The notes beneath the pieces were generated by a model that was not told the origin of the DNA, made no database searches, and was given only the letters and a program-made list of their open reading frames with translations. The position numbers and the translations under genes are program-made. This document shows, one piece after another, positions 1 through 64,000 of a stretch of DNA of 64,000 nt. This DNA is from a phage, in sequence record PZ452598.1. The stretch is one strand, 5' to 3'. Every line of letters starts with the position of its first letter. Within the stretch, counting starts at the first letter, position 1.

Positions 1-163
1 CATCCCAGTACGCAGTCTGCCAACAGATTTCAGGAACTTCTTTCAGAATATCTTCTTCTGTGCATTTATAACCATGCGCTTTAAATTTTTCAACAAGACT
101 TTCTGGAGTTTCACGAGATAAAGGAACATTCAGCATTTTTAAACGATTGATAAATGGGTTCAT
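1..163 (-). CDS. hypothetical protein, partial: start codon at 161-163, 3-prime end lies beyond the window edge
   Basis: Open minus-strand frame from ATG at 161-163 ([11 protein letters not shown]...) running off coordinate 1; ATGA overlap with stop of upstream ORF. Confidence 0.5.
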
Positions 164-489
164 TTAAACCATCCTTTAATACGCTGCCACAAAGTTTTCT
201 GTTGAGCTTTGTTGACGCCAATTGAGCGAATAACCGGTTGAGATTCCTGGAATTCTTTATAATCAGCAAGGTAAATTTCGTAAGCTGCATCCGTAAATGA
301 ACTTATCGCTGCCATAAAATTATTGCGAATACCTACTGGAGCATCTTTACTTTCACGAATAATCATGTATTTACCAGTCTTAATCTTTACGATAGTTCCA
401 AGATAAGCTCCATGGTACCAAATATCCCAACCCTCTTGAGTAGGTTCTGCGCAACGACGAAGTTCATTGACAATTTCTAACTTGTTCAT
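160..489 (-). CDS. hypothetical protein (109 aa), downstream of motA
   Basis: ORF track; AGGA Shine-Dalgarno 8 nt upstream of ATG at 487-489. Confidence 0.6.
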
Positions 490-499
490 TATTTATTCC

Positions 500-1135
500 T
501 CACAGTTCAGATGCTACAGTGATTACAGCTTCAATGTTTTCTGCCGAGCGTTTAATGTCAAGATACACATTACCGTTTTTAGCGATTTTACATGACATTC
601 CGATGTCAGTAAATTTCTGAATATGATGTTCCATCATTTTGTATCCAAAAATTCGCATATTTCCATTGTTATTAATTTCAAAATTACGAATTCCGTTAGT
701 GCGTTTTTCTAAAATAGCAAGATAATTACTACGATAAATTTCAACCTTTTTAAGAACAAATCCATTTTTATCTAAAAGTTTTAACATGAGGTCTTTATCT
801 TCTTCCATATCGGAAGTAATCTCGCGAGCTTTACGAGTTGCTCGTTTTTTCAGCAGTTCCGGAGCATTTTCCTGTGCATATAAAGTTGCTGCATTTGAAA
901 TAATATCCTGAGCTTCACCAGTAATGATTAATCCATCACCAGATTTCTCCACCAGGCCTTTTTTAATCAATACCCCAATATTACTATTAACTACTGCGTT
1001 ACCTAAATCTGGATGCACCTCACGAACTTCTGCAGCTGTAATGAAATCTTTCTTAGCAATGGTAATTAAAATCGTAGCAGTTTTTTCATTCAGAACATCG
1101 TTAGAAGCTTTGATGATGTAAGTTACTTTAGACAT
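500..1135 (-). CDS. motA: MotA, activator of middle transcription (211 aa)
   Basis: Length and position immediately downstream of gene 52 as in T4; sequence recognised from memory, not database-verified. Confidence 0.8.
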   Translation of the reverse strand: MSKVTYIIKASNDVLNEKTATILITIAKKDFITAAEVREVHPDLGNAVVNSNIGVLIKKGLVEKSGDGLIITGEAQDIISNAATLYAQENAPELLKKRATRKAREITSDMEEDKDLMLKLLDKNGFVLKKVEIYRSNYLAILEKRTNGIRNFEINNNGNMRIFGYKMMEHHIQKFTDIGMSCKIAKNGNVYLDIKRSAENIEAVITVASEL

Positions 1136-1169
1136 TTTCTAATCTCCGTAATTCTGTATCAGTAGTTGA

Positions 1170-1208
1170 TAGTTGTATAGTACCACAGTATGCTTTGGTT
1201 GTAAACCG
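1170..1208 (-). promoter_or_regulatory. early-type promoter (sigma70-like, -35 GTTTAC at 1201-1206) driving motA
   Basis: Minus-strand GTTTAC, 17-nt spacer, GGTACTATAC -10-like element; same cassette recurs upstream of other early genes. Confidence 0.5.
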
Positions 1209-1224
1209 TTTTGTGAAAAAATTT

Positions 1225-1257
1225 TTAAAATAAAAAAGGGAGAGCCTCGGCTCTCCC
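1225..1257 (-). terminator. intrinsic terminator: 8-bp GC-rich hairpin followed by U-run on minus-strand RNA
   Basis: GGGAGAGC-CGAG-GCUCUCCC then UUUUUUAUUUU on the transcribed strand, between gene 52 cluster and motA promoter. Confidence 0.6.
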
Positions 1258-1262
1258 TAAAA

Positions 1263-1412
1263 TTACTGCATGACTGTGATAACTGTCATGATAACACGTT
1301 GAATTCCGAACGCAAGAAGACCTCCTGCTACGGCTGGAACAACGCCTAAACCCGCCAGTAAAATGCTACCAGATACTAATGCAGCGCTTGTAATACCAAT
1401 GAATGGACTCAT
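1263..1412 (-). CDS. small hydrophobic membrane peptide (49 aa)
   Basis: Manual translation MSPFIGITSAALVSGSILLAGLGVVPAVAGG...; ATGA overlap with gene 52 stop; below the 60-aa ORF-track threshold. Confidence 0.5.
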   Translation of the reverse strand: MSPFIGITSAALVSGSILLAGLGVVPAVAGGLLAFGIQRVIMTVITVMQ

Positions 1413-2737
1413 TTGATTTCCTCTAAATCTTTGGTGTATTCAGTAACTACATCAGTAGTTTTCCAATATTCGTTTTCTTCTTTTTTAGCTTTAGCTTCTT
1501 CAGCAAGTTTCTTTGCTTCATCGGAAGTCATATGAAAAATATTCATTCCAACTAGTTTATCAACATAAGAAGAATACATATCGATTTTCGAAAGTTCTTC
1601 GGTCAGTTCTTTACGAGTTTTACCCTGTACAACAATTTCACCTGAAATTACTTTCTTAATGAAATGTGCTTTGGCAAAGGCTAAACGAAAAGCTGACTCA
1701 GTTTCTTTAATTTTGTTATCAATTCGTTTTTGGACATAAGTTTTACGAACTTCAACAAAGTCTTTAATTAAATCAACTACGTTATCGTAAACTTGCAGCT
1801 TTCCTTTCTCATTAATAACCGTAATATTCTGGGAACGACGCTCAATCAGTCCGAAGTCTTTCATAATTTTTGCATGGCGTTCTTCTTCGTTATCGCTCAA
1901 AGAATATTCTTTGCGGAATTTAACTTTGAAGCCAAAACCATGCTCACCACAAGCATCATCCCATGTAATGAAGCCTTTATCTTCAAGTGGGTCTAAGATT
2001 TTACTCACATAAGTTTCACGATCATACTTATACGGAATCTCAGTGATATGCATTTGAGTTCGTGAAGTAAACTTATATGTTCCACGAATTTCATATTGCC
2101 CATCAATTTCAACGACTTCACCACGAAATTCTGGGAATTCTACTTTCGGTTTAGTTACTTTCTTTCCTTGAAGAGCTTGCAGTACAGCTTTCTTGACAGA
2201 AGAAACACTATGAGGAAGAATGTAAGTTGCATAACCAGTTGCAATACCGGAAACGCCATTAAGAAGAACAGTAGGAATAATAGGCAAATAGAAAGCAGGC
2301 GGAATGTGTTCTTTATCTTGATGTACCGGAGCATATTCAGTATCTTTATATACGTTATAGAAATTTTTACTTACACGAGCAAAAATATAACGACTTGCCG
2401 CTGCCTTTTGGACAGTACGAGAACCAAAGTTTCCTTGACCATCTAACAGAGGAAAGTTATTATTCCAAGTATTAGCCATCAAAGCACCTGCGTCTTGTGC
2501 AGAGTTTTCACCATGATGATATCCAAGGTCCGCTACACCACCTGCAATAGAAGCGAGTTTGTGAAACTTATCTTTATTTCCTCGTGCCAAATCAAGAGCT
2601 CGAGCAATAACAAATCGTTGAACTGGCTTAAATCCATCAATCATATTTGGGATAGCACGATTTTCAACCGTGTACATAGCATAAGCCAATGCTTCATTAT
2701 CAATGATACTTTTTAAATCGCGATTATTCAGTTGCAT
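1409..2737 (-). CDS. 52: DNA topoisomerase II medium subunit gp52 (GyrA-like breakage-reunion subunit, 442 aa)
   Basis: 442-aa ORF; length and sequence match recalled T4 gp52; partners with gp39/gp60 elsewhere in window. Confidence 0.9.
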   Translation of the reverse strand: MQLNNRDLKSIIDNEALAYAMYTVENRAIPNMIDGFKPVQRFVIARALDLARGNKDKFHKLASIAGGVADLGYHHGENSAQDAGALMANTWNNNFPLLDGQGNFGSRTVQKAAASRYIFARVSKNFYNVYKDTEYAPVHQDKEHIPPAFYLPIIPTVLLNGVSGIATGYATYILPHSVSSVKKAVLQALQGKKVTKPKVEFPEFRGEVVEIDGQYEIRGTYKFTSRTQMHITEIPYKYDRETYVSKILDPLEDKGFITWDDACGEHGFGFKVKFRKEYSLSDNEEERHAKIMKDFGLIERRSQNITVINEKGKLQVYDNVVDLIKDFVEVRKTYVQKRIDNKIKETESAFRLAFAKAHFIKKVISGEIVVQGKTRKELTEELSKIDMYSSYVDKLVGMNIFHMTSDEAKKLAEEAKAKKEENEYWKTTDVVTEYTKDLEEIK

Positions 2738-2741
2738 AAAT

Positions 2742-2882
2742 TTACCATACTAGTGAATGTAGTGCCATAATAACATCAGAAATGAAAAGCACGACTTGAA
2801 TTAATCCGAACATTACTCCGTAATATAGTGCTACCAATAAAGCAGCAAGGGCTAATGAATAGCCCAAGATTTTCTTAATCAT
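2742..2882 (-). CDS. small membrane peptide (46 aa)
   Basis: Manual translation MIKKILGYSLALAALLVALYYGVMFGLIQVV...; start overlaps stop of the ac-like ORF. Confidence 0.45.
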   Translation of the reverse strand: MIKKILGYSLALAALLVALYYGVMFGLIQVVLFISDVIMALHSLVW

Positions 2883-3030
2883 TAGATAACAACACAAATG
2901 TTAAATATGCACACATACCCTGGGCTAAAGCTTGTGAAAACACACTGCTAGCATCGATACAGATAGTTAAAACACATGCTACTATCCAACAAATAAATGA
3001 AATAACTCCTAATAATTTTGCAATATTCAT
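2875..3030 (-). CDS. ac: acriflavine-resistance membrane peptide Ac-like (51 aa)
   Basis: 51-aa hydrophobic ORF (MNIAKLLGVISFICWIVACVL...) between gene 52 and stp, size as T4 ac. Confidence 0.55.
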   Translation of the reverse strand: MNIAKLLGVISFICWIVACVLTICIDASSVFSQALAQGMCAYLTFVLLSND

Positions 3031-3037
3031 ATTTTCC

Positions 3038-3118
3038 TCACTGGCGTCCGAAGACGCCTTTAGTTTTAAGATTGTTACGATAGAACTGCATCACGTGTTC
3101 GTTATGGAAATTACTCAT
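3038..3118 (-). CDS. stp: Stp, 26-aa peptide (activator of host anticodon nuclease / anti-restriction)
   Basis: Manual translation gives [26 protein letters not shown], matching the recalled T4 Stp peptide; TAATG overlap with ndd stop. Confidence 0.8.
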
Positions 3119-3573
3119 TAATATGCCTGTAAAACAAATTTAAAGTTATCAGCCAACATACGGTTCATTTCTTCGAGTGTTTGATACTCAGAATGATGAT
3201 TACGAGTAAACGCCAAAGCTAGCTGACCTTTTCCAAATCCCGTCGTTAGAGGTTTCATCTTAGAAGCAGGCAGATAAAACACTGTGTATGGAACATTGTT
3301 ATTTGCAATAGTACGCGCAAGTTGAGACCGGCGTTGACGAATATGACTTAAAACCGCACTGAATCCTTGCTTAGAACGCTGATTACCTACATAAAATCGT
3401 GCAGATACGCATGGATTACTAAATGGACCACCGAGTTTACTCACTAAAAAGTAAAATCCAGGTTTAGATAAAATATCTTTATGCGGAGTTCCTAAAAACC
3501 ATTCACCACCCTTGATTGTACCAATAACAGTAGCGCCTGCATCATTCAGATCAGTAACAGTCATATATTTCAT
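3118..3573 (-). CDS. ndd: Ndd, nucleoid disruption protein (151 aa from Met at 3571-3573)
   Basis: ORF 3118..3621 in track; internal Met with GAGGAAATTAAT SD gives 151 aa, the T4 Ndd length. Confidence 0.75.
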
Positions 3574-3633
3574 ATTAATTTCCTCTAAATTATTTTCTAC
3601 TCCAAGGCCGCATGAATACACACGGCCATTAAA

Positions 3634-3849
3634 TTACTCGTCGCAGTCGACGCTCAATTCCCAAAACTCTTCTACAGTATAAGTTTCAGTATCATTTTCA
3701 ATACAGAAACGTTCATTACTATTATTTGCTAAAGTAGCATTAACTGTCATTTTTTCGCTAGTGCTCTTAAGAGGTGAAATACGAATTAACTGATCACCGT
3801 TATCTAAACAAAAAATTTCACCAACTTTTACATCTTTAAAACTTTTCAT
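3634..3849 (-). CDS. hypothetical protein (71 aa)
   Basis: ORF track; in the ndd-denB small-gene block. Confidence 0.5.
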   Translation of the reverse strand: MKSFKDVKVGEIFCLDNGDQLIRISPLKSTSEKMTVNATLANNSNERFCIENDTETYTVEEFWELSVDCDE

Positions 3850-3964
3850 AATTCACCTCAAGGAGTATAAAATCCAAATGCAGTTGTTGACCATCCCATC
3901 CAATATGGAAAATTTACACCAATGTAAAACATAAGAATATAAAACCAACCGCTCAGCAAATTCA

Positions 3965-4183
3965 TCATTTTACACCATTCCAAATTGTTTCAACCACGGA
4001 TTTTAAACCATTTTGATGAATATCCATTCCTACTACCGCCATCAAATAAATTCCAACTACAACTGAACCTAAGGCAAAAATCAGCATGAAAATGAATAAA
4101 GCCGGAAAAATATTATCGAAAAACCATTCAATAAATGTAAAAGCACTGCGTTTACGCTTCATATTTTCCTCACATAAATCCAA
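3965..4183 (-). CDS. hypothetical small membrane protein (72 aa)
   Basis: ORF track; hydrophobic segment FPALFIFMLIFALGSVVVGIYLMAV. Confidence 0.5.
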   Translation of the reverse strand: MDLCEENMKRKRSAFTFIEWFFDNIFPALFIFMLIFALGSVVVGIYLMAVVGMDIHQNGLKSVVETIWNGVK

Positions 4184-4636
4184 AGTAAACGTTTAATACA
4201 TCAATCATTAAAACGATTGGGAATATACTCAAAACTATTAGTATTATAACTACATTCCATATAGCTTTAATAATCTTTTTCATTTTCTGTTCCTCCATAG
4301 TTGATAGGGTAATAGTACCACGGAAGAACAGTCTTGTAAACAACTTTTTTAAAAATATTCGTAATAAATGTGAATACCAACTACTACCGCTGAAACCTGT
4401 GCAACCCACCACGCACAAGCAATAAGTACAGAATTCAAAATTTTCATAATAACCTCATTACAAAAGTAAATGTTAAACAAATTACTGGAATACTAATTAA
4501 CCAAACAAAACACCACCATAATGAACTCATAGTTCAATCTCAGCGATTTTCATTTTATTCTCCAAATCCGTATCAGTAGTTGATAGTTGTATAGTACCAC
4601 GGTCCTTGTGGTATGTAAACTGTTTTGTGAAATTTT

Positions 4637-5194
4637 TTAAATGGAAAGATACCATCCGTTGTAGTTGCTTTTTCTTACAACTTTACGAAGGTCTTCTCTG
4701 TCACCGATGAACTTCGGAGTGTACTGGATGACACCTGGATGAATTTCTTTAGTGTTGAATATAATTATACAGTCAGCGACTTGATGATTTAGAATGGGCC
4801 CTAGATTTATTCCAGAACCATATGGATACTCTCCGCTGCATCCCGTTGTTACCGAAATCCAACGTGAGTCAGTTTGATGTGTCTTAACTTCTACACGAAG
4901 CCCGCAGTATTTTGGATGAGCCAATACATCCCATGCATATGTGTACGGATCATCGACATCCTCTTGGCCTTTATTGACATATCCACTCAACCAATCTGCC
5001 ACAAAAAACTCTGCGTACACAGCGATACGGCATCTTTCGATAACTTCTGCCTTATCTTGATTTGGGTTTTGTTTTAAAGAGTATCTTGCAGTATCAGCAA
5101 TTTTGACCTTCATTTCACAGGTCAAGTCACTGTTCGATAGGGTAAATGTCGGAATCTGAAATAGTCTCTGTAACCCAGGATTCGTTTTCTGCAT
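4637..5194 (-). CDS. denB: DenB, endonuclease IV (185 aa)
   Basis: 185-aa ORF at the position and length of T4 denB. Confidence 0.75.
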   Translation of the reverse strand: MQKTNPGLQRLFQIPTFTLSNSDLTCEMKVKIADTARYSLKQNPNQDKAEVIERCRIAVYAEFFVADWLSGYVNKGQEDVDDPYTYAWDVLAHPKYCGLRVEVKTHQTDSRWISVTTGCSGEYPYGSGINLGPILNHQVADCIIIFNTKEIHPGVIQYTPKFIGDREDLRKVVRKSNYNGWYLSI

Positions 5195-5249
5195 TTAAAC
5201 TTTCCTTTATGTCGGAATCACCGATATTCATATAAATCATAATTTCTCT

Positions 5250-5275
5250 TAAAACAAAAGGGCCGAAGCCCTTTA
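5250..5275 (-). terminator. UUCG-tetraloop hairpin followed by U-rich tract (terminator-like)
   Basis: AAAGGGC-UUCG-GCCCUUU then UUGUUUU on minus-strand RNA, between the 64-aa ORF and denB. Confidence 0.45.
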
Positions 5276-5277
5276 TT

Positions 5278-5472
5278 TTACTTGAATTGTGCAATTCTTT
5301 TCTCTAGACATTCAGCATAAGATTTCATTGAGATGAACTGCGAAAGTAGCAGTTCTTGCTCAACTGCGCTAACTGTTAGAAACTTTGCGCTTTCTAAAAA
5401 TTTGCTCAGTGCATTAATTTTGAGCATTAATTGATCGTATTCTTCTTTTACTCGTGCTTGATAACCTAACAT
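5278..5472 (-). CDS. hypothetical helical protein (64 aa) lying where rIIB would be expected
   Basis: ORF track; preceded by TAAGGAAAATT-ATG translation initiation region; flanked on both sides by GGGCUUCGGCCC hairpins. Confidence 0.55.
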   Translation of the reverse strand: MLGYQARVKEEYDQLMLKINALSKFLESAKFLTVSAVEQELLLSQFISMKSYAECLEKRIAQFK

Positions 5473-5500
5473 AATTTTCCTTAGTTAAGGGCCGAAGCCC

Positions 5501-6928
5501 TTATTTAAATTGTTCAGTAACGTCTTCAACTACTTCATATTGGCAGGTACGCATTTTAGCATCGTTGTAATCAATCGGAATTGATACTACATCGCGAGGA
5601 TGAACTTTAACTTTTACAACTCGGCTGGTTGAACTACCAAAGTGACGAATATAAGATTTAGAACACACATGCAAACCACGAGAACAAGTTTGTGTATCAT
5701 CGTCATTCACACGAGTACGTGGCATTTTAACTACTTTACCCGGACTGTTATCAAAGGTGTTTGAGTGACAGTCAAAGTAATTGCTGCGAACTACTTTCCA
5801 AGCATAGAAGTAACCATCTTCTGTAATTTCAATATCGTTTGCTACCAAGAAATCAAAGAGTCGAGATACCGCTTTTTGGCTTGGGTTTTCCAACAGATTT
5901 TCCAAGAACGGAAAATAAAATTCAAAGTTTTCGCCTTTTTCCATCGAGTCAAGAATACGATCAACCAAACCAGACCGCAATTCAATATTTTGATAGAACA
6001 AGCTTCCACCTTCAATTCGAACATCGCCGGAAATATATTTTTCAACAGCACGACGAACATTAATTTTTTGTGCCGCTTCTTCCAACTTATCCGCTACAAG
6101 CAGATTAAGAATTTCCTGGAAGTTTGAATGAGTATTAGGAGTTGCGTTATAAGTTACGCCATCAACAGTAATTGAAATGAATTTTTTAGATGCATTCCAA
6201 ATAATGTCAGATTTAGCAACTGGAGCAATAACTGCATCGCTATTAACTTTAACTGTAATATCACCGCTAATAGTCATCAAAATCCGGAAAATAATCATTT
6301 CGCGGTCAAGACCATTAATGATAGCCAAATCTTTGAACGGTCGCATGATATAAGAAACTTCATAAGCAAAGTTTCTAAAGTCTTTTTCTTCAACTGGAAC
6401 TACGATTTCAATACCAGTTTTATCATCTGGACCCATTTCTTTTACGAATGTAGGTTTAATCTGTGGACCATCACCATCCATGTAAGCTACATAACCACGA
6501 ATTTCACCTTTATGATACGAAGTAATACTAAACGTATCAGTATAACTAAACGGAGATTTAGAACCTAAACCAAATCCGCCAATAAAGTCATTAGATTCAG
6601 CTTTAGATGAACTGAAGTATGAATTATACAACCCAGGAGAATTATCATCACCTTGAATATCAAAATCACTCATACCCGGACCAAAATCTCGACAAACAAA
6701 TCGTGGGTCTAAACGTCCAGGAACTTGTATGATAAATTTTTCAGGATTTCCATTAAGTGCATGAGCATCAATCATGTTAGTAATCAATTCACGGACTACT
6801 GCGCGAATCTTGTTTGTATACAAATCAGATGACAGAATTTTAAATACTTTAGGAGATGCTGTGATGCTAAATGCTTTTGATTTAGAACCATTACCAAGAA
6901 TTGTTTCTTTTTCAGTGGTGATAATCAT
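5501..6928 (-). CDS. rII-locus protein (475 aa): rIIA-like N-terminal GHKL ATPase domain; atypical length, possible in-frame rIIA-rIIB fusion
   Basis: GHKL motifs [26 protein letters not shown] in first ~125 aa; sits at the rIIA position next to rIIA.1 and gene 60 but is about 250 aa shorter than canonical rIIA. Confidence 0.7.
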
Positions 6929-6938
6929 AATTTCCTCA

Positions 6939-7142
6939 TTAATTCATATTACGCTTAATAACTTCAGCAACTTCTAGTAGTTCATCTTTAGTTGCGGTGT
7001 CGGATTGAATTTTATCTCTAATATCTTTAAAGCGGGTTTTAAATTCTTCGGCTTCTCCCATATCGAAAAAGCGTTGAATGATTCTATATTCTCGATGAAC
7101 TGCTTTATCAAAAAGTTCTAAATTTACTTTATATGATTTCAT
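6939..7142 (-). CDS. hypothetical protein (67 aa), rIIA.1 position
   Basis: ORF track; between gene 60 and the rII ORF as T4 rIIA.1. Confidence 0.6.
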
Positions 7143-7165
7143 TTCAATATCCTCATTTGCCCAAT

Positions 7166-7199
7166 TAATTATACCACATCCTTGTGGTAAAGTAAACTA
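7166..7199 (-). promoter_or_regulatory. early promoter (-35 GTTTAC 7192-7197, -10 TATAAT 7168-7173) for rIIA.1 and the rII ORF
   Basis: Consensus GTTTAC, 17-nt spacer, G-TATAAT on minus strand. Confidence 0.6.
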
Positions 7200-7729
7200 C
7201 TGGCTCATCCATTCTTTACGAAGGTCAGCATTATCTCCCATGAGCATTTCAAAAAGCTCTTTCCAGTTCTCAGGAAGTTTAACAACATCATATACTGGGT
7301 TTTGAATCATCTCACGATATTCAGATTTTTCCAAAGAGCCAAGTCCCTTAATATAACGGATGCTATGTTTAGGTAGAGCATCTTTGGCACTCTCATATTC
7401 AGCGACTGTATAAAACCATTCTTGTTTTTTACCGACCTGAGCGATGATTACAGGAGTTTTGACAAAGCGAATTCGTCCTTGCTCAAACAATTCTGGCCAA
7501 TTACTAAAAAATCCGAGCAGAGAAGGATAAATAGAACCTAATCCAATAATCTCTTAATTATGAGGTATTTCTATAGATAGCCCGAAGGCTATCCATCGTG
7601 ATCTGCGTCTGTCATAATAGCGACATTCGCATAGTTCATTGAAGAGGATTTAATAGAACGACGAACATTGTTCTGCAATTTATATTTTTTCATATCAACG
7701 CTAGAAGAATCAATTTTTACAAATTTCAT
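7197..7729 (-). CDS. 60: DNA topoisomerase II small subunit gp60 (160 aa) translated across a 50-nt bypassed coding gap
   Basis: Codons 1-46 (7592..7729) end at take-off GGA before UAG; translation resumes at 7541 after landing GGA; 46+114 = 160 aa; sequence matches recalled T4 gene 60. Confidence 0.9.
7542..7591 (-). other. gene 60 translational bypass element (50-nt coding gap)
   Basis: GGA-UAG-CCUUCGGGC hairpin ... landing GGA; explains why the ORF track splits gene 60 into 7589..7780 and 7197..7490. Confidence 0.9.
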
Positions 7730-8528
7730 TATACACCTCATAGAACTTTTCATCAGGAATCCAACCGCGTTTAAATTCATTAAATGCTCGGCCGAATAAT
7801 TTTGAATTCACAGTTATATTATTAACTGATTTCCATTTAGCAACTCCCGTTCGTTTATAATGATCGGGGTCATATTTCGTGACGTACCATTCATATAAAT
7901 TTGGTATTAATTTTACAGCCTCTGGATTTGTCGCTGATTTATTATACCATGGTTTCGCTTTTTCAAGTTCAGCTGCTTTTGCAGTAGCAGCAACAGTATT
8001 TCCAATACCAACTAATTTTTCAGTTTTAATGCGTGGATCATTAACATGAAGACGAAAAACTTCGCCCTTTTCATTTTTAAAGCATGTCATGCCTTTAATT
8101 CCAGGAAGCTTAACACCTTTATTAACACCGCACCATTCCTTTGGGTTAAATGATCCTTTAATTAATAAGGCGCATTTACCCGATTTAATACTTCTCATTA
8201 AAACTTTATCTTTCATAAAGTTTTTTGACCATTCAGATACTGCTCTTTGATGGTAAATTCTAGCAATTTCATATAATTTACTAGAACGTAAATATTTTTC
8301 AGTGTTTAACATTCTATTCATCGCATATGCCATTTCACGATTACGATGAATTTTATATAGTAGAAAATGTGCTAAAAAGTGTTCACGAAAAGTCAGTTTC
8401 ACCAAATTTTCTTTATCATCAGAACCTCCCATTGATCTTGGAAGGATATGATGAATTTCACCCTTAAATTTAGAAACGCGGGTTTTACCCCGCACTATTA
8501 AGTCATTATAGATTTTTTCGTAATTCAC
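7710..8528 (-). CDS. mobA: HNH homing endonuclease-like protein (272 aa) inserted between genes 39 and 60
   Basis: HNH signature HHILPRSMGGSDD...NLV; position as T4 mobA; overlaps both flanking genes. Confidence 0.75.
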   Translation of the reverse strand: MNYEKIYNDLIVRGKTRVSKFKGEIHHILPRSMGGSDDKENLVKLTFREHFLAHFLLYKIHRNREMAYAMNRMLNTEKYLRSSKLYEIARIYHQRAVSEWSKNFMKDKVLMRSIKSGKCALLIKGSFNPKEWCGVNKGVKLPGIKGMTCFKNEKGEVFRLHVNDPRIKTEKLVGIGNTVAATAKAAELEKAKPWYNKSATNPEAVKLIPNLYEWYVTKYDPDHYKRTGVAKWKSVNNITVNSKLFGRAFNEFKRGWIPDEKFYEVYNEICKN

Positions 8529-10059
8529 CTACTGTTATCCATTTACCATTAATCTGTACTTCATCATTTTCATTTACGATAATTGTATCGCCATTTAGCT
8601 CGAAAGTAAACCACTCGCCATCTTCTTTTTCTTCAAACGCTTTTTCACCGAGAACTAGACCAGTGATTGCGCAAATATCAAATAGTTCTTTGTTTTTAAG
8701 CATATCTGCATAAGACATACCCCAACTGTTGAGAACTTTACCACGCAATGGATAACCACCGTGAAGTTCTTTATCACGAACATCAATAAGATATCCGATA
8801 GCCGAATCACCCTCAGTCAAGAAAAGAGTAGTATCAGCATCTTTACCGCAAAGATTCGCTTTGATATGTTTATGAACCTTAGCTTTAGAAGCCTTTTTAG
8901 CTGCTTTAGTTTCTGCTGCTTTTTCTGCCGCCAATTTACGAGCCAAAGCAGCTTCAATAATCGGCATTAGAATTGCTTCATTATTTAGAATAGCACGTGA
9001 AATCTTTTTAGCATCAAGTTGAATATGACTACGAATTTCGCCAAATGGAGAAGTCAAACGCTCTTTAGTTTGAGAATCAAATCGCATGTTTTTCATATCA
9101 CGAACAAACATAACGATAGTCAAACATTCTTTGACACGTGCTTTAGTCACATCAATTTTGAACTTACGTTTGATTTGTGGAATAAGGTCTTCACAAATAT
9201 CATCCATAGCGCAGTCAATGTGATGGCCACCATTCTTAGTATGAATGTTATTGACGTATGTTAATTGACGAAAACCATCCGGTGAACGACCAACCGCAAT
9301 AGAACAATTTTCTTGCTCTTGAACAATAGCATGTTCATCATACTGCCGTGCATATTTCTTAAAATTGCCCTGAACCTTTTTACCATTAAAGGTAAATTGA
9401 ATATCAGGATAAACTACAGCAAGTGTCTGGAGACGATCCAGTGTAATGTCAAGATAAACTTGGGACAGCTCATTAGTTTCAAATGACATAAAATCAGGAA
9501 TGAAAGTAACACGAGTTCCTTTCCATTTTCCAGGAATATCTTCCCATGATTTATTTTCCATGCCATTTGAACAACGAACTACAATATTATTTTGACCGTC
9601 GCCAGTTTCACCGACAAACATCACAGAAAAAATGTTTGTCAAACTAGAACCAACACCGTTCATACCGCCGGTGACGCGTTCTTTATCATCACCAAAGTTA
9701 CCACCTGCTTTTGGAATAGTCCATGCGGCAACAGGACCAGGAATTTCTTCACCGGTAGGTGTTTTAACCATCGCTTGTGGAATACCGCGACCGTTATCTT
9801 CAACTGTTACTTGATTGTTTTTAATAGTAACATTAATTTTATTCGCGAATTTAAACTTAGTACGAATACCTTCATCTACTGAGTTATCGATAATTTCATC
9901 AATAAGCTTAACAAGACCAGGTACATACTGAACACTTTCCCATTTACCAAACATAAAGCGCTCATGCGTTTCATTAGCAGAAGAGCCAATGTACATGCCA
10001 CTACGCTTTTTGATATGTTCAATATCGCTCAGAATTTTAATTTCATTCTTAATCATCAC
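8506..10059 (-). CDS. 39: DNA topoisomerase II large subunit gp39 (GyrB-like ATPase/Toprim)
   Basis: GHKL ATPase motifs (DNGRGIP, GMNGVGSS) and Toprim EGDSA; 516-517 aa as T4 gp39. Confidence 0.95.
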   Translation of the reverse strand: MMIKNEIKILSDIEHIKKRSGMYIGSSANETHERFMFGKWESVQYVPGLVKLIDEIIDNSVDEGIRTKFKFANKINVTIKNNQVTVEDNGRGIPQAMVKTPTGEEIPGPVAAWTIPKAGGNFGDDKERVTGGMNGVGSSLTNIFSVMFVGETGDGQNNIVVRCSNGMENKSWEDIPGKWKGTRVTFIPDFMSFETNELSQVYLDITLDRLQTLAVVYPDIQFTFNGKKVQGNFKKYARQYDEHAIVQEQENCSIAVGRSPDGFRQLTYVNNIHTKNGGHHIDCAMDDICEDLIPQIKRKFKIDVTKARVKECLTIVMFVRDMKNMRFDSQTKERLTSPFGEIRSHIQLDAKKISRAILNNEAILMPIIEAALARKLAAEKAAETKAAKKASKAKVHKHIKANLCGKDADTTLFLTEGDSAIGYLIDVRDKELHGGYPLRGKVLNSWGMSYADMLKNKELFDICAITGLVLGEKAFEEKEDGEWFTFELNGDTIIVNENDEVQINGKWITVGELRKNL

Positions 10060-10125
10060 TTATCCTCGTTTGGTTTCGGGAATATTATACTCCGGTAATC
10101 ATAAAGCTAAAGGCCCGAAGGCCTT

Positions 10126-10386
10126 TTATTTAAAACGAATAGTTGAATCCTTAAAGAACAGCCCAGAACATACTGTTCCTTCTACTTTCTGCCCGGTAGG
10201 TCCAATAGCACGAAATCCAGTATGCTGGAAATCATTTTCAGAGCAACCGAACCAATTATATCCAGTGATTTCAATATTAGTAAAACCACTTGAAGACAAA
10301 ACTTTGGTTGCATTATCAGCATCAGTACATCCTATTAAAGACACTGCTAATACTAATGCTGCAATAGAACGATTAATATATTTCAT
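10126..10386 (-). CDS. putative lipoprotein (86 aa)
   Basis: Signal peptide with lipobox LIGC; ORF track. Confidence 0.6.
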   Translation of the reverse strand: MKYINRSIAALVLAVSLIGCTDADNATKVLSSSGFTNIEITGYNWFGCSENDFQHTGFRAIGPTGQKVEGTVCSGLFFKDSTIRFK

Positions 10387-10388
10387 AA

Positions 10389-10565
10389 TTACCCTTTAAG
10401 CAAGTCGTAAAATCCACCATTCACATGCTTAGGAGCGGAAACTAACCGAACAGCCAGCCGATGACAATCAGGACATACATCAGTATCTCTTTCAGAAATT
10501 TTCTTGATTTTTTCGTATTCTTTTGCACAGTCTTTGGATTGACATTTATAATCATAAAGCGGCAT
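10389..10565 (-). CDS. small zinc-ribbon protein (58 aa)
   Basis: Manual translation MPLYDYKCQSKDCAKEY...CPDCH with CxxxxC...CxxC; below ORF-track threshold. Confidence 0.45.
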   Translation of the reverse strand: MPLYDYKCQSKDCAKEYEKIKKISERDTDVCPDCHRLAVRLVSAPKHVNGGFYDLLKG

Positions 10566-10567
10566 AA

Positions 10568-10993
10568 TTATTCCTTAAAGTAAGCTTTCAACATCTGATA
10601 TAAAGACCACGCCTGATCATTATTTTCAATAGTAACTTTCATGACTGGGAATTCTGTGAAATCTTCTATTTGTTCTTGCTCTTTCTCTTCCTGCTCTTGC
10701 TCTTCAACCGCCTGATATGGATTTTCCACTTCATCAAAGAACCCAGCTTCGTTAGTAGAGAGCCAGATAAAGTTTTCGTCAAGGATATCACCGCCGGCAC
10801 AACGTTTGAGTACACCTATGGATGTCATAATTTTAGTAGGACGCCCAAGATAATCAGCATCTAAAATTTTAAAAGGCTCCATACCTAAACGTCGTGCATA
10901 GATTCCGTTATCAGTATGGTCTTTAATAAAATTTTCTTGAGCTTGTTTATTTTTAAATTGATACCATTTATTAACTTCAAATTTAATAGCCAT
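10568..10993 (-). CDS. acidic hypothetical protein (141 aa), goF/comC-alpha position
   Basis: ORF track; size and order relative to 39 and motB fit T4 goF, unverified. Confidence 0.55.
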
Positions 10994-11208
10994 TAATAAA
11001 TTTCCTTCCAGTAAGTTGTGCCGTCTTCAGTAATTTCACGAAATACACCATAAATTGGCTGTTTATCACCGACTTTCTCATACACATAAACAGAAGTCAA
11101 GTGAGTAAACTTGCTAGTATGTTCCTTTTGAACTACTACCAAATTTGGATCAAATAATACATCTTCAAATTCATCATTAGTGCAATTCTGAACAATTTTA
11201 CGTTTCAT
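10993..11208 (-). CDS. hypothetical protein (71 aa), cef position
   Basis: ORF track; size and order fit T4 cef, unverified. Confidence 0.5.
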
Positions 11209-11378
11209 TACAATTTCCTCATTAATTGAACAGTGGAGCGATACGTTTCAGAAGAGTATCAACACCTTTAGCGAATTTTCCATTTTATTCTCCAAGTTGT
11301 TTTCTGTATCAGTAGTTGATATTGATATAGTACCATAATCAACTACTGATGTATATAGTTTTATGAAAAATTTAAACT

Positions 11379-11867
11379 TTATGCATAGAGAGCATTGCTA
11401 TAGTGTTTAATCCAACTTTCAGGAATGACTTTGTATGTTCCTAAAAATACCACGTTGTACAACTTAACACCATCTTCTACCCATTGATCGGTAATGTATC
11501 CACACATAGCGCGAGTATAAACAACCCTTCCATCATCTTTAATAAAGTTAAATTCACAAGGAGCAATGAACTTGATAGCCTGACCGAGTTTCCACTTAAA
11601 GTCTACACCTACATGCGAAGTATCAATCGTTTCAATTCCTTTAGCAGGAACAGCTTTTAAAAACGCAGACTCAAGAAATTTCGCACGAACATAGCCAAAC
11701 TGGGGTTTAGACTTTCCATCTTTAGGAATGATACGCACTTTTACTTCAGAATCTTCATCTTTAACACCATGCTTAAGCTGAATGCTTACAACTTCGACCA
11801 ATTTTCCTGCTGCTTTAGAACGGGATTTATCAGATACACGAGCTAATTCACCAATATTAATAATCAT
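11379..11867 (-). CDS. motB: MotB-like protein (162 aa)
   Basis: 162-aa ORF at T4 motB position; C-terminal domain shared with the next ORF. Confidence 0.6.
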   Translation of the reverse strand: MIINIGELARVSDKSRSKAAGKLVEVVSIQLKHGVKDEDSEVKVRIIPKDGKSKPQFGYVRAKFLESAFLKAVPAKGIETIDTSHVGVDFKWKLGQAIKFIAPCEFNFIKDDGRVVYTRAMCGYITDQWVEDGVKLYNVVFLGTYKVIPESWIKHYSNALYA

Positions 11868-11943
11868 AGTTATCTCTCACTTGTTAAAAAGATTTTATAC
11901 TCCACGGGACCATTATACTCTGGTCCCAAGAGTTTGTAAACTA

Positions 11944-12375
11944 TTAATTCAAAATAGCTACCACTGCACTACGAGGAACTACGGAGTACTCTCCAGCATG
12001 AACTACGTTCAGAAGTTCAACGCCATCTTCAATCCATTGGTCAGTTACCCAACCACCAATCGGATTCGCAAATGGACGACGAATGTAAACTGCCTTACAC
12101 AACAAATCAGTCGGGTCTTCAGGTTTTTCAATTTCTGTCAATAGATTAAAATCTTCTTCATAGATGATGAATGATGATACCCTTCCATAATAGTTTCTAA
12201 TTTCCATGTACACTGTACCAATGAGAATTCCACTATTAACACTAATGACAGTAAAAGGATATCCGCCAGTTGTACCAAGAAGTTCCCAAAATTTGCTATC
12301 AGTCGTATTCGACATTGTCTGAAAATCAATTTCAGATGGTTTTTTCATTTGATACGCAGTATTAATTTTAATCAT
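11944..12375 (-). CDS. hypothetical protein (143 aa) with MotB-like C-terminal domain
   Basis: C-terminus GGWVTDQWIEDGVELLNVV parallels MotB ITDQWVEDGVKLYNVV. Confidence 0.6.
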   Translation of the reverse strand: MIKINTAYQMKKPSEIDFQTMSNTTDSKFWELLGTTGGYPFTVISVNSGILIGTVYMEIRNYYGRVSSFIIYEEDFNLLTEIEKPEDPTDLLCKAVYIRRPFANPIGGWVTDQWIEDGVELLNVVHAGEYSVVPRSAVVAILN

Positions 12376-12385
12376 AATTTTCTCT

Positions 12386-12886
12386 TTAGTTTAAGGTAAT
12401 AAAGCCTTTTAGTTCGGCATAGGATTTACGGAACATTACTTGATGCCCGCCAATGATAACTTGGTCATCTGGTACTTCGTATACAGCAAGATAAAATCCT
12501 TTCGAAGCTAATTCTTCACGCTCTTCTCGTGTGAACCATTTCATCATATCATATTCGCTAGCAAAAGCAAAATGATAAAGAGCTACAAACCATCCGGGAA
12601 TATGATATTCTACTCCAACATAATCTTTCTTGAACTTAGTATTAATTACGATATTAGCATTTTTAACTAATAGTTTGTCTTCGTGCGGCACAGGAATTCT
12701 TTTATTATCATTACTATGATGCATAAAATTAGGTCTGTCATAACCTACATGTAATAACCACTCTTCACTCCATGAATCTATTATACTTCTATACGGCGTT
12801 ATTTGAACACAAAGATCTCGGCGTATTGTTATAGCGTCTTCATAATTAAGAATACTAAACGATGATTCAACACGATAAATTTTCAT
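12386..12886 (-). CDS. hypothetical protein (about 166 aa from Met at 12884-12886)
   Basis: ORF track 12386..12925; start moved to Met downstream of promoter with GAGGA SD. Confidence 0.55.
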   Translation of the reverse strand: MKIYRVESSFSILNYEDAITIRRDLCVQITPYRSIIDSWSEEWLLHVGYDRPNFMHHSNDNKRIPVPHEDKLLVKNANIVINTKFKKDYVGVEYHIPGWFVALYHFAFASEYDMMKWFTREEREELASKGFYLAVYEVPDDQVIIGGHQVMFRKSYAELKGFITLN

Positions 12887-12907
12887 TTTATTATCCTCAG
12901 TAGCTAT

Positions 12908-12945
12908 GGTGTTATAGTACCACAACTAACCGAGGAAGTAAACAA
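12908..12945 (-). promoter_or_regulatory. early promoter (-35 GTTTAC 12938-12943)
   Basis: GTTTAC, 17 nt, GGTACTATAA on minus strand. Confidence 0.5.
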
Positions 12946-12949
12946 CTTT

Positions 12950-13633
12950 TTATCGTTTTGTTGGAAGAGATAGAGGATCGCATTCTTCCTCTGATGGAGC
13001 ATCTTCAAGACCCATAGCATATCGCAAAGCATACTTCATCATCAGGATGTCTTTCGCACAGTCATGAATAGAATCATGTGCAACGAATCCATCTAAAGTT
13101 CCCTTTGGAAGAGGACACGTTGTCATATCACGAACAAGCAGAAGTGCTTCAATTCTAGTACGAATATCACGCTGATTCCAAAATTTACAAGGTTCTAACT
13201 TAAATGTATCAAGCTCATTCTCGGAAACGCCGTTAAGACGTTGAATATCGCGAATAAGATCGACTAAAATTGGAAAATCAAACGACATTCCACGGCACCA
13301 GCCTTGAGATTTCCAAGGATCGATATTATGTGCATTGATGTAATCATTAAATTTTGCAATACCGTCGATAGTGCTTACATCTTCATCGGATGGTGCAATA
13401 TTTTTTCGAGCTTCAGGAGATTGATTCTTCCACCATTCGATAGTACTTTTAGTAAAAAGACGGTGTCCTTTTTGGCTTTTTAAATCAAATTTGATTTTAA
13501 TGCCACGTGAAACTAATTCATCGAATGTTTCAACTACTTCTGGATTAGGGTCAAAAGCAATTACAGCCAAATCAATAACCGCTGCTTTTTCACCACTTCC
13601 CATTGTTTCAAAATCTATAATAAAATCAAACAT
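12950..13633 (-). CDS. dexA: exonuclease A, DnaQ-like 3-5 exonuclease (227 aa)
   Basis: Exo motif IIDFETMG near N-terminus; 227 aa as T4 DexA. Confidence 0.8.
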   Translation of the reverse strand: MFDFIIDFETMGSGEKAAVIDLAVIAFDPNPEVVETFDELVSRGIKIKFDLKSQKGHRLFTKSTIEWWKNQSPEARKNIAPSDEDVSTIDGIAKFNDYINAHNIDPWKSQGWCRGMSFDFPILVDLIRDIQRLNGVSENELDTFKLEPCKFWNQRDIRTRIEALLLVRDMTTCPLPKGTLDGFVAHDSIHDCAKDILMMKYALRYAMGLEDAPSEEECDPLSLPTKR

Positions 13634-13890
13634 TAAATTTTCCTCGCTAAATCACGAATTTGACCTACAGTATAGTCTTGAATATAAACTTTATTAATAG
13701 GCTCATCAATAAATTTTGCCATAGATTCAATATCTTTTTGTATTTCTTCAAGACTGTATACTATCTTTGAAGCTTTTTCGCGAATAGTGATATTTTCAGG
13801 ACCCGGATTTTCTTGAATGACAACTTTAACATTTGTCATAAGAGATTTAAACTGGTACCAACTTAATTCAATCATTAATAATCGCCTCAT
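13633..13890 (-). CDS. hypothetical protein (85 aa), tandem paralog A
   Basis: ORF track; similar length and pattern to adjacent 86-aa ORF. Confidence 0.5.
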   Translation of the reverse strand: MRRLLMIELSWYQFKSLMTNVKVVIQENPGPENITIREKASKIVYSLEEIQKDIESMAKFIDEPINKVYIQDYTVGQIRDLARKI

Positions 13891-14128
13891 AAAGATAGCT
13901 AATTTCGCCTAAAACATAATCATTGATTGTAACAGTTTTAACTTCACCGCAAAAGAATTCTAACGCAATTAAATCTCGTTCAATTTCTTCTAATTGAAGC
14001 ATCAACTTACTAGATTCAATTTTTACAGTTTCACGATTTTTGCTATAAGCTATTTCATAAATTTCGCTTACTTTATCTTGAAGAAGATAAAACTGATCTT
14101 TAGTTATTTCCACGAATAGCTTCCTCAA
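13868..14128 (-). CDS. hypothetical protein (86 aa), tandem paralog B
   Basis: ORF track; LEEIERDL segment parallels LEEIQKDI of neighbour. Confidence 0.5.
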   Translation of the reverse strand: MRKLFVEITKDQFYLLQDKVSEIYEIAYSKNRETVKIESSKLMLQLEEIERDLIALEFFCGEVKTVTINDYVLGEISYLYEAIIND

Positions 14129-14134
14129 ATTTAA

Positions 14135-15454
14135 TCATACATAAAACACATCATAACGACCACGGGTGACACCAACATAAAGAAGTTGTTGAGCTAATTC
14201 AGCATCTGCATAATGAATACAAGGCGTATAAATGAAAGCACGGTCTACAGACATACCCTGCGCTTTATGGAATGTTGATGCAGGAAGTGCTTTCACTTTA
14301 CTAAACTGTGATTTAGCATCCCAAAAATCACTCCACGGAGCTTTTCCGCCTTTGTTCCAATTTTTATAAGTTTCTGCTGTTTTACCTAAAAATAGGTTAA
14401 ACTTATACAATTCTTCGTCAGATGAAATTATTTTAATCTTTTCACGATAATATTCATCATCGCCATAAGTTTCTACTGTTAAATCCCAATGACGAATTAG
14501 ATATTCTCCAGGAACACCACGGGCTTTAACAAACGTTGATGTATACTCTGCTTCTATAATACGAACTAATTGTCCGTTATTAAAAATAATTTCTGACACA
14601 GGCTTTCCATCAATTTTATATGTTTTAATTAATGGTTCCTGCATTACAATAATTTCACCGACAATAAAATCTTTATCAGTTTCAAAAATCTTTTTACGAA
14701 TAATGCTATTTAACTTGTCAACAGATTTATTCGTAAATGCCATTACGCGATTTTCAAACAAATCATCTAGTGATTTGACGATTGAAAAATAATTTACCAT
14801 AAAATCGCGTAAAGCGGTATCACCAGTAAATCCACGTACTCCATGCCCGTCAACAACTTTATCATAAATCCACTTACCGTTGCGAACGTCAGTAGCTACA
14901 TCAATAATAGGAGCATTACTGCGTTTAACTTCAGTGAGTTCACACTGATAAAAATCTTTATGTGTAAAGAATGGACTGATATAAGCAGTATTTTCTCCTG
15001 GGTCAACAGGTCTGATTTGCTTATTATCCCCTATTCCAATTATAGTACACCAAGGTGGAATAGTTGAAAGCAGAATTTTAAATAGCTTTCTATCATACAT
15101 TGACACTTCGTCGCAGATTAATACTCTGCATTTGGCTAAATCAGGTACTTCTTTTTGTTCAAAAAGAACATTTTCTTCATATGTTACTGGGTTAATTTTA
15201 AGAATACTATGAATAGTACTCGCTTCTTTCCCTGATAGTTTTGAAAGAATCTTTTTAGCTGCATGTGTAGGAGCTGCTAAAATAATACCAGTTTCACCCG
15301 TAGATATTAAAGCTTCAATGATGAACTTAGTAAGAGTAGTCTTACCGGTACCAGCAGGTCCATTAATAGTTACATGATGTTTCTTTTCTTTAATAGCCTT
15401 CATAACAATGTTAAAGGCATTTTTCTGGCCTTCGGTCAAATCATCAAATGTCAT
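14135..15454 (-). CDS. dda: Dda DNA helicase (SF1, 439 aa)
   Basis: Walker A GPAGTGKTT; 439 aa as T4 Dda. Confidence 0.9.
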   Translation of the reverse strand: MTFDDLTEGQKNAFNIVMKAIKEKKHHVTINGPAGTGKTTLTKFIIEALISTGETGIILAAPTHAAKKILSKLSGKEASTIHSILKINPVTYEENVLFEQKEVPDLAKCRVLICDEVSMYDRKLFKILLSTIPPWCTIIGIGDNKQIRPVDPGENTAYISPFFTHKDFYQCELTEVKRSNAPIIDVATDVRNGKWIYDKVVDGHGVRGFTGDTALRDFMVNYFSIVKSLDDLFENRVMAFTNKSVDKLNSIIRKKIFETDKDFIVGEIIVMQEPLIKTYKIDGKPVSEIIFNNGQLVRIIEAEYTSTFVKARGVPGEYLIRHWDLTVETYGDDEYYREKIKIISSDEELYKFNLFLGKTAETYKNWNKGGKAPWSDFWDAKSQFSKVKALPASTFHKAQGMSVDRAFIYTPCIHYADAELAQQLLYVGVTRGRYDVFYV

Positions 15455-15762
15455 CGTAAATTCCCTGCAATTGGTATACTAACAATACGCCCAGTATCTA
15501 AAATTCGCTGATATAATCTTTGCGTGTCTACGTCAGGCTTAACATGTTTAACTTCTATTTTATTAAACCAAAATTTACGTGGAGTCTCAACTAATCTTGG
15601 AATTCCCTTACCTAAAGCTAATCGATACTGCTCTTTAAGAGTGGTAAATACTTTATCAGCAATCTTCCATTCAAAAAATACAGCAGGACGATGTTCATCA
15701 AGCGGAACTGGCGCTGTAAATCCGTCTTTGTCTCGGTAAACTATCGCATATACATAAACCAT
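15451..15762 (-). CDS. hypothetical protein (103 aa)
   Basis: ORF track; overlaps dda start by 4 nt. Confidence 0.55.
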   Translation of the reverse strand: MVYVYAIVYRDKDGFTAPVPLDEHRPAVFFEWKIADKVFTTLKEQYRLALGKGIPRLVETPRKFWFNKIEVKHVKPDVDTQRLYQRILDTGRIVSIPIAGNLR

Positions 15763-15763
15763 A

Positions 15764-16510
15764 TTATCCTCGGATAAGTTTAAAAATTGAACAATTTAGC
15801 GGATATCCTCTTTTCAGTTTAAGTTTATCAATAAAAGACAAATTTTGATACCGCTCTACACCTTGAATAATTTTATCACACATATCATATTGCATTTCTG
15901 CTTCTGACAACTTTTTCACAATTTTCCAATCCGAGCCTTTAAGAAGAACGTTCAATTTAACAACTTCAGCGCCTTCTGCTATGCGAGAACCATCAATACG
16001 TGCTTTAAGTGCTATAATTCTCAGCTTAATGTCAGAGGTCTGTTTTGATTTAGAAAGCTGAGAAATGTGTTCAATTCGATTTTCACGTTTTTTCTGTATA
16101 GCTTTAATTTGATTATAAGTCTTTTTGATTTTAGCCCATTTCTTTTCATCTAAATTTAGTTTATGAACTTTTTTCGCAGATGAACGACCAATTCGCAAAG
16201 CAAATAAATCACGCTTTTCAATCAACTCTTCTAAAGTATAATCAGAACGAAATGTATTATACTTTTTCTTTACTGCAATAACATTCCCTTTAATGTATCC
16301 AACGTTATTATCAAAACGTTCTAATGATAATTTCTCTCCTTCAATACGATTATCAAAAGGTTCTCCCGAGTAAGCACAAACTTTTTGATCTAAAATGTTC
16401 TTAATGTAATTGAAGTCTAAGTTAAAATCTTTAGAACGTCTTTTTGCAGATGCCTGAGTATGCTCTAAACGACGTTTAATTTTACGAATTTGGTTATTAG
16501 ACAGCTTCAT
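15764..16510 (-). CDS. Srd-position protein (248 aa) with HNH-like motif
   Basis: ORF track; segment CAYSGEPF...ERFDNNVGYIKGNVIAV resembles HNH_3 nuclease fold; position as T4 srd. Confidence 0.5.
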   Translation of the reverse strand: MKLSNNQIRKIKRRLEHTQASAKRRSKDFNLDFNYIKNILDQKVCAYSGEPFDNRIEGEKLSLERFDNNVGYIKGNVIAVKKKYNTFRSDYTLEELIEKRDLFALRIGRSSAKKVHKLNLDEKKWAKIKKTYNQIKAIQKKRENRIEHISQLSKSKQTSDIKLRIIALKARIDGSRIAEGAEVVKLNVLLKGSDWKIVKKLSEAEMQYDMCDKIIQGVERYQNLSFIDKLKLKRGYPLNCSIFKLIRG

Positions 16511-16544
16511 ATTTTTCTCACATCTTACGGACGGTTAACTACTT

Positions 16545-16580
16545 ATACTATAACATTTTTACTTTAACTTGTAAACAACT
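16545..16580 (-). promoter_or_regulatory. early promoter (-35 GTTTAC 16572-16577)
   Basis: GTTTAC, 17 nt, TATAGTAT on minus strand upstream of 15764..16510. Confidence 0.45.
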
Positions 16581-16632
16581 TTATGAAAAATGCTTTAAAA
16601 CTTTCATGGTATAATGAATCTAAGTCCTTCCA

Positions 16633-17235
16633 TTATAGATTAAATCCTTCAAAATCAAGAGTATAGATAGTGTATGTTGAACACTTTTTATACTCATATC
16701 TATCTGCAATTCTAAATACACTTCCAGCTGGTATCATTACTTCTTGTTCATCTGAAACTAATTCCATATTACGATAACGATGACTATCCGGAAACTTAAA
16801 GTTTGGATTGTATTCTTTACAGCGTAGAGCTTTTATAGCATACTCCTGGAAATTGAATACCATAGGAGCTTTGAATTCAAAAATAACTTGTGTGTTATAC
16901 TCTAAACCAGAAGCAAAATGTAGAGCTATATTTTTATCATATGAAGCTGATACGACTTTATCAAATGTAATAATATCAATTCCTTGATTTAATACTTGTT
17001 TAGTCTCAGCTGGAACACCTCTCCAAAGAGGTTTATCGTTTGGAACCAAACGAGATTTGATTATTTCATTTAACCAAGAATGGTCATCTGGTTTATTAGT
17101 AATACAATGAATTAAAAGTTCAATTTCAGATAAATTAAACCCTTCAGAAAGTAATTCTTCACGAATAGAAGCACGCACCGATGCATCCATTGATTTTATT
17201 TTAAAATCTTTTAGTTGCATTACTGAGTATTTCAT
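16633..17235 (-). CDS. modA: ADP-ribosyltransferase ModA (200 aa)
   Basis: R / S-x-S / Q-x-E type ART motifs (LWRGV, VVSASYD, EQEVMIP); 200 aa. Confidence 0.75.
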   Translation of the reverse strand: MKYSVMQLKDFKIKSMDASVRASIREELLSEGFNLSEIELLIHCITNKPDDHSWLNEIIKSRLVPNDKPLWRGVPAETKQVLNQGIDIITFDKVVSASYDKNIALHFASGLEYNTQVIFEFKAPMVFNFQEYAIKALRCKEYNPNFKFPDSHRYRNMELVSDEQEVMIPAGSVFRIADRYEYKKCSTYTIYTLDFEGFNL

Positions 17236-17855
17236 TCAACTACCTCAATATCATAAACTTTAAATGTTCCAAATGAATCGTGTAATTTTTCTTTTGAAAT
17301 AGAAGTTATTTTATACTTTCCAATTGGAATCATCCATTCTTGTTCACGCACAATCATCATTAAGTTATCAGTACGCTCTGAATCTAATCCATCAGTATCT
17401 TCATACGTGTACTTAAACTCAGTATTAGGAGAAGAAAGTATAATATCGCTGATATGGTCAGAATAATTAAAAGCTTTATCAGTTTTTAAACGAAGTATTG
17501 TTTCAGTGAAATATTCAGCATAAGAAAAAGAACACGCTGTATGCAAACTAGTAGTAAATGAATCTACCCTGTTCGTTGAAAACACTTCTCCAACTTGTAA
17601 ATCTTTAATGAGTTCTTTTGTCGATTTTGATATACCACGATATAATTGATAAGGCGATTTAGTTAAATGCTTTTTAATGATTTCATTTAAATGCTTATGA
17701 AGAGCTTCATTCTTTTTGGCTTCCATACATTGCCAAAGAACAGACTGCTCAAAGTCAGTAAATTTTTCACAGACCTTTTTATACATATCATATTGAAAAT
17801 CAACGCTTTCAGCTTTTATAGATAACTGTTCAACATCTGCAAGATTAATAATCAT
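17232..17855 (-). CDS. modB: ADP-ribosyltransferase ModB (207 aa)
   Basis: ART motifs (YRGIS, FSTN, EQEWMIP); 207 aa, tandem with ModA. Confidence 0.75.
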   Translation of the reverse strand: MIINLADVEQLSIKAESVDFQYDMYKKVCEKFTDFEQSVLWQCMEAKKNEALHKHLNEIIKKHLTKSPYQLYRGISKSTKELIKDLQVGEVFSTNRVDSFTTSLHTACSFSYAEYFTETILRLKTDKAFNYSDHISDIILSSPNTEFKYTYEDTDGLDSERTDNLMMIVREQEWMIPIGKYKITSISKEKLHDSFGTFKVYDIEVVE

Positions 17856-17877
17856 GATAGCCTCCGTATACTTCAGA

Positions 17878-17913
17878 AGCTATCATATCATCGTTAGAAA
17901 GGAAAGTAAACAA
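17878..17913 (-). promoter_or_regulatory. early promoter (-35 GTTTAC 17906-17911)
   Basis: GTTTAC plus -10-like element upstream of modB. Confidence 0.45.
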
Positions 17914-17922
17914 CTTTTTGAA

Positions 17923-18105
17923 TTATTTTGCCCAGGGAGCCCAAGGCGGAGGGTCAAGATGGTATGAAGCTAGTTCTTCTAGAAGAGCATCTGGGGCTTC
18001 AATTCCATAATTCTGTAATACTATACGGTACTCTTTCTTATAATCACTAGAATCATTCTGGTTATTCGTAGAATGATTATCTTCTAACATCTCAAATAAA
18101 TCCAT
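17923..18105 (-). CDS. hypothetical protein (60 aa)
   Basis: ORF track. Confidence 0.45.
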   Translation of the reverse strand: MDLFEMLEDNHSTNNQNDSSDYKKEYRIVLQNYGIEAPDALLEELASYHLDPPPWAPWAK

Positions 18106-18113
18106 ATTAATTC

Positions 18114-18584
18114 CTAGCGATAAAAACCAAATTTACGATTAGTTTCAATGATCTTTCTTTCTTCTTCGGACATTCTCCAGCGTAGTCCAACATCAAAATG
18201 AGCCCAGACCATCCTAACAAATGCATTTATATCTTTAATATCTTCAATAATGAATGTTTTACTTTTAGAAGGTTGACTCGCTAATTTAACTTTATCGTCT
18301 TCAAACATGTCAAAAAGACCATATTCATGAGCTCTTTTATAGCCTTTAATAGTTAAAGCTTCAGAAGAAGAAAATGGTGAATCTGTATTCTGCAAAATAT
18401 CTTCAGTATGCTTTATAATTAGAATAATATTTTCTGGATATTTTCTTTCTTTTATATCTTTAATTAAAAAATCCGGATTTTCTGCTAAAGGAATAATTAA
18501 TGAGCAATTTTTATCAAGTGTATTTACTGATTTACCTTCTTTAGACATAAATTCTATTGAATATAATTTTGCTACTTCAATCAT
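18114..18584 (-). CDS. hypothetical protein (156 aa)
   Basis: ORF track. Confidence 0.55.
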
Positions 18585-18737
18585 GTGATTTCCTTTTGCC
18601 TACTAATGGACCGTCAGGAATTTTATTTTCCTGGATATATTTCTCATTTTCTTCCATCATTTTACTGCCAATTTTAAGAAGCAAATCCATTGCTTCATTT
18701 GCTTTTGCTTTAGCTTCTTCTAACGTCATATCTTTGT

Positions 18738-18941
18738 TCATGATTTATCACCATAGATGTCTCTCATCAATTTAAGCGCTGAGCGTTCTAGTTTCTTTTC
18801 TTTCTCAGCACTAATCATTGATTTCATCCATTCTTCTGATTCATTCTGCATTTCTTTATTTGCTTGTTCAACCCAACCGTCATCAATATACATTGAGTTT
18901 GGTCTATTGAACCATTCAAGCATCTTCTTCAGAACTTTCAT
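18738..18941 (-). CDS. hypothetical protein (67 aa)
   Basis: ORF track. Confidence 0.5.
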
Positions 18942-19413
18942 TCGTTTTACCTAAAACAATAGTAGGAGCATCGTCAAATTTATGAATTTTTAGCAAATTT
19001 GGATTTAAATTATTCCATAAAGAGGTAATAAAATATGATAGCGCACTTTCGTCCGTAATTATAAATTTATTTCCTTTATCTATTTTCCAATCATATATTG
19101 AATCATATGAATAGAAGGATAACGGTTTATTATTATAATATGCTTCAGCAACATCAATATAGTTAGATTTAGTAAATGCTTGAATTGCCATAAATGGAGA
19201 ATTTTGTACAGTTTCAATAATTCCGATCTTTTTAAGTTTTATTTCAACATCTTCTGGAATTGGCATTGAAATAAAATCTTCTACTAGATACATATTATTG
19301 TCATATCTTTTATCAATCATTACTGCTACAGTAATTGGAACATCCTTGACAAACGCCATACTAATACTATTGATAGACATTTCAAACAAAATTGCTTCCA
19401 TAATTTTCCTCAA
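18916..19413 (-). CDS. hypothetical protein (161-165 aa), mrh position
   Basis: ORF track; position between modB and soc. Confidence 0.5.
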
Positions 19414-19751
19414 TCACAAGATGTAGATGAACAACTAGAATCACAAGAACTTCCACATGAATCACCTGCCCATACATGAACAGGAACATTAGTATCATAT
19501 GAATCAGAACTAGACTGTGTATTCTGTGTGTTAGATGATGTAGTAGGTGTTGACCAGCGCCAAGGATTTTTATAATATTCTTGGGCTTCTTCATAAGTCA
19601 TAGTAACTGCTTCTACTGTTCCATCTCCCATATAAACATATTCAACTACAGTTAAAGGAAGGTAGTCATTTGAAATAGGAACTACACCTTCCCCAGGAGT
19701 TGTAGAGAAAAAATCCGTAAAGAAACTTTTAAACCAATTAAAGATAAACAT
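19410..19751 (-). CDS. hypothetical protein (113 aa) with Ser/Cys-rich C-terminus
   Basis: ORF track; C-terminal [18 protein letters not shown]. Confidence 0.5.
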
Positions 19752-19957
19752 TACAAAAAGCCTCTTTTGAATTCGACTTGCTTCTCACCATAATCATATC
19801 GAATCTCTGCATTAAATTCGACAGAACCATCTGCGTACATCATAAATGAATGCACAACAACTTCTGTAGACCATGGTTGTAGTTCATATTTCTTCATTAC
19901 ATGTCGTGAAATGATAATATCTAAATCTTCATTTGGTTTAATCCAACGATTTAACAT
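19751..19957 (-). CDS. hypothetical protein (68 aa)
   Basis: ORF track. Confidence 0.5.
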   Translation of the reverse strand: MLNRWIKPNEDLDIIISRHVMKKYELQPWSTEVVVHSFMMYADGSVEFNAEIRYDYGEKQVEFKRGFL

Positions 19958-19981
19958 AGTACTCTCCTCTATAAGATAATT

Positions 19982-20015
19982 CTATTATACCATACTCATT
20001 TTGGAAAGTAAACCA
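19982..20015 (-). promoter_or_regulatory. early promoter (-35 GTTTAC 20008-20013, -10 TATAAT 19984-19989)
   Basis: Perfect GTTTAC, 17 nt, GGTATAAT on minus strand just downstream of the soc terminator. Confidence 0.6.
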
Positions 20016-20021
20016 TTTAAA

Positions 20022-20050
20022 TGAAAAAAGGACTCCCGAAGGAGTCCTTG
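20022..20050 (-). terminator. intrinsic terminator downstream of soc
   Basis: AAGGACUCC-UUCG-GGAGUCCUU hairpin followed by UUUUUU on minus-strand RNA. Confidence 0.65.
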
Positions 20051-20055
20051 AGTTA

Positions 20056-20298
20056 TTAACCAGTTACTTTCCACAAATCTTCATTTGCAGCAATCCATTC
20101 AGTACGTTGATTTTCTTCATATACTGTAGAATATGCTGCTTTTTCTGAAGGGAATGTCTGGTAATGAGCGCCAGAAATTTTGTGAACGTCAGAATAAAGA
20201 GGGAAAGCTACAGAAATTTCCTTTCCTTCAATTTTCTTATTTCCATCTAATTTCTGCTCAAATGTTTTGATATTAACATAACCGCGAGTACTAGCCAT
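20056..20298 (-). CDS. soc: small outer capsid protein Soc (80 aa)
   Basis: 80-aa ORF; sequence recognised as T4 Soc; late promoter upstream. Confidence 0.85.
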   Translation of the reverse strand: MASTRGYVNIKTFEQKLDGNKKIEGKEISVAFPLYSDVHKISGAHYQTFPSEKAAYSTVYEENQRTEWIAANEDLWKVTG

Positions 20299-20327
20299 GT
20301 AATTCTCCTTTATTTAAATTACATGAT

Positions 20328-20335
20328 TATTTATA
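20328..20335 (-). promoter_or_regulatory. late promoter TATAAATA for soc
   Basis: TATAAATA on minus strand about 30 nt upstream of soc ATG, overlapping segF stop. Confidence 0.6.
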
Positions 20336-21020
20336 CATCTTCTTTTCTGAATAAGTAAATTAAATTCTTAAGAGCCGAACTTGTTACATCATATTTTCCT
20401 TTAAGCGCCTTTACAACCGGGCCTGTTGCTGGTTTACCTAAAGAAACCCATAACTCGTGTATTTCGCTTTTAAGTGGTTCATGCCAATGCGGTGCTTTTC
20501 TTTGCGCCCTTGAAGTTCCTTCTGAAATCTTTTTATTTCCGCCATTCGAATAAAACTTTTTCATTACTTCAGATTGCCGAGCTTTTCTTTCTGCCCTATT
20601 TTGGGCTATACGTTGTGAATTCTTCATCCGAGTTTTTGTTTCAGGATTGTTTAATCTAAGTTTATGTTCTAATCGTTGTTGCTCAGTCCATTTTCTTCCT
20701 TCTCCACCCTGACCACCAGGAGAAATATTAATGCAAGTATCTGGGTGTTTACGTTTTAATGCAGATATTAGCTCACGTTCAACTTCATATGATTTTTCTC
20801 TAGAACCATGGCATTTTGACCATCGTATTTTATAATTAAATCCATACTTACGATATATGTTCCATAGTATTTTACCTGAACCCGGATATTTATCATTATA
20901 TGGATTTACAATAAATGATTCATGTTTCCCAGCGTACCAAAAGACGCCTTTCGGCGTCCTAACTTTTACTATATATGTTCTATAAAATTTTTGTTTAATA
21001 TCCATTATCTTGACGTTCAA
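20331..21020 (-). CDS. segF: GIY-YIG homing endonuclease (224-229 aa)
   Basis: GIY-YIG core (YRTYIVKV...GVFWYAGKH); between soc and gene 56 as T4 segF. Confidence 0.8.
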   Translation of the reverse strand: MNVKIMDIKQKFYRTYIVKVRTPKGVFWYAGKHESFIVNPYNDKYPGSGKILWNIYRKYGFNYKIRWSKCHGSREKSYEVERELISALKRKHPDTCINISPGGQGGEGRKWTEQQRLEHKLRLNNPETKTRMKNSQRIAQNRAERKARQSEVMKKFYSNGGNKKISEGTSRAQRKAPHWHEPLKSEIHELWVSLGKPATGPVVKALKGKYDVTSSALKNLIYLFRKEDV

Positions 21021-21525
21021 AATTATGTTTGTTCTTCAGATAATAAAGTTTAAAGATTTCTTCCGCATTCATTCCAAGGCCAACAAACATATTTAATACG
21101 AAATGAAATATATCCACAAGCTCAAATTTAATTTCGAGCTGGTCTTCGGGGGACATTTCATCAATGCGTTTTTCTTGCGCTTCAATATAACGTGCTTTCC
21201 ATTTTTTCCATACAGCAGAAGCTTCTTTTTCACCACGTGACATTTCACCAAGAGAAGTCAGAAGTTCGCGGAATTCATCATCAATACAGTCTTTTTGTTC
21301 ACGCATCCAAGAAACAACATCACCGGCAGTTTCTAATTTATCTGGATGATAGCAGTATTCGCGGACATTAGCCAAACGAATCTGTAAAGACCGCTGCATA
21401 TCAAGCATAACTTGCAGCGGATCTTTTTCATCACCGAGAATATCCCAGTATTCATTTTGAGCTTTATCAACACCTTCGATCAAATGAGCACATTCATTAA
21501 AGTGAGCCATTAGTTTTCCTTTCAA
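20995..21525 (-). CDS. 56: dCTP pyrophosphatase gp56 (MazG-like, about 171 aa)
   Basis: MazG/NTP-PPase-like helical protein; length and position as T4 gp56. Confidence 0.8.
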   Translation of the reverse strand: MKGKLMAHFNECAHLIEGVDKAQNEYWDILGDEKDPLQVMLDMQRSLQIRLANVREYCYHPDKLETAGDVVSWMREQKDCIDDEFRELLTSLGEMSRGEKEASAVWKKWKARYIEAQEKRIDEMSPEDQLEIKFELVDIFHFVLNMFVGLGMNAEEIFKLYYLKNKHNFERQDNGY

Positions 21526-21570
21526 TTCATTAATAAGTTAAATAATTATATCATTTGAGTATGTAAGCAA

Positions 21571-22359
<789 letters not shown>

Positions 22360-22462
22360 TCATTTATTGCAGCAAAAATGAATTATACAATTCTTCATCA
22401 TATGTATTTGATAGTAATACTAACACGTTTTGCGATAAATATTAATTTAAAGGAGGATATAT

Positions 22463-22663
22463 ATGGTACAAAAATTAATGGCACTTGTTAATGCCATAAA
22501 AGGTAATAAGAAACGTATAGCTTTTACTATTTCTGCTATGGTAGGAATTTTACTCTGGAACTTTATTTTATCACCTGTTGCAATTGCACATGGTGTTAAT
22601 ATTCCAGTAGTTACTCTTGATACATTCGTAGATTTAGCATTTGCTTTAGTTGGGTTAATTTAA
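22463..22663 (+). CDS. hypothetical small membrane protein (66 aa) on the plus strand
   Basis: Strong SD AAAGGAGGATATAT-ATG; only plus-strand ORF sitting in otherwise non-coding space (22351..22659); hydrophobic. Confidence 0.5.
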   Translation: MVQKLMALVNAIKGNKKRIAFTISAMVGILLWNFILSPVAIAHGVNIPVVTLDTFVDLAFALVGLI

Positions 22664-23688
22664 ATCTTAGCATATTTAGATAGCCGCATTTTAGCCATTA
22701 ACCCCTGGGCAATATTATTTTTCATATATTCCATAATTTGTTCAGGGGTTGCACCTTCCTTTCTAATCATATCATTAACATCTTTTGATTTCCAGGGAGA
22801 TTTATCCCAAAACATAACCCTTTCTCCTGCATCAACTAATTTAGTCATTCGTTTAATAGTGTCAGGGTGACGAGGTTCATTATCTAAGACCCACACACGT
22901 CTATCTTTAAATGGAACAACTTCTAGGTCTAATTGACCGCCCGTAATAGCTATACCATTTTCAATAAAAAGTGAATCTATAGGTCCTTCTAGAACATATA
23001 CATCACCATCTTTAACTCGTTCGACTCCATAGATTTTTGTTGCCTCAGGATAAGCTTTGATGGTGATATATTTTTGAGGAGCATCTTTCTTTAATGCACG
23101 TCCTTGAAAAGACTCAGCTTTTCCATTAGCATTATAAATTGGAATAACAAGACGAGGCTCAGAAATTTCCTTTTTGTATGTTCCCGGTGCTATGCTATTA
23201 ACTAATTTAGGCCATTCGGTTGTAAACCAAAGATATTTCCATTTATCCTTTGGAATACAACGAGCTTTTACGTATTTTATAATTGGATGGTCTTCCGCCA
23301 GTTTATCTAATCTAACACATGACGGAAGAGATTTAATTATTTTCTTCTCGGGTTGTTTAGGAAGTTCTTTAGGTTTTTCTATTGGACGACTTTTACCTTT
23401 TTCTTTTCTTATTTCAAAGATATACTCACGATATAAATCGGGTTCAAACTCCTTTAAATATATTCCGATTGGTGCATGATAGTTACAGTTATAACAATGA
23501 ATATTTCCTTCATTATTATCACCATAATACCATCCACGGGCTTTATTCTGGTCGGTTTTTGAATCTCCACAAACAGGGCATCTAAACCGTAATTTAAAAG
23601 TTGAACTATTATTTACTTGTGTGAATTTAGGTAAATGAGCTAATGCACGGTATGCAAACTCATTATCAATCCAAGGTATTGATGACAT
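22660..23688 (-). CDS. 61: DNA primase gp61 (342 aa)
   Basis: Zinc-ribbon CPVCGDS...CYNC plus Toprim-like core; 342 aa as T4 gp61. Confidence 0.9.
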   Translation of the reverse strand: MSSIPWIDNEFAYRALAHLPKFTQVNNSSTFKLRFRCPVCGDSKTDQNKARGWYYGDNNEGNIHCYNCNYHAPIGIYLKEFEPDLYREYIFEIRKEKGKSRPIEKPKELPKQPEKKIIKSLPSCVRLDKLAEDHPIIKYVKARCIPKDKWKYLWFTTEWPKLVNSIAPGTYKKEISEPRLVIPIYNANGKAESFQGRALKKDAPQKYITIKAYPEATKIYGVERVKDGDVYVLEGPIDSLFIENGIAITGGQLDLEVVPFKDRRVWVLDNEPRHPDTIKRMTKLVDAGERVMFWDKSPWKSKDVNDMIRKEGATPEQIMEYMKNNIAQGLMAKMRLSKYAKI

Positions 23689-23690
23689 TT

Positions 23691-23855
23691 TTACTCTTCT
23701 TTTTCTTTAGATTCCTCTTTTTTCTTTTTAGGAATCTGTTCAGGACCTTTATTTACTACAGCGCCTGATGTTGTTCCAGTAGAGATATTTTCAGGATTAC
23801 CACCTGAATCTCCAGCGACCATATCTTCTTTGATAAATTCTTTAAATGTTTTCAT
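23691..23855 (-). CDS. small acidic protein (54 aa)
   Basis: Manual translation MKTFKEFIKEDMVAGDSGGNPEN...; abuts gene 61 start. Confidence 0.45.
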   Translation of the reverse strand: MKTFKEFIKEDMVAGDSGGNPENISTGTTSGAVVNKGPEQIPKKKKEESKEKEE

Positions 23856-23856
23856 A

Positions 23857-24483
23857 TTAACCTCTATTCATAAAAGCATTAAAAATTTGGTCATCAATAG
23901 AAACATTTACTTTAGGCTGTTTTTCAGATGGCAATTCATATCCACATATTACAATTTTATGATCAATATCAAAATACACAGAAGCAATATGATTAATGAT
24001 ATTTTCAGTAAAGTCTAAATCAACATCAATATCTTTTTGACCAAAGCCCAAAGGATAAATAATGCGAGTAATTCGATTATCTTTAACAAAGATTCCACCG
24101 ACATACTCTGTGCTGCGTTTAAAGTCTACACGCCGACGAAATGAAAAATATTCAGGCTCTTTATGAGCTCGGCTCATAGGACACAACGAATAACTAGAAT
24201 AAGAGATGTCAAATCCTACGCCTTCAATATGAACTAAATTGTCATGATTAAACCAATTATAATCATATGCCAAGTCCATTAGATTGTCATATGTGAAAGG
24301 CACCGGATTAACATCATTGGTCACAAGCATATAATTAGCAACTGCTATAATTTCATTATTTTTAACGAATACAAACCGTGATTGATGCGAATGGCCTGGA
24401 CCTGCGTTTTCACGATTAATGATATAACACTGGGCACCTTTATATTTGTACGTGTCTTTACACTTGTGCATTTGATAAAGCAT
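23857..24483 (-). CDS. hypothetical protein (208 aa)
   Basis: ORF track. Confidence 0.6.
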   Translation of the reverse strand: MLYQMHKCKDTYKYKGAQCYIINRENAGPGHSHQSRFVFVKNNEIIAVANYMLVTNDVNPVPFTYDNLMDLAYDYNWFNHDNLVHIEGVGFDISYSSYSLCPMSRAHKEPEYFSFRRRVDFKRSTEYVGGIFVKDNRITRIIYPLGFGQKDIDVDLDFTENIINHIASVYFDIDHKIVICGYELPSEKQPKVNVSIDDQIFNAFMNRG

Positions 24484-24776
24484 TATTCACCTACCACTTC
24501 AGCGATGATATTTTTGTTATTAAAGTTTTTATCGCAATACAGAACATAATTATACTGCATTACACCACCAGACTTAAGCTGTTTTTGCACTTCAGCTTTC
24601 ATTTCAGGACGATCACGCTTAACGATATTCATAATATCTGCTTCAATTTGAGTTTCAACCTCAGTCTGATCCGCAGTCATAGACCATTCGCACAAATCTT
24701 TATCATAACCTGCCATAGCAGGCTGAGCAGCACAAGAAGCTAAAGCAAAAATTGTAGCAAAGATGAATTTTTTCAT
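24483..24776 (-). CDS. sp: Spackle-like periplasmic protein (97 aa)
   Basis: Signal peptide MKKFIFATIFALASCAAQPAMA; 97 aa at T4 sp position. Confidence 0.7.
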   Translation of the reverse strand: MKKFIFATIFALASCAAQPAMAGYDKDLCEWSMTADQTEVETQIEADIMNIVKRDRPEMKAEVQKQLKSGGVMQYNYVLYCDKNFNNKNIIAEVVGE

Positions 24777-24799
24777 GATAATCTCCTCAGTAGTTTATG

Positions 24800-24836
24800 T
24801 TTATATAGTATCTCAATTTCCAACAAAAGTAAACAG
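24800..24836 (-). promoter_or_regulatory. early promoter (-35 GTTTAC 24829-24834)
   Basis: GTTTAC, 17 nt, TACTATATA on minus strand upstream of sp. Confidence 0.5.
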
Positions 24837-25136
24837 TTATTTTAAAATTTCTGCGTAATCACATGTTACAAACTGTTTCTCTAACTTGACGATTTTACGA
24901 AAGTATCTTTTGCATTGGCGAATCTGCCTCTTCGTAGGGCGAACAGCAAACTTAATAAATTCCACTCGACCAAATGGAGGGCTTTCTTCTGCTGGAATAT
25001 CTAACACCAATTCCCACGTATCTGCAATAAGTGCTTTGAATTGCGTATTTTTCCTGACGTTATACGGAGTAGGTTTAAATAAAACAATATGCATATTATC
25101 CTCGGCAATCCACTTCACATACTTTCTTGTCATCAA
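24837..25136 (-). CDS. hypothetical protein (99 aa)
   Basis: ORF track. Confidence 0.5.
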   Translation of the reverse strand: MMTRKYVKWIAEDNMHIVLFKPTPYNVRKNTQFKALIADTWELVLDIPAEESPPFGRVEFIKFAVRPTKRQIRQCKRYFRKIVKLEKQFVTCDYAEILK

Positions 25137-25278
25137 TGAAAGCTTTAACTAATGCTTTATTAACTTCAGCATATTGAGTAGTAGCCCATTGAACGTCATC
25201 TTTCATCATTGTGATTTCTTTAGTAAACATGCTTTCATTCTTAAACCACCCCATAAAAACTACCTTTACCAATTCCAT
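25096..25278 (-). CDS. dmd: Dmd-like protein (60 aa)
   Basis: 60-aa ORF immediately downstream of gene 41 as T4 dmd. Confidence 0.6.
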   Translation of the reverse strand: MELVKVVFMGWFKNESMFTKEITMMKDDVQWATTQYAEVNKALVKAFIDDKKVCEVDCRG

Positions 25279-25305
25279 AACAATCTCCTCATTTAACCGA
25301 CAAGA

Positions 25306-25338
25306 CTACTATACCATAGTCTTGTCAGCTTGTAAACT
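25306..25338 (-). promoter_or_regulatory. early promoter (-35 GTTTAC 25332-25337)
   Basis: GTTTAC overlapping gene 41 stop, -10-like GGTATAGT. Confidence 0.45.
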
Positions 25339-26764
25339 AAAATTTTAATTCATTCGCCAAAGCATCTAACTGAGCTCGAGTCGATTCATTTCTTTGATAG
25401 CGATTCTGCTCAGCCTGAATCTGTTGTGAACCTGCTACTTCGTTCACTTCAGTTGGAGTAGAATCTTGTTCAATTTCTACCCATTTTTGATTTCCTTTTT
25501 GAACACCCATCAAAAACTTATTCCACTTATTCTTATCACCATATCGTGATTTGATTTGCTTAATGAGTTGTTGTTCAGCAGCTGCTAGCTCCTCGGTTTC
25601 AATGACCGCAAGCATAAAATCGGCTGTTGCTGGAAGACCGGCAGATTCTGCAATATCGCTCATGTTAACATCGGAAGAGTCCCAAGCTTGTTTACCAACC
25701 TGTGCTGCAGTCCAAAGAACAGTTTCGGTTTCAACAGCCAGAGCACGTAATTCCTCTGCAATAGCTTTAACAGTTGTGTAACTATTTTCTGAATAAACTC
25801 TAATGCGGCAAGATTTACAAATACCTAGATAGTCGACAATAATGATTGTTGGAACAAAATTCTTCTTGAGCTTCAATTCGTTTAAAAGTGATCGAAATGT
25901 ATTAGCGTCTGCTCCACCAGTAGGATACTGTTTAACGATTAAACGACCAAGAGTAGATTTCTCACGCCATTTTTCCATTTTTCCTTTATACTCAGCGTAA
26001 GAAATATGCCCATCATCAATGTCATCAAGAGAAACATCAAGCATATTAGCGTCAATACGTTTAGCACAGACTTCTTCTGCCATTTCCATGGAAATGTAAA
26101 GAACATTATGTCCGAGCTGTAAATAATCTGCCGCTAATGAACACAATCCTAATGATTTACCAACGTTAACGCCAGCCATTAAAACGTTCAGTGTTCCAGT
26201 TTCAGCTCCGCCTTTCGTAATTTTGTTCAGAATTCTGAGTTTAAATGGAACCTTACGAGCTTTATTCATATAAGATAGCCAACGTGCTTCGTAGTCATCC
26301 ATCCAATCATGACCAACGTAACTATCAAATGAAATTGATAATGCCTGGCGCATGATGTCAGGAATAGCACCAACATCCGGCATTTTCTTATTTCGTTTTT
26401 CCGGAGGAAGCTCAGCATTAGTTTGAATTTCGATTATTTTAGACGTAGCATTAAACATCGCCCTTTGCTGAACATATTTTTCTGTTTCTTTTACTAACCA
26501 GCTGTGGTCTTCCGGAGAATCAGCCAGTTTTGAAATAAGTGTTTTTACACCAGAATATTCTGTTTCAGTAAATGAACTATTTTCTAATGCAACATTTAAC
26601 GCATTAATAGATGGAACGCTATGGTACTCATTAACATGAGATTTAATTAATTTGAATGTATTTTTAGCTGGACCACTTTCAAAATATTCTGAATCCATAT
26701 ATGGCCAAACTTTTGAAAAATAAGCTTGATCAAATATGAGATGAGAAAGAATAATTTCTACCAC
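25337..26764 (-). CDS. 41: replicative DNA helicase gp41 (DnaB-like, 475 aa)
   Basis: Walker A GVNVGKS and DnaB-family organisation; 475 aa. Confidence 0.9.
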   Translation of the reverse strand: MVEIILSHLIFDQAYFSKVWPYMDSEYFESGPAKNTFKLIKSHVNEYHSVPSINALNVALENSSFTETEYSGVKTLISKLADSPEDHSWLVKETEKYVQQRAMFNATSKIIEIQTNAELPPEKRNKKMPDVGAIPDIMRQALSISFDSYVGHDWMDDYEARWLSYMNKARKVPFKLRILNKITKGGAETGTLNVLMAGVNVGKSLGLCSLAADYLQLGHNVLYISMEMAEEVCAKRIDANMLDVSLDDIDDGHISYAEYKGKMEKWREKSTLGRLIVKQYPTGGADANTFRSLLNELKLKKNFVPTIIIVDYLGICKSCRIRVYSENSYTTVKAIAEELRALAVETETVLWTAAQVGKQAWDSSDVNMSDIAESAGLPATADFMLAVIETEELAAAEQQLIKQIKSRYGDKNKWNKFLMGVQKGNQKWVEIEQDSTPTEVNEVAGSQQIQAEQNRYQRNESTRAQLDALANELKF

Positions 26765-26773
26765 ACTTACTCC

Positions 26774-27136
26774 TTAAAAGAATTTAAATTTTTTCTTTGA
26801 CCTTTTATTAAATGCATCTTGCAGTTGCATTGTAATACATTTTTCTACATGAGGAGCTAACTCAGCTTTTCTTTCTTGGTCAAGAACAGCAAAGTCCATT
26901 ACAACCTTTCCATCAACCCAATCCAGTTTAGTTACATACACTATATGCGTAGAACCATCTTCTAGTTTAATGACAATCTCCTGGATAACATTTTCCATAG
27001 CAGATTTAATTATCTTAAGAGACTCATTAAAAAGACGTTCTTTTCTTTCTTCTTCCCCCTCCGAAGAGGGGGATTCATCGATAATTTCTAGATCTAAATC
27101 TAAATCATCTTTATTCATTAAATTCTTCCATATCAC
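26774..27136 (-). CDS. hypothetical protein (120 aa), gene 40 position
   Basis: ORF track; between 41 and uvsX. Confidence 0.5.
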   Translation of the reverse strand: MIWKNLMNKDDLDLDLEIIDESPSSEGEEERKERLFNESLKIIKSAMENVIQEIVIKLEDGSTHIVYVTKLDWVDGKVVMDFAVLDQERKAELAPHVEKCITMQLQDAFNKRSKKKFKFF

Positions 27137-28286
27137 TTAGCTGTTCGAGGTCAGTTTCTAAATCAGCAGCTGATTTACTTTTACTTTCTGGAGATTTAAA
27201 TTTTTCAACCTTTGAGTTAATCAATTCATCAACTTCAGCTTCAACAATTTCATTACTATCAATAGCACCTAACTGATAAGCACGTTTAATAGCATCTCGG
27301 AATGGTTGATGCTTAAATAAAGGACCCCAGAATGTAGTGCAGTTGGTATCTTTTGCACGCCAAGATTTTTCTTCGCGAATCATCTCGCCAGTTTCTTCGT
27401 CAAGAAATTCACGAGCATACCAGCCATTTTTAGGTTTTACCACGAATCCTAATTCTAGAGCCATATCTAACAATCCAGAATAAGGATCGATACCACCGTC
27501 AAATTTAACATCAATAAAGAATTTACTTTTTTCTTTAACGGTACGAGATTTTTCTACATTTAGAACAAATTGATACCCCTGAAGATCAGAACCATCTTTA
27601 ATCTGGCGTTTACCGATAATGAATACGGTATCAGCCGAATACATCGGTCCAGTACCACCTCCCATAACTGTTTTACTAAACATTTCTTGTGTTTCGTATG
27701 TATGGTTAATAGCAATACATGGAATATTTTTAGTACTAAAATAGGGAGTTACGATACGAAATAAGCTTTTCATTGTTTTAGCTCTAGTCATATCACTAAC
27801 AACTTTTTCATTTAAAGCATCTTCAGTTTCTTTCTTAGAAGCTAAGTTACCAAGTGAATCGATAAAAACGACTACCTTTTCGCCGCGTTCAATTGCATCC
27901 AATTGATTAACCATGTCAATACGTAATTGCTCAAGTGATTGAACCGGAGTATGAATTACTCGTTCTGGATCGACTCCCATAGACCGCAAATAAGCAGGAG
28001 TAATACCAAATTCACTATCATAAAACAAACATACTGCATCAGGATATTGACGCATGTAAGATGACACCATTGTTAATCCAAAGTTTGATTTAAATGATTT
28101 TGATGGACCTGCCAAAATTAACAGACCAGATTGCATACCACCAGTAATTTCACCAGAAAGTGCAATATTCATCATAGGAATTTTTGTTCGAACTACATCT
28201 TTTTCATTAAAGAATTTAGATGCTGTTAATTCTGCAGTCAATTTAGAAGTAGAAGCTTTAATCAAACGAGATTTTAAATCAGACAT
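27111..28286 (-). CDS. uvsX: UvsX recombinase (RecA-like, 391 aa)
   Basis: RecA-fold Walker A GPSKSFKS; 391 aa as T4 UvsX. Confidence 0.9.
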   Translation of the reverse strand: MSDLKSRLIKASTSKLTAELTASKFFNEKDVVRTKIPMMNIALSGEITGGMQSGLLILAGPSKSFKSNFGLTMVSSYMRQYPDAVCLFYDSEFGITPAYLRSMGVDPERVIHTPVQSLEQLRIDMVNQLDAIERGEKVVVFIDSLGNLASKKETEDALNEKVVSDMTRAKTMKSLFRIVTPYFSTKNIPCIAINHTYETQEMFSKTVMGGGTGPMYSADTVFIIGKRQIKDGSDLQGYQFVLNVEKSRTVKEKSKFFIDVKFDGGIDPYSGLLDMALELGFVVKPKNGWYAREFLDEETGEMIREEKSWRAKDTNCTTFWGPLFKHQPFRDAIKRAYQLGAIDSNEIVEAEVDELINSKVEKFKSPESKSKSAADLETDLEQLSDMEEFNE

Positions 28287-28294
28287 ATAATACC

Positions 28295-28972
28295 TTATAG
28301 TAGTGTTCTTGTTCCACGAAATACTTCGAGCATTCTTGCATAAGATTTATTTGGAAATCCAGCTTCAATTGCTAATTTTTTAAGCTTAATAGCACCGGGT
28401 TTTCCAGAGTTTTCCCATATTTCTTTAATCTTTTCAATGTTATCCCACATTATTGGGTCACGTTTATGTGATGGTTTATTTCTATTATAACCATATGGAT
28501 TATTAAGCAAAGCTTCTTTTCGTTTTGCTTTAGTTTCTTCTGACTGCTTTTTGCCTAGCTGGGCTTTCCGGCAAACATCACTAAATCCAAGATGTTTTGG
28601 TTTTCCTTTTTGAGCTTTTGAAATTTTTTCTTTGGTTTCTGATGAAACTCTATAACCAATTCTTCTACGACCCTCTCCACCAATTTTTAAATTATAAGTC
28701 ATAGGATCATTTACCACATCTATTGTTACTAATTCTCTTTCAGCATCACGGGCTGATTTAAAATCTTTATAAAACCCAAGAATGCTTAAATTAAAATTTT
28801 TCTTACCATACTTTTTCTTGGCTTGTGCTAATAAAGTTCCTGATCCCATATAACCATCATTTAAATCATCGGTTGAATGAGTTCCATAGTAAATTTTATT
28901 ATTAACTAAATTAGTTATAACATAAGTATAATTATATTTCTTTTCTTTATGTCTTTTCATGTCATTAATCAA
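28295..28972 (-). CDS. segA: GIY-YIG homing endonuclease (221-225 aa)
   Basis: GIY-YIG motif YNYTYVITNLVNNKIYYG; between uvsX and beta-gt. Confidence 0.8.
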   Translation of the reverse strand: MINDMKRHKEKKYNYTYVITNLVNNKIYYGTHSTDDLNDGYMGSGTLLAQAKKKYGKKNFNLSILGFYKDFKSARDAERELVTIDVVNDPMTYNLKIGGEGRRRIGYRVSSETKEKISKAQKGKPKHLGFSDVCRKAQLGKKQSEETKAKRKEALLNNPYGYNRNKPSHKRDPIMWDNIEKIKEIWENSGKPGAIKLKKLAIEAGFPNKSYARMLEVFRGTRTLL

Positions 28973-29124
28973 CTGCTATTCGATGAACTTCTCTCTTTTC
29001 TAATCAATATAACAAAAGAAGTCCCAAAAAGCAAACAGACCTAAACCGATAATAAGCAATAAAGGTCCTAACATTTATTCCACCGGTTAAAGATAAATAA
29101 CTTTCTAATAATAGTTCATAATTT

Positions 29125-30180
29125 TTATAAATCAATAGCTTTTTTGAACGCATCTTGCCATTCGGCTTTCTTTGCACGGGTTTTATTTAAAATATCATGT
29201 TGAATAGAAAGCATCTCTTTACGCAAAACATCACTGTGTTTTAACTCATTGACTCTATCAATGAGTTCAGCACGATTATTTACATAAAAACGAGCATCAT
29301 TAATAATTCGATGTTTGGTATCAAATTCTTCGTCAATTAGCATCACTGCATCAGATGCCATTGTTTCCCAGACGCGTAAGGTAATAAAGTTGTCATTATA
29401 ATTCTTGTCACCAATAATTAATGCAGCAATAGCTTGACTATTCTTTTCAGATACCATGTTCATAGGAATTTTTCCAGTGAACACCGGAGCTTTGGTCCAA
29501 GGATATTTAGGATTTTTAAACTGTTTTTCTCGTGCATTGCCAAAAAACTCAATATTTAAACCGGTGTCAAATAAGAATTCTACCATCTTGGATTCGCGTT
29601 GACCGGACCGAAATGAACCGCCATAAATAACATCCAAAGTTTTCTTGGTAGGCTTAGATAATTGAAAATCGTTCATATGAATTTTATATTGTTCAATAGG
29701 AAAATATTCAAATTCAATAACATTATCAACTTTCTTATGCGCAGCCTTAGCAATGTCTAAATTTATACCTTGGGAAATCACTTTAATTGGTGATTTAATT
29801 AATAGCTCTTCTTCAGTGTACAAATATGCCCATGGTCTATTTTTAACATTTGGCCAAGACTGCGAAAACGGCAAACGTATATCTGTAAATAAATAATAAA
29901 TTTTACTTTTGTATTTTGCCATAAATTTTTGCGCAGATAAAATTGCTAAATTAGGTTTACCGCCAAAAAAGTTAATAGAAGAATTAACAACTATCAAACG
30001 GTCATAATCATTAACATCTACTTCATCAAAAGATTTAGTGTAAACACCATTTTTAAGAGAAATAATGTCGACATTAAGACCCATTTCAGAAATAACTTTA
30101 AAAAGATAAATAGTTTCAGAAGATGGAACAGTTTTAAAATTAATAACATTATTACCCATATTAATTATAGCAATTTTCAT
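29125..30180 (-). CDS. bgt: DNA beta-glucosyltransferase (351 aa)
   Basis: 351-aa ORF at T4 beta-gt position; sequence recognised. Confidence 0.8.
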   Translation of the reverse strand: MKIAIINMGNNVINFKTVPSSETIYLFKVISEMGLNVDIISLKNGVYTKSFDEVDVNDYDRLIVVNSSINFFGGKPNLAILSAQKFMAKYKSKIYYLFTDIRLPFSQSWPNVKNRPWAYLYTEEELLIKSPIKVISQGINLDIAKAAHKKVDNVIEFEYFPIEQYKIHMNDFQLSKPTKKTLDVIYGGSFRSGQRESKMVEFLFDTGLNIEFFGNAREKQFKNPKYPWTKAPVFTGKIPMNMVSEKNSQAIAALIIGDKNYNDNFITLRVWETMASDAVMLIDEEFDTKHRIINDARFYVNNRAELIDRVNELKHSDVLRKEMLSIQHDILNKTRAKKAEWQDAFKKAIDL

Positions 30181-30203
30181 ATTATTCCTTTTATGTTAAA
30201 CGA

Positions 30204-30944
30204 TTAAGCGTATTTTCCTACATAATCTTTTTTCGAAATATGTGTTTCGCCAGTTTTCCACCAATGATCAACCAAATAAAAATGACGAGAATACACATGT
30301 AGGCTTCCAACATTCCATATAATGGAACCTGCTTTATACTGGCGAGTTGAATCACCTGCATTCAAATCAGATACTAATTTATCTAATACGTATTTTTGCC
30401 ATGCATAATCATTACGGAATCCGAAGACCACGTCATTTGAGCGCATGTTAACAACCGCATTGATTTTCTTGTCACGAATCAGGTATTGTACTGTATTCGT
30501 GCACATGAAATCTGACATACCATCTTTATTATAGTCAAACTGCATAGATGGACGAGTATAAATCATGATACCACGTCGAGAATCAGGATTTTGACCAAGT
30601 TCAGCTAAACACATGTCATACTGAGCATAGTTATCTTCTGACCAGATAGCCCAACCATAATTCGAGTTAATTTCACCTTTAGAAGATGCTACTTGTTGCC
30701 AAATCTTCGGTGTTTCACCCGGAATATCTTTAACGAACAAGCTTTTAGATTTATACCATTCAAGTTCACGCTGAATGTATTCATCATTAAGAGCGCCAAA
30801 AATAAACGGTTCATCTGCTACAAATGATGCGCCAATAATTTCAATAGTTTTAACACCTGTTTTATCAACTACGAAATCTTTTTCTTTTAATGCAAGCCCC
30901 AAATGAAGACGGATTTCTTCAACTGTCATAGAGTCACTAATCAT
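30204..30944 (-). CDS. 42: dCMP hydroxymethylase gp42 (246 aa)
   Basis: Thymidylate-synthase-like fold, 246 aa. Confidence 0.85.
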   Translation of the reverse strand: MISDSMTVEEIRLHLGLALKEKDFVVDKTGVKTIEIIGASFVADEPFIFGALNDEYIQRELEWYKSKSLFVKDIPGETPKIWQQVASSKGEINSNYGWAIWSEDNYAQYDMCLAELGQNPDSRRGIMIYTRPSMQFDYNKDGMSDFMCTNTVQYLIRDKKINAVVNMRSNDVVFGFRNDYAWQKYVLDKLVSDLNAGDSTRQYKAGSIIWNVGSLHVYSRHFYLVDHWWKTGETHISKKDYVGKYA

Positions 30945-31097
30945 TTAAACCTCAATTGATACATTCATATTTAACTTGTAACAGTAATAAACTCCAACCT
31001 AAAATAATAGTTGGAATCATAAGAGGAACCGTTACACTATAGTATATACTTATTATAATCATCAAGATTAAAAGCAATGCTGCTATAATTTTGCTTT

Positions 31098-31349
31098 TCA
31101 TTCCTTCTCTCTGATGATAATTACCTGATTTGGCTGCGCAGACTTTTTAGTTTCACCTGCAATTGACCAAATAAATGTAATAAACCAACCAATAATTGAC
31201 CAGTTAAACAGTAAAGATGCGAAAAAGATTCCTACTGTCGATTTTGACCCACGCATCAAGGCGATAAACCATGGAAGCATGTATATAATAATAGCCAACA
31301 CGCCTGAAACTAAAACCATAAAAATTGAACCTGCTACTAAAGTTTCCAT
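31098..31349 (-). CDS. imm: immunity (superinfection exclusion) membrane protein (83 aa)
   Basis: 83-aa protein with two hydrophobic segments. Confidence 0.7.
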   Translation of the reverse strand: METLVAGSIFMVLVSGVLAIIIYMLPWFIALMRGSKSTVGIFFASLLFNWSIIGWFITFIWSIAGETKKSAQPNQVIIIREKE

Positions 31350-31356
31350 GTTTTCC

Positions 31357-31749
31357 TCACTTAGTCAAATTTTTTACACATGAATTATAAGAATTCACTA
31401 CATACTCCATCGGAGCGTTTTTACCTGTACGCCACTGGTAATTATTAGCCCAATTTGCCCAAAGCTCAGCGCAGTAGTTTTCAATTTTTTCTTCGCGTGT
31501 AATTACATCTGAATTACGATATGCTTGAGCAGATTCATCTGGACGAATAGCTTCGTCAAAATTCGCCTGCATTTGTTCTACTGTCTGTTTTGGAGCTTCT
31601 TTATAACACTTGACATTAGGATTATAAAATTTGCTTGAACAGTTTACAATTTTTCCTACATCAGACTGATTTACTACCGGTCCTTGAGCTACACAACCAG
31701 CAAGACCTAATGCAATAACCAAAATAGCGATTTTCATTTCATTCTCCAA
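31357..31749 (-). CDS. putative lipoprotein (130 aa)
   Basis: Signal peptide MKIAILVIALGLAGC with lipobox. Confidence 0.6.
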   Translation of the reverse strand: MENEMKIAILVIALGLAGCVAQGPVVNQSDVGKIVNCSSKFYNPNVKCYKEAPKQTVEQMQANFDEAIRPDESAQAYRNSDVITREEKIENYCAELWANWANNYQWRTGKNAPMEYVVNSYNSCVKNLTK

Positions 31750-31771
31750 ATCCGTATCAGTAGTTGATAGT

Positions 31772-31806
31772 TGTATAGTACCATGGAAGAACAGTCTTGT
31801 AAACAG
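31772..31806 (-). promoter_or_regulatory. early promoter (-35 GTTTAC 31799-31804) with conserved leader cassette
   Basis: Same promoter-leader module as at 1148, 4561 and 58621. Confidence 0.5.
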
Positions 31807-31883
31807 TTTTGTGAAAAAATTTTTAGGGAATCCAAAGGGTCCAGAATCATCTCTTTTTCATAAGTATAGATTTATATTACTTG

Positions 31884-31908
31884 TATGAAAAAGGGACCTG
31901 GAGGTCCC
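31884..31908 (-). terminator. intrinsic terminator downstream of gene 43
   Basis: GGGACC-UCCA-GGUCCC hairpin followed by UUUUU on minus-strand RNA. Confidence 0.6.
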
Positions 31909-31921
31909 TAGATTTATTCTA

Positions 31922-34618
31922 TCAGCCAAACAGGAAGTCTAACGAAGCTTTTTCTTCATAGTCCATGCCAGCCGATTCACACATACCCGCAAGCGGTTTA
32001 ACAAACGATTTTTGGAACAAAGTTGAGTGGTCAATCCAAGATAGCACATCAGAACGAATTTCTTTTGGAAGTTCTGTACCCGATGGCCAAGCAATGCACT
32101 TGTCACCAAATGGATTTCCTTCACGTAATGGAAGAACCATTACTTTATTTCCATCCAAAATTGGAGCTACACCTAAACCGCTAACAGCTCGACGATAAGT
32201 TAGCACACCACGAATATGGAACGGGCATTTAAATCCTGGCCAACCTTTATCATCATATTTCGCTATATCGTTCGCAGTTTTTACTTCAGCAATAACTTTA
32301 TAGTCAAGTTGACGATATTCTTTCTCGAAGTTCTTGTAGTATTCTTGGACAGACTCTTCACCTTCCTGAAGAATACGACGAATACTTTCTTCGAGAGCTT
32401 CTTGCACTGCTTTTGGTGTTGAACTCTGCTGAGTTTCCATACCCATGATTTTTAGATGCGGTTCAGCAAATCGCTTATCTTCCATATCATAAACGTTCAG
32501 AGCATAACGCTTTTTCGCTTTCCAAAATCCACCAACGCCCTTTGAACCAAGCGGAGGGCAAGAAATAGCTTCACGGTCCATATGCATCAGATGCTCGCGG
32601 TTATTCATATAATCACATAACTCACGATATGCAGCATCAATCATAGGTTCCATCTTTTTCTTACCGAACTGATTCATGAATTCAACCAAATCGTTCTGCT
32701 CTTTGAATCGGTCAAGACCAACTTTTTCAATAACTTTATCTACGCAAACATATACCGAATCAGTATCACCTGCTGCAATGAAATCTTCATCATTAGTTCC
32801 GCATACTTTATTCAGATATTCATTAATTTTACGAGCAATCCACTGAATACCGACTTGGCCGAAAATTGTGATAGCAGTAGCATTTCGCAAATCATAGTAA
32901 CGGAAATGAATATTACCAAGAGCACCATAAAGACTGTTAATGAGAATTTTACGGTTCAGCTGATTTGTATTAGCAAGTGTAGCTGCTTTTTCACATTCTT
33001 CAATCAGACTATTGAGAACAGATTCGGTGTAATTCGATAGTTCATTTAAGAAATCATCACTGAACTTAACATATCGTTCAACTTCTGGTTTAGTTGAACA
33101 AGACCCTGCGCCTTTCATAATAATCTTTTTAATAGCTTCGGCATTCATTTCTTCAGCGAACATTTTCTTTTTCCAGTCTTTACGCTGGAAAAATACTTTA
33201 GCGATTTCCTTTGGAATGATACCTTCTTGATGTTTATCATACATCCATCCATTCGGAGAACAAGAATATTCATCACTCGGTTTAGGAGCTGTTCCTGCGA
33301 TATATTCATGAATTGGATGAACTTTAAACTGACCACGAATAGTTTCAGGACTAATGTTAACCTGGCGAATAATGCTCGGATACAGAGACGTCAAGTCAAA
33401 ACTCATAATGTATCGACGTGCAATTGGTTTAGGTTCAAACACAAATGCACCCGGAAAACTCTGTTTAACGTGCGAACCTTGTTGAGGAATAACCTTATGT
33501 TCACCTTTCAATGAGTTAAAAATAATAGCATCCCAAGTTTTAATAGGACTCATTACACCAGAAAAAGGCATTTTAGCGTAATAAGACATACTTAAAACTA
33601 GATCGATAAACCCACGAATTTTATCGATTGCTTGAACTGATTCTACGTCAATGATGTTATAACTAATGTATCGTTGATGATTAGTCTCACGAAGTTTATT
33701 AATAGGACCGTCGTATGGTAATTTACCTTTTTTGGTTTCATGTTGAGCAACTGATTCCAAAGAGAATGACGGCAAATTAGTAAAAGCGAATTTCTTGTAC
33801 AAATCTAAATAATCAAGAATAGATACGCCATCAATAGAATAAATTTCTTTGCTACCGTACATATTTTGAATTAGTTTAGATTTTACCCGACCGATTGGAG
33901 AGAAACGTTTCATACTACGTTCACCCAGAATCATTTTAACACGATTCATGATATACGGAACGTCAAACCCCTCAATATTCCAACCAGTAAAAATAGCAGG
34001 TCGTTTCTGTTCCCAAAGATTGATATATTCCATGAGCATATCACGCTCATTATCGAATGGCATATAAATTACTCGGTCAAGAATTTCTTGAGGAACTTCA
34101 TCACCACCTTCACAGTCAAGCTTAGCAGCTAACTTTGCATCCCATTTTGATACTGAACCGTACATTGAATTCAAAAGGTCGAAAACATAAAAACGATCGT
34201 CAATTGAATCGTAATGAGTGATAGCATCAATTTCATATTCTGCTTTCATTGGGTCAGGAAATTTATCACCAGTAACCTCAATGTCACAGTTAGCTACACG
34301 AACAAATTTTCGGTCATAAACAATTTCTGAACCATATGTATCACTTATATAAGCGAGTTTAAAATCGTTCATACCGAGAGCTTCGAGACCGATGTCTTCC
34401 ATTCGCTTCATCCAATCTCGAGCATCTTTCATTGATGGAAATTTTTGAGGAGCGCAGTTTTTACCATAGATGTCTTTGTATTTTGACTCTTCCTTACAAT
34501 GCCTAAACATAGTTGGAAGATATTCTACTTCACGGGTACGTTCCTTTCCATTTTCATCAATATAACGTTCAACAATGTTATTTCCGACTGTTTCAATAGA
34601 GATATAAAATTCTTTCAT
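31922..34618 (-). CDS. 43: DNA polymerase gp43 (family B, 898 aa)
   Basis: Exo and Pol motifs (FDIE-like CDIEV, YGDTDS), 898 aa. Confidence 0.95.
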   Translation of the reverse strand: MKEFYISIETVGNNIVERYIDENGKERTREVEYLPTMFRHCKEESKYKDIYGKNCAPQKFPSMKDARDWMKRMEDIGLEALGMNDFKLAYISDTYGSEIVYDRKFVRVANCDIEVTGDKFPDPMKAEYEIDAITHYDSIDDRFYVFDLLNSMYGSVSKWDAKLAAKLDCEGGDEVPQEILDRVIYMPFDNERDMLMEYINLWEQKRPAIFTGWNIEGFDVPYIMNRVKMILGERSMKRFSPIGRVKSKLIQNMYGSKEIYSIDGVSILDYLDLYKKFAFTNLPSFSLESVAQHETKKGKLPYDGPINKLRETNHQRYISYNIIDVESVQAIDKIRGFIDLVLSMSYYAKMPFSGVMSPIKTWDAIIFNSLKGEHKVIPQQGSHVKQSFPGAFVFEPKPIARRYIMSFDLTSLYPSIIRQVNISPETIRGQFKVHPIHEYIAGTAPKPSDEYSCSPNGWMYDKHQEGIIPKEIAKVFFQRKDWKKKMFAEEMNAEAIKKIIMKGAGSCSTKPEVERYVKFSDDFLNELSNYTESVLNSLIEECEKAATLANTNQLNRKILINSLYGALGNIHFRYYDLRNATAITIFGQVGIQWIARKINEYLNKVCGTNDEDFIAAGDTDSVYVCVDKVIEKVGLDRFKEQNDLVEFMNQFGKKKMEPMIDAAYRELCDYMNNREHLMHMDREAISCPPLGSKGVGGFWKAKKRYALNVYDMEDKRFAEPHLKIMGMETQQSSTPKAVQEALEESIRRILQEGEESVQEYYKNFEKEYRQLDYKVIAEVKTANDIAKYDDKGWPGFKCPFHIRGVLTYRRAVSGLGVAPILDGNKVMVLPLREGNPFGDKCIAWPSGTELPKEIRSDVLSWIDHSTLFQKSFVKPLAGMCESAGMDYEEKASLDFLFG

Positions 34619-34696
34619 AGATATTCCTTAGTTTATAGCCCGAGTTATTAGGCTCTTGATATATTATACTCCAAATAAGGGGCCGAAGCCCCTTGC

Positions 34697-35065
34697 TTAA
34701 TTACCAATCGTATATTTAGGAACGAGCTTCCATTCATGTTTTTGTTTAAAAGAAATAACTCGGAAGTTATTAGTTAAATCTTTCATAAAAGTTCTTTGAC
34801 CAGGAACGATTTCAATTAGTCCCCAATCTTCTAATAGCCATGCAATCGAATCACGACGAACTTCATCTTCTTCTGTCATTTCAACTTGACGACCATCCAT
34901 ACGAAGCATTTCTTTAAAATGAACGATATAGTATAGTCCTTTTTTCTGAAGAATATGACAGGACTGATATAGAACTTTATCTTTATTATTAGCAATTCCC
35001 ATACGAGTCAAAGTTTCTTTTACTTTCAGAAAATCTTCAGGTTTTTTAAGAGTAATTTCAATCAT
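34697..35065 (-). CDS. regA: translational repressor RegA (122 aa)
   Basis: 122-aa ORF between 62 and 43 as in T4. Confidence 0.8.
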   Translation of the reverse strand: MIEITLKKPEDFLKVKETLTRMGIANNKDKVLYQSCHILQKKGLYYIVHFKEMLRMDGRQVEMTEEDEVRRDSIAWLLEDWGLIEIVPGQRTFMKDLTNNFRVISFKQKHEWKLVPKYTIGN

Positions 35066-35066
35066 T

Positions 35067-35630
35067 TTACCATTCCAATGCTAGTTTTTTGAGTTGTTTC
35101 TGTTCTTTTACGTTCTTAGTCACTTCTTTCAAAAAATCATCCGTGACTAAACCTTTTAGTTCTTTTAATACTAAAGGAAGTTTTCCATTTTTAGTAAGAA
35201 TTGATTTATAGTTAATTGCATCATTTGTATTAACTTGATACCGCTTAGCAAGTAACTTAATAATCAATACTTCGGTGGAATCTTCAACCAGTTTTGCCCA
35301 TTTACCATATCTTTTACCACGAGGAACTGCAGCCATTAGATAATTAAAATGAGCTTCATCACTTAAGCCTGATCCAATTAAATTCATAGCATATACAGCT
35401 GGCATACACTCTGGAAATTGTGATAATGCATTTTCAACCATGAATTTTGAATAATCTTTTTGAGCAATAGAGCATTTAGTTTTATTATTAATAGCTCCAA
35501 TTATTTCAAAAAATTCATTTTCTGCTTTTTCTTTAAAAGAATCAGCAGCGGATTGGACAGCTGTCCAATCTTTTGAATACCAAGCAACTTGATGCTCGTT
35601 TAATTGAATATCATCTTTAAATAAGCTCAT
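35067..35630 (-). CDS. 62: clamp loader small subunit gp62 (187 aa)
   Basis: 187-aa ORF upstream of regA; synteny 45-44-62-regA-43. Confidence 0.8.
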
Positions 35631-35631
35631 A

Positions 35632-36606
35632 TCACTTCCACTGCATTTCGCATGCTAATTGAATGAAAAGATAAGCTAAATGCAATTCAGTATTAGCTGC
35701 AATACCATGATACTGATTATTTTCGCCGACAATTTCGTACATACGAATAATACTTTGTGGAGTTACACGTGAATAGATTTCTTCGGCAAGTTTACCCACG
35801 AACCACGAATAATCAGCCGCATATTTTGGTGCTAAAGCTCTGAGTTGTTTAACATCTTTATTTTTGAGAGACTCAAGAACATCATCAATAGCACCACGAT
35901 CGTTAGTAACCAGTGATAAAATACCAGCATCCAAAACACCTTTAGACGAATAACTATCGAGCTCGCCAATAGTTTTACGAAAATCAGGAAAATTCTTTTT
36001 AACCAAAGCTGCTACAACTTTCATATCAGCTATAGCAATTCCTTCATGCTTGCAGATTTCAGTCAATCGACGAATCATCTGCTTCATCATTTCAATTTTA
36101 TCTTCATCAGTTGGTTGACCGAATGTAATAACTCGGCAGCGTGACTGAAGCGGTTTAATAATACCATCAATATTATTAGCAGTAATAATAATACTACAGT
36201 TTGAACTATAAGCTTCCATAAAGGAACGAAGATGTCGCTGAGACTCTGCTAACCCTGAACGGTCAAATTCATCAATAACGATTACTTTTTGACGACCATC
36301 AAATGAAGCGGCGCTGGCAAAATTAGTCAAAGGACCACGAACGAAATCAATTTTACAATCTGACCCATTCACAAACATCATATCAGCATTTACATCATGA
36401 CATAATGCTTTTGCTACAGTTGTTTTACCTGTTCCTGGAGAAGGAGAATGAAGAATAATATGTGGAATCTTACCTTTACTTGTAATAGATTTAAAGGTTT
36501 CTTTATCAAAGGCGGGAAGAATACATTCATCGATAGTAGATGGACGATATTTCTGTTCAAGAATGTGTTCTTTTTCATTTACAGTAATCATAATTTCCTC
36601 ATTCAA
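35632..36606 (-). CDS. 44: clamp loader ATPase gp44 (AAA+, 319-324 aa)
   Basis: Walker [15 protein letters not shown] Walker B. Confidence 0.9.
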
Positions 36607-36642
36607 GTTTTAGTGTAAATTATAAAGGGCCGAAGCCCTCTA

Positions 36643-37329
36643 TTAAAAATCGTGGGTAGAATCAGCTTCAAGAGCTACCACATAATTCGCGTGTTCACCT
36701 TCAAATTTAGCAGCACCTTGTTTACCTTTTGCCCAAAGCAGAAGTTTATAATTTCCTGGTTGCATTTTCATATTTGCCATATTGATAATGAAATTAAATG
36801 TATTTTCACCATCATAATCACCAAGAGTCAAAGAATATTTAACACGGGTCAGAGCAGAATCTTCTACTTTATTAAAACCGTTAATTACGATTTTACCTTC
36901 TTTTACCGTGATAGCAATTGTATCAATTTGCAGACCACGAGATACACGCAACAGCTGTTGAAGGTCTTCAGCTTTAATTTCAGTAACAGCAGATGCTACC
37001 GGGAATGGAATTGGTTTATTAGGAGCAACTACTGTACTCGGATCGGCTGCTGGCCAAAAAATTGTTGAGCGGGCATCAGCAATTTTAATATTTCCATCTT
37101 CTGACTGGGAAATTTCTGCATCATCATTAACTAAAGACAGAATACCGAGAAAACCGTTCAAATCGTAAATTGCTACATCAAAATCAATAACGTCAGAAAT
37201 ATTTGCTTCCGCATAAGTTGTACCATTAACTGCGCGAGTCATAATAAATTGACCGGATTTAAGCATAATACCAGAGTTAATAGTAGCGAAATTTTTAAGC
37301 AGAGCAGTAGTATCTTTAGACAGTTTCAT
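36643..37329 (-). CDS. 45: sliding clamp gp45 (228 aa)
   Basis: 228-aa ORF; synteny with 44/62. Confidence 0.85.
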   Translation of the reverse strand: MKLSKDTTALLKNFATINSGIMLKSGQFIMTRAVNGTTYAEANISDVIDFDVAIYDLNGFLGILSLVNDDAEISQSEDGNIKIADARSTIFWPAADPSTVVAPNKPIPFPVASAVTEIKAEDLQQLLRVSRGLQIDTIAITVKEGKIVINGFNKVEDSALTRVKYSLTLGDYDGENTFNFIINMANMKMQPGNYKLLLWAKGKQGAAKFEGEHANYVVALEADSTHDF

Positions 37330-37384
37330 GTAATTTCCTTCAATTCAAATGAGATTTAATTTTATAACTAATTTAATAAAGCAA

Positions 37385-37774
37385 TTAACGATTAAAATCA
37401 GCCGCAATTGTTTCCGCAACAATTTGAGCAGCAACAATTAGACGTTCATCTGCATTACCGCAATAATCATCTTCAAGGCGTTCACCACATGAAGTCATAA
37501 TAAATTTAGCACCGGCGTTTAGGGATTCTGTAGTATGTTTGCGCATTAGTTCAATCCATTTATTACTTACTTCACGATCGATAGCTTCATAATACGCATG
37601 ACGAGCAGGTGCAGATTTAATTTTGTTCTGAATAACTTCCATTGCGTTATCAGAAAGAGACAAAACCCATGCTCGACGAATTTTATTTTGGTTTTGTGGA
37701 TTTGATTCAGAACGCACGTGTTTTGGCTGAATATCTTTTACATCAACAGTATAATTCACAGTAATTTTAGTCAT
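37385..37774 (-). CDS. rpbA: RNA polymerase-binding protein RpbA-position (129 aa)
   Basis: 129-aa ORF between 45 and 46. Confidence 0.55.
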
Positions 37775-37783
37775 AATACACCT

Positions 37784-37972
37784 TTAGTCATAATAATCAG
37801 TAACAGTCCAAGCTTCATTTCTATTGGACATTATTTTTGTATATTCTGCTTTAAATGCATTCCTAAGCATAGATTCAGTAACTATATGCTCTTCATTAGA
37901 AAAATTATTTCTCAGAATATATCGTTTTATTTCAGGAATAGTTAATAGATGCTGTCCAGTTGAATATTCCAT
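37784..37972 (-). CDS. hypothetical protein (62 aa)
   Basis: ORF track. Confidence 0.45.
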   Translation of the reverse strand: MEYSTGQHLLTIPEIKRYILRNNFSNEEHIVTESMLRNAFKAEYTKIMSNRNEAWTVTDYYD

Positions 37973-37989
37973 GTTTTTCCTCCATAGAG

Positions 37990-38013
37990 ATTATACTCTA
38001 ATAAATTAAAGCA
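37990..38013 (-). promoter_or_regulatory. middle-type promoter: MotA box TGCTTTA with -10 TATAAT
   Basis: Minus strand TGCTTTA, 11-nt spacer, TATAAT, just downstream of gene 46. Confidence 0.45.
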
Positions 38014-38027
38014 TAATCTCTTATAAA

Positions 38028-39710
38028 TTAAACCATTACAGTAAATCGACCAACTTTCTTCATTTGAAGATGCTGACCATATTCTTGCGGGTCATGGTCT
38101 TTATGCGAAATTATAAAAACGTTAGTGTTTTTCATTGAATTTATAATATTAGCTACACCTTTAATACCTTCGGCATCAAATGACCCATCAAACACTTCAT
38201 CAAGAATTAATGTACTAATACTAACACCAGATACGATAGAAGCAATATCACGCCAAGTAAATAAAAGAGCAATATCGATTCGTGCCTTTTCACCTTCACT
38301 AAATGAAGCATAACTAAAATCTTCACGACCACGGGATTTAATTGTCTCATTAAATTCTTCATCTAATGTAAACACATAATCCGCTTCCATTATTTTAAGA
38401 TAATGGTTAATCTGCTTATTAAATAATGGAATGTACTTTTTAATAATAGCACCTTTAATACCAGAATCTTTGAGCATATCAGTCAAAATTCCTCGGTGGT
38501 ATTTTTCCATTACTAAATTAGTTTTTGTCTTAACAATTTTATCAAGTTCTTCTTGAAGCAGTGCTATTTCATCAGCATGGTCAATAAACTCAGAAGATGC
38601 TTTTTCTATAGCCGCTTTAACTTTTTTAGCTTTATCTACTGCTGCGATCAGAGATTGCTTTTTATTGCGAATATCATTTGCCAACGACTGCTGGGTTTTA
38701 ATATTATCTCGGTATTCATCAACAAGAACTTTTAAATTATCACGATGTGTTGAAAGCTGTTCAAACGAATGTGTGCATTCAGAAACTTTATCTTTAATTT
38801 TAGAAACAACTTTATCACCGGAACTCAATTGTGACAAACAGGTTGGACATAATCCACCTTCGTGATACATATTAATGACTTTATTATACGAGTCAATTTT
38901 TGATTTAATTAAAAATGCTTCTTGACCGATTTTATTAAATGCATCAGTCGGGTCTTCGTCCAAAACAATATTAACTAATCTTTCGTTAGCTTCTTCTATT
39001 TCCGATTTTAGCGTTCTAGCTTCTTTTGCCAAATCATCATACATATTTTGTAGACGAGTAAGGTTGTCACCCGTTAATTTTTTCTGGCGTTCAACATTAT
39101 CATTATATATTTTAATTTGTTGGATAATACTATCTTTTTTAACATCAAGCACTTGGTTCTGCGAATTTAATTCACGTATTAGTGCTTTATTAAGCTTATC
39201 CATTTCAGCTAATGTTCCTACCTCAAGCAGGTCTTCCACAAGCTTTCTTCGCGCAGGGGTCGACAAACCCATGAAAGGGGTATACCCTGCTGTACCAAGG
39301 ACAACAATCTGCTTGAAACTGGCATATGACATTCCGATAAGCTGTTCAAATTCTGCTTGGAAATCTTTACTGCTGGCAGATTCATTAAGACGTGTACCGT
39401 TAACGGTGATTTCGAAAACGTTTGGTTTTTGTCCTCTTTTGATATAGTACTTTTTCTCATCATATTCCATCCACAGTTCAACTAAAAGTTCTTTCTTATT
39501 TGTGCTGTTTATTAATTGACCTTTCTTTACATCGCGAAATGGCTTACCAAAAAGCCCAAATGTGATGGCTTCTAGCATAGTAGACTTACCACCGCCATTT
39601 CGTCCAGTAATAAGAGTTTTTTGAACCTTATCTAATTGAATGTCAATCCCATTTTGACCAACTGACATTATATTTTTATATTTTACTCTATTAAGTTTAA
39701 AATTCTTCAC
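38028..39710 (-). CDS. 46: recombination nuclease subunit gp46 (Rad50/SbcC-like ATPase, 560 aa)
   Basis: Walker A GRNGGGKST, coiled-coil middle, signature and Walker B near C-terminus. Confidence 0.9.
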   Translation of the reverse strand: MKNFKLNRVKYKNIMSVGQNGIDIQLDKVQKTLITGRNGGGKSTMLEAITFGLFGKPFRDVKKGQLINSTNKKELLVELWMEYDEKKYYIKRGQKPNVFEITVNGTRLNESASSKDFQAEFEQLIGMSYASFKQIVVLGTAGYTPFMGLSTPARRKLVEDLLEVGTLAEMDKLNKALIRELNSQNQVLDVKKDSIIQQIKIYNDNVERQKKLTGDNLTRLQNMYDDLAKEARTLKSEIEEANERLVNIVLDEDPTDAFNKIGQEAFLIKSKIDSYNKVINMYHEGGLCPTCLSQLSSGDKVVSKIKDKVSECTHSFEQLSTHRDNLKVLVDEYRDNIKTQQSLANDIRNKKQSLIAAVDKAKKVKAAIEKASSEFIDHADEIALLQEELDKIVKTKTNLVMEKYHRGILTDMLKDSGIKGAIIKKYIPLFNKQINHYLKIMEADYVFTLDEEFNETIKSRGREDFSYASFSEGEKARIDIALLFTWRDIASIVSGVSISTLILDEVFDGSFDAEGIKGVANIINSMKNTNVFIISHKDHDPQEYGQHLQMKKVGRFTVMV

Positions 39711-39970
39711 AAAAGATTCCTTTTAATGTATCTTTTAGACCATTCTATCATATCATCATAATCTAAAAAGTATTCATCAAATTCAGCCATGCAAACAACG
39801 CCTTGTGCTGTTTTTGATGTGATATAAATTATTCCAACATATCTAGAATCTTCTTCGGTATAATCAATATTTGCTATGAATTCATCATTAATGTCAAATG
39901 TCGAAAACTTCACAGTATGCATCCTTAATACAAGATACAGCCATATCTCGTAATGATTTAGGTGTGTCAT
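39707..39970 (-). CDS. hypothetical protein (87 aa or shorter)
   Basis: ORF track; overlaps neighbour, true start may be internal. Confidence 0.4.
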   Translation of the reverse strand: MTHLNHYEIWLYLVLRMHTVKFSTFDINDEFIANIDYTEEDSRYVGIIYITSKTAQGVVCMAEFDEYFLDYDDMIEWSKRYIKRNLL

Positions 39971-40157
39971 TATCTAAAATGTTGAAGTTAAAAGATACAG
40001 CCCAGTCAGTGCAGACAGTAACCTTTTTAATACAATTATCTTCAACCTCTAACGGTTCAAACCAGTATTCAATAATTTCTTTATGACCAATATCATCTTT
40101 TACTTCACATTTAAAATGCTGACTCATCATAACATTTTTAAATTCATCAAAAGTCAT
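39894..40157 (-). CDS. hypothetical protein (87 aa)
   Basis: ORF track. Confidence 0.45.
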   Translation of the reverse strand: MTFDEFKNVMMSQHFKCEVKDDIGHKEIIEYWFEPLEVEDNCIKKVTVCTDWAVSFNFNILDNDTPKSLRDMAVSCIKDAYCEVFDI

Positions 40158-41173
40158 TGTGTTGCCTCTACATATAGCTGATTTGCATATTGAATAAGTG
40201 CTTCACGGTCAGAATCAGTGATGTCTGGAATTGCATTAATATACTCTTCCATTAATGTCTGAAGCGATTGAACTTCAACTTCTTCACTGTCATCTGACTC
40301 GACAGAGTTATCAATCTTTGACACAACTCGTAATGAATGCACAACTTTTTCTAGTTCAGATTCGAACTTCGTCAGATTTTTGTCTACTTCAGTTACTATA
40401 ACACGTACTGATAGATTTGTAAAATCTTTATAGTCAATTTTTCCTTTAAATGGATAATGAATTCTACGATGCCAGGTAGTATTGTTTGGAATAAATTCCG
40501 TTCGTTCTGTTTCTGTATCAAACATCCAGAACCCACGAGGGTCATTCTCGTCACCTGCGGTTAGTGTCCATGGTGTCCCAATATATCTGACGTTTGCAGC
40601 CTCAGAAATAGTATGGAAGTGACCAGACCACACTTCTTTATAAGTCTTAAGGAAATCGGGTTCAAGACCATGAGATTTCATTCCTTTATAAAAATAAAAT
40701 CCATTCAGTTCCCAGTGACCAACACAAAAAGAAGCAGATGAAGTTTTGATATGCTCAAGAATTTCACCAGTATTTTCTTCGCACATCCAAGGAATCAAAT
40801 CAATCAAACACCCGTCAAAATCTACTGTAGTAGGCTTATCATACACTTTAACATTAGGATATTTAGCCAAAAGCTCAGTAGAAGCATTTGGATGCATTAC
40901 ATTTTTATAGTGGAGATCGTGATTTCCTACAATAGTGTGTAATGTAATTCCAGCATCATCAAGCGTTTGAACTATTTCACGGGCAAACTCCATAGTTTTA
41001 TGTGTGATCGCTTTTCGCACATCAAAAATATCACCGTATTGAATCCAGGTAGTAATTCCATTTTTCTTAGAATATTCTATCGCTTGCTTAATTCCATCAA
41101 TTTGAATACCGCGAATCCACTCATCATCAGCTTTAACGCCTAAATGCCAATCACCTAAATTTAAAATTTTCAT
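40154..41173 (-). CDS. 47: recombination nuclease subunit gp47 (Mre11/SbcD-like, 339 aa)
   Basis: Phosphoesterase motifs GDWHLG, GNHD. Confidence 0.9.
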   Translation of the reverse strand: MKILNLGDWHLGVKADDEWIRGIQIDGIKQAIEYSKKNGITTWIQYGDIFDVRKAITHKTMEFAREIVQTLDDAGITLHTIVGNHDLHYKNVMHPNASTELLAKYPNVKVYDKPTTVDFDGCLIDLIPWMCEENTGEILEHIKTSSASFCVGHWELNGFYFYKGMKSHGLEPDFLKTYKEVWSGHFHTISEAANVRYIGTPWTLTAGDENDPRGFWMFDTETERTEFIPNNTTWHRRIHYPFKGKIDYKDFTNLSVRVIVTEVDKNLTKFESELEKVVHSLRVVSKIDNSVESDDSEEVEVQSLQTLMEEYINAIPDITDSDREALIQYANQLYVEATQ

Positions 41174-41349
41174 ATATCAAGAACCGTCATTGAAATGCAA
41201 AATAAAATTATTGAAATAAATCCATCTGGAGTGCTAAAGAACCCAATCCAACATGCTCTAGTGAATAGATAAAATGCAAGAAAAAGTATCACATATCCAA
41301 GAAATATCATTATATCAAACTCCGTATAAAGCTAAAGGGCCGAAGCCCT

Positions 41350-42552
41350 TTATTTTGTAATAATGTCAAACTGTTCTTTAAAGCAGAAGCTTGAATCTTG
41401 ATGCTGATACAAAAATTCATATGCTTTTTCTCGCTCACGGTCATAAAGAGCTCGGTCAGATGACAGTTCTTTAATACGTTCAAATGTTGATTCCATATCA
41501 TTTTCATCAAACCAAATGATACCGCTATCATGCGAGGTCAAAGGAGTATTATCAACACGGAATTTTAAATTTTCGCCAGTAGATTTCCAAAATACCGGAA
41601 TTGTTCCACATGCACCAAGCTCGAGATGAGTATATTCGAGTGAGCGTTGTAAGTATTTCTGGTTAAGTTTACTCAACTGATATCCAAAGCCAGATTTACT
41701 CATTCGTTCAAGCATTTCACTATTAATATAACAATCTAGGATTTGTGCCGGTTGATTCGGCGCGAGATTCATTTTATCAATCTCACGATTACCGTAATAT
41801 TCATACGGAATACCTTTTTCCTTAATTGCAATAAAAGCAGGGGAACGTTCCAGACCTTCCATTACAGTGGATTTACCAGCAGGTTTTAAGAATTTTTCAT
41901 GAAAATCAAACATCTGGTAAAAACCTTTCCATGTAGTCGTACGACCAATCCAACGGTTGATATTCATGTTAATTTCAGAAACATCTTTCCAATAAGTTGA
42001 CCGAACCTTCACAATATCCATAGGAGGCTGAAAATTATATACTGTCGGTGCTTCTTCAATATCATCAAACAGAGAAACAGTTTCTGGATACCATTCTTTC
42101 ATCAGAACTTTATTAAAATCACCATTATCAGAATGGCTAAAAATAACATCAGCTCGACGAACAGTTTCTTCTAATCCCAAATTTCGACGCAAAGAAAGAA
42201 CAGAATGATCATGCTGATAAACTACAACACGAATAGAAGGTTTAATATTATCTAAAAGTTTTTTATAGTTATTAATCGTAGCTTCTTGAACGGAAGTAGC
42301 AGGAACAGAATTAATAATTAGAATATCACAATCATTTACTAGCTTAAGTGCTTTATCGTATTCTTTAGCTAAAATAACTGGAATTGAAAATGATTTGTGG
42401 TCATGAGAACTTGTACGAGTAAATGATTTATCTTTAGCATAAACCAAAGTTACTTCATGACCATTTTTAATAAACCAATCACGTTGCTCGAGTGAGAATT
42501 TTGTTACACCACAACCTTCAAGACCTCGAGCCATAAAAATGCAAATACGCAT
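41350..42552 (-). CDS. agt: DNA alpha-glucosyltransferase (400 aa)
   Basis: 400-aa ORF at T4 alpha-gt position. Confidence 0.8.
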   Translation of the reverse strand: MRICIFMARGLEGCGVTKFSLEQRDWFIKNGHEVTLVYAKDKSFTRTSSHDHKSFSIPVILAKEYDKALKLVNDCDILIINSVPATSVQEATINNYKKLLDNIKPSIRVVVYQHDHSVLSLRRNLGLEETVRRADVIFSHSDNGDFNKVLMKEWYPETVSLFDDIEEAPTVYNFQPPMDIVKVRSTYWKDVSEINMNINRWIGRTTTWKGFYQMFDFHEKFLKPAGKSTVMEGLERSPAFIAIKEKGIPYEYYGNREIDKMNLAPNQPAQILDCYINSEMLERMSKSGFGYQLSKLNQKYLQRSLEYTHLELGACGTIPVFWKSTGENLKFRVDNTPLTSHDSGIIWFDENDMESTFERIKELSSDRALYDREREKAYEFLYQHQDSSFCFKEQFDIITK

Positions 42553-42610
42553 AGTTTTCCTCTTTTCATTTAATAAATCATGTAAATAATATTTTATTTT
42601 CTATAAAACG

Positions 42611-43405
42611 CTACGAATAGGCCCAAACATATCCATAAGCAATTTTGCTTTTTCCAGATATGCACTTTTTAATATTAGACATGCATCCTTTAACGGATAC
42701 AGCTGCGTCTTTAATTCTAGGAAATACTCGTAATAATTTTCCAGTAGTATCATATTGAAATACTGGCACATTTCTTTTCTGAGTTATCCCACGTTTAGAT
42801 TTAGACATTTTTTGTTTAGTTGCATTAGACATCCTAGAGGGCTTTCCTATGTTATCAGAATAATAATATTTCCATTGAAATCCTCCAGCGGTTTTCCTTT
42901 TACCATCTACACATTGTTTAATTGAAGTTGAACAGCTATATGACATATCTTCTGCAGCATCTGTAATACATCTATATTTGCGAATAAAATTTCCATTTAA
43001 ATCATATTGATAAATTGGTTTTCCAGCATTTCGTCTAGCGTTAGACATGTATTTTTTATTATCATCATCTTTCCAGAACTCTTTCATGCTTTCCGATATT
43101 GAAGAAGATACAGCTGTTTTAATCCATCCATACATTTTATTATTTAGTCTTGTTCCGTCAGAACTATAACACATCATACGAATAGCTAAAGCCAATTTAG
43201 GAAGTCTATAAATTTTAAATAATAATAAATGCGCGGTAAAATGTTCTTCTGGTGTCAAAAGAACTAAATTAGTTTTATCATCTGTACCACCCATACATCT
43301 AGGAATTATATGATGTGTTTCAGTATAGTATGTCAAAAGACTTTTATCATTGCCTCTGTTTAGTCCTTTTTCGATCAGTAAATTATATATGTTTAAATAA
43401 TTCAT
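42611..43405 (-). CDS. HNH homing endonuclease-like protein (264 aa)
   Basis: HNH signature HHIIPRCMGGTDD...NLVLL; N-terminus MNYxxIY shared with the other two HNH ORFs. Confidence 0.75.
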   Translation of the reverse strand: MNYLNIYNLLIEKGLNRGNDKSLLTYYTETHHIIPRCMGGTDDKTNLVLLTPEEHFTAHLLLFKIYRLPKLALAIRMMCYSSDGTRLNNKMYGWIKTAVSSSISESMKEFWKDDDNKKYMSNARRNAGKPIYQYDLNGNFIRKYRCITDAAEDMSYSCSTSIKQCVDGKRKTAGGFQWKYYYSDNIGKPSRMSNATKQKMSKSKRGITQKRNVPVFQYDTTGKLLRVFPRIKDAAVSVKGCMSNIKKCISGKSKIAYGYVWAYS

Positions 43406-43456
43406 TTTAGTTTATTTTACCAAAAAATTTATAAAGCAATATAGGAGCCGAAGCTC

Positions 43457-43648
43457 CTATCCACATAATACGCCATACAGAGGCTCGTTAGAACTTTTAA
43501 ATTTTATGCGCTTATATGTTATAGTTCCTTCTGCTTTAGCTTTATCATGAGCCTCTTTAAAGCGTCTCATCATTTCCTCTCTAGAGGAACGAATTTTATT
43601 ATAATCTATTTCAGAAGTCGGATGTTCATCTTTCACAGTTGCCACCAT
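43457..43648 (-). CDS. hypothetical protein (63 aa)
   Basis: ORF track. Confidence 0.45.
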   Translation of the reverse strand: MVATVKDEHPTSEIDYNKIRSSREEMMRRFKEAHDKAKAEGTITYKRIKFKSSNEPLYGVLCG

Positions 43649-43839
43649 TTTTTGACTTGATAAGAATCAACCCACACTTTCATATTAGGGTCTGCTCTTA
43701 CAATAGGAGGATTAACTTCTTTGATTGAACTATCACGGTATTCTTTTTCAGAAATTTTCACGCAAAGATGACCATTCAAAGATTCAGTAAATCCTGCATT
43801 AATTTTAAGACGCTTGAATTTTACGTGTGTAAGCATCAA
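43633..43839 (-). CDS. hypothetical protein (68 aa)
   Basis: ORF track. Confidence 0.45.
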   Translation of the reverse strand: MMLTHVKFKRLKINAGFTESLNGHLCVKISEKEYRDSSIKEVNPPIVRADPNMKVWVDSYQVKKWWQL

Positions 43840-44122
43840 TCATATCCTCAATCTGCGATCTAGTAGTCTTCCAAAGAATACTGATGAGTTCATCGTTATA
43901 TGGCTGTTTTAGAATATCCCGACTTTTCTTGATAGCATATTCGTATTGAGCAAAATTATTATTTTCAGCTGCGATCTGAGCGTGCTTATAAAGACGATTC
44001 AGTTCGCGTTTGTTTTTAGACAATAACTTATTTGCTTTTCTTTCTGCTTCAAGACGGTTCTTTTCTTCAATAGAAGAAATAAGCTTTTCCACTTCATCAT
44101 TAATTTCGGGTTTATCAGTCAT
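43805..44122 (-). CDS. hypothetical protein (105 aa)
   Basis: ORF track. Confidence 0.5.
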   Translation of the reverse strand: MTDKPEINDEVEKLISSIEEKNRLEAERKANKLLSKNKRELNRLYKHAQIAAENNNFAQYEYAIKKSRDILKQPYNDELISILWKTTRSQIEDMIDAYTRKIQAS

Positions 44123-44123
44123 A

Positions 44124-44369
44124 TTATTTCTCTAATATAAAATAAAAATCATCATCTGTTAAATGATACCGATAGTTTAATTCTACACCATTAGATTTAA
44201 AAGCGGTATCATACGGATTTTCTGGATCAATATCAATGTCAAGAGCTAAAACTTCCCTGAGATACATTTTAAGTAAATAGGGAATAGCTTCAACTTCAGG
44301 TATTTCTTCCAAGAATCCGGAGAGGTTAATCGTTAGCCTCATATAAAAAATCCAAACTAGGAGAATCAT
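44124..44369 (-). CDS. hypothetical protein (81 aa)
   Basis: ORF track. Confidence 0.5.
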
Positions 44370-44889
44370 CTACAACACTTTTCTTTTCAGCCCCCGGTGT
44401 TCTATAGGTTGATTCTTCGTAATGCGTCATTTTATCATAGATGTCTTGAATAAAAGTTTCATCTACTAACGCAACCATATCGTCGTCACGGCTGTCATAG
44501 ACATTGTGAACGAAGTAACTATATTTCTTTGCAACTTCCTTACGTTCTTTTTTAATACGTTGGACGAATGCATTAAAACAAGCTTGAGTTATATACGCAT
44601 GTGGGTTTTTATATTTCGTTTCATCAAAATTGTGAAGCCCCTTAATAGAAGCTTCTATACCATCTGCAATCATTTCTTGTTTCCAAGACTGGGTGTATCC
44701 TGAAAAGTTGAAACGTTTAGATAAGCCTTCTGCAATAAGCATAATGGCTAATCCGATAGTATCATTCTGACGAACTACTTTATTTGGGTCTTTATTATTT
44801 GCTAATTCTGTTTTCCAATCAATAATAGCTTGTAAAAGCTCTTTATTGTTTACGTAATTATATTTAGGCTTAGTTTCTGACATTTTCAC
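44326..44889 (-). CDS. 55: late-transcription sigma factor gp55 (about 185 aa)
   Basis: Length and sequence match recalled T4 gp55. Confidence 0.8.
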
Positions 44890-44965
44890 CTCTTAGCTCA
44901 ATTCATAGATCTATTATATCATAATATTTGAAGACCTATCTTAAAGCATAGAGGATGAATCAATT

Positions 44966-45181
44966 TCAAGCATTCATCAGATTAGCCGCTCCAAGAGCTG
45001 CATCTAGTGAATCAAATTGGTCAACATATTCAATTAATTCGCCGTAATTAGCGTATAACCACCATTGGCTAAATTCATACTCAAGGATGAATCCATTTCC
45101 TTCAATTTGAGTTAAACCAATGCCATTTGTATTTACTTCATACCCAGCGAGACGTAAATCGTTAATAAGAGCTTCGTTCAT
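44966..45181 (-). CDS. hypothetical protein (71 aa)
   Basis: ORF track. Confidence 0.45.
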   Translation of the reverse strand: MNEALINDLRLAGYEVNTNGIGLTQIEGNGFILEYEFSQWWLYANYGELIEYVDQFDSLDAALGAANLMNA

Positions 45182-45183
45182 AA

Positions 45184-45510
45184 TTATACCTTAGTAATTT
45201 TCAGGTCTGCAAATTTTTTCTTGCGTTGATTTTTCATGCGACGAATAGTTTTATCGGAAATTTCATGCTTTTGATAAGCTTTAGATTCTACACCAAAAGC
45301 TTTAACATCAAATTCTGACAAGATATATTGAACCAACAATTCACGGACAGTATTGCGTCCAATCTTCTGATCATTCTGTTTCATCGTTTGATGAAGCTCT
45401 TTTTCCCATTTATCCAAAATTTGAGGAGTTACAATATCGCCTTTTTCTAGCAAAGAAACTACTTTATCATATGCGTAAGAATTGATGGCGTTTTTAATTT
45501 GAATAGTCAT
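45184..45510 (-). CDS. hypothetical protein (108 aa)
   Basis: ORF track. Confidence 0.5.
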   Translation of the reverse strand: MTIQIKNAINSYAYDKVVSLLEKGDIVTPQILDKWEKELHQTMKQNDQKIGRNTVRELLVQYILSEFDVKAFGVESKAYQKHEISDKTIRRMKNQRKKKFADLKITKV

Positions 45511-45562
45511 ACATTATCCTCAATTACGTTAAAATTTTATTATCCAAAAAGGGCCGAAGCCC

Positions 45563-45763
45563 TTAGCTAAACTTTTTGGCACCCTTCCAGCCTTCGTACA
45601 TCATTGCGACTGACAATGACAAAGCTCCTTCACATGCTGCATACTTATTATTCCAGAACCAATTTAGAAAAACTTCATCCTCAATACCGTTGTGTTTCAT
45701 GTTCTGGAAAAATTTGGCGCGTTCTTCAGCAATTCGCTGCGATAATTTAGATTCAGGATTCAT
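45563..45763 (-). CDS. hypothetical protein (66 aa)
   Basis: ORF track. Confidence 0.45.
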   Translation of the reverse strand: MNPESKLSQRIAEERAKFFQNMKHNGIEDEVFLNWFWNNKYAACEGALSLSVAMMYEGWKGAKKFS

Positions 45764-45979
45764 TTAAATTTCCCAATTGCCATTTTCATCAATAAATTTA
45801 ATCCAGTCATTTACTGACCACTTGGTCGTATCGCCTTTTGGAGTAACATTTAAAGTGTATAGCCCTTGCTTAAAAAGCATGCGTTTGATATTCATATTTT
45901 CCTCAGCTGTAACGATAACACTCGTTTGATTTACGTTTAGCAACTCGTTGAGAAGTATTATAATCAAAATCATCATCAA
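45764..45979 (-). CDS. hypothetical protein (71 aa)
   Basis: ORF track. Confidence 0.45.
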   Translation of the reverse strand: MMMILIIILLNELLNVNQTSVIVTAEENMNIKRMLFKQGLYTLNVTPKGDTTKWSVNDWIKFIDENGNWEI

Positions 45980-46241
45980 TGTAAACTGATTTTTTCAACT
46001 TTCTTACTTCACCGCGTAATTGACGATTTAACTCATCTTTAACTTCTGAATCAATACCTTTCATTCTACGCCATTTATCTGAGCGAAAAATGTTTTCAAC
46101 CATATCTTTATGACTTACCCCATCAGGAGCTTTACGCTTTCCGAAATAGTCATAATCACGCACTTTTAAGTCTTTACGACGATACGTTTTACCCATGGAG
46201 TTTAATTTCCTTAGCAACTGAACTAAATACAGCACGATCAC
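45903..46241 (-). CDS. hypothetical basic protein (112 aa or shorter)
   Basis: ORF track; overlaps neighbours. Confidence 0.4.
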   Translation of the reverse strand: MIVLYLVQLLRKLNSMGKTYRRKDLKVRDYDYFGKRKAPDGVSHKDMVENIFRSDKWRRMKGIDSEVKDELNRQLRGEVRKLKKSVYIDDDFDYNTSQRVAKRKSNECYRYS

Positions 46242-46371
46242 AAATCATACGTTTATGTAACTTGAGTATAAGATAGTAAACATCAAAACCATTTACATAA
46301 GTAACACGAACAACATTACCATTCACGAGATAATACTGTCCCTTTTTAATCTCTTTATCAACCACAACCAT
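46189..46371 (-). CDS. hypothetical protein (60 aa)
   Basis: ORF track; early promoter upstream. Confidence 0.45.
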   Translation of the reverse strand: MVVVDKEIKKGQYYLVNGNVVRVTYVNGFDVYYLILKLHKRMICDRAVFSSVAKEIKLHG

Positions 46372-46399
46372 ATCAATTCCTCAAAGGTAATTCATATGT

Positions 46400-46432
46400 T
46401 AATAATACCACGGTTTGAACTTGTTGTAAACA
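46400..46432 (-). promoter_or_regulatory. early promoter (-35 GTTTAC 46426-46431)
   Basis: GTTTAC, 17 nt, GGTATTAT on minus strand. Confidence 0.5.
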
Positions 46433-46504
46433 ACTTTGTGAAAAATATTTTAGGGAATGATAAGAAAGGAACGATAGCTTAGAATGGTAATATACAGAAT
46501 GTGA

Positions 46505-46527
46505 GAAAGAAAGGCCCAGAGGGCCCG
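46505..46527 (-). terminator. hairpin plus U-rich tract downstream of nrdH
   Basis: GGGCCC-UCU-GGGCC stem-loop then UUUCUUUCU on minus-strand RNA. Confidence 0.45.
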
Positions 46528-46529
46528 TC

Positions 46530-46838
46530 TTAATCTTCTATGATATCTCTATCATATCCAAGTGAAATGAGAGTTTCTTTGAAGTGTTTAATGTTCTTTT
46601 GTCTAGAATCATTAATGAAAATGACTGGATAACGAATGTTAAGAGATGTGAATCCAGCGCGTTTAGCAAGAGATACAATCAGCGGACGATCATACTCAAT
46701 CTTACCATTATTTGTAAGAACTTTATAGAAAGTAAAAGGAGCATTGAGCTCCTTTAGAAGTTTTGTAACTGATTGACATCCAGGACAACGACCTACTTCA
46801 TCTGGAATTCCATAGACTTCAATCTTATTTTGTTTCAC
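46530..46838 (-). CDS. nrdH: glutaredoxin-like NrdH (102 aa)
   Basis: CPGC redox motif; adjacent to nrdG/nrdD. Confidence 0.8.
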   Translation of the reverse strand: MKQNKIEVYGIPDEVGRCPGCQSVTKLLKELNAPFTFYKVLTNNGKIEYDRPLIVSLAKRAGFTSLNIRYPVIFINDSRQKNIKHFKETLISLGYDRDIIED

Positions 46839-46840
46839 AA

Positions 46841-47053
46841 CTATTCCTTACTAAGAGCAGCATTCAGCTTGTTAGTAATTTTATCCAGACGCTCATTGAA
46901 TTCACTAGAAGATAAGCCCTTTTCTGGAGAAATCAAACTAATCACGAAAAATATAGCAATAAAAGGAATAAGGAAAATAGCTCCAACTGCCATAAACAGA
47001 AAGAATGTTACAGTTGTAAGAAAATCAGCTAAACCTTTACGAAATTTATACAT
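46841..47053 (-). CDS. small membrane protein (70 aa)
   Basis: ORF track; hydrophobic core. Confidence 0.5.
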   Translation of the reverse strand: MYKFRKGLADFLTTVTFFLFMAVGAIFLIPFIAIFFVISLISPEKGLSSSEFNERLDKITNKLNAALSKE

Positions 47054-47171
47054 TTACATTTACCTTTAATTGATTAACCAAGCATTGATAAGCACTAAAC
47101 TATACTGCGAATAAAATTCTGGACCAAAATGAAAAATCATATCATTTATAGTATCCATAATGTAATTCAAT

Positions 47172-47642
47172 TTAATCATGTTTCCACACCCCATCGGTAT
47201 TTGACCAAAGTCGCTGATTATCTGATCCTCGCCACAGCTTTTTGGTCGGAAGATTTTTCTCATACTTCCCATCAATAATAACATCAACATATTTAAGCAT
47301 TTCTAGTTGTTTAATATCTTCAAACTTATATCCTGTCCACAACCAGATATCTTTCTCCGGAAATCTTGCTTTAACCCAAGAAACTAAATTTGAAATCTCT
47401 TCTCGGTTCTGTGGATAAAGTGGGTCACCGCCGGTTAAGGTAAGGCCTTGGATATACGATTTGCTTAAATGGGACGCAAGTTCTTTAACGGTATTCATAG
47501 TGAATAACTGTCCGTTACGAGCATTCCAAGTACTACGATTATAACAACCTTCGCATTTATGCAAACATCCAGTGACGAAGAGAACGACCCTACATCCAGG
47601 GCCGTTAACGAAATCGCATGGATAAATTCTATCATAATTCAT
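47172..47642 (-). CDS. nrdG: anaerobic ribonucleotide reductase activating enzyme NrdG (radical SAM, about 156 aa)
   Basis: CxxxCxxC cluster motif GCLHKCEGCYN; start taken at internal Met MNYDRIYP. Confidence 0.85.
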   Translation of the reverse strand: MNYDRIYPCDFVNGPGCRVVLFVTGCLHKCEGCYNRSTWNARNGQLFTMNTVKELASHLSKSYIQGLTLTGGDPLYPQNREEISNLVSWVKARFPEKDIWLWTGYKFEDIKQLEMLKYVDVIIDGKYEKNLPTKKLWRGSDNQRLWSNTDGVWKHD

Positions 47643-48264
47643 CTTTATATTTCCAAGTATATCCCTTATGAATAGATTGAATTCCTTTGCAACATTTATA
47701 AACAGCAGAATGAAAAAATCCTGCATTTCTTATTTCAGTTGCTCCAGTTAGTTCTATTGTATTTCCGTCTGGTGAATAGCCAATAACCGTTTTGGTGTTA
47801 AAGCGATTTCTAGAACTATTTTTGATATGCTCTTTATGATTAGTAGACAAAGTTCTTCCTGTTAGCCCATCAGATATCCTTTTTCCAAAATCATCAGGAA
47901 GAGTTACTTTAGACCTAGCTATGCTCATTAGCTTCTTAGTTTTATCGCTTCTTTTTGCGCCACGCTGATTTTCAAATTTCTTAGCTTTTGCATACGCGTA
48001 TTGTGAAGAAGTAACTTTTCTATGCTTACTATTACTCATTATCCAATATGCATCATACATCTTTCCACCATATATTTTAGCCAATAAATGGTGAGCAGTA
48101 TAGTGGGCCTTATAAGTTAAAAATACTAAGTTGTCTAAATCATCTGAACCACCCATACTTCTTGGAATTATATGATGAAGTTCATACCCGGCTTTAGTTT
48201 GACGGGGCTTAGATGGGTGTTCAGCAGAATTAACTAGATTTGAATAGATTCTGTCATAATTCAT
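47632..48264 (-). CDS. mobD: HNH homing endonuclease-like protein (210 aa) between nrdD and nrdG
   Basis: HNH signature HHIIPRSMGGSDD...NLVFL. Confidence 0.7.
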   Translation of the reverse strand: MNYDRIYSNLVNSAEHPSKPRQTKAGYELHHIIPRSMGGSDDLDNLVFLTYKAHYTAHHLLAKIYGGKMYDAYWIMSNSKHRKVTSSQYAYAKAKKFENQRGAKRSDKTKKLMSIARSKVTLPDDFGKRISDGLTGRTLSTNHKEHIKNSSRNRFNTKTVIGYSPDGNTIELTGATEIRNAGFFHSAVYKCCKGIQSIHKGYTWKYKDEL

Positions 48265-51111
48265 TGGTGCTTAACCCTATGCATGATTTCTTTATTTTTA
48301 CCGAGATTAAATCCGCGTTCGTTCGGATTTCCCAAATAACCACATGTTCTTCTTATGGTATTCATCTTTTTAGGATCAGTTTCTCCACAAATAGAACAAA
48401 CAAATCCGTTTTCAGTAGGAGTCATTTCATGGGTACTTCCACATGTAAAACATTTATCTACTGGCATATTAACACCAAAATAATCTAAATGCTGTGCAGC
48501 ATAATCCCACACGGCCTCAAGACCTTTTAAGTTATTTTTCATATCAGGAAGTTCAACATAAGAAATGTGACCACCTGTCGCAATGAAATGATATGGCGCT
48601 TCACGAGAAATCTTTTCAAACGGAGTAATATTTTCTTCTACTGAAACATGGAAACTGTTAGTGTACCAGCCTTTATCGGTAACATCTTTTACGCTTCCAT
48701 ATTTTTCTGTATCGAGTTTACAGAAGCGATAACACAGGTTTTCAGCAGGAGTCGAATATAAACTAAAAGCAAATCCGGTTCTTTCAGTCCACTGTTTAAG
48801 ATGAGCATTCATTTTAGTTAAAATTTCTCGTCCAATATCACGACCGACAAGAATATTCAATTCGTGAATACCAATGTATCCTAAAGACACTGAACTTCTA
48901 CCGTTTTTAAATAACTCAATTATGTCGTCATCAGGTTTAAGACGAACCCCGAATGCACCTTCTTGGTAAAGAATAGGAGCAACAGTAGCTTTAACTCCTT
49001 TTAAGGAACTAATTCTACACATCAAAGCTTCAAAACATAAATCCATTCGTTCATTAAATAGCTCAACAAATTTCTGTTCATTGAACTGTGTTCCAATATA
49101 AGAATCTAACGCGATGCGAGGAAGATTCAGTGTTACAACACCAAGATTATTGCGTCCATCAAGAATTTCATTGCCAGTCGAATCTTTCCATACGCTCAAG
49201 AAACTACGGCAACCCATCGGAGAAACAGGAACAGATGAACCAGTGATAGCTTTATTGTTCTTAGCTGAAATAATATCAGGATACATCCTTTTGCTTGCGC
49301 ACTCTAGAGCAAGCTGTTTAATATCATAGTTCGGATCGTCTTTATAAAGATTAACACCTTCTTCAACGAACATAACAAGCTTAGGGAAAATAGGAGTTAT
49401 CCCATCACGACCAAGACCTTTAATACGATTTTTCAGAATTGCTTTCTGAATCATTCGTTCAGTCCAGTCAGTTCCCGTACCAAATGTAATTGTTACAAAA
49501 GGAGTCTGTCCGTTTGAACTGAATAACGTGTTCACTTCATCAATGTGTTCAGTAGAGTTCGCTACTTCTCTACCCGTTTATATGAAACAATGTAATTTGG
49601 ATAATTGTCATCTAAACACAAATCTTTAATACGACTTGGGTGGAGTTTTAAATCTTTAGCAGCATCCACAAATGATTTATAGATATTGTCATTTATTTTA
49701 ACATATTCTGGGACGGGATGAATTGTTATTTTTATATCTATAACATTTGGATGATTACTAACCTGTTCTTCAGAGCATTTAAGAAATTTTGCAGCTGATT
49801 TAAAACTTCTAAATTTATTTCCGGATTTTAAAGCTATAGAAACAGTCTTTTTAGCCGTTCTACTACCAATATTATTTTTAACATGAGCTTCACTTCTACT
49901 ATTATTTTTATAATGCTCAATCAATTTCTCTCGTATCTTATCTTTATGTTTTAAAGATAAGATTTTACCTTTATGGGCATTACTAAGTTTTTGCTTATGT
50001 TCTTCTGAATCCGGATATTTGTTAAATTTATATCCACCTATAGATTTATTAAGAATAAATTCGTTATTAAAATATTTCCTAATAAGCATTTCTTCATGTT
50101 TAAGGGCCGATTCATAAGAATCAAAAACTTGAAGAATTATCCACTTAGCTTTATAATCTTTAAGCTTTTCTTTAACAAGCTTAGATGACGAATTGTATTC
50201 TTTCCAATTTGTATCTTTACCATATATAGTTTTGAATTTTTTAAAACCTATATAAAAAGACTTATCAGGAAATCTTACCATATAGGTAAATGCTACAGAA
50301 TTGGCAATTTTTAAGCTTTTTCTTAATTTCCATTTCATCGTTTCACCTCGTATTCATATTTATACGAGGATAAACAGCTGCATGTCACCATGCAGTTCAG
50401 ACTATATCTTCAACTCTTAGAGTTGTCTGCCGTTTCGGGTCGCTTGACCCTACTCCCTTACATTCATCAGGGATAGTCGTTGGGCATTTACAGCTACTGC
50501 TGATTTAGCAACGGATTGTCTCAGTGAGAGTTTCCCGTTTTAGGCAGATTTTACATGAGCTTGACTTACGTTAACTCATAAGCTTGGAATGCATCGTATA
50601 CGTCTTTTTCTGTTTTAGATTGAGCATAATTCAACGCATCAGCGATTTGCCATTTTTCTGCATCCTCAATATGTTTTGCATAGGTGCGTTTAACATAAGG
50701 AGAAAGTACTTTATCTACATTCGCAAAAGTCGTTCCGCCGTATTGGTGAGAAGCAACTTGCGCAGTAATTTGTGCCATAATTGCAGTAGCAACTCCAATT
50801 GATTTAGGAGTTTCAATCTGCGCATTACCAAGCTTAAATCCGTTTTCAAGCATTCCTTTTAAATCTACTAAACAGCAATTAGTAAATGGAAGAGCAGGGG
50901 AATAATCAATATCATGCACGTGAATAATTCCGCTTTCATGCGCTTTCATAATAAAAGACGGGACCATATTTTTGGCAATGTGTTTAGACACAATACCAGC
51001 CATAAGGTCCCGTTGAGTTGGAAAAACACGAGAATCTTTATTAGCATTCTCGTTTAAAAGGTCTTTATTAGTTTTATGAATTAATCCTTCAATTTCTTTT
51101 TCAATTGTCAT
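48261..51111 (-). CDS. nrdD: anaerobic ribonucleotide reductase NrdD, split by a group I intron (exon 1 about 50566..51111, exon 2 about 48261..49540)
   Basis: Two collinear ORFs (181 + 424 aa, about 605 aa total) separated by about 1 kb containing I-TevII; C-terminal glycyl-radical region in exon 2; splice sites not mapped exactly. Confidence 0.85.
49562..50338 (-). CDS. I-TevII: intron-encoded GIY-YIG homing endonuclease (258 aa)
   Basis: GIY-YIG-type N-terminus (FTYMVRF...FYIGFKKF); located inside nrdD intron. Confidence 0.85.
   Translation of the reverse strand: MKWKLRKSLKIANSVAFTYMVRFPDKSFYIGFKKFKTIYGKDTNWKEYNSSSKLVKEKLKDYKAKWIILQVFDSYESALKHEEMLIRKYFNNEFILNKSIGGYKFNKYPDSEEHKQKLSNAHKGKILSLKHKDKIREKLIEHYKNNSRSEAHVKNNIGSRTAKKTVSIALKSGNKFRSFKSAAKFLKCSEEQVSNHPNVIDIKITIHPVPEYVKINDNIYKSFVDAAKDLKLHPSRIKDLCLDDNYPNYIVSYKRVEK
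50357..50364 (-). promoter_or_regulatory. late promoter TATAAATA inside the intron, upstream of I-TevII
   Basis: TATAAATA on minus strand about 20 nt upstream of I-TevII ATG. Confidence 0.55.
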
Positions 51112-51581
51112 TTTAAACTCTTTCTAAGCTGCTTCTTGAATGAAGCTATTAATTGTGTTTTGGTGTCAGATTCATTATATTCAAATCCTCTTTGAAGCAT
51201 CTCGGCCATCATTTCCTCTTTTCCTAAACGAGAAAATTCCTTTGATTTATCTCCAACAAAGTTAGGGTGAATATTATTTTGGGTGTAATCGGATTTTAAA
51301 TAAGTAAGTAAATTTTCTAACCATTCAAGATAATCAACACCTTGTCCCTTTAAGCCAGAACGATTAAATTTATGCTTCATTTGACCTTCTGCAGCATTGC
51401 ATAGATTACAAAGCAATCCACGCACCTTTCCTGCTTTTGGTCCATTTAATTCATGGTCATGGTCGAGGTGATTAGCTTGAACATCAGGATTTAGTTCTCG
51501 TTGGCAAATTAAGCATTTACCGTTTTGTGCATCATAAAATTTCTGTTTTTCTTCTTTGTATAATTTGCCAGTCAATAACAT
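51108..51581 (-). CDS. 49: endonuclease VII gp49, Holliday junction resolvase (157 aa)
   Basis: Zinc-binding CLICQ...CNLCN and HNH-like HLDHDH core; 157 aa. Confidence 0.9.
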   Translation of the reverse strand: MLLTGKLYKEEKQKFYDAQNGKCLICQRELNPDVQANHLDHDHELNGPKAGKVRGLLCNLCNAAEGQMKHKFNRSGLKGQGVDYLEWLENLLTYLKSDYTQNNIHPNFVGDKSKEFSRLGKEEMMAEMLQRGFEYNESDTKTQLIASFKKQLRKSLK

Positions 51582-51622
51582 AATAAACCCTTACCTTAAA
51601 TAGATAAGGGTATTTATTATTT

Positions 51623-52126
51623 TCAAGTATTGTAAAACATTTGATGCAATCGCTTATATTGCTGAATCATTCGGTCAGAAAAAGAAATTTGAGTTTCAAG
51701 CCATTCAATGTACTCTGCGGCAGCTTGCATTAAATTTCCTTCATAGCCATCGTTATTTTCTTGTGCAGCTAATTTAGCTAATGCGTATGAAATACGTTCA
51801 CCTTGAAAATCGGCTTTAGGCTTCTGAACAACTTGATTAGTTCGCTCTACAACTTCTTCAATTTCGCCATTTTCTACTGATTCAGTATTCCACAAACACC
51901 AATACGTAATTGGCTTATCGTAGATGTTAATAATCTTTCCATCAGAAAGTTCAATTTCAATAATTCCAGTGTCAGGCTCTATATCATCTTCACATTCTTT
52001 TACAAGTTCACGAACTTTAAAGACAGTACCTGCACTAAGTTCCGGCCAGTAATTACACAGCCCTGTATCAGCACGATTAATTCTAAACCATTTATCTACT
52101 GTAATCATGTCCCATCTCCATATCAA
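51623..52126 (-). CDS. hypothetical protein (161-167 aa), pin position
   Basis: ORF track; position downstream of gene 49 as T4 pin. Confidence 0.5.
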   Translation of the reverse strand: MIWRWDMITVDKWFRINRADTGLCNYWPELSAGTVFKVRELVKECEDDIEPDTGIIEIELSDGKIINIYDKPITYWCLWNTESVENGEIEEVVERTNQVVQKPKADFQGERISYALAKLAAQENNDGYEGNLMQAAAEYIEWLETQISFSDRMIQQYKRLHQMFYNT

Positions 52127-52231
52127 TTAAGTCATTTATCGTTGGTTCATTATACACCGTTTCTTCATCAGTGTAAACCGGTTCTTCCGGCTCTGGCTCT
52201 ACAGTTTCCCATCTAGCCGCCCACCAAGGTT

Positions 52232-52552
52232 TTATAGCGTAATCCATTCTCGTACTGTCTGAGTTACTACACGTTCTCGAAGCTCAACCAGTTCAACAGT
52301 AGGAACTGCATAATACCAGTCAGAATGGTAAGAACCTGAGCGAGATTCATTTACAGCCACATGTACATTATGTTTTGGACTAAAATAAACACACTGACGA
52401 TATTGGCATTTACCATCTTGCACCCAGTCTTCTATTTCGATAGGTTTAAGATAGTCGGAAAAATCGAAATCATAGTTTTCCGAAAATGCATCATGGTCTT
52501 CAATGATTTCGCTCAGAACTGCATCAACATCTAATTTATTTTCAATATTCAT
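52232..52552 (-). CDS. hypothetical protein (106 aa)
   Basis: ORF track. Confidence 0.5.
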   Translation of the reverse strand: MNIENKLDVDAVLSEIIEDHDAFSENYDFDFSDYLKPIEIEDWVQDGKCQYRQCVYFSPKHNVHVAVNESRSGSYHSDWYYAVPTVELVELRERVVTQTVREWITL

Positions 52553-52857
52553 TTTTCACACCACCAACTGCTTACTTCAAAATCGGGTTCGCCATGTTCC
52601 CAGAACCAGGGGCCGATAGGAATCCACTTACCTTCATCGGTGACGTCATATTCTTCGGATTTAAGCCCAACGTATCGCCATTCGACTTCATAAGCGGTAC
52701 CACCGATTACAACTGTGTTCTCGCCATACGGGTTAGACACAACAAAGTCTATACCTTCTGCTTTAGCTAACCAAATCATGTATTCATAGAGTTTATATTC
52801 CAGGTCGCCTTCTGTTCCATCGCCTAGAAAAATAATTTGTTCATTTAATTCTATCAT
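52549..52857 (-). CDS. hypothetical protein (102 aa)
   Basis: ORF track. Confidence 0.5.
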   Translation of the reverse strand: MIELNEQIIFLGDGTEGDLEYKLYEYMIWLAKAEGIDFVVSNPYGENTVVIGGTAYEVEWRYVGLKSEEYDVTDEGKWIPIGPWFWEHGEPDFEVSSWWCEK

Positions 52858-53117
52858 TTAAAGTATTCCCGCAATTGGTCAAATCCACCAATATGACTTC
52901 CATCAGGAGCAAATACCTGAGGCATTGTTAAGCCGATTTGAGTATCACGACCTAGTTTAGTCAGAAGCTCAGCAATTTTCTCATCATCAAAAACACCTTT
53001 TTCCGGCATAATGTTGATAAATTCAAACGGCTGTTTCTTCACAGTCAAAAGACGTTTTGCATTATCGCAATACACACATTTATGAATGTTGCTATCATAA
53101 CCATATACTTTAAACAT
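52854..53117 (-). CDS. nrdC: thioredoxin/glutaredoxin NrdC (87 aa)
   Basis: CVYC active site; 87 aa. Confidence 0.85.
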   Translation of the reverse strand: MFKVYGYDSNIHKCVYCDNAKRLLTVKKQPFEFINIMPEKGVFDDEKIAELLTKLGRDTQIGLTMPQVFAPDGSHIGGFDQLREYFK

Positions 53118-53118
53118 A

Positions 53119-53361
53119 TTATTCCTTAATTCCTAGTACTTGTTTAAAAGTCTCGTCGTAATCAAGACTTTGGCCCGTTTGTTCTTTATGCTTGTATATA
53201 ATATCACTTACTTCTGATAGCATATTTTTATATGAACGAGTTAAAGCAGATTTAAGCACGCTGTATCTATCAGGAAATTTACCGTGTTCATTATAATAAG
53301 CTATTGCTAATTCACGGACTGCCTTTTCAGCAGTCTCCATATATTCTTTACGCTTTGTCAT
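53119..53361 (-). CDS. hypothetical protein (about 80 aa from internal Met)
   Basis: ORF track 53119..53502; upstream part overlaps next ORF so start is likely internal. Confidence 0.4.
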
Positions 53362-53662
53362 TTTCTTCTCGGTCAAATCGGTGTTTACAATGGCGACATT
53401 TATAACGAAGATTATTAGTCTGCCAATGGACCAATTGCACCTGTTCAGTTCCACATTCAGGGCAATTAGGAACGTTTTTAGAAGCCCTTTCGCGACGTTC
53501 AACCATGACCATTACAGAATCCCAATTAACAGGAGGGCTATAATCATCACAACCATAAATCTTTCCACGCATTTCCAGATCGTCTTCTTCACCAGCCATA
53601 ATAATTTTAATTAGACTAGAATTACTTGAAGCTGCAATGTCTTCTAATAGACGCTTTTTCAT
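53348..53662 (-). CDS. zinc-ribbon protein (104 aa)
   Basis: CPECG...CRHC C-terminal zinc ribbon. Confidence 0.5.
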
Positions 53663-54585
53663 TTCAATACCTCAATAGCATTACGTAAACCATTTGCTTT
53701 GGCGGTTAAATCCTTAAGAACTTTAGTATGCTCTTCAATCTGTTTTTCAACTTCAATCAAACGGGTACTGAGATATTCGCGTTCTTCTTTCATAGTATCA
53801 TTCCCATGATTGGGCTTTGGCGTAGGTTTAAATTTATTAGGGTCCTTTAACTTAATAACAACTTTAGTTTCAAACAGTGAAAGACCATAATTCGTATTAT
53901 CATCAAAGGATTCAACTACGTCCATTTTAGACAATAACGTACGAAGATTATAAGTCAAAGAACGAATCGTTTTATTATGTTTATTAGCTTCACATGGTTT
54001 CATATATGGAAGATTTTTATATATTTCATGCGGAGCACAAACAATAATTAACAATTCAAATGGTCCATTCTGTGATGATGGAATGAATTTAGCCGTAACC
54101 CAATCTTTTACATTTACATTAATAGTACGATCATCGCCATGACAAAACAGTCTACGAGAATGCTTAAAAAGCATATTCACATTATTATTAAATTCGTGTG
54201 AAAACTCACTGGCAAATTTTTCTTTACTATCTTTAGAAAACCATTCTTCTAAATAAGTTCTTTTCACGTCGTTAATAATATTAAATGTAACAACATTATC
54301 ATTTGATACATTAGTCTCAATGTAGCTTGGATACATAAATTTTTTAACATTATTAACAGCTATCACAGAAGATAGTAATCGGGAACGTTTGAACCACTCG
54401 AGCAAAGAACCAAGAGAATGTGAATACGCATTTTGTGTATCTTTACAAATATGGTTTTCCCATCCAATATAGTCTAAAAAATCACGAAGAATATTATTGA
54501 TTACTTCTCTATGTCCTTTCTGATAATCACGATGTTTAGTAATAAGACTGTCAAAATAATCAATATAATGTTTACGAGTTTTCAT
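53659..54585 (-). CDS. hypothetical protein (308 aa), coiled-coil C-terminus; paralog family member 1
   Basis: ORF track; C-terminal heptad-like tail. Confidence 0.6.
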   Translation of the reverse strand: MKTRKHYIDYFDSLITKHRDYQKGHREVINNILRDFLDYIGWENHICKDTQNAYSHSLGSLLEWFKRSRLLSSVIAVNNVKKFMYPSYIETNVSNDNVVTFNIINDVKRTYLEEWFSKDSKEKFASEFSHEFNNNVNMLFKHSRRLFCHGDDRTINVNVKDWVTAKFIPSSQNGPFELLIIVCAPHEIYKNLPYMKPCEANKHNKTIRSLTYNLRTLLSKMDVVESFDDNTNYGLSLFETKVVIKLKDPNKFKPTPKPNHGNDTMKEEREYLSTRLIEVEKQIEEHTKVLKDLTAKANGLRNAIEVLK

Positions 54586-54639
54586 GTTCTTCTCACTTGG
54601 TTAATGATTTATACTCCGAGCCATCCTTGGCTTTAAATT

Positions 54640-55692
54640 TTACTTAATTAACTGCAAAGCTTGTTCTAGACGATCAAGACGATTAACGGATTCTTCCCAA
54701 ATCTTTTTAGCCTGCTCATATTCTTTCTGCGCTTTATTAGAAATTTCTAGAACTTCTTTATAAGCTTTTTCTAGTGCAATAACTTCTGGACGAATTTCTA
54801 TCGGTTCAGGTGAATCATCAAGACATTCCATTAGTTCCTCAAGGGTAGTTTCTTCTTTAGGAGTATTCACAATTTCATCACATTTTTGTTGGTAAATTTC
54901 TTTACTAGTAGGTGAATAAGCACATTTCACTTCACGAAGGCTAATTACGAGTTTATATCCTTCCCAACCGCATATATTCTTAAAAGGATATGTATGAATA
55001 TTTTCTACTGTTTCCATACAAAGTAATGCGGTCTCTAATTGACGAGTTATAGTGCTAGCAATTGAGAAAAATTTATTAATATTCTTTTGGTTAGTTTCTG
55101 GTGTAAAAAATCCATAATTCACAAAAATAGATACTTTATTTTTATCAAGTTCATATTCTTTTATGATAATCATATCAGAAGCCAAAGGATGAATTTGACG
55201 ATAATCGCCATAACATAATTTAGAAGCTGATTTTAGAATTTGCTTCTTGAAAAGTCTGAAATTACTAATCCAACGACGAGTAAAAATATTCTCAGGGTCT
55301 TCTTTATTATTGAGATGATAAGAATTAACATCACCGAACCAATTATATCCTACTACATCTTTAGTTCGTTTAATTTCTTTCCCAAAATTACCAAGAATAT
55401 CCCGATTAACCAAATATGAAAGAAGACGAGACTCTTTAAAGGTTTTCTTGATAACATCTTTATCTACACGGCTAGAAATTTTACGAATTTCATGAATAAA
55501 TTTAGTAGAAGAAACAATACTTGCATCAACACTATTGAGCCACTGATTGATAATAGAAAGAACGCTATTTTGGCCAAACATCGGTATAGCTTTATCATCA
55601 ATAACGCTATTGAATGATTTGATATATTCGTTACGAGTCATATTAATCTCCTCAGTAGAAAGTAAGAACATTATACCACATCCTTGTGGCAA
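54640..55692 (-). CDS. hypothetical protein (350 aa), paralog family member 2
   Basis: Shares FRLFKKQILKSASKL-type segment and coiled-coil tail with neighbours. Confidence 0.6.
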   Translation of the reverse strand: MPQGCGIMFLLSTEEINMTRNEYIKSFNSVIDDKAIPMFGQNSVLSIINQWLNSVDASIVSSTKFIHEIRKISSRVDKDVIKKTFKESRLLSYLVNRDILGNFGKEIKRTKDVVGYNWFGDVNSYHLNNKEDPENIFTRRWISNFRLFKKQILKSASKLCYGDYRQIHPLASDMIIIKEYELDKNKVSIFVNYGFFTPETNQKNINKFFSIASTITRQLETALLCMETVENIHTYPFKNICGWEGYKLVISLREVKCAYSPTSKEIYQQKCDEIVNTPKEETTLEELMECLDDSPEPIEIRPEVIALEKAYKEVLEISNKAQKEYEQAKKIWEESVNRLDRLEQALQLIK

Positions 55693-55702
55693 AGTAAACT
55701 AG
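55668..55702 (-). promoter_or_regulatory. early promoter (-35 GTTTAC 55695-55700, -10 TATAAT 55670-55675)
   Basis: Consensus early promoter on minus strand. Confidence 0.55.
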
Positions 55703-56721
55703 TTCAGTGCATTTAGTGCATTGTTCAGTTTAGAACGTTGCTTTGTCAGATTTTGAACCCTTGACTGAGCTTGTTCTAACGCCTTTTCAGCTTCTAGCAC
55801 TTCATTGGTCGCTTTAACTAATTCAGCATCTACTGCCTTAAGAGACTTCTCAATCGCATCCGCGTGCCATTTTTCAACAGGTTTAAGACTTGGATTTTCA
55901 ACAGGAAGAAAATTCACTTTATTGAATTTCCATGCATCTTTATTACCTGAGCTATACATCCAAAATTTAGGATCGTTTGATAAGTAATTAGATAAATTTA
56001 AGTTATCTTGCACTTCTTGCTTTTTCTCTTGTGTGACTTCGTCCTTTCTCAAAAATTCATATTTAAATGAAACGATCATATCAAGTTCATATGATGTTGT
56101 ATCTAACTTAAATCGTTCAAAACGAGGTAAAATCTTAGATTGAACAGCAGCAACAACATCCATATACTTAAATGCTTCTGTCAACTGCGATTTAAGGCAT
56201 TCGCAAATTGAAAGAGAATTTTTTGTATTAGGTTTAAAGCTAATTCGTGCAGTTCTATTATTTTCTTTTAACGGTCTTACTTCCATCTGAAGAGTATAAC
56301 CATCAAATTTCAGATTCTTTAAGTTAATGTCAGAGCCTTTTAATCGACTAGCAGTAGACAAAATTTGCTTTAATTGTCTACGGAACAGAGCAATAAATCT
56401 CCATTCAATACGATAATGATTTGGATTGAAAAATCCAGATGATAAATCGACCTTACTTTGACCAACGCCTTGAACAAATAGAGGATTTTTATAATCAATA
56501 GTTTTACAGAAATCGGTGAGCTGTTCACGAGCAGTCATTTGAGTAATATACCCTGCTTTACTAAAATTACGCACCCATTCACTGCTATTCGTATACTTAA
56601 AGTGATGAATAACACGATTAACTTTATCAGGGTCTAAATTATTTTCACACAAAAATGTCATAACATCACGAGTATAGCTGGCATTACGAACCATATCTTC
56701 AATTTGAGAACGAGTTTTCAT
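55699..56721 (-). CDS. hypothetical protein (340 aa), paralog family member 3
   Basis: Segment ALFRRQLKQILSTASRL and coiled-coil tail. Confidence 0.6.
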   Translation of the reverse strand: MKTRSQIEDMVRNASYTRDVMTFLCENNLDPDKVNRVIHHFKYTNSSEWVRNFSKAGYITQMTAREQLTDFCKTIDYKNPLFVQGVGQSKVDLSSGFFNPNHYRIEWRFIALFRRQLKQILSTASRLKGSDINLKNLKFDGYTLQMEVRPLKENNRTARISFKPNTKNSLSICECLKSQLTEAFKYMDVVAAVQSKILPRFERFKLDTTSYELDMIVSFKYEFLRKDEVTQEKKQEVQDNLNLSNYLSNDPKFWMYSSGNKDAWKFNKVNFLPVENPSLKPVEKWHADAIEKSLKAVDAELVKATNEVLEAEKALEQAQSRVQNLTKQRSKLNNALNALN

Positions 56722-56729
56722 GGTGTTCC

Positions 56730-57644
56730 TTAAGATTTAAGTAAATCAACAATTTTAATTAACTTTTCACGCTCAGATTTAGCTTTACTACTCAATCCAG
56801 ATAGTCTGAAAATTTCATCATCATATTGTTGAATAGAAATATTCAGCTCTTCAATTTGCTTATTAAAATAATCAATTTGTTCAGAATGTTTTTCGTTACT
56901 ACGAACTGGTACAGGTTTTGTAGGCAATTTAGTTGAACTGGATTCATTCGGGCGATAAATTAAAATGCAATTTGAACCAATCGGGCATTTAGCACCAGAT
57001 GAATATTCTAACGTTCCAGCTTCTTTTAAAACTTCAAAAGCTAAACAGAGATGATGCCCCATATTAACATAATCAGTAGAGCGAGCTCTGATGTAATAAT
57101 CATCTCCACGAGTGCTAAATTTAAAGCATTTAAGGTCTTCTGTATTATTAGTTTTAAAAATCATTTGTTTATCTAGACCTTTAGCCAATCGAGCACCTAA
57201 TGCTAATAATCGTCGTTGATTTTCCCACAAATCTGCGATCATTTGGTCAAATGATAATTTCGGCATTAGCCGACCATAAAGGTCATATCCTTTATTATAA
57301 TTGCGAAGGATTTCACTCGCATTAATACGAGACAACGCTCCAATTTTATTAAGGGCTTTCATAATACGATTAGATAAACTCATTCCAGACCCGTTTGTTC
57401 GCTGTAAATGTTTTTCTAATCCAAATCCAATATCAACTTTAAATTTATCTAAAATTTCAGCATGAACATCTCTGTCAATAACATTCAAATCCAAAGTTGG
57501 GTTAAATCTATGAAAAAATTTATCTGGCTCTCCACGACGTAAAACAGTCCATTCATTCATCATTTTTTTATTAACTAAAGATTTAATTACTGCGTTGACA
57601 TTATTAATTACTACTGACATATTTTCCTCACTCAATTTTACCAA
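56730..57644 (-). CDS. hypothetical protein (304 aa), paralog family member 4
   Basis: Segment LWENQRRLLALGARLAKG and coiled-coil tail. Confidence 0.6.
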   Translation of the reverse strand: MVKLSEENMSVVINNVNAVIKSLVNKKMMNEWTVLRRGEPDKFFHRFNPTLDLNVIDRDVHAEILDKFKVDIGFGLEKHLQRTNGSGMSLSNRIMKALNKIGALSRINASEILRNYNKGYDLYGRLMPKLSFDQMIADLWENQRRLLALGARLAKGLDKQMIFKTNNTEDLKCFKFSTRGDDYYIRARSTDYVNMGHHLCLAFEVLKEAGTLEYSSGAKCPIGSNCILIYRPNESSSTKLPTKPVPVRSNEKHSEQIDYFNKQIEELNISIQQYDDEIFRLSGLSSKAKSEREKLIKIVDLLKS

Positions 57645-58029
57645 TTACGCGGAATAAGATTGAACAGACTATATAAGTACCACATATAGATTGAACTAAT
57701 GCCATTCCAAAGAACCAAACAATATTATCAAACCATGTCTGTTTTACGTCGAAAGGACGTAAACTTACAGTAATATTATCACCTTTTTCTATTGAAGAAT
57801 ACATCTCTGGGGAAATATATTCACTAAATCTATAACCGTCTTTGAGTTCATATACAGCAATAAACGATAAACTAGACCCCTTTCCTTGAGTTCCTGTAAG
57901 GGTATTAACTACAGTAACATCATAATCTTTATAATGCATATAATCATTAATTGCGTAATAACCATATGCAATTACTATACATAAACAACATATCAATAAA
58001 TTCAATCTTTTAATTATCAACTGTTTCAT
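57628..58029 (-). CDS. membrane protein (133 aa)
   Basis: Two hydrophobic helices at N and C termini. Confidence 0.55.
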   Translation of the reverse strand: MKQLIIKRLNLLICCLCIVIAYGYYAINDYMHYKDYDVTVVNTLTGTQGKGSSLSFIAVYELKDGYRFSEYISPEMYSSIEKGDNITVSLRPFDVKQTWFDNIVWFFGMALVQSICGTYIVCSILFRVIGKIE

Positions 58030-58084
58030 AATAATCTCAATTAAAAGGGCTTAGAACCATTATACCATCCTTGGTATAAAGCGG

Positions 58085-58612
58085 TTATGCGAGTACCGTA
58101 TTTAACCGTTCTTCAAACTTCCGAAGAGTGTTCTGGCGTTCAGCTCTTTGCTTTTTGTAAGTTTCAATACGCTCTGAAATGAGAGTGTATCGTTCATTTA
58201 CTGATTCTTTCATAAAATCAGGAATTTCACGAGAAGCTTTAATCTCGTCAAATTTATCAATAACAGCTTGCTCTTCAGCAATTAAGTTATCATACATCAA
58301 AATATCTTTCTTGATGAACTCAATATCTTCTTGAGTTACACGAGATAATTTAGATGCTTTATCCTTTTTGTACTGTTCGTTAGTATCACGAGACCAGTGT
58401 AATGTACGATTTTTATTCGTATTCTTGTAAATTTCTACAATACCAATCTCATCGATAATAACGATCCAATTCCAACGGGATTTGTAAATTTGTCCTCCAT
58501 TAACAGTGATTTCACCTCCGATTGAGATGTCATTAAAGAACTTGCTTTGTGCTTCTGATTTAAATTTACCATCGTTGTAATTTACCAGGTTGAAAATATC
58601 TTTAGCGTTCAT
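58085..58612 (-). CDS. hypothetical protein (about 175 aa from Met at 58610-58612)
   Basis: ORF track 58085..58657; start moved to Met with GGAGGA SD downstream of promoter. Confidence 0.55.
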   Translation of the reverse strand: MNAKDIFNLVNYNDGKFKSEAQSKFFNDISIGGEITVNGGQIYKSRWNWIVIIDEIGIVEIYKNTNKNRTLHWSRDTNEQYKKDKASKLSRVTQEDIEFIKKDILMYDNLIAEEQAVIDKFDEIKASREIPDFMKESVNERYTLISERIETYKKQRAERQNTLRKFEERLNTVLA

Positions 58613-58637
58613 TTTGTGTTCCTCCGTAGTTGATAGT

Positions 58638-58672
58638 TGTATAGTACCACAGCTCAAACGGAAAGTAAACCG
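58638..58672 (-). promoter_or_regulatory. early promoter with conserved leader cassette (-35 GTTTAC 58665-58670)
   Basis: Same GTTTAC...GGTACTATACAACTATCAACTAC module as other copies. Confidence 0.5.
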
Positions 58673-58679
58673 GTAAAAT

Positions 58680-58704
58680 GAAAAAAAGTCTCCCGAAGGA
58701 GACT
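58680..58704 (-). terminator. intrinsic terminator
   Basis: AGUCUCC-UUCG-GGAGACU hairpin followed by UUUUUUU on minus-strand RNA. Confidence 0.65.
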
Positions 58705-58708
58705 AATG

Positions 58709-59095
58709 TTATTCGAGGGAAAGAAGATACTTACTCTGGTAAAACATTCCAGTAATATCATCTATCGTGCTTTGGATGGCTGGAGGCATTTCTTTATAAA
58801 TGCTGTTAGATTGGTCTAGTATGCGATCAATCATTTTAATTGTGTCGGTAGGAAGTTTACTGGCATCTGGAATTGAAGGCGTGTATTTTCGACCAGAATA
58901 CCCCAAATATTGCTCACCAAATTTATCAATCAAATCTGGCAACTCGGAAAAAATAAAATCGTATGCTTTGTGTCTAGCATAACTTTTAGTTTCAAAATGT
59001 GCAGAATGAAAATAAGCTTGTGCAGCCATTAATAAACCTAAGTATTCATCTGCCTTTGAAGGTTTTCCACTTTGTGAAAAGTCGCTGAATTTCAT
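58709..59095 (-). CDS. hypothetical protein (128 aa)
   Basis: ORF track. Confidence 0.55.
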   Translation of the reverse strand: MKFSDFSQSGKPSKADEYLGLLMAAQAYFHSAHFETKSYARHKAYDFIFSELPDLIDKFGEQYLGYSGRKYTPSIPDASKLPTDTIKMIDRILDQSNSIYKEMPPAIQSTIDDITGMFYQSKYLLSLE

Positions 59096-59385
59096 TCAGT
59101 CTCCAATTTAATGTTCATAATTCTAGCGTATGATTGTGCCATCTCCGCGCCTCGCTCTATACATTCAAAATCAGAAGAGCACGGGTCATTTTTATAGGTC
59201 GTTCTCATAAAACTATAGAATTGTTCAGACGATTCTACGCTTTTATTTTCAAAAAGCATATAAACGTGCCTAATACCAGATTCCATAAATTTATCAAAAT
59301 GAGGATCGACATTCGCTTCAATCGATGGAGATAAAACAAATGACAATCCTAGCATGGCAAAAAGTGCTGTTGCTTTTAAGGCCAT
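59092..59385 (-). CDS. rI: lysis-inhibition regulator rI-like periplasmic protein (97 aa)
   Basis: 97-aa ORF with N-terminal signal/anchor, adjacent to tk. Confidence 0.7.
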   Translation of the reverse strand: MALKATALFAMLGLSFVLSPSIEANVDPHFDKFMESGIRHVYMLFENKSVESSEQFYSFMRTTYKNDPCSSDFECIERGAEMAQSYARIMNIKLETE

Positions 59386-59397
59386 AAAGGCCTCCTA

Positions 59398-59610
59398 TCA
59401 TTTTTGTCCTGTATTTACTTTGTGCCGATGCACGGCCTTAACTTTATCAAGGTATTTTTCAAAATTTCGCAATCTAGTATAGTCTGCCGGAGATTGGTTG
59501 AGTGATACTTCTCGACGCAAAGCTGAAATGATATTTCCAACTTCCCTACGAATTTCATCTAATTGAAGAACAGTAAGATTGCGAAGTTGCTTTTCAGTTA
59601 ATTGTAGCAT
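59398..59610 (-). CDS. hypothetical protein (70 aa)
   Basis: ORF track; late promoter upstream. Confidence 0.5.
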
Positions 59611-59635
59611 ATATACCCCTTTAGTTAGATAAACC

Positions 59636-59643
59636 TATTTATA
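59636..59643 (-). promoter_or_regulatory. late promoter TATAAATA upstream of the rI gene block
   Basis: TATAAATA on minus strand about 25 nt upstream of ATG at 59608-59610. Confidence 0.55.
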
Positions 59644-59652
59644 ACTTTTGCA

Positions 59653-60234
59653 CTAACCGAGCTTTTTAGTTAATTCATTCCAATGTTTTCTACACAAAGA
59701 AACATAAATTTCATCACCAATACAAATTTGATTACCTTCTTTAACTGGTGTTCCATCTTCCATTAATCGAGCTGTCATAATCGCTTTTTTACCACAATGA
59801 CAAACTGCTTTTAGTTCAATAAGTTTATCTGCAATCGCTAAAAGTTCTTTAGAACCTTCAAATAATTTTCCAGCGAAATCAGTCCTTAGCCCATAAGCCA
59901 TAACAGGAACATTATATGTATCAACAATTCGGCTCAATTGATGCACCTGTTCAGTTTTTAAAAACTGAGCTTCATCTACAAATACGCAATGAATATCTTT
60001 TTGTGCTTCAGCCCATTTATAGAACTCGAAAATATCCATATCATCTGTAATAATATTCGCTTCCTGCTTAATTCCAATGCGAGAAACGACTTCACAGACA
60101 GAATCGCGAGTATCAATAGCAGGCTTAAGAACTAATACACTCATTCCACGTTCTTTATAATTATGTGCAGCAGTCAAAAGAGAAGCAGATTTTCCAGCAT
60201 TCATTGCTGCATAAGTAAAAATTAAACTCGCCAT
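59653..60234 (-). CDS. tk: thymidine kinase (193 aa)
   Basis: P-loop NAGKSAS and C-terminal zinc cysteines; 193 aa. Confidence 0.9.
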   Translation of the reverse strand: MASLIFTYAAMNAGKSASLLTAAHNYKERGMSVLVLKPAIDTRDSVCEVVSRIGIKQEANIITDDMDIFEFYKWAEAQKDIHCVFVDEAQFLKTEQVHQLSRIVDTYNVPVMAYGLRTDFAGKLFEGSKELLAIADKLIELKAVCHCGKKAIMTARLMEDGTPVKEGNQICIGDEIYVSLCRKHWNELTKKLG

Positions 60235-60235
60235 C

Positions 60236-60424
60236 TTAGTCCTTAGTTAAATTTTCTAAATATGTTTCTAAATCATTTTCAGCTTTATCGATAGATTTTA
60301 CTAATTCGTAATATGTTTCGGCATCTCCATATTCAGAAGATATTTCAAAAGACAAATCCTTTTCTAAACTAATAATTTCACCAACTAAAAATAATATTTC
60401 GTTCTTTTGTTCGCGAGTAATCAT
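60236..60424 (-). CDS. hypothetical protein (62 aa), tandem paralog
   Basis: ORF track; similar to next ORF. Confidence 0.45.
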   Translation of the reverse strand: MITREQKNEILFLVGEIISLEKDLSFEISSEYGDAETYYELVKSIDKAENDLETYLENLTKD

Positions 60425-60612
60425 AAGGAATTTATATAATCAATGAGTTCTTGTTCTTTATTATCGAATTCTTTAGAAAGTTCTTCGTACTCGTTTGCGC
60501 TAAAAGGACCGCATTCATTACAAACTTTTTCCAATTCACTATTTTTATCCATAACTTCGTGGATAAGAGAAAAGAGTGTGTCTTTTTGTTCTTTGCTTAA
60601 ACTCATAACCAT
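60421..60612 (-). CDS. hypothetical protein (63 aa), tandem paralog
   Basis: ORF track. Confidence 0.45.
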   Translation of the reverse strand: MVMSLSKEQKDTLFSLIHEVMDKNSELEKVCNECGPFSANEYEELSKEFDNKEQELIDYINSL

Positions 60613-60830
60613 GTCACCTTTAAGCAGTATTCTTCTACATGCTGTTTACGACCTTTCTTATCAATAAAGGTATATTCAACGAATGTTCCAATGTAGTCTT
60701 TATCTACATCATGTGGACTATTAATTGGACATTTAGTGCGACAAATGCGTTCCCATTGACGAATAATTACTGCCTTATTCTTTGGGTCATATGGATGTGG
60801 ATAATGTATATTCATAATAATGGTTCCCAA
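60603..60830 (-). CDS. hypothetical protein (75 aa)
   Basis: ORF track. Confidence 0.45.
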   Translation of the reverse strand: MGTIIMNIHYPHPYDPKNKAVIIRQWERICRTKCPINSPHDVDKDYIGTFVEYTFIDKKGRKQHVEEYCLKVTWL

Positions 60831-61279
60831 TCAACAATCACAATTTCTAATTTAGAGGAATATGTATCTAAAATCCCCTCAATAATATCCCAGTTCCCTT
60901 TACCTATGCCTGCACCAATCCTAGGCATATAGATTGTAGGTTTAATCAGTTTATTTTCACCAAACTCATTTAATTCTAACATACAATTCATTAAAGCGGA
61001 ATACTCAAAATTTGGCCCTGGTTGAAATTGAGTATAAAGATTGAAGCAGTAAGCTTTATGAGTCCTAAAGTATTTTTCATAGACTGAGTAAGAACCGAGT
61101 TTAGTTACATCACCCCATTCAGTCTGTAATTTATCAGCTTCCAAAATTTTAGGGAAAGCTTTGGTTAATTGACCCGCTACGCCTGAACCCATAGTATGAA
61201 AACAATTACATCCATGTGCAATATTTTTACCTTCAGCGAAAAGGGCGACAATATCGCCCTTGATATATTTTACAATCAT
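60812..61279 (-). CDS. macrodomain protein, TARG1/DarG-like putative ADP-ribosyl hydrolase (155 aa)
   Basis: Motifs KGDIVALF...IAHGCNC...MGSGVAGQL and MPRIGAGIGKGNW parallel the TARG1/DarG macro fold. Confidence 0.65.
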   Translation of the reverse strand: MIVKYIKGDIVALFAEGKNIAHGCNCFHTMGSGVAGQLTKAFPKILEADKLQTEWGDVTKLGSYSVYEKYFRTHKAYCFNLYTQFQPGPNFEYSALMNCMLELNEFGENKLIKPTIYMPRIGAGIGKGNWDIIEGILDTYSSKLEIVIVDWEPLL

Positions 61280-61623
61280 CTAGTACTCAATCCTCGATTA
61301 TAAGAATCTACCAAACGGTCAACCATTGAATGACAAGCGGCTTTATCTTTCTCCTCCGCAACTGAACATTCTAAGGTATTCCACTTTTTAGCATATCGTT
61401 TTAACAATGTATCGTTTTTGTATCTGCTTGATTTATCTCTTTCTCCGTCTTTATATGCATATATTAATTTCTGTGCAAATTCAGCTTGGCATGCCTTATT
61501 TTTCCCACAATAATCTGCCGCAGTGCGGTTTACATATTCTCTAATTTCAGTATATGATGTATCTGCTGACGCAGAAGCAGAAAATGAAATTAATCCTATA
61601 CATAAAACCAAAATTTTAGTCAT
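61276..61623 (-). CDS. secreted hypothetical protein (115 aa)
   Basis: Cleavable signal peptide MTKILVLCIGLISFSASASA. Confidence 0.55.
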   Translation of the reverse strand: MTKILVLCIGLISFSASASADTSYTEIREYVNRTAADYCGKNKACQAEFAQKLIYAYKDGERDKSSRYKNDTLLKRYAKKWNTLECSVAEEKDKAACHSMVDRLVDSYNRGLSTR

Positions 61624-62161
61624 TTACTATTTCCAAAAGTTTATTATTTTTAAGGTAATTAGCCTTTTCTAGGACTTCAGAAGCATATTTAGAACCTGCT
61701 TTAACATTCCATCCCGAATTATAAGAGGATATTGCTTTTCTTATATCGCCCTTATGTATATTTAACCAATAAGAAAGTTCAATGTACGCCCAGGAAGCTG
61801 AATTGGATCGTTTATTCAACATTCTTTTTATTTCAGCATCGGTCATATTATAACCAAGTTCCTTAACTCTTGCTCGCATAGTAGGCAAATAATTTTGGAA
61901 CATTCCGTAGGCGTGATGCTTTGGTTTAGATTTTAAATTAACTCCGCCAGAGCTTTCTTGCCATAAAATGGCAGCCATTATATGACCTAATCCGCTCTTG
62001 TGGATATTTTTGTGTGTTTTATATTTTCCATCCTTAGAAAATTGTTCCCCGAATTGATACGCGTAACGCATGTTATCGAGTTGGACATTACTGAAAGTAT
62101 GCTCGGAGCTATGTGCCATCATTGAAATGGCCAATAGACCAGCGAGTAGTGCTTTTCTCAT
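61616..62161 (-). CDS. secreted lytic-transglycosylase-like protein (181 aa)
   Basis: Signal peptide plus SLT-type catalytic segment ILWQESSGG. Confidence 0.55.
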   Translation of the reverse strand: MRKALLAGLLAISMMAHSSEHTFSNVQLDNMRYAYQFGEQFSKDGKYKTHKNIHKSGLGHIMAAILWQESSGGVNLKSKPKHHAYGMFQNYLPTMRARVKELGYNMTDAEIKRMLNKRSNSASWAYIELSYWLNIHKGDIRKAISSYNSGWNVKAGSKYASEVLEKANYLKNNKLLEIVND

Positions 62162-62168
62162 GCTTACC

Positions 62169-62630
62169 TCATTGAGTTTTAATTACTGCTTTAGAAGCCT
62201 TTCCTGGTAAACGACGACTGTTGATAATTGCCATCCTACATTGAAGTGACGGGTCTTTGAACTTCTCGTTAGGTTTACAAACTGTAAATCCAAGCCAAAG
62301 ATTTCCATCTGTGATTTCTAAACGTCCAGGACGATATTCAACCCCATCAATAAAATCCTCGTCAATGTCAGGACGCGGAGGCATACTCAGGAATTCATTA
62401 ACTTCTAAAACATGGTCTTTTATTTTATGGAATAATTCAAAAACGTATGTCTCATCAATCTCCCGTTGAATTGCGCGATCAAGAAGATGTTGAGAATATT
62501 TTAGATGAAACGATGAGACTCCTGCTGCTTTTGATGCCTCACGAATCTCATTGTTAATTTGACGAAACTCCGACTCAAAGTGACGACGAAGCTTATTTCG
62601 ACGGATAAAAACTTCTGTATTGATAGTCAT
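62169..62630 (-). CDS. regB: endoribonuclease RegB (153 aa)
   Basis: 153-aa ORF; length and sequence match recalled T4 RegB. Confidence 0.75.
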   Translation of the reverse strand: MTINTEVFIRRNKLRRHFESEFRQINNEIREASKAAGVSSFHLKYSQHLLDRAIQREIDETYVFELFHKIKDHVLEVNEFLSMPPRPDIDEDFIDGVEYRPGRLEITDGNLWLGFTVCKPNEKFKDPSLQCRMAIINSRRLPGKASKAVIKTQ

Positions 62631-62655
62631 GTTATTCTCCTCTTAACTGATAGAA

Positions 62656-62689
62656 AAATTATACCACAGTCAAGAGGAAAAGTAAACAG
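62656..62689 (-). promoter_or_regulatory. early promoter for regB (-35 GTTTAC 62682-62687, -10 TATAAT 62658-62663)
   Basis: Consensus early promoter on minus strand. Confidence 0.55.
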
Positions 62690-63010
62690 TTATTCTTTAA
62701 ATCTAATCAATTTATTCATAGACTTTGAAACTTCGGCACGAACCTCATGTAGATTTTTGAGCTGTTCAAGACGCTGCGTATAGTAAGCAATTTCATCTTC
62801 TTCGAGACAGTCCTGCGAATCTTCTTTAAGATAACGTGCATAGTCCTGGAAAGCGTTACGGACTACTTCCTGGAAGTCATCAAGACTTTGAATTTTCTTA
62901 GGAGCAACAGATACACGACGAGGGGCAGTATAATACTCATAACCAAACCCTGCGCTTAATTGAGCCATTAGTATTTTTCCTCTGGTTGGAACACTGCACG
63001 ACAAGCCCAC
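62690..63010 (-). CDS. hypothetical protein (106 aa)
   Basis: ORF track. Confidence 0.5.
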
Positions 63011-63270
63011 ATACTGGCTTCTTTGAGTTTCGTTTTAGCAATAGTTAACTGATCGAGACTTTCAGCATAATTCTTCGCGAATTCACAGTCTTCGCAATTA
63101 TCTAGTGCTTCCCAGAATTCATCATATAAAGCATCAAAGATAAGTCCTAAACGAACTTCAGCGTCTTTAATAGCATTTACTTTACCGATTTTCTCTTCAG
63201 TATGTGGTTTATAACCCTTAATATCTTCAATCATATTTGACTTCCTCACCAGTACATAAATCGTATTCAA
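62968..63270 (-). CDS. hypothetical protein (100 aa)
   Basis: ORF track. Confidence 0.5.
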
Positions 63271-63448
63271 CTAAACGAATAGGTTCATGAATGCCATAGC
63301 CTTGAACAGAAATTTCTGTCGTAGGATAAATTCCATCAATATCACCCATATTCCACGCTTCATTAAATTGCTGTTCGCCTGAGTTACTAAACCACTCGGC
63401 GAAAGCATTTAGCACATCTTCAGAACCTTCAATAATTATCTTTGCCAT
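63227..63448 (-). CDS. hypothetical protein (73 aa)
   Basis: ORF track. Confidence 0.45.
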   Translation of the reverse strand: MAKIIIEGSEDVLNAFAEWFSNSGEQQFNEAWNMGDIDGIYPTTEISVQGYGIHEPIRLVEYDLCTGEEVKYD

Positions 63449-63810
63449 TACAAACTTTCAGTAAAGGTACGAGCGATAACGTCGCGCTGCTGTTCCGGAG
63501 TCAGAGAGTTAAAGCGAACTGCATAACCGGATACACGGATGGTCAGCTGCGGATATTTTTCCGGATGCTTAACTGCATCTTCCAGAGTTTCACGACGCAG
63601 AACGTTAACGTTCAGGTGTTGACCACCTTCAATTTTAACTGTAGGTTGTGGCTCAATTTCAATTTCACGGGCATGCAAACCATAGAAAATTTCTGGGTCT
63701 ACAAAAGAGTCCTCTTTAAAGGTTTTAGAGACAATAATTCGTGCTTGAATACCATCTTCAAAATAAATAGTACCTTTATGTGTGCCTTCAAGAATTTGAT
63801 ATGCTTTCAT
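63448..63810 (-). CDS. autonomous glycyl-radical cofactor (GrcA/YfiD-like, 120 aa)
   Basis: C-terminal glycyl radical motif RVSGYAVRF and PFL-type tail; GC-rich 3-prime half. Confidence 0.85.
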
Positions 63811-63817
63811 ATAAACC

Positions 63818-64000
63818 TCAATTAGAAAATAAATTTATCCAAGATTGTTCTTTAATTAAAAATGGCTCAGAATCATATGCCATTAAACTTTGCGTAATTA
63901 ATCCTTTAAAAGGTCCATCAATAAATTCCATGGTAAAATATGGAATTTTATTCATTAGCCGTGCATTAGGAGCAGTGCACAAAACTCTGCATCCTTTGAA
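63818..64000 (-). CDS. hypothetical protein, partial: stop at 63818-63820, start beyond window end
   Basis: Open frame ...[49 protein letters not shown]. Confidence 0.5.

What the first reader, a model, noticed from the sequence alone, without database searches (positions are those of the whole stretch)
60812..61279. TARG1/DarG-like macrodomain gene in a phage that also encodes ADP-ribosyltransferases
The 155-aa ORF has the two glycine-rich loops typical of ADP-ribose-binding macrodomains of the TARG1/DarG type (IAHGCNC...MGSGVAGQL and MPRIGAGIGKGNW). The same window encodes the ADP-ribosyltransferases ModA and ModB (16633..17855). A macrodomain could reverse phage or host ADP-ribosylation, or counter ADP-ribosylation-based defences such as DarT-type DNA modification. 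It sits among secreted and small unknown proteins near tk and regB.
Basis: inference. Interest (0 to 1): 0.65.

Follow-up and report, generated by a model that had tools for sequence, protein, structure and literature searches.

The report
Phage T4 anti-DarT macrodomain gene tk.4

Summary

My refinement: Tk.4 is not a lysine-type DarG/TARG1 enzyme. The catalytic Lys (TARG1 K84, DarG K80) is an invariant Gln (Q84) in all 157 aligned viral and bacterial homologues, and TARG1 D125 is Gly or Ala. This matches SCO6735, a Gln85 enzyme that cleaves thymidine-linked ADP-ribose from DNA. Tk.4 scores 30 bits on NCBI's DarG model (cut-off 250); PhiKZ "AdfM" scores 138 and keeps the lysine. The two phage "AdfM" proteins therefore belong to different subfamilies. 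No evidence links Tk.4 to ModA or ModB.

The parts
60812..61279 (-). tk.4 (adfM) coding sequence, 155 aa stand-alone macrodomain
   Evidence: ORF; 100% identical to T4 tk.4 / NP_049723.1; Pfam Macro; AF2 pLDDT 95.5
61166..61222 (-). Residues 20-38, IAHGCNCFHTMGSGVAGQL: first substrate-binding loop, with near-invariant H22 and invariant G23, N25, G33, A35
   Evidence: Alignment A1; viral and bacterial tallies. H22 and N25 align to SCO6735 H24 and N27; N27S is nearly dead
61133..61135 (-). Codon of Asp49 (EADK), invariant and specific to this family; the aligned residue is Tyr in DarG, SCO6735, BT1257 and ALC1. Role unknown
   Evidence: D in 77/77 viral and 79/79 bacterial homologues; for the other families
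61028..61042 (-). Residues 80-84, NLYTQ. Gln84 (codon 61028..61030) occupies the position of the catalytic Lys of TARG1 (K84) and DarG (K80) and of the essential Gln85 of SCO6735
   Evidence: HMM alignment to TARG1; hhalign to Mtb DarG and SCO6735; joint alignment A2; Q in 78/78 viral and 79/79 bacterial homologues
60890..60928 (-). Residues 118-130, MPRIGAGIGKGNW: second glycine-rich (diphosphate-binding) loop. G126 sits at the position of TARG1 D125
   Evidence: position 126 is Ala or Gly and never Asp
61276..61623 (-). vs (valyl-tRNA synthetase modifier), immediately upstream; its stop codon overlaps the tk.4 start (ATGA)
60603..60815 (-). tk.3 (DUF7202), immediately downstream; its start overlaps the tk.4 stop, so the genes are packed like an operon
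62658..62686 (-). Best sigma-70-like promoter match on the coding strand (TTTACT-17-TATAAT with TG), just upstream of the early gene regB. A possible early promoter for regB-vs.1-vs-tk.4. Weak evidence
   Evidence: 10/12 match, but the number of promoter-like sites in the region is not above the shuffled expectation. No minus-strand terminator-like site lies between regB and tk. RegB is an early product (PMC2988021)

Best explanation
tk.4 encodes AdfM, a stand-alone macrodomain enzyme made by T4 to neutralise the bacterial DarTG2 defence. On infection, DarT2 attaches ADP-ribose to thymidines in single-stranded DNA (TNTC motif) and blocks replication. Tk.4 most likely binds the ADP-ribose in its two-glycine-loop cleft and hydrolyses the thymine-ribose bond, restoring a normal base. 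It has no DarT-binding C-terminal domain, so it acts on the product rather than as a classical antitoxin partner. Its active site is not the lysine type of DarG and TARG1. It has the His22/Asn25/Gln84 arrangement of Streptomyces SCO6735, where the Gln positions the distal ribose and a water molecule does the chemistry. Shown here: fold, class, residue pattern, conservation, distribution and gene context. Shown by others: the genetic requirement on DarTG2 hosts. Inferred: hydrolysis of thymidine-linked ADP-ribose, the Gln-dependent mechanism and early expression.
For: Identity and fold. Genetics: tk.4 is the single significant hit on a DarTG2 host, and a clean knockout is sensitised (bioRxiv 10.1101/2025.11.20.689424). 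Active site: Q84 aligns to TARG1 K84, Mtb DarG K80 and SCO6735 Q85. SCO6735 cleaves dT-ADPr on DNA, Q85A/E are dead and N27S is nearly dead (PMC9411070). H22, N25, N80, Y82, Q84 and both Gly loops are invariant or nearly so in 46 database, 79 viral and 79 bacterial homologues, which indicates selection on a catalytic site. Every tested member of this macrodomain class (DarG, TARG1, SCO6735) removes thymine- or uracil-linked ADP-ribose. Another phage macrodomain, PhiKZ gp104, removes DarT2's mark from a TNTC oligonucleotide in vitro (PMC13309987). Guilt by association: in 6 bacterial loci from two lineages, a NADAR gene (the guanine-ADPr DNA eraser family; Pfam E=2e-52) directly abuts the Tk.4-type gene on the same strand. 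This mirrors T4 carrying both AdfN and AdfM. Size: 155 aa, with no DarG C-terminal domain.
Against: No biochemical assay of T4 Tk.4 was found in the searched literature, and the genetic evidence is a preprint. SCO6735's DNA-positioning lysines K34 and K89 are not conserved (Tk.4 has S32 and G88). The family is mildly acidic (pI about 5.9), although the active PhiKZ gp104 is too (pI 5.05). ALC1's macrodomain also has Gln at this position and is a non-catalytic binder, so Gln alone does not prove catalysis. The catalytically dead SCO6735 Q85A still inhibits DarT by interaction, so a binding contribution cannot be excluded. Early expression rests on a weak promoter match.
Confidence: 0.75

Rival explanations
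1. Tk.4 protects T4 mainly without catalysis, by binding and blocking DarT2 or by shielding ADP-ribosylated DNA, as the phage factors AdfA and AdfB are proposed to do.
For: The catalytically dead SCO6735 Q85A still inhibits DarT in vitro, more strongly than DarG K80A or TARG1 K84A (PMC9411070). ICP1 AdfB acts through direct interaction with DarT (PMC11481870). Tk.4 lacks the canonical catalytic Lys.
Against: The ribose-contacting residues (N25, Q84, both Gly loops) are invariant in 200+ homologues, including bacterial chromosomal copies with no DarT nearby. That pattern fits an enzyme rather than a binder of one fast-evolving toxin. Tk.4 has no DarG-like C-terminal DarT-binding domain. The PhiKZ macrodomain is catalytic.
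Confidence: 0.1
2. Tk.4's main job is to reverse protein ADP-ribosylation, whether by T4's own Alt/ModA/ModB or by host enzymes, so as to tune or recycle those marks.
For: modA and modB are in the same window. TARG1 and SCO6735 also hydrolyse Glu/Asp-linked protein ADP-ribose.
Against: Alt, ModA and ModB modify arginine. Arg-ADP-ribose is removed by ARH/DraG-type hydrolases, not by TARG1-like macrodomains (established knowledge). There is no genomic linkage (about 44 kb apart). tk.4 is dispensable on plain E. coli K-12 and becomes conditionally required only with DarTG2. The family occurs in many phages and bacteria, and no association with ModA/ModB-type genes was seen in the bacterial neighbourhood census.
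Confidence: 0.04
3. Tk.4 is a small-molecule enzyme, either an ADP-ribose-1''-phosphate phosphatase like yeast Poa1p (the legacy 'phosphatase' annotation) or an O-acetyl-ADP-ribose deacetylase.
Against: These names are carried over from the domain name and were not tested. Poa1p has Ser where Tk.4 has the invariant Gln. Such activities would not explain the DarTG2-specific phenotype. T4's RNA repair genes (Pnk, Rnl1) do not generate Appr>p (established knowledge).
Confidence: 0.04
4. Tk.4 is a broader nucleic-acid eraser whose relevant substrates also include uracil-linked ADP-ribose on RNA or marks made by other, still unknown defence transferases. DarT2 would be only the case found so far.
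For: TARG1, DarG and SCO6735 all remove uracil-ADPr from RNA, SCO6735 efficiently (PMC13036486). The family is in 2,847 of 50,697 phage records and in many bacteria without DarT nearby, which is wider than one might expect for a single-system counter-measure.
Against: The mRNA ADP-ribosyltransferase system CmdTAC still defends strongly against wild-type T4, which carries tk.4 (PMC11618068). No data exist on RNA substrates for Tk.4.
Confidence: 0.07

Closest known systems
SCO6735 (Streptomyces coelicolor; PDB 5e3b) and its close homologue BT1257 (PDB 2fg1/2afc)
   Different: Only 20-28% identical. The motifs differ (HGCNCFHTMG / NLYTQ against H[VI]CND[LI]GGWGKG / NMIGQ). SCO6735's DNA-positioning K34 and K89 are absent. 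Tk.4 has a family-specific invariant Asp49 where SCO6735 has Tyr. SCO6735 is basic (pI 9.7) and Tk.4 is acidic (pI 5.9). One is a phage counter-defence gene, the other a DNA-damage-induced bacterial gene.
DarG2 antitoxin macrodomain (M. tuberculosis 5m3i, T. aquaticus 5m31/5m3e)
   Different: The catalytic K80 is replaced by Gln. There is no C-terminal DarT-binding domain and no adjacent darT. Tk.4 scores 30 bits on the NCBIfam DarG equivalog model (cut-off 250), where the DarG macrodomain alone scores 260.
PhiKZ gp104 'AdfM' (chimallivirus anti-DarT2 macrodomain; PMC13309987)
   Same: Phage-encoded stand-alone macrodomain that counters DarTG2, and it was given the same name. Its biochemistry (removal of DarT2's mark, reduced by N23A) is the best proxy for what Tk.4 does.
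   Different: A different subfamily. gp104 is 35% identical to Mtb DarG (E=3e-31), keeps the FPTK lysine and scores 138 bits on the DarG model. Against Tk.4 it gives only a 23-residue local BLAST match (E=0.005). It is imported into the phage nucleus, which T4 does not have.
Human TARG1/OARD1 (PDB 4j5r)
   Different: The catalytic dyad K84/D125 is Q84/G126 in Tk.4. TARG1 has Ser where Tk.4 has N25.
T4 AdfN (gene 30.3), a NADAR anti-DarTG1 factor
   Same: Same phage and same strategy: an orphan antitoxin-like eraser of DNA ADP-ribosylation (PMC11825919). NADAR and Tk.4-type genes are adjacent in some bacteria.
   Different: Unrelated fold. AdfN acts on guanine-ADPr (DarT1), not on thymine-ADPr.

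Membership tests
Macro domain (Pfam PF01661) | Profile score above the curated gathering cut-off | tested here: met
   27.7 bits against a cut-off of 22, E=2.9e-6, covering profile positions 2-113 of 118
Macro domain (Pfam PF01661) | Three-layer alpha/beta/alpha macro fold with two glycine-rich ligand loops | tested here: met
ALC1-like (TARG1/DarG/Poa1p/SCO6735) macrodomain class | Closer in structure and sequence to this class than to MacroD, viral, macroH2A or PARG classes | tested here: met
TARG1 (terminal ADP-ribose glycohydrolase) | Catalytic Lys84 that forms the covalent intermediate | tested here: not met
   Aligned residue is Gln84, invariant in the family
TARG1 (terminal ADP-ribose glycohydrolase) | Asp125 partner of the catalytic dyad | tested here: not met
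   Aligned residue is Gly126 in T4; Ala or Gly, never Asp, in 156 homologues
DarG antitoxin (NCBIfam NF048014 equivalog) | Score at or above the curated cut-off (250 bits) | tested here: not met
   Tk.4 30.3 bits; Mtb DarG macrodomain alone 260; PhiKZ gp104 138; SCO6735 28.6. The PADLOC DarG model gives 36, 265 and 133 bits for Tk.4, Mtb DarG and gp104
DarG antitoxin | Catalytic Lys80 | tested here: not met
   hhalign places Q84 on K80, NLYTQ against NFPTK
DarG antitoxin | C-terminal DarT-binding domain and an adjacent darT gene | tested here: not met
   The protein is 155 aa and the match covers only positions 2-146 of the 338-position DarG model. The flanking genes are vs and tk.3, and no DarT-like domain was found among the Pfam-scanned flanking genes tk to regB
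SCO6735-type (Gln-type) thymidine-ADPr hydrolase | Gln at the catalytic-Lys position, held by the conserved Asn, with the nearby His | tested here: met
   Q84, N25 and H22 align to Q85, N27 and H24. Q85A/E and N27S abolish or nearly abolish activity in SCO6735
SCO6735-type (Gln-type) thymidine-ADPr hydrolase | DNA-positioning lysines K34 and K89 | tested here: not met
   Aligned residues are S32 (family A/S/G) and G88. K60 is the only strongly conserved basic residue
SCO6735-type (Gln-type) thymidine-ADPr hydrolase | Hydrolysis of thymidine-linked ADP-ribose on ssDNA | not testable with these tools
   Needs an enzyme assay. No published assay of T4 Tk.4 was found
AdfM (phage anti-DarT factor, macrodomain; functional definition) | Phage macrodomain gene required for growth on DarTG2-expressing hosts | not testable with these tools
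   Reported for T4 tk.4 itself by transposon screen and clean knockout (bioRxiv 10.1101/2025.11.20.689424)
Poa1p-type ADP-ribose-1''-phosphate phosphatase | Sequence and structure similarity, including the H-x-C-N-C motif | tested here: inconclusive

The most novel reading that the evidence does not exclude
T4 Tk.4 is the founding phage member of a distinct, lysine-independent clade of ALC1-like macrodomains, defined by invariant H22, N25, D49, N80, Y82 and Q84. The clade arose separately from DarG, unlike PhiKZ 'AdfM'. It is one of the commonest anti-defence enzymes of large lytic phages (about 5.6% of phage records). It also serves free-living bacteria as an orphan immunity gene against DarT-like toxins, sometimes in a two-eraser cassette with NADAR. 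The family-specific invariant Asp49 would supply the general base that SCO6735 lacks, giving a third catalytic solution within this fold.
Probability: 0.3. Interest if true: 0.5.

Novelty: already known. Interest (0 to 1): 0.3.

Why it matters
DarTG is a widespread anti-phage system, and DarG is also a drug target in M. tuberculosis. Knowing which phage genes neutralise it explains host range and matters when choosing or engineering therapeutic phages. The gene-to-function link for tk.4 is already published, so this finding adds no new discovery. What this analysis adds is mechanistic framing. The T4 enzyme should be studied with SCO6735 as the model rather than DarG or TARG1, because it has Gln instead of Lys. 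The two phage proteins both called AdfM are not orthologues. And the family is far more widespread, in phages and as orphan bacterial genes, than a T4-specific curiosity would be.

Tried and rejected
1. I looked for a functional link to ModA/ModB. The genes are about 44 kb apart in the window, neither matches any Pfam family, and their arginine chemistry does not fit this macrodomain class. Rejected as the main function.

2. I tested whether Tk.4 is simply a captured DarG macrodomain. Rejected: 30 bits on the DarG model against a 250-bit cut-off, no catalytic Lys and no C-terminal domain.

3. I looked for DarT next to bacterial homologues. None recurred among 79 loci, where the neighbours are mostly housekeeping genes. 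This census clustered neighbours by similarity and Pfam-checked only a few cluster representatives, so a rare DarT neighbour could have been missed.

4. Two apparent bacterial-MAG homologues (P0072, P0118) turned out to lie on T4-like phage contigs, so they say nothing about a cellular origin.

5. I tried to read 3D distances (D49 to Q84) from the model, but its coordinates are not exposed to the scripting tool, so the role of D49 stays open.

7. The promoter scan gave no enrichment over shuffled sequence, so early expression is only inferred.

8. Literature searches for a biochemical assay of T4 Tk.4 found none.

Full report
IDENTITY OF THE WINDOW AND THE ORF. Megablast of the surrounding 3.4 kb gives 100% identity to many phage T4 records. 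Another T4 record already calls it 'macro domain-containing protein'. The ORFs at 16633..17235 and 17232..17855 are T4 modA and modB.

IS IT A MACRODOMAIN, AND OF WHICH KIND? Pfam Macro is hit above its gathering score (27.7 against 22 bits), and PHROG 335 is hit at 1.3e-65. A single-sequence search of the PDB finds BT1257, yeast Poa1p, SCO6735, DarG and TARG1. A profile built from 46 homologues raises these to E values between 7e-18 and 2e-11, while the coronavirus and alphavirus macrodomains stay near 5e-3.

WHAT IS ALREADY KNOWN. The A1pp/macro match of tk.4 orthologues was published in 2006 (PMC1524935). A bioRxiv preprint of November 2025 (10.1101/2025.11.20.689424) screened a T4 transposon library on E. 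coli expressing DarTG2 and found one significant hit, tk.4. A clean knockout became sensitive to DarTG2, and the authors renamed the gene adfM (anti-DarT factor, macrodomain). They inferred, without biochemistry, that it removes ADP-ribose from DNA.

A 2026 Cell Reports paper (PMC13309987) independently gave the same name to PhiKZ gp104. It showed in vitro that gp104 removes the mark DarT2 places on a TNTC oligonucleotide, that an N23A mutant is impaired, and that the protein rescues cells from DarT2.

THE CATALYTIC SITE IS NOT THE DarG/TARG1 TYPE. In the 46-sequence family alignment the invariant residues are G23, N25, G33, A35, D49, Y82, Q84, P119, I121, G122 and G124. The profile alignment to TARG1 puts Q84 on the catalytic K84 and G126 (family consensus Ala) on D125. 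hhalign to the M. tuberculosis DarG macrodomain (98% probability) aligns NLYTQ with NFPTK, so Q84 falls on the catalytic K80. I supplied that DarG sequence myself, and it matches PDB 5m3i exactly.

The Gln is not a T4 peculiarity. It is present in 78 of 78 aligned IMG/VR homologues and in 79 of 79 homologues from bacterial genomes, all fetched with search patterns that do not include this motif. The D125-equivalent position is always Ala or Gly.

The literature supplies a precedent. SCO6735 of Streptomyces coelicolor has Gln85 at the structural position of DarG K80 and TARG1 K84, and it cleaves thymidine-linked ADP-ribose from DNA. Q85A and Q85E kill it, N27S nearly kills it, and it is proposed to use an activated water molecule (PMC9411070).

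I recovered the real SCO6735 sequence by querying the PDB with BT1257, which turns out to be its close homologue (E=1e-53). The chain numbering reproduces the residues named in the paper. In a joint alignment the catalytic position is Q in the Tk.4 family, SCO6735, BT1257 and ALC1, and K in TARG1, both DarGs and PhiKZ gp104. hhalign of the family to SCO6735 (E=2.2e-15) is slightly better than to DarG (1.6e-13), and clearly better than to PhiKZ gp104 (1.1e-9).

On NCBI's curated DarG equivalog model (cut-off 250 bits) the DarG macrodomain alone scores 260, PhiKZ gp104 scores 138, Tk.4 scores 30.3 and SCO6735 scores 28.6. PADLOC's DarG model behaves the same way. PhiKZ gp104 is 35% identical to DarG (E=3e-31) but gives only a 23-residue local match to Tk.4.

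The conclusion is that Tk.4 works like a DarG macrodomain but is not a member of the DarG or TARG1 families in the strict sense. Its active site is of the SCO6735 type, and the two phage 'AdfM' proteins belong to different subfamilies. The similarity to SCO6735 has limits. Overall identity is 20-28%. SCO6735's DNA-positioning K34 and K89 are absent. The Tk.4 family also has its own invariant Asp49, where DarG, SCO6735, BT1257 and ALC1 have Tyr. ALC1 shows that Gln at this site is compatible with a non-catalytic binder, but ALC1 also lacks the Asn and the glycine-rich second loop, both of which Tk.4 keeps.

DISTRIBUTION AND CONTEXT. tblastn finds homologues in 2,847 of 50,697 phage records (2,465 covering at least 80% of the protein). 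They span T4-like phages and phages of Klebsiella, Salmonella, Pseudomonas, Vibrio, Acinetobacter, Campylobacter and Bacillus. Two 'bacterial MAG' homologues lie on T4-like phage contigs.

A scan of 185,579 species genomes found 367 relatives. They include copies on true chromosomes (Ruegeria, Pelagimonas, Desulfobacter, Stieleria, Hymenobacter), at 32-43% identity. These copies are stand-alone (median 154 aa) and keep H22, N25, D49, N80, Y82, Q84 and W130 in 79 of 79 cases. Their neighbours are mostly lineage-specific housekeeping genes, and no DarT-like partner recurs.

In six loci from two unrelated lineages (Bacteroidales L140 and L155; Ruegeria L098, L122, L142 and L148), a NADAR gene directly abuts or overlaps the macrodomain gene on the same strand (Pfam NADAR E=2e-52). 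NADAR proteins are the erasers of guanine-linked DNA ADP-ribosylation, and they include T4's own AdfN (PMC11825919). This pairing is independent support for a DNA-ADP-ribose eraser role.

In T4 the start codon of tk.4 overlaps the vs stop, and its stop overlaps the tk.3 start. The best promoter-like site on the coding strand lies just upstream of regB, an early gene (PMC2988021). No terminator-like site lies between regB and tk on that strand. The promoter scan is not enriched over shuffled sequence, so early expression is an inference.

SPECIFICITY. TARG1, DarG and SCO6735 also remove uracil-linked ADP-ribose from RNA (PMC13036486), so Tk.4 may as well. The mRNA ADP-ribosyltransferase system CmdTAC still defends strongly against wild-type T4 (PMC11618068), so Tk.4 is not a universal eraser. 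T4's Alt, ModA and ModB modify arginine, a linkage not known to be cleaved by this macrodomain class (established knowledge). I found nothing linking tk.4 to them. The family's acidic pI (median 5.9) does not argue against a DNA substrate, because the biochemically active PhiKZ gp104 has pI 5.05.

VERDICT. The novelty rating is 'already known'. Three points remain open and are modestly interesting: the Lys-independent, SCO6735-like active site with a family-specific Asp49; the fact that two non-orthologous phage proteins share the name AdfM; and the wide spread of this clade, including bacterial NADAR-macro cassettes. No enzyme assay of T4 Tk.4 was found, so the hydrolytic mechanism remains an inference, to which I give about 0.75.

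NOTE ON THE WINDOW. It is T4 but is not colinear with any T4 record in the collection. It carries an in-frame rIIA-rIIB fusion deletion and a 4.8-kb deletion running from nrdC.9 to mobD.5. Neither deletion touches tk.4.

Noticed in passing
window 5501..6928 (-), junction at about 6262..6274: The window lacks T4 positions 168,739-168,903 and 1-1,535 (1,700 bp). This fuses rIIA codons 1-218 in frame to rIIB from codon 56, giving a 475-aa ORF. It looks like a classical r1589-type rII A-B fusion deletion (that name is from memory), so the source is probably a laboratory T4 strain.
   Followed up: yes
window 58632..58652 (junction): A clean deletion of about 4.8 kb relative to all T4 records (T4 53,926-58,741). 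It removes nrdC.9, nrdC.10, nrdC.11, mobD and mobD.1-mobD.5, with about 21 bp shared at the junction. Every listed T4 record aligns here in two pieces.
   Followed up: yes
T4 tk.4 (window 60812..61279) compared with PhiKZ gp104 (sequence from PMC13309987): Two papers gave the name AdfM independently to proteins that are not orthologues. PhiKZ gp104 is DarG-like (35% identity, FPTK lysine, 138 bits on the DarG model). T4 Tk.4 is the Gln type (30 bits) and shares only a 23-residue BLAST match with gp104.
   Followed up: yes
L140 4520-5441, L155 4520-5450, L098 4463-5459, L142 4481-5456, L148 4532-5456, L122 4453-5456: In Bacteroidales and Ruegeria genomes a NADAR gene (guanine-ADPr eraser family) abuts or overlaps a Tk.4-type macrodomain gene on the same strand. 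This may be a two-eraser cassette against DNA ADP-ribosylation, analogous to T4 carrying AdfN plus AdfM.
   Followed up: partly
window 61133..61135 (Asp49 codon): Asp49 (EADK) is invariant in all 200+ family members, but the aligned residue is Tyr in DarG, SCO6735, BT1257 and ALC1. Its role is unknown. It might be a family-specific catalytic or DNA-contact residue.
   Followed up: partly
PDB 2fg1/2afc (BT1257) compared with 5e3b (SCO6735): The structural-genomics 'protein of unknown function' BT1257 from Bacteroides thetaiotaomicron is a close homologue of SCO6735 (phmmer E=1e-53) and has the same NMIGQHG motif. It is probably also a thymidine-ADPr DNA hydrolase.
   Followed up: partly
L002 and L003 (contigs from GCA_051648945.1 and GCA_051660865.1): Contigs deposited as bacterial MAGs (Bacilli, Culicoidibacterales) carry T4-type genes such as polynucleotide kinase and dCMP deaminase, plus Rnl1, a Dda-like helicase and a T4 spanin in L002, and a DNA ligase and an SLT-domain gene in L003. 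They are phage contigs binned with bacteria.
   Followed up: partly
window 60236..60612 (-) and 60603..60815 (-): tk.1 and tk.2 are paralogues (both Pfam DUF7438) and tk.3 is DUF7202. All are of unknown function and are tightly packed with tk.4.
   Followed up: no
window 16633..17855 (-): ModA and ModB, well-known T4 ADP-ribosyltransferases with visible R-S-ExE motifs, match no Pfam family at E<=0.01.
   Followed up: no
Phage records NC_048074.1 (Acinetobacter phage B09_Aci01-1) and NC_055913.1 (Vibrio phage Gary): In some other phages the annotated features under the Tk.4-homologue match also include NAD-related genes (nicotinamide phosphoribosyltransferase, ribose-phosphate pyrophosphokinase). 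This hints at clustering of counter-measures related to NAD and ADP-ribose.
   Followed up: no

Follow-up and report, generated by a model that had tools for sequence, protein, structure and literature searches.

Close to one end of a 64,000-nt stretch of phage DNA (PZ452598.1, in the following called the window) lies a small gene whose product resembles, in its C-terminal part, the autonomous glycyl-radical cofactor GrcA (YfiD) of enterobacteria. The locus raises the question whether a fragment of a host gene was recently captured and fused to a phage-derived N-terminus, as an earlier note on this DNA had suggested, or whether a gene that was already resident in the phage was partly overwritten by its host counterpart. 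The window was identified as phage T4 DNA, and the ORF is 100% identical to positions 62481-62843 of Escherichia phage T4 OZ209023.1. The gene is vs.6, which encodes the protein Y06I and is located in the cluster denV - vs.8 - vs.7 - vs.6 - vs.5 … regB - vs - tk. In other records, the same gene is named vs.6, "autonomous glycyl radical cofactor GrcA" or "pyruvate formate-lyase". The positions of all features are listed in Table 1.

Table 1. Features of vs.6 and of other regions of the window, numbered from its first nucleotide.
Feature	Position	Strand	Basis or remark
vs.6 (Y06I), GrcA/YfiD homologue, 120 aa	63448..63810, including stop	(-)	ATG-to-TAA ORF
GAGG Shine-Dalgarno sequence	63816..63819	(-)	5 nt before the vs.6 ATG, read from the sequence
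Diverged, AT-rich phage GrcA N-terminal half	63633..63810	(-)	GC3, 49% nt identity, hhalign E=6e-8
Probable host-derived tract, gene nt 179-356 (codons 60/61-119)	63455..63632	(-)	178/178 nt identical to E. coli grcA nt 200-377
Codon of Gly95 (RVSG95Y), predicted radical glycine	63526..63528	(-)	Motif position and alignments; corresponds to GrcA Gly102 and PflB Gly734
Phage-type 3' end, AGT TTG TAA (E. coli: AGC CTG TAA)	63448..63454	(-)	Alignment
vs.5, downstream ORF	63227..63448	(-)	Its ATG overlaps the vs.6 TAA
NrdG-like radical-SAM activase (nrdG)	47172-47726		
HNH endonuclease ORF	47632-48264		
nrdD 3' exon	about 48261-49535		Own RRTCGY radical loop
GIY-YIG/NUMOD1 homing-endonuclease ORF	49562-50338		Between the nrdD exons
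Group I intron core	50378-50609		Between the nrdD exons; Rfam, 105 bits
nrdD 5' exon	about 50566-51111		
Endonuclease VII ORF	51108-51581		
GC-rich stretch	25567-25759		475-aa helicase-like ORF (25337-26764)
GC-rich stretch	52554-52762		102-aa ORF by a glutaredoxin-like ORF

Vs.6 is a free-standing small protein with its own Shine-Dalgarno sequence and ATG, and the neighbouring genes are unrelated small phage ORFs. A scan for promoters and terminators around vs.6 gave no signal above chance. Residues 61-101 match the Pfam family Gly_radical (PF01228) with 66.8 bits at a cut-off of 22.2. The top NCBIfam model, TIGR04365 ("spare_glycyl"), is matched with 153.3 bits, which lies under the curated equivalog cut-off of 170 bits because the N-terminal half has diverged; the bacterial GrcA of the metagenome contig OKVR01000246.1 reaches 228 bits. 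Among solved structures, E. coli GrcA (PDB 6OWR, E=8.6e-42) is the nearest, and the C-terminal part of PflB (residues 697-759) comes second. Overall, Vs.6 shares 74% of its amino acids with E. coli GrcA. Over residues 61-120 the identity to GrcA residues 68-127 is complete (60/60), which bears out the earlier proposal that the C-terminal ~60 amino acids are of the GrcA/YfiD type. Judged by its sequence, vs.6/Y06I is a phage-encoded autonomous glycyl-radical cofactor.

The two-part build of YfiD, consisting of a disordered N-terminal half and a structured radical domain, is matched by Vs.6, and the RVSGY loop is common to E. coli GrcA/YfiD (P68066; NMR structure 6OWR) and the phage protein. Vs.6 differs in its length of 120 instead of 127 amino acids and in its N-terminal half, which is detectably homologous but only about 35% identical over 40 columns, with the first ~21 residues unaligned. 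Furthermore, vs.6 is part of the phage early-region cluster vs.8-vs.1, whereas bacterial grcA is located in the arrangement ung-grcA. The C-terminal domain of PflB (1H16 and others) belongs to the same fold family and carries the same motif, residues 58-120 of the T4 protein aligning to PflB 697-759, but Vs.6 is a free-standing protein of 14 kDa. The models of GrcA2 and GrcA3 (NF008341, NF038360) match the C-terminal domain with 93-107 bits, below their cut-offs; these proteins of about 80 aa lack the N-terminal half, unlike Vs.6.

A compositional seam within the gene, which had been noticed earlier, was confirmed by sliding-window GC content, codon composition and alignment with E. coli grcA. 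In 90-nt windows, the GC content rises from 0.31 (63690-63810) to about 0.5 (0.48-0.53 at 63450-63630). Between the 5' and the 3' half of vs.6, GC3 increases from 0.18 to 0.42, compared with 0.42 and 0.43 in the halves of E. coli grcA. A maximum-chi-square scan of vs.6 against E. coli grcA placed the breakpoint at gene nt 179. Upstream of it, codons 22-59 show 49% nucleotide identity to the E. coli gene and 40% at third positions; downstream, codons 61-120 show 98.9%, with 59/60 identical third positions (98%), so that the identity to the host is high and not low. The chance of an identical run of 178 nt was calculated to be ~6e-21, given the 74-77% identity of unconverted phage alleles to E. 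coli. The GC content of this tract is 0.489, compared with 0.342 for the window, and is reached by just 0.05% of all 178-nt windows, in two other places. For these two GC-rich stretches (Table 1), megablast found no counterpart in E. coli genomes.

Over 185 nt, the 3' half of vs.6 shares 98.9% of its nucleotides with E. coli grcA, and it has a match of at least 95% in 5,426/5,426 complete E. coli genomes. Neither the 5' half of the gene nor positions 1-63440 of the window gave a megablast match in this set of genomes. By megablast against E. coli genomes, the tract is thus the sole host-identical DNA in the window. The two differences located 3' of the tract (AGT TTG vs. AGC CTG) are synonymous and both C>T, and they could be later mutations instead of a junction; the AGT near the right edge is common to the T4 and Mosigvirus alleles. 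Since both junctions lie inside the ORF and the last two codons as well as the overlap with vs.5 are of the phage type, the arrangement fits a gene conversion of the 3' half.

The donor of the T4 tract is the grcA gene of Escherichia. Among the bacterial grcA genes, identity to the tract declines along the host phylogeny, from E. coli (98.9%) over Escherichia sp. MOD1 (97.8%) and Citrobacter (91.7%) to K. pneumoniae (about 88%). Genera other than Escherichia were ruled out as donors by an identity of at most 92%, and E. coli pflB by a nucleotide identity of 79.4%. The grcA genes of E. coli and K. pneumoniae are 84% and 88% identical in their two halves, i.e., they have diverged to a similar extent in both. 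The uniformity of E. coli grcA, the outlying composition of the tract in T4 and the decay of identity along the host phylogeny show that the transfer went from host to phage.

The contig search covered 80 grcA loci, with no Klebsiella, Salmonella or E. coli among them, and Klebsiella grcA was taken from chromosomes in PLSDB. Several PLSDB entries (CP125156.1, NZ_CP141089.1, NZ_OL790696.1 and others) are chromosomes labelled as plasmids, e.g., a 5.37-Mb K. pneumoniae "plasmid unnamed2". Such mislabelled entries are a trap for plasmid statistics, though they served as a source of Klebsiella grcA. The grcA gene of K. aerogenes was left out of the ungapped comparison because its record is frameshifted in grcA.

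As a lone query, the N-terminal half of Vs.6 has no NCBIfam match. In a profile-profile comparison with hhalign, in which the radical domain had been removed from both sides, the phage N-terminal halves matched those of bacterial GrcA with a probability of 94.7% and E=6.3e-8 over 40 columns; T4 residues 22-60 aligned to GrcA 27-67, and T4 residues 1-21 were left unaligned. Full-length homologues without a seam (GC3 0.25/0.22) were found in Karamvirus (KaAlpha, UFV01). These alleles are 74-77% identical to E. coli and encode a closely similar C-terminal domain in AT-rich codons. With no tract in KaAlpha, its divergence from T4 is equal on both sides, 27% in the 5' half and 25% in the 3' half. 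Krischvirus and T5 also carry full-length homologues, which are more distant. A full-length host-like grcA is absent from 50,697 phage records, in which alignments with the grcA of E. coli or of K. pneumoniae cover at most ~60% of the gene.

As the N-terminal halves are homologous, the whole of vs.6 can be considered an old phage-resident homologue of grcA. In the model that fits best, host sequence probably replaced the 3' half of a grcA homologue already present in the phage; it is not one of a host fragment fused to a foreign N-terminus. Of the capture proposed earlier, the recent host origin of the 3' half could be upheld (98.9% over 185 nt), whereas the fusion to an unrelated N-terminus had to be abandoned in view of the hhalign result (E=6e-8). 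In Slopekvirus CPRSA (519-883), the 5' half of vs.6 is disrupted and a 61-aa C-terminal ORF, similar to the short GrcA2/GrcA3, is annotated as grcA; this disruption may equally be a sequencing frameshift.

The T4-type tract is present at an identity of at least 95% in 642 phage records with many phage and host names, and the T4-type 5' half at the same threshold in just 479. In Nami, ST2 and mobillu, the three phages examined in detail, the left junction is the same as in T4. T4 and the Mosigvirus ST2 differ by 10.1% in the 5' half and by 1.7% in the tract (p=0.001); for the Mosigvirus alleles of ST2 and mobillu, a tract that differs from that of T4 by 1.7-2.8% stands beside a 5' half that differs by about 10% (p=0.001, 0.014). 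From the lower divergence of the tract it follows that it is younger than the split of the two genera at this locus, or that it has been refreshed or exchanged since. Mosigvirus may have acquired its tract in a separate event from E. coli or else by way of a Tequatrovirus.

Between the tract of Tequatrovirus vB_EcoM_Nami (701-883) and E. coli grcA there are 11 differences, of which seven are AT>GC changes. Two of the changes hit highly conserved residues (N>H, and I>S beside RVSGY). No donor better than E. coli (93%) was found for it in PLSDB or in the sequence panel, Salmonella considered, and an unsampled donor, gene decay or sequence errors may lie behind these differences. The tracts of Slopekvirus and Pseudotevenvirus show an intermediate identity of 81-85% and may go back to older conversions. 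No Enterobacter-like tract was found in the Enterobacter phages EkoM5VN and UFV01, whose best bacterial matches reach at most 84%. Therefore, matching of the tract to the host is not universal.

In the Klebsiella phages of the genus Jiaodavirus, the seam is even stronger than in T4 (GC3 0.22/0.60). Their tract begins at the same codon as that of T4, shares 94-97.5% of its nucleotides with K. pneumoniae grcA, including a perfect run of 101 nt in RCIP0032, and stops ~20 nt before the stop codon, where identity falls to 59%. With a 26-nt signature of ValerieMcCarty02, a phage isolated on K. oxytoca, the Klebsiella-like metagenome contig OKVR01000246.1 was found, which has the gene order ung-grcA-srmB-nadB, 57% GC and grcA at 2133-2516. 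Nucleotides 181-344 of the ValerieMcCarty02 gene (703-866 of the record) are identical to this grcA at 164/164 positions. Although the 5' halves of the phages RCIP0032 and KpV477 are the same, their tracts differ at 10 sites (5.6%, p=0.0017), including positions which separate the two Klebsiella alleles. At the protein level, the signature LEDAVKH is found in E. coli and E. coli phages and LLDAVEH in Klebsiella and Klebsiella phages. In total, 77 phage records match the 3' half of K. pneumoniae grcA with at least 95% identity. These comparisons indicate that the Jiaodavirus tract arose independently, from a Klebsiella-like chromosomal grcA.

The function of Vs.6 has been studied before. As far as the work of Wagner et al. 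(2001) is reported in PMC8683613, the PFL-activating enzyme acts on Y06I and YfiD alike, and both proteins rescue PFL that was cleaved by O2 at Gly734. Residues 1-60 of YfiD are disordered and promote the binding of cPFL and efficient installation of the radical; residues 61-127 form a structured domain which duplicates PFL 693-759 (PMC8683613). With its start at the position of GrcA codon 67 and its right edge close to the end of the gene, the tract covers the greater part of the structured glycyl-radical domain. In the infected cell, the host PFL-activating enzyme would install the radical on the glycine of the RVSGY loop, and the C-terminal domain of Vs.6 would replace the C-terminus that host PFL has lost through cleavage by O2. 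PFL rescued in this way would again produce acetyl-CoA and formate. Formate from PFL is the reductant of the class III ribonucleotide reductase, and an indirect link between vs.6 and nrdD/nrdG through this formate is plausible. The presence of these two genes in the window, also noticed earlier, was verified, with a group I intron between the nrdD exons (Table 1).

On this evidence, vs.6 is both a cofactor gene and a mosaic, which very probably arose when host grcA converted the 3' half of a grcA homologue resident in the phage. Codons 1-59 represent the old phage N-terminal half, nt 179-356 a copy of E. coli grcA, and the last two codons are again of the phage type. As the pattern of the sequence suggests, the resident homologue would have recombined with the host gene during infection in a manner resembling gene conversion. 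The glycyl-radical domain would be the sole part of the gene similar enough to recombine, with the identity seen between the unconverted alleles and E. coli (74-77%). Once a tract is identical to the host, later conversions should become easier, and this would account for a left edge that stays fixed across three genera. Since the copied part must fit the barrel of host PFL and serve the host activase, identity to the host should be at least neutral and may be favoured; the N-terminal half, which is disordered in YfiD, would be free to drift. The host-identical tract may bring a selective gain, and Karamvirus phages do without a recent tract. At the left junction, just ~8 nt of identity are found upstream (GTTGAAGG in unconverted alleles), so that an illegitimate or microhomology join could have occurred there.

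We lean, if only slightly, towards the further reading that the grcA gene of the T4 group is kept matched to the current enterobacterial host by recurrent conversion of the PFL-fitting domain, i.e., that it is a "host-tracking" auxiliary metabolic gene. This reading is based on the two perfect tracts, 178 nt from E. coli and 164 nt from a Klebsiella-like donor, and on the differing Klebsiella alleles in near-identical Jiaodaviruses.

A single illegitimate event, in which a grcA 3' fragment from degraded host DNA was fused to a phage ORF with no resident homologue and no continuing exchange, would account for the abrupt left junction, for upstream similarity at background level (49%) and for an N-terminal half that alone has no NCBIfam match. 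It is nevertheless improbable, because the N-terminal halves are homologous by profile-profile comparison and unconverted full-length homologues exist in Karamvirus, Krischvirus and T5. The right junction within the ORF, with the phage-type last codons and the vs.5 overlap kept, also speaks against it, as do the same left edge of a Jiaodavirus tract from another donor and the tracts of related Jiaodaviruses, which lie 5.6% apart and carry different Klebsiella alleles beside identical 5' halves. For the very first event alone, such a capture may have taken place. Extreme purifying selection or convergence, with no transfer at all, might be invoked because the protein of the C-terminal domain is highly conserved across phages and bacteria. 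Yet 59/60 third codon positions are those of E. coli, Karamvirus encodes a closely similar domain at 25% nucleotide divergence, the similar domain in E. coli pflB is just 79% identical, and the tract of the Klebsiella phages carries Klebsiella synonymous variants. The identity at synonymous sites excludes this explanation for all practical purposes.

The decades of T4 propagation on E. coli and the perfect identity of the tract could also suggest a transfer from phage to Escherichia, or an assembly or laboratory artefact. Either is extremely improbable, since the tract resembles the remainder of E. coli grcA in composition and stands out in T4, since similarity to other enterobacteria decays with host phylogeny, and since E. 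coli and K. pneumoniae grcA are similar in both halves (84%, 88%). Both are further contradicted by the 642 phage records of varied names that carry the tract at 95% identity or more, of which the three examined share the left junction. With respect to function, nrdD and nrdG lie 12-16 kb from vs.6 in the window, and a role in nucleotide metabolism was speculated upon by Nolan et al. (2006; PMC1524935), so that Vs.6 might serve T4 NrdD, as a spare part or otherwise, instead of host PFL. We regard this as very unlikely: the domain of Vs.6 is identical to that of GrcA and PflB-like (94 bits, PflB residues 697-759), the radical loop of NrdD is a different one (RRTCGYLGNP), and rescue of PFL has been published (Wagner et al., 2001, as far as reported in PMC8683613).

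Both gene and function have been on record since 2001, as T4 Y06I/Vs.6 (Wagner, Schultz, Bomke, Pils, Lehmann and Knappe, 2001, BBRC 285:456) is the same gene with 100% identity, and vs.6 was listed as a conserved Gly_radical ORF in T4-like phages (PMC1524935). For specialists in glycyl-radical enzymes it is textbook knowledge and no new system. What is added here is the mosaic at the nucleotide level and the comparison across phages, and recurrent host-matched conversion would be a moderately interesting evolutionary addition. In the literature searched, coverage of which is incomplete, no description of a DNA-level mosaic or of host-matched tracts in phage grcA was found. The cyanophage genes psbA and psbD reportedly exchange internal segments with the host homologue, seen as compositional patches, as Sullivan and co-workers are said to have found in 2006. 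This intragenic recombination is the closest described phenomenon to the vs.6 mosaic. The case of vs.6 differs in that the phage is a virulent, host-DNA-degrading coliphage, that identity is perfect, that one domain with a fixed left edge is concerned, and that the donors differ by host genus.

The mosaic also has practical consequences. A qPCR typing scheme uses grcA as a core-gene marker for Straboviridae coliphages (PMC12845203, 2026, Table 3). Its forward primer GAAGATGGTATTCAAGCACGAA is an exact match to nt 52-73 of T4 vs.6 and lies in the phage-specific half, so that host grcA should not be amplified. The reverse primer is located at the 3' end of vs.6, beside or partly within the host-like tract. 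When grcA is used as a Straboviridae marker, at least one primer is needed in the phage-specific 5' half. Likewise, read-mapping and decontamination pipelines may swap the 178-nt segment between phage and host. A switch of another kind was observed in the last about 280 nt of the metagenome contig OIEZ01001054.1, where the final ~20 codons of a grcA-like ORF turn to the pflB type (SLTKEQQQDVITRTFTQTM) at the contig end; the switch stems either from chimeric assembly over the repeat formed by grcA and pflB or from a true conversion between the two genes in one bacterial genome.

For the biology of the T4 group, the tract distinguishes the half of GrcA that has to match the host, namely the radical domain, from the half that may drift, namely the cPFL-binding N-terminal half. 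In addition, vs.6 is a compact natural system for measuring recombination from the host into a virulent phage. If host tracking is true, a virulent phage that degrades host DNA and carries modified cytosines would still take up host sequence where there is about 180 nt of homology. The donor allele could indicate the recent host genus of a T4-like phage and, if host tracking is true, would be a readable record of host use.
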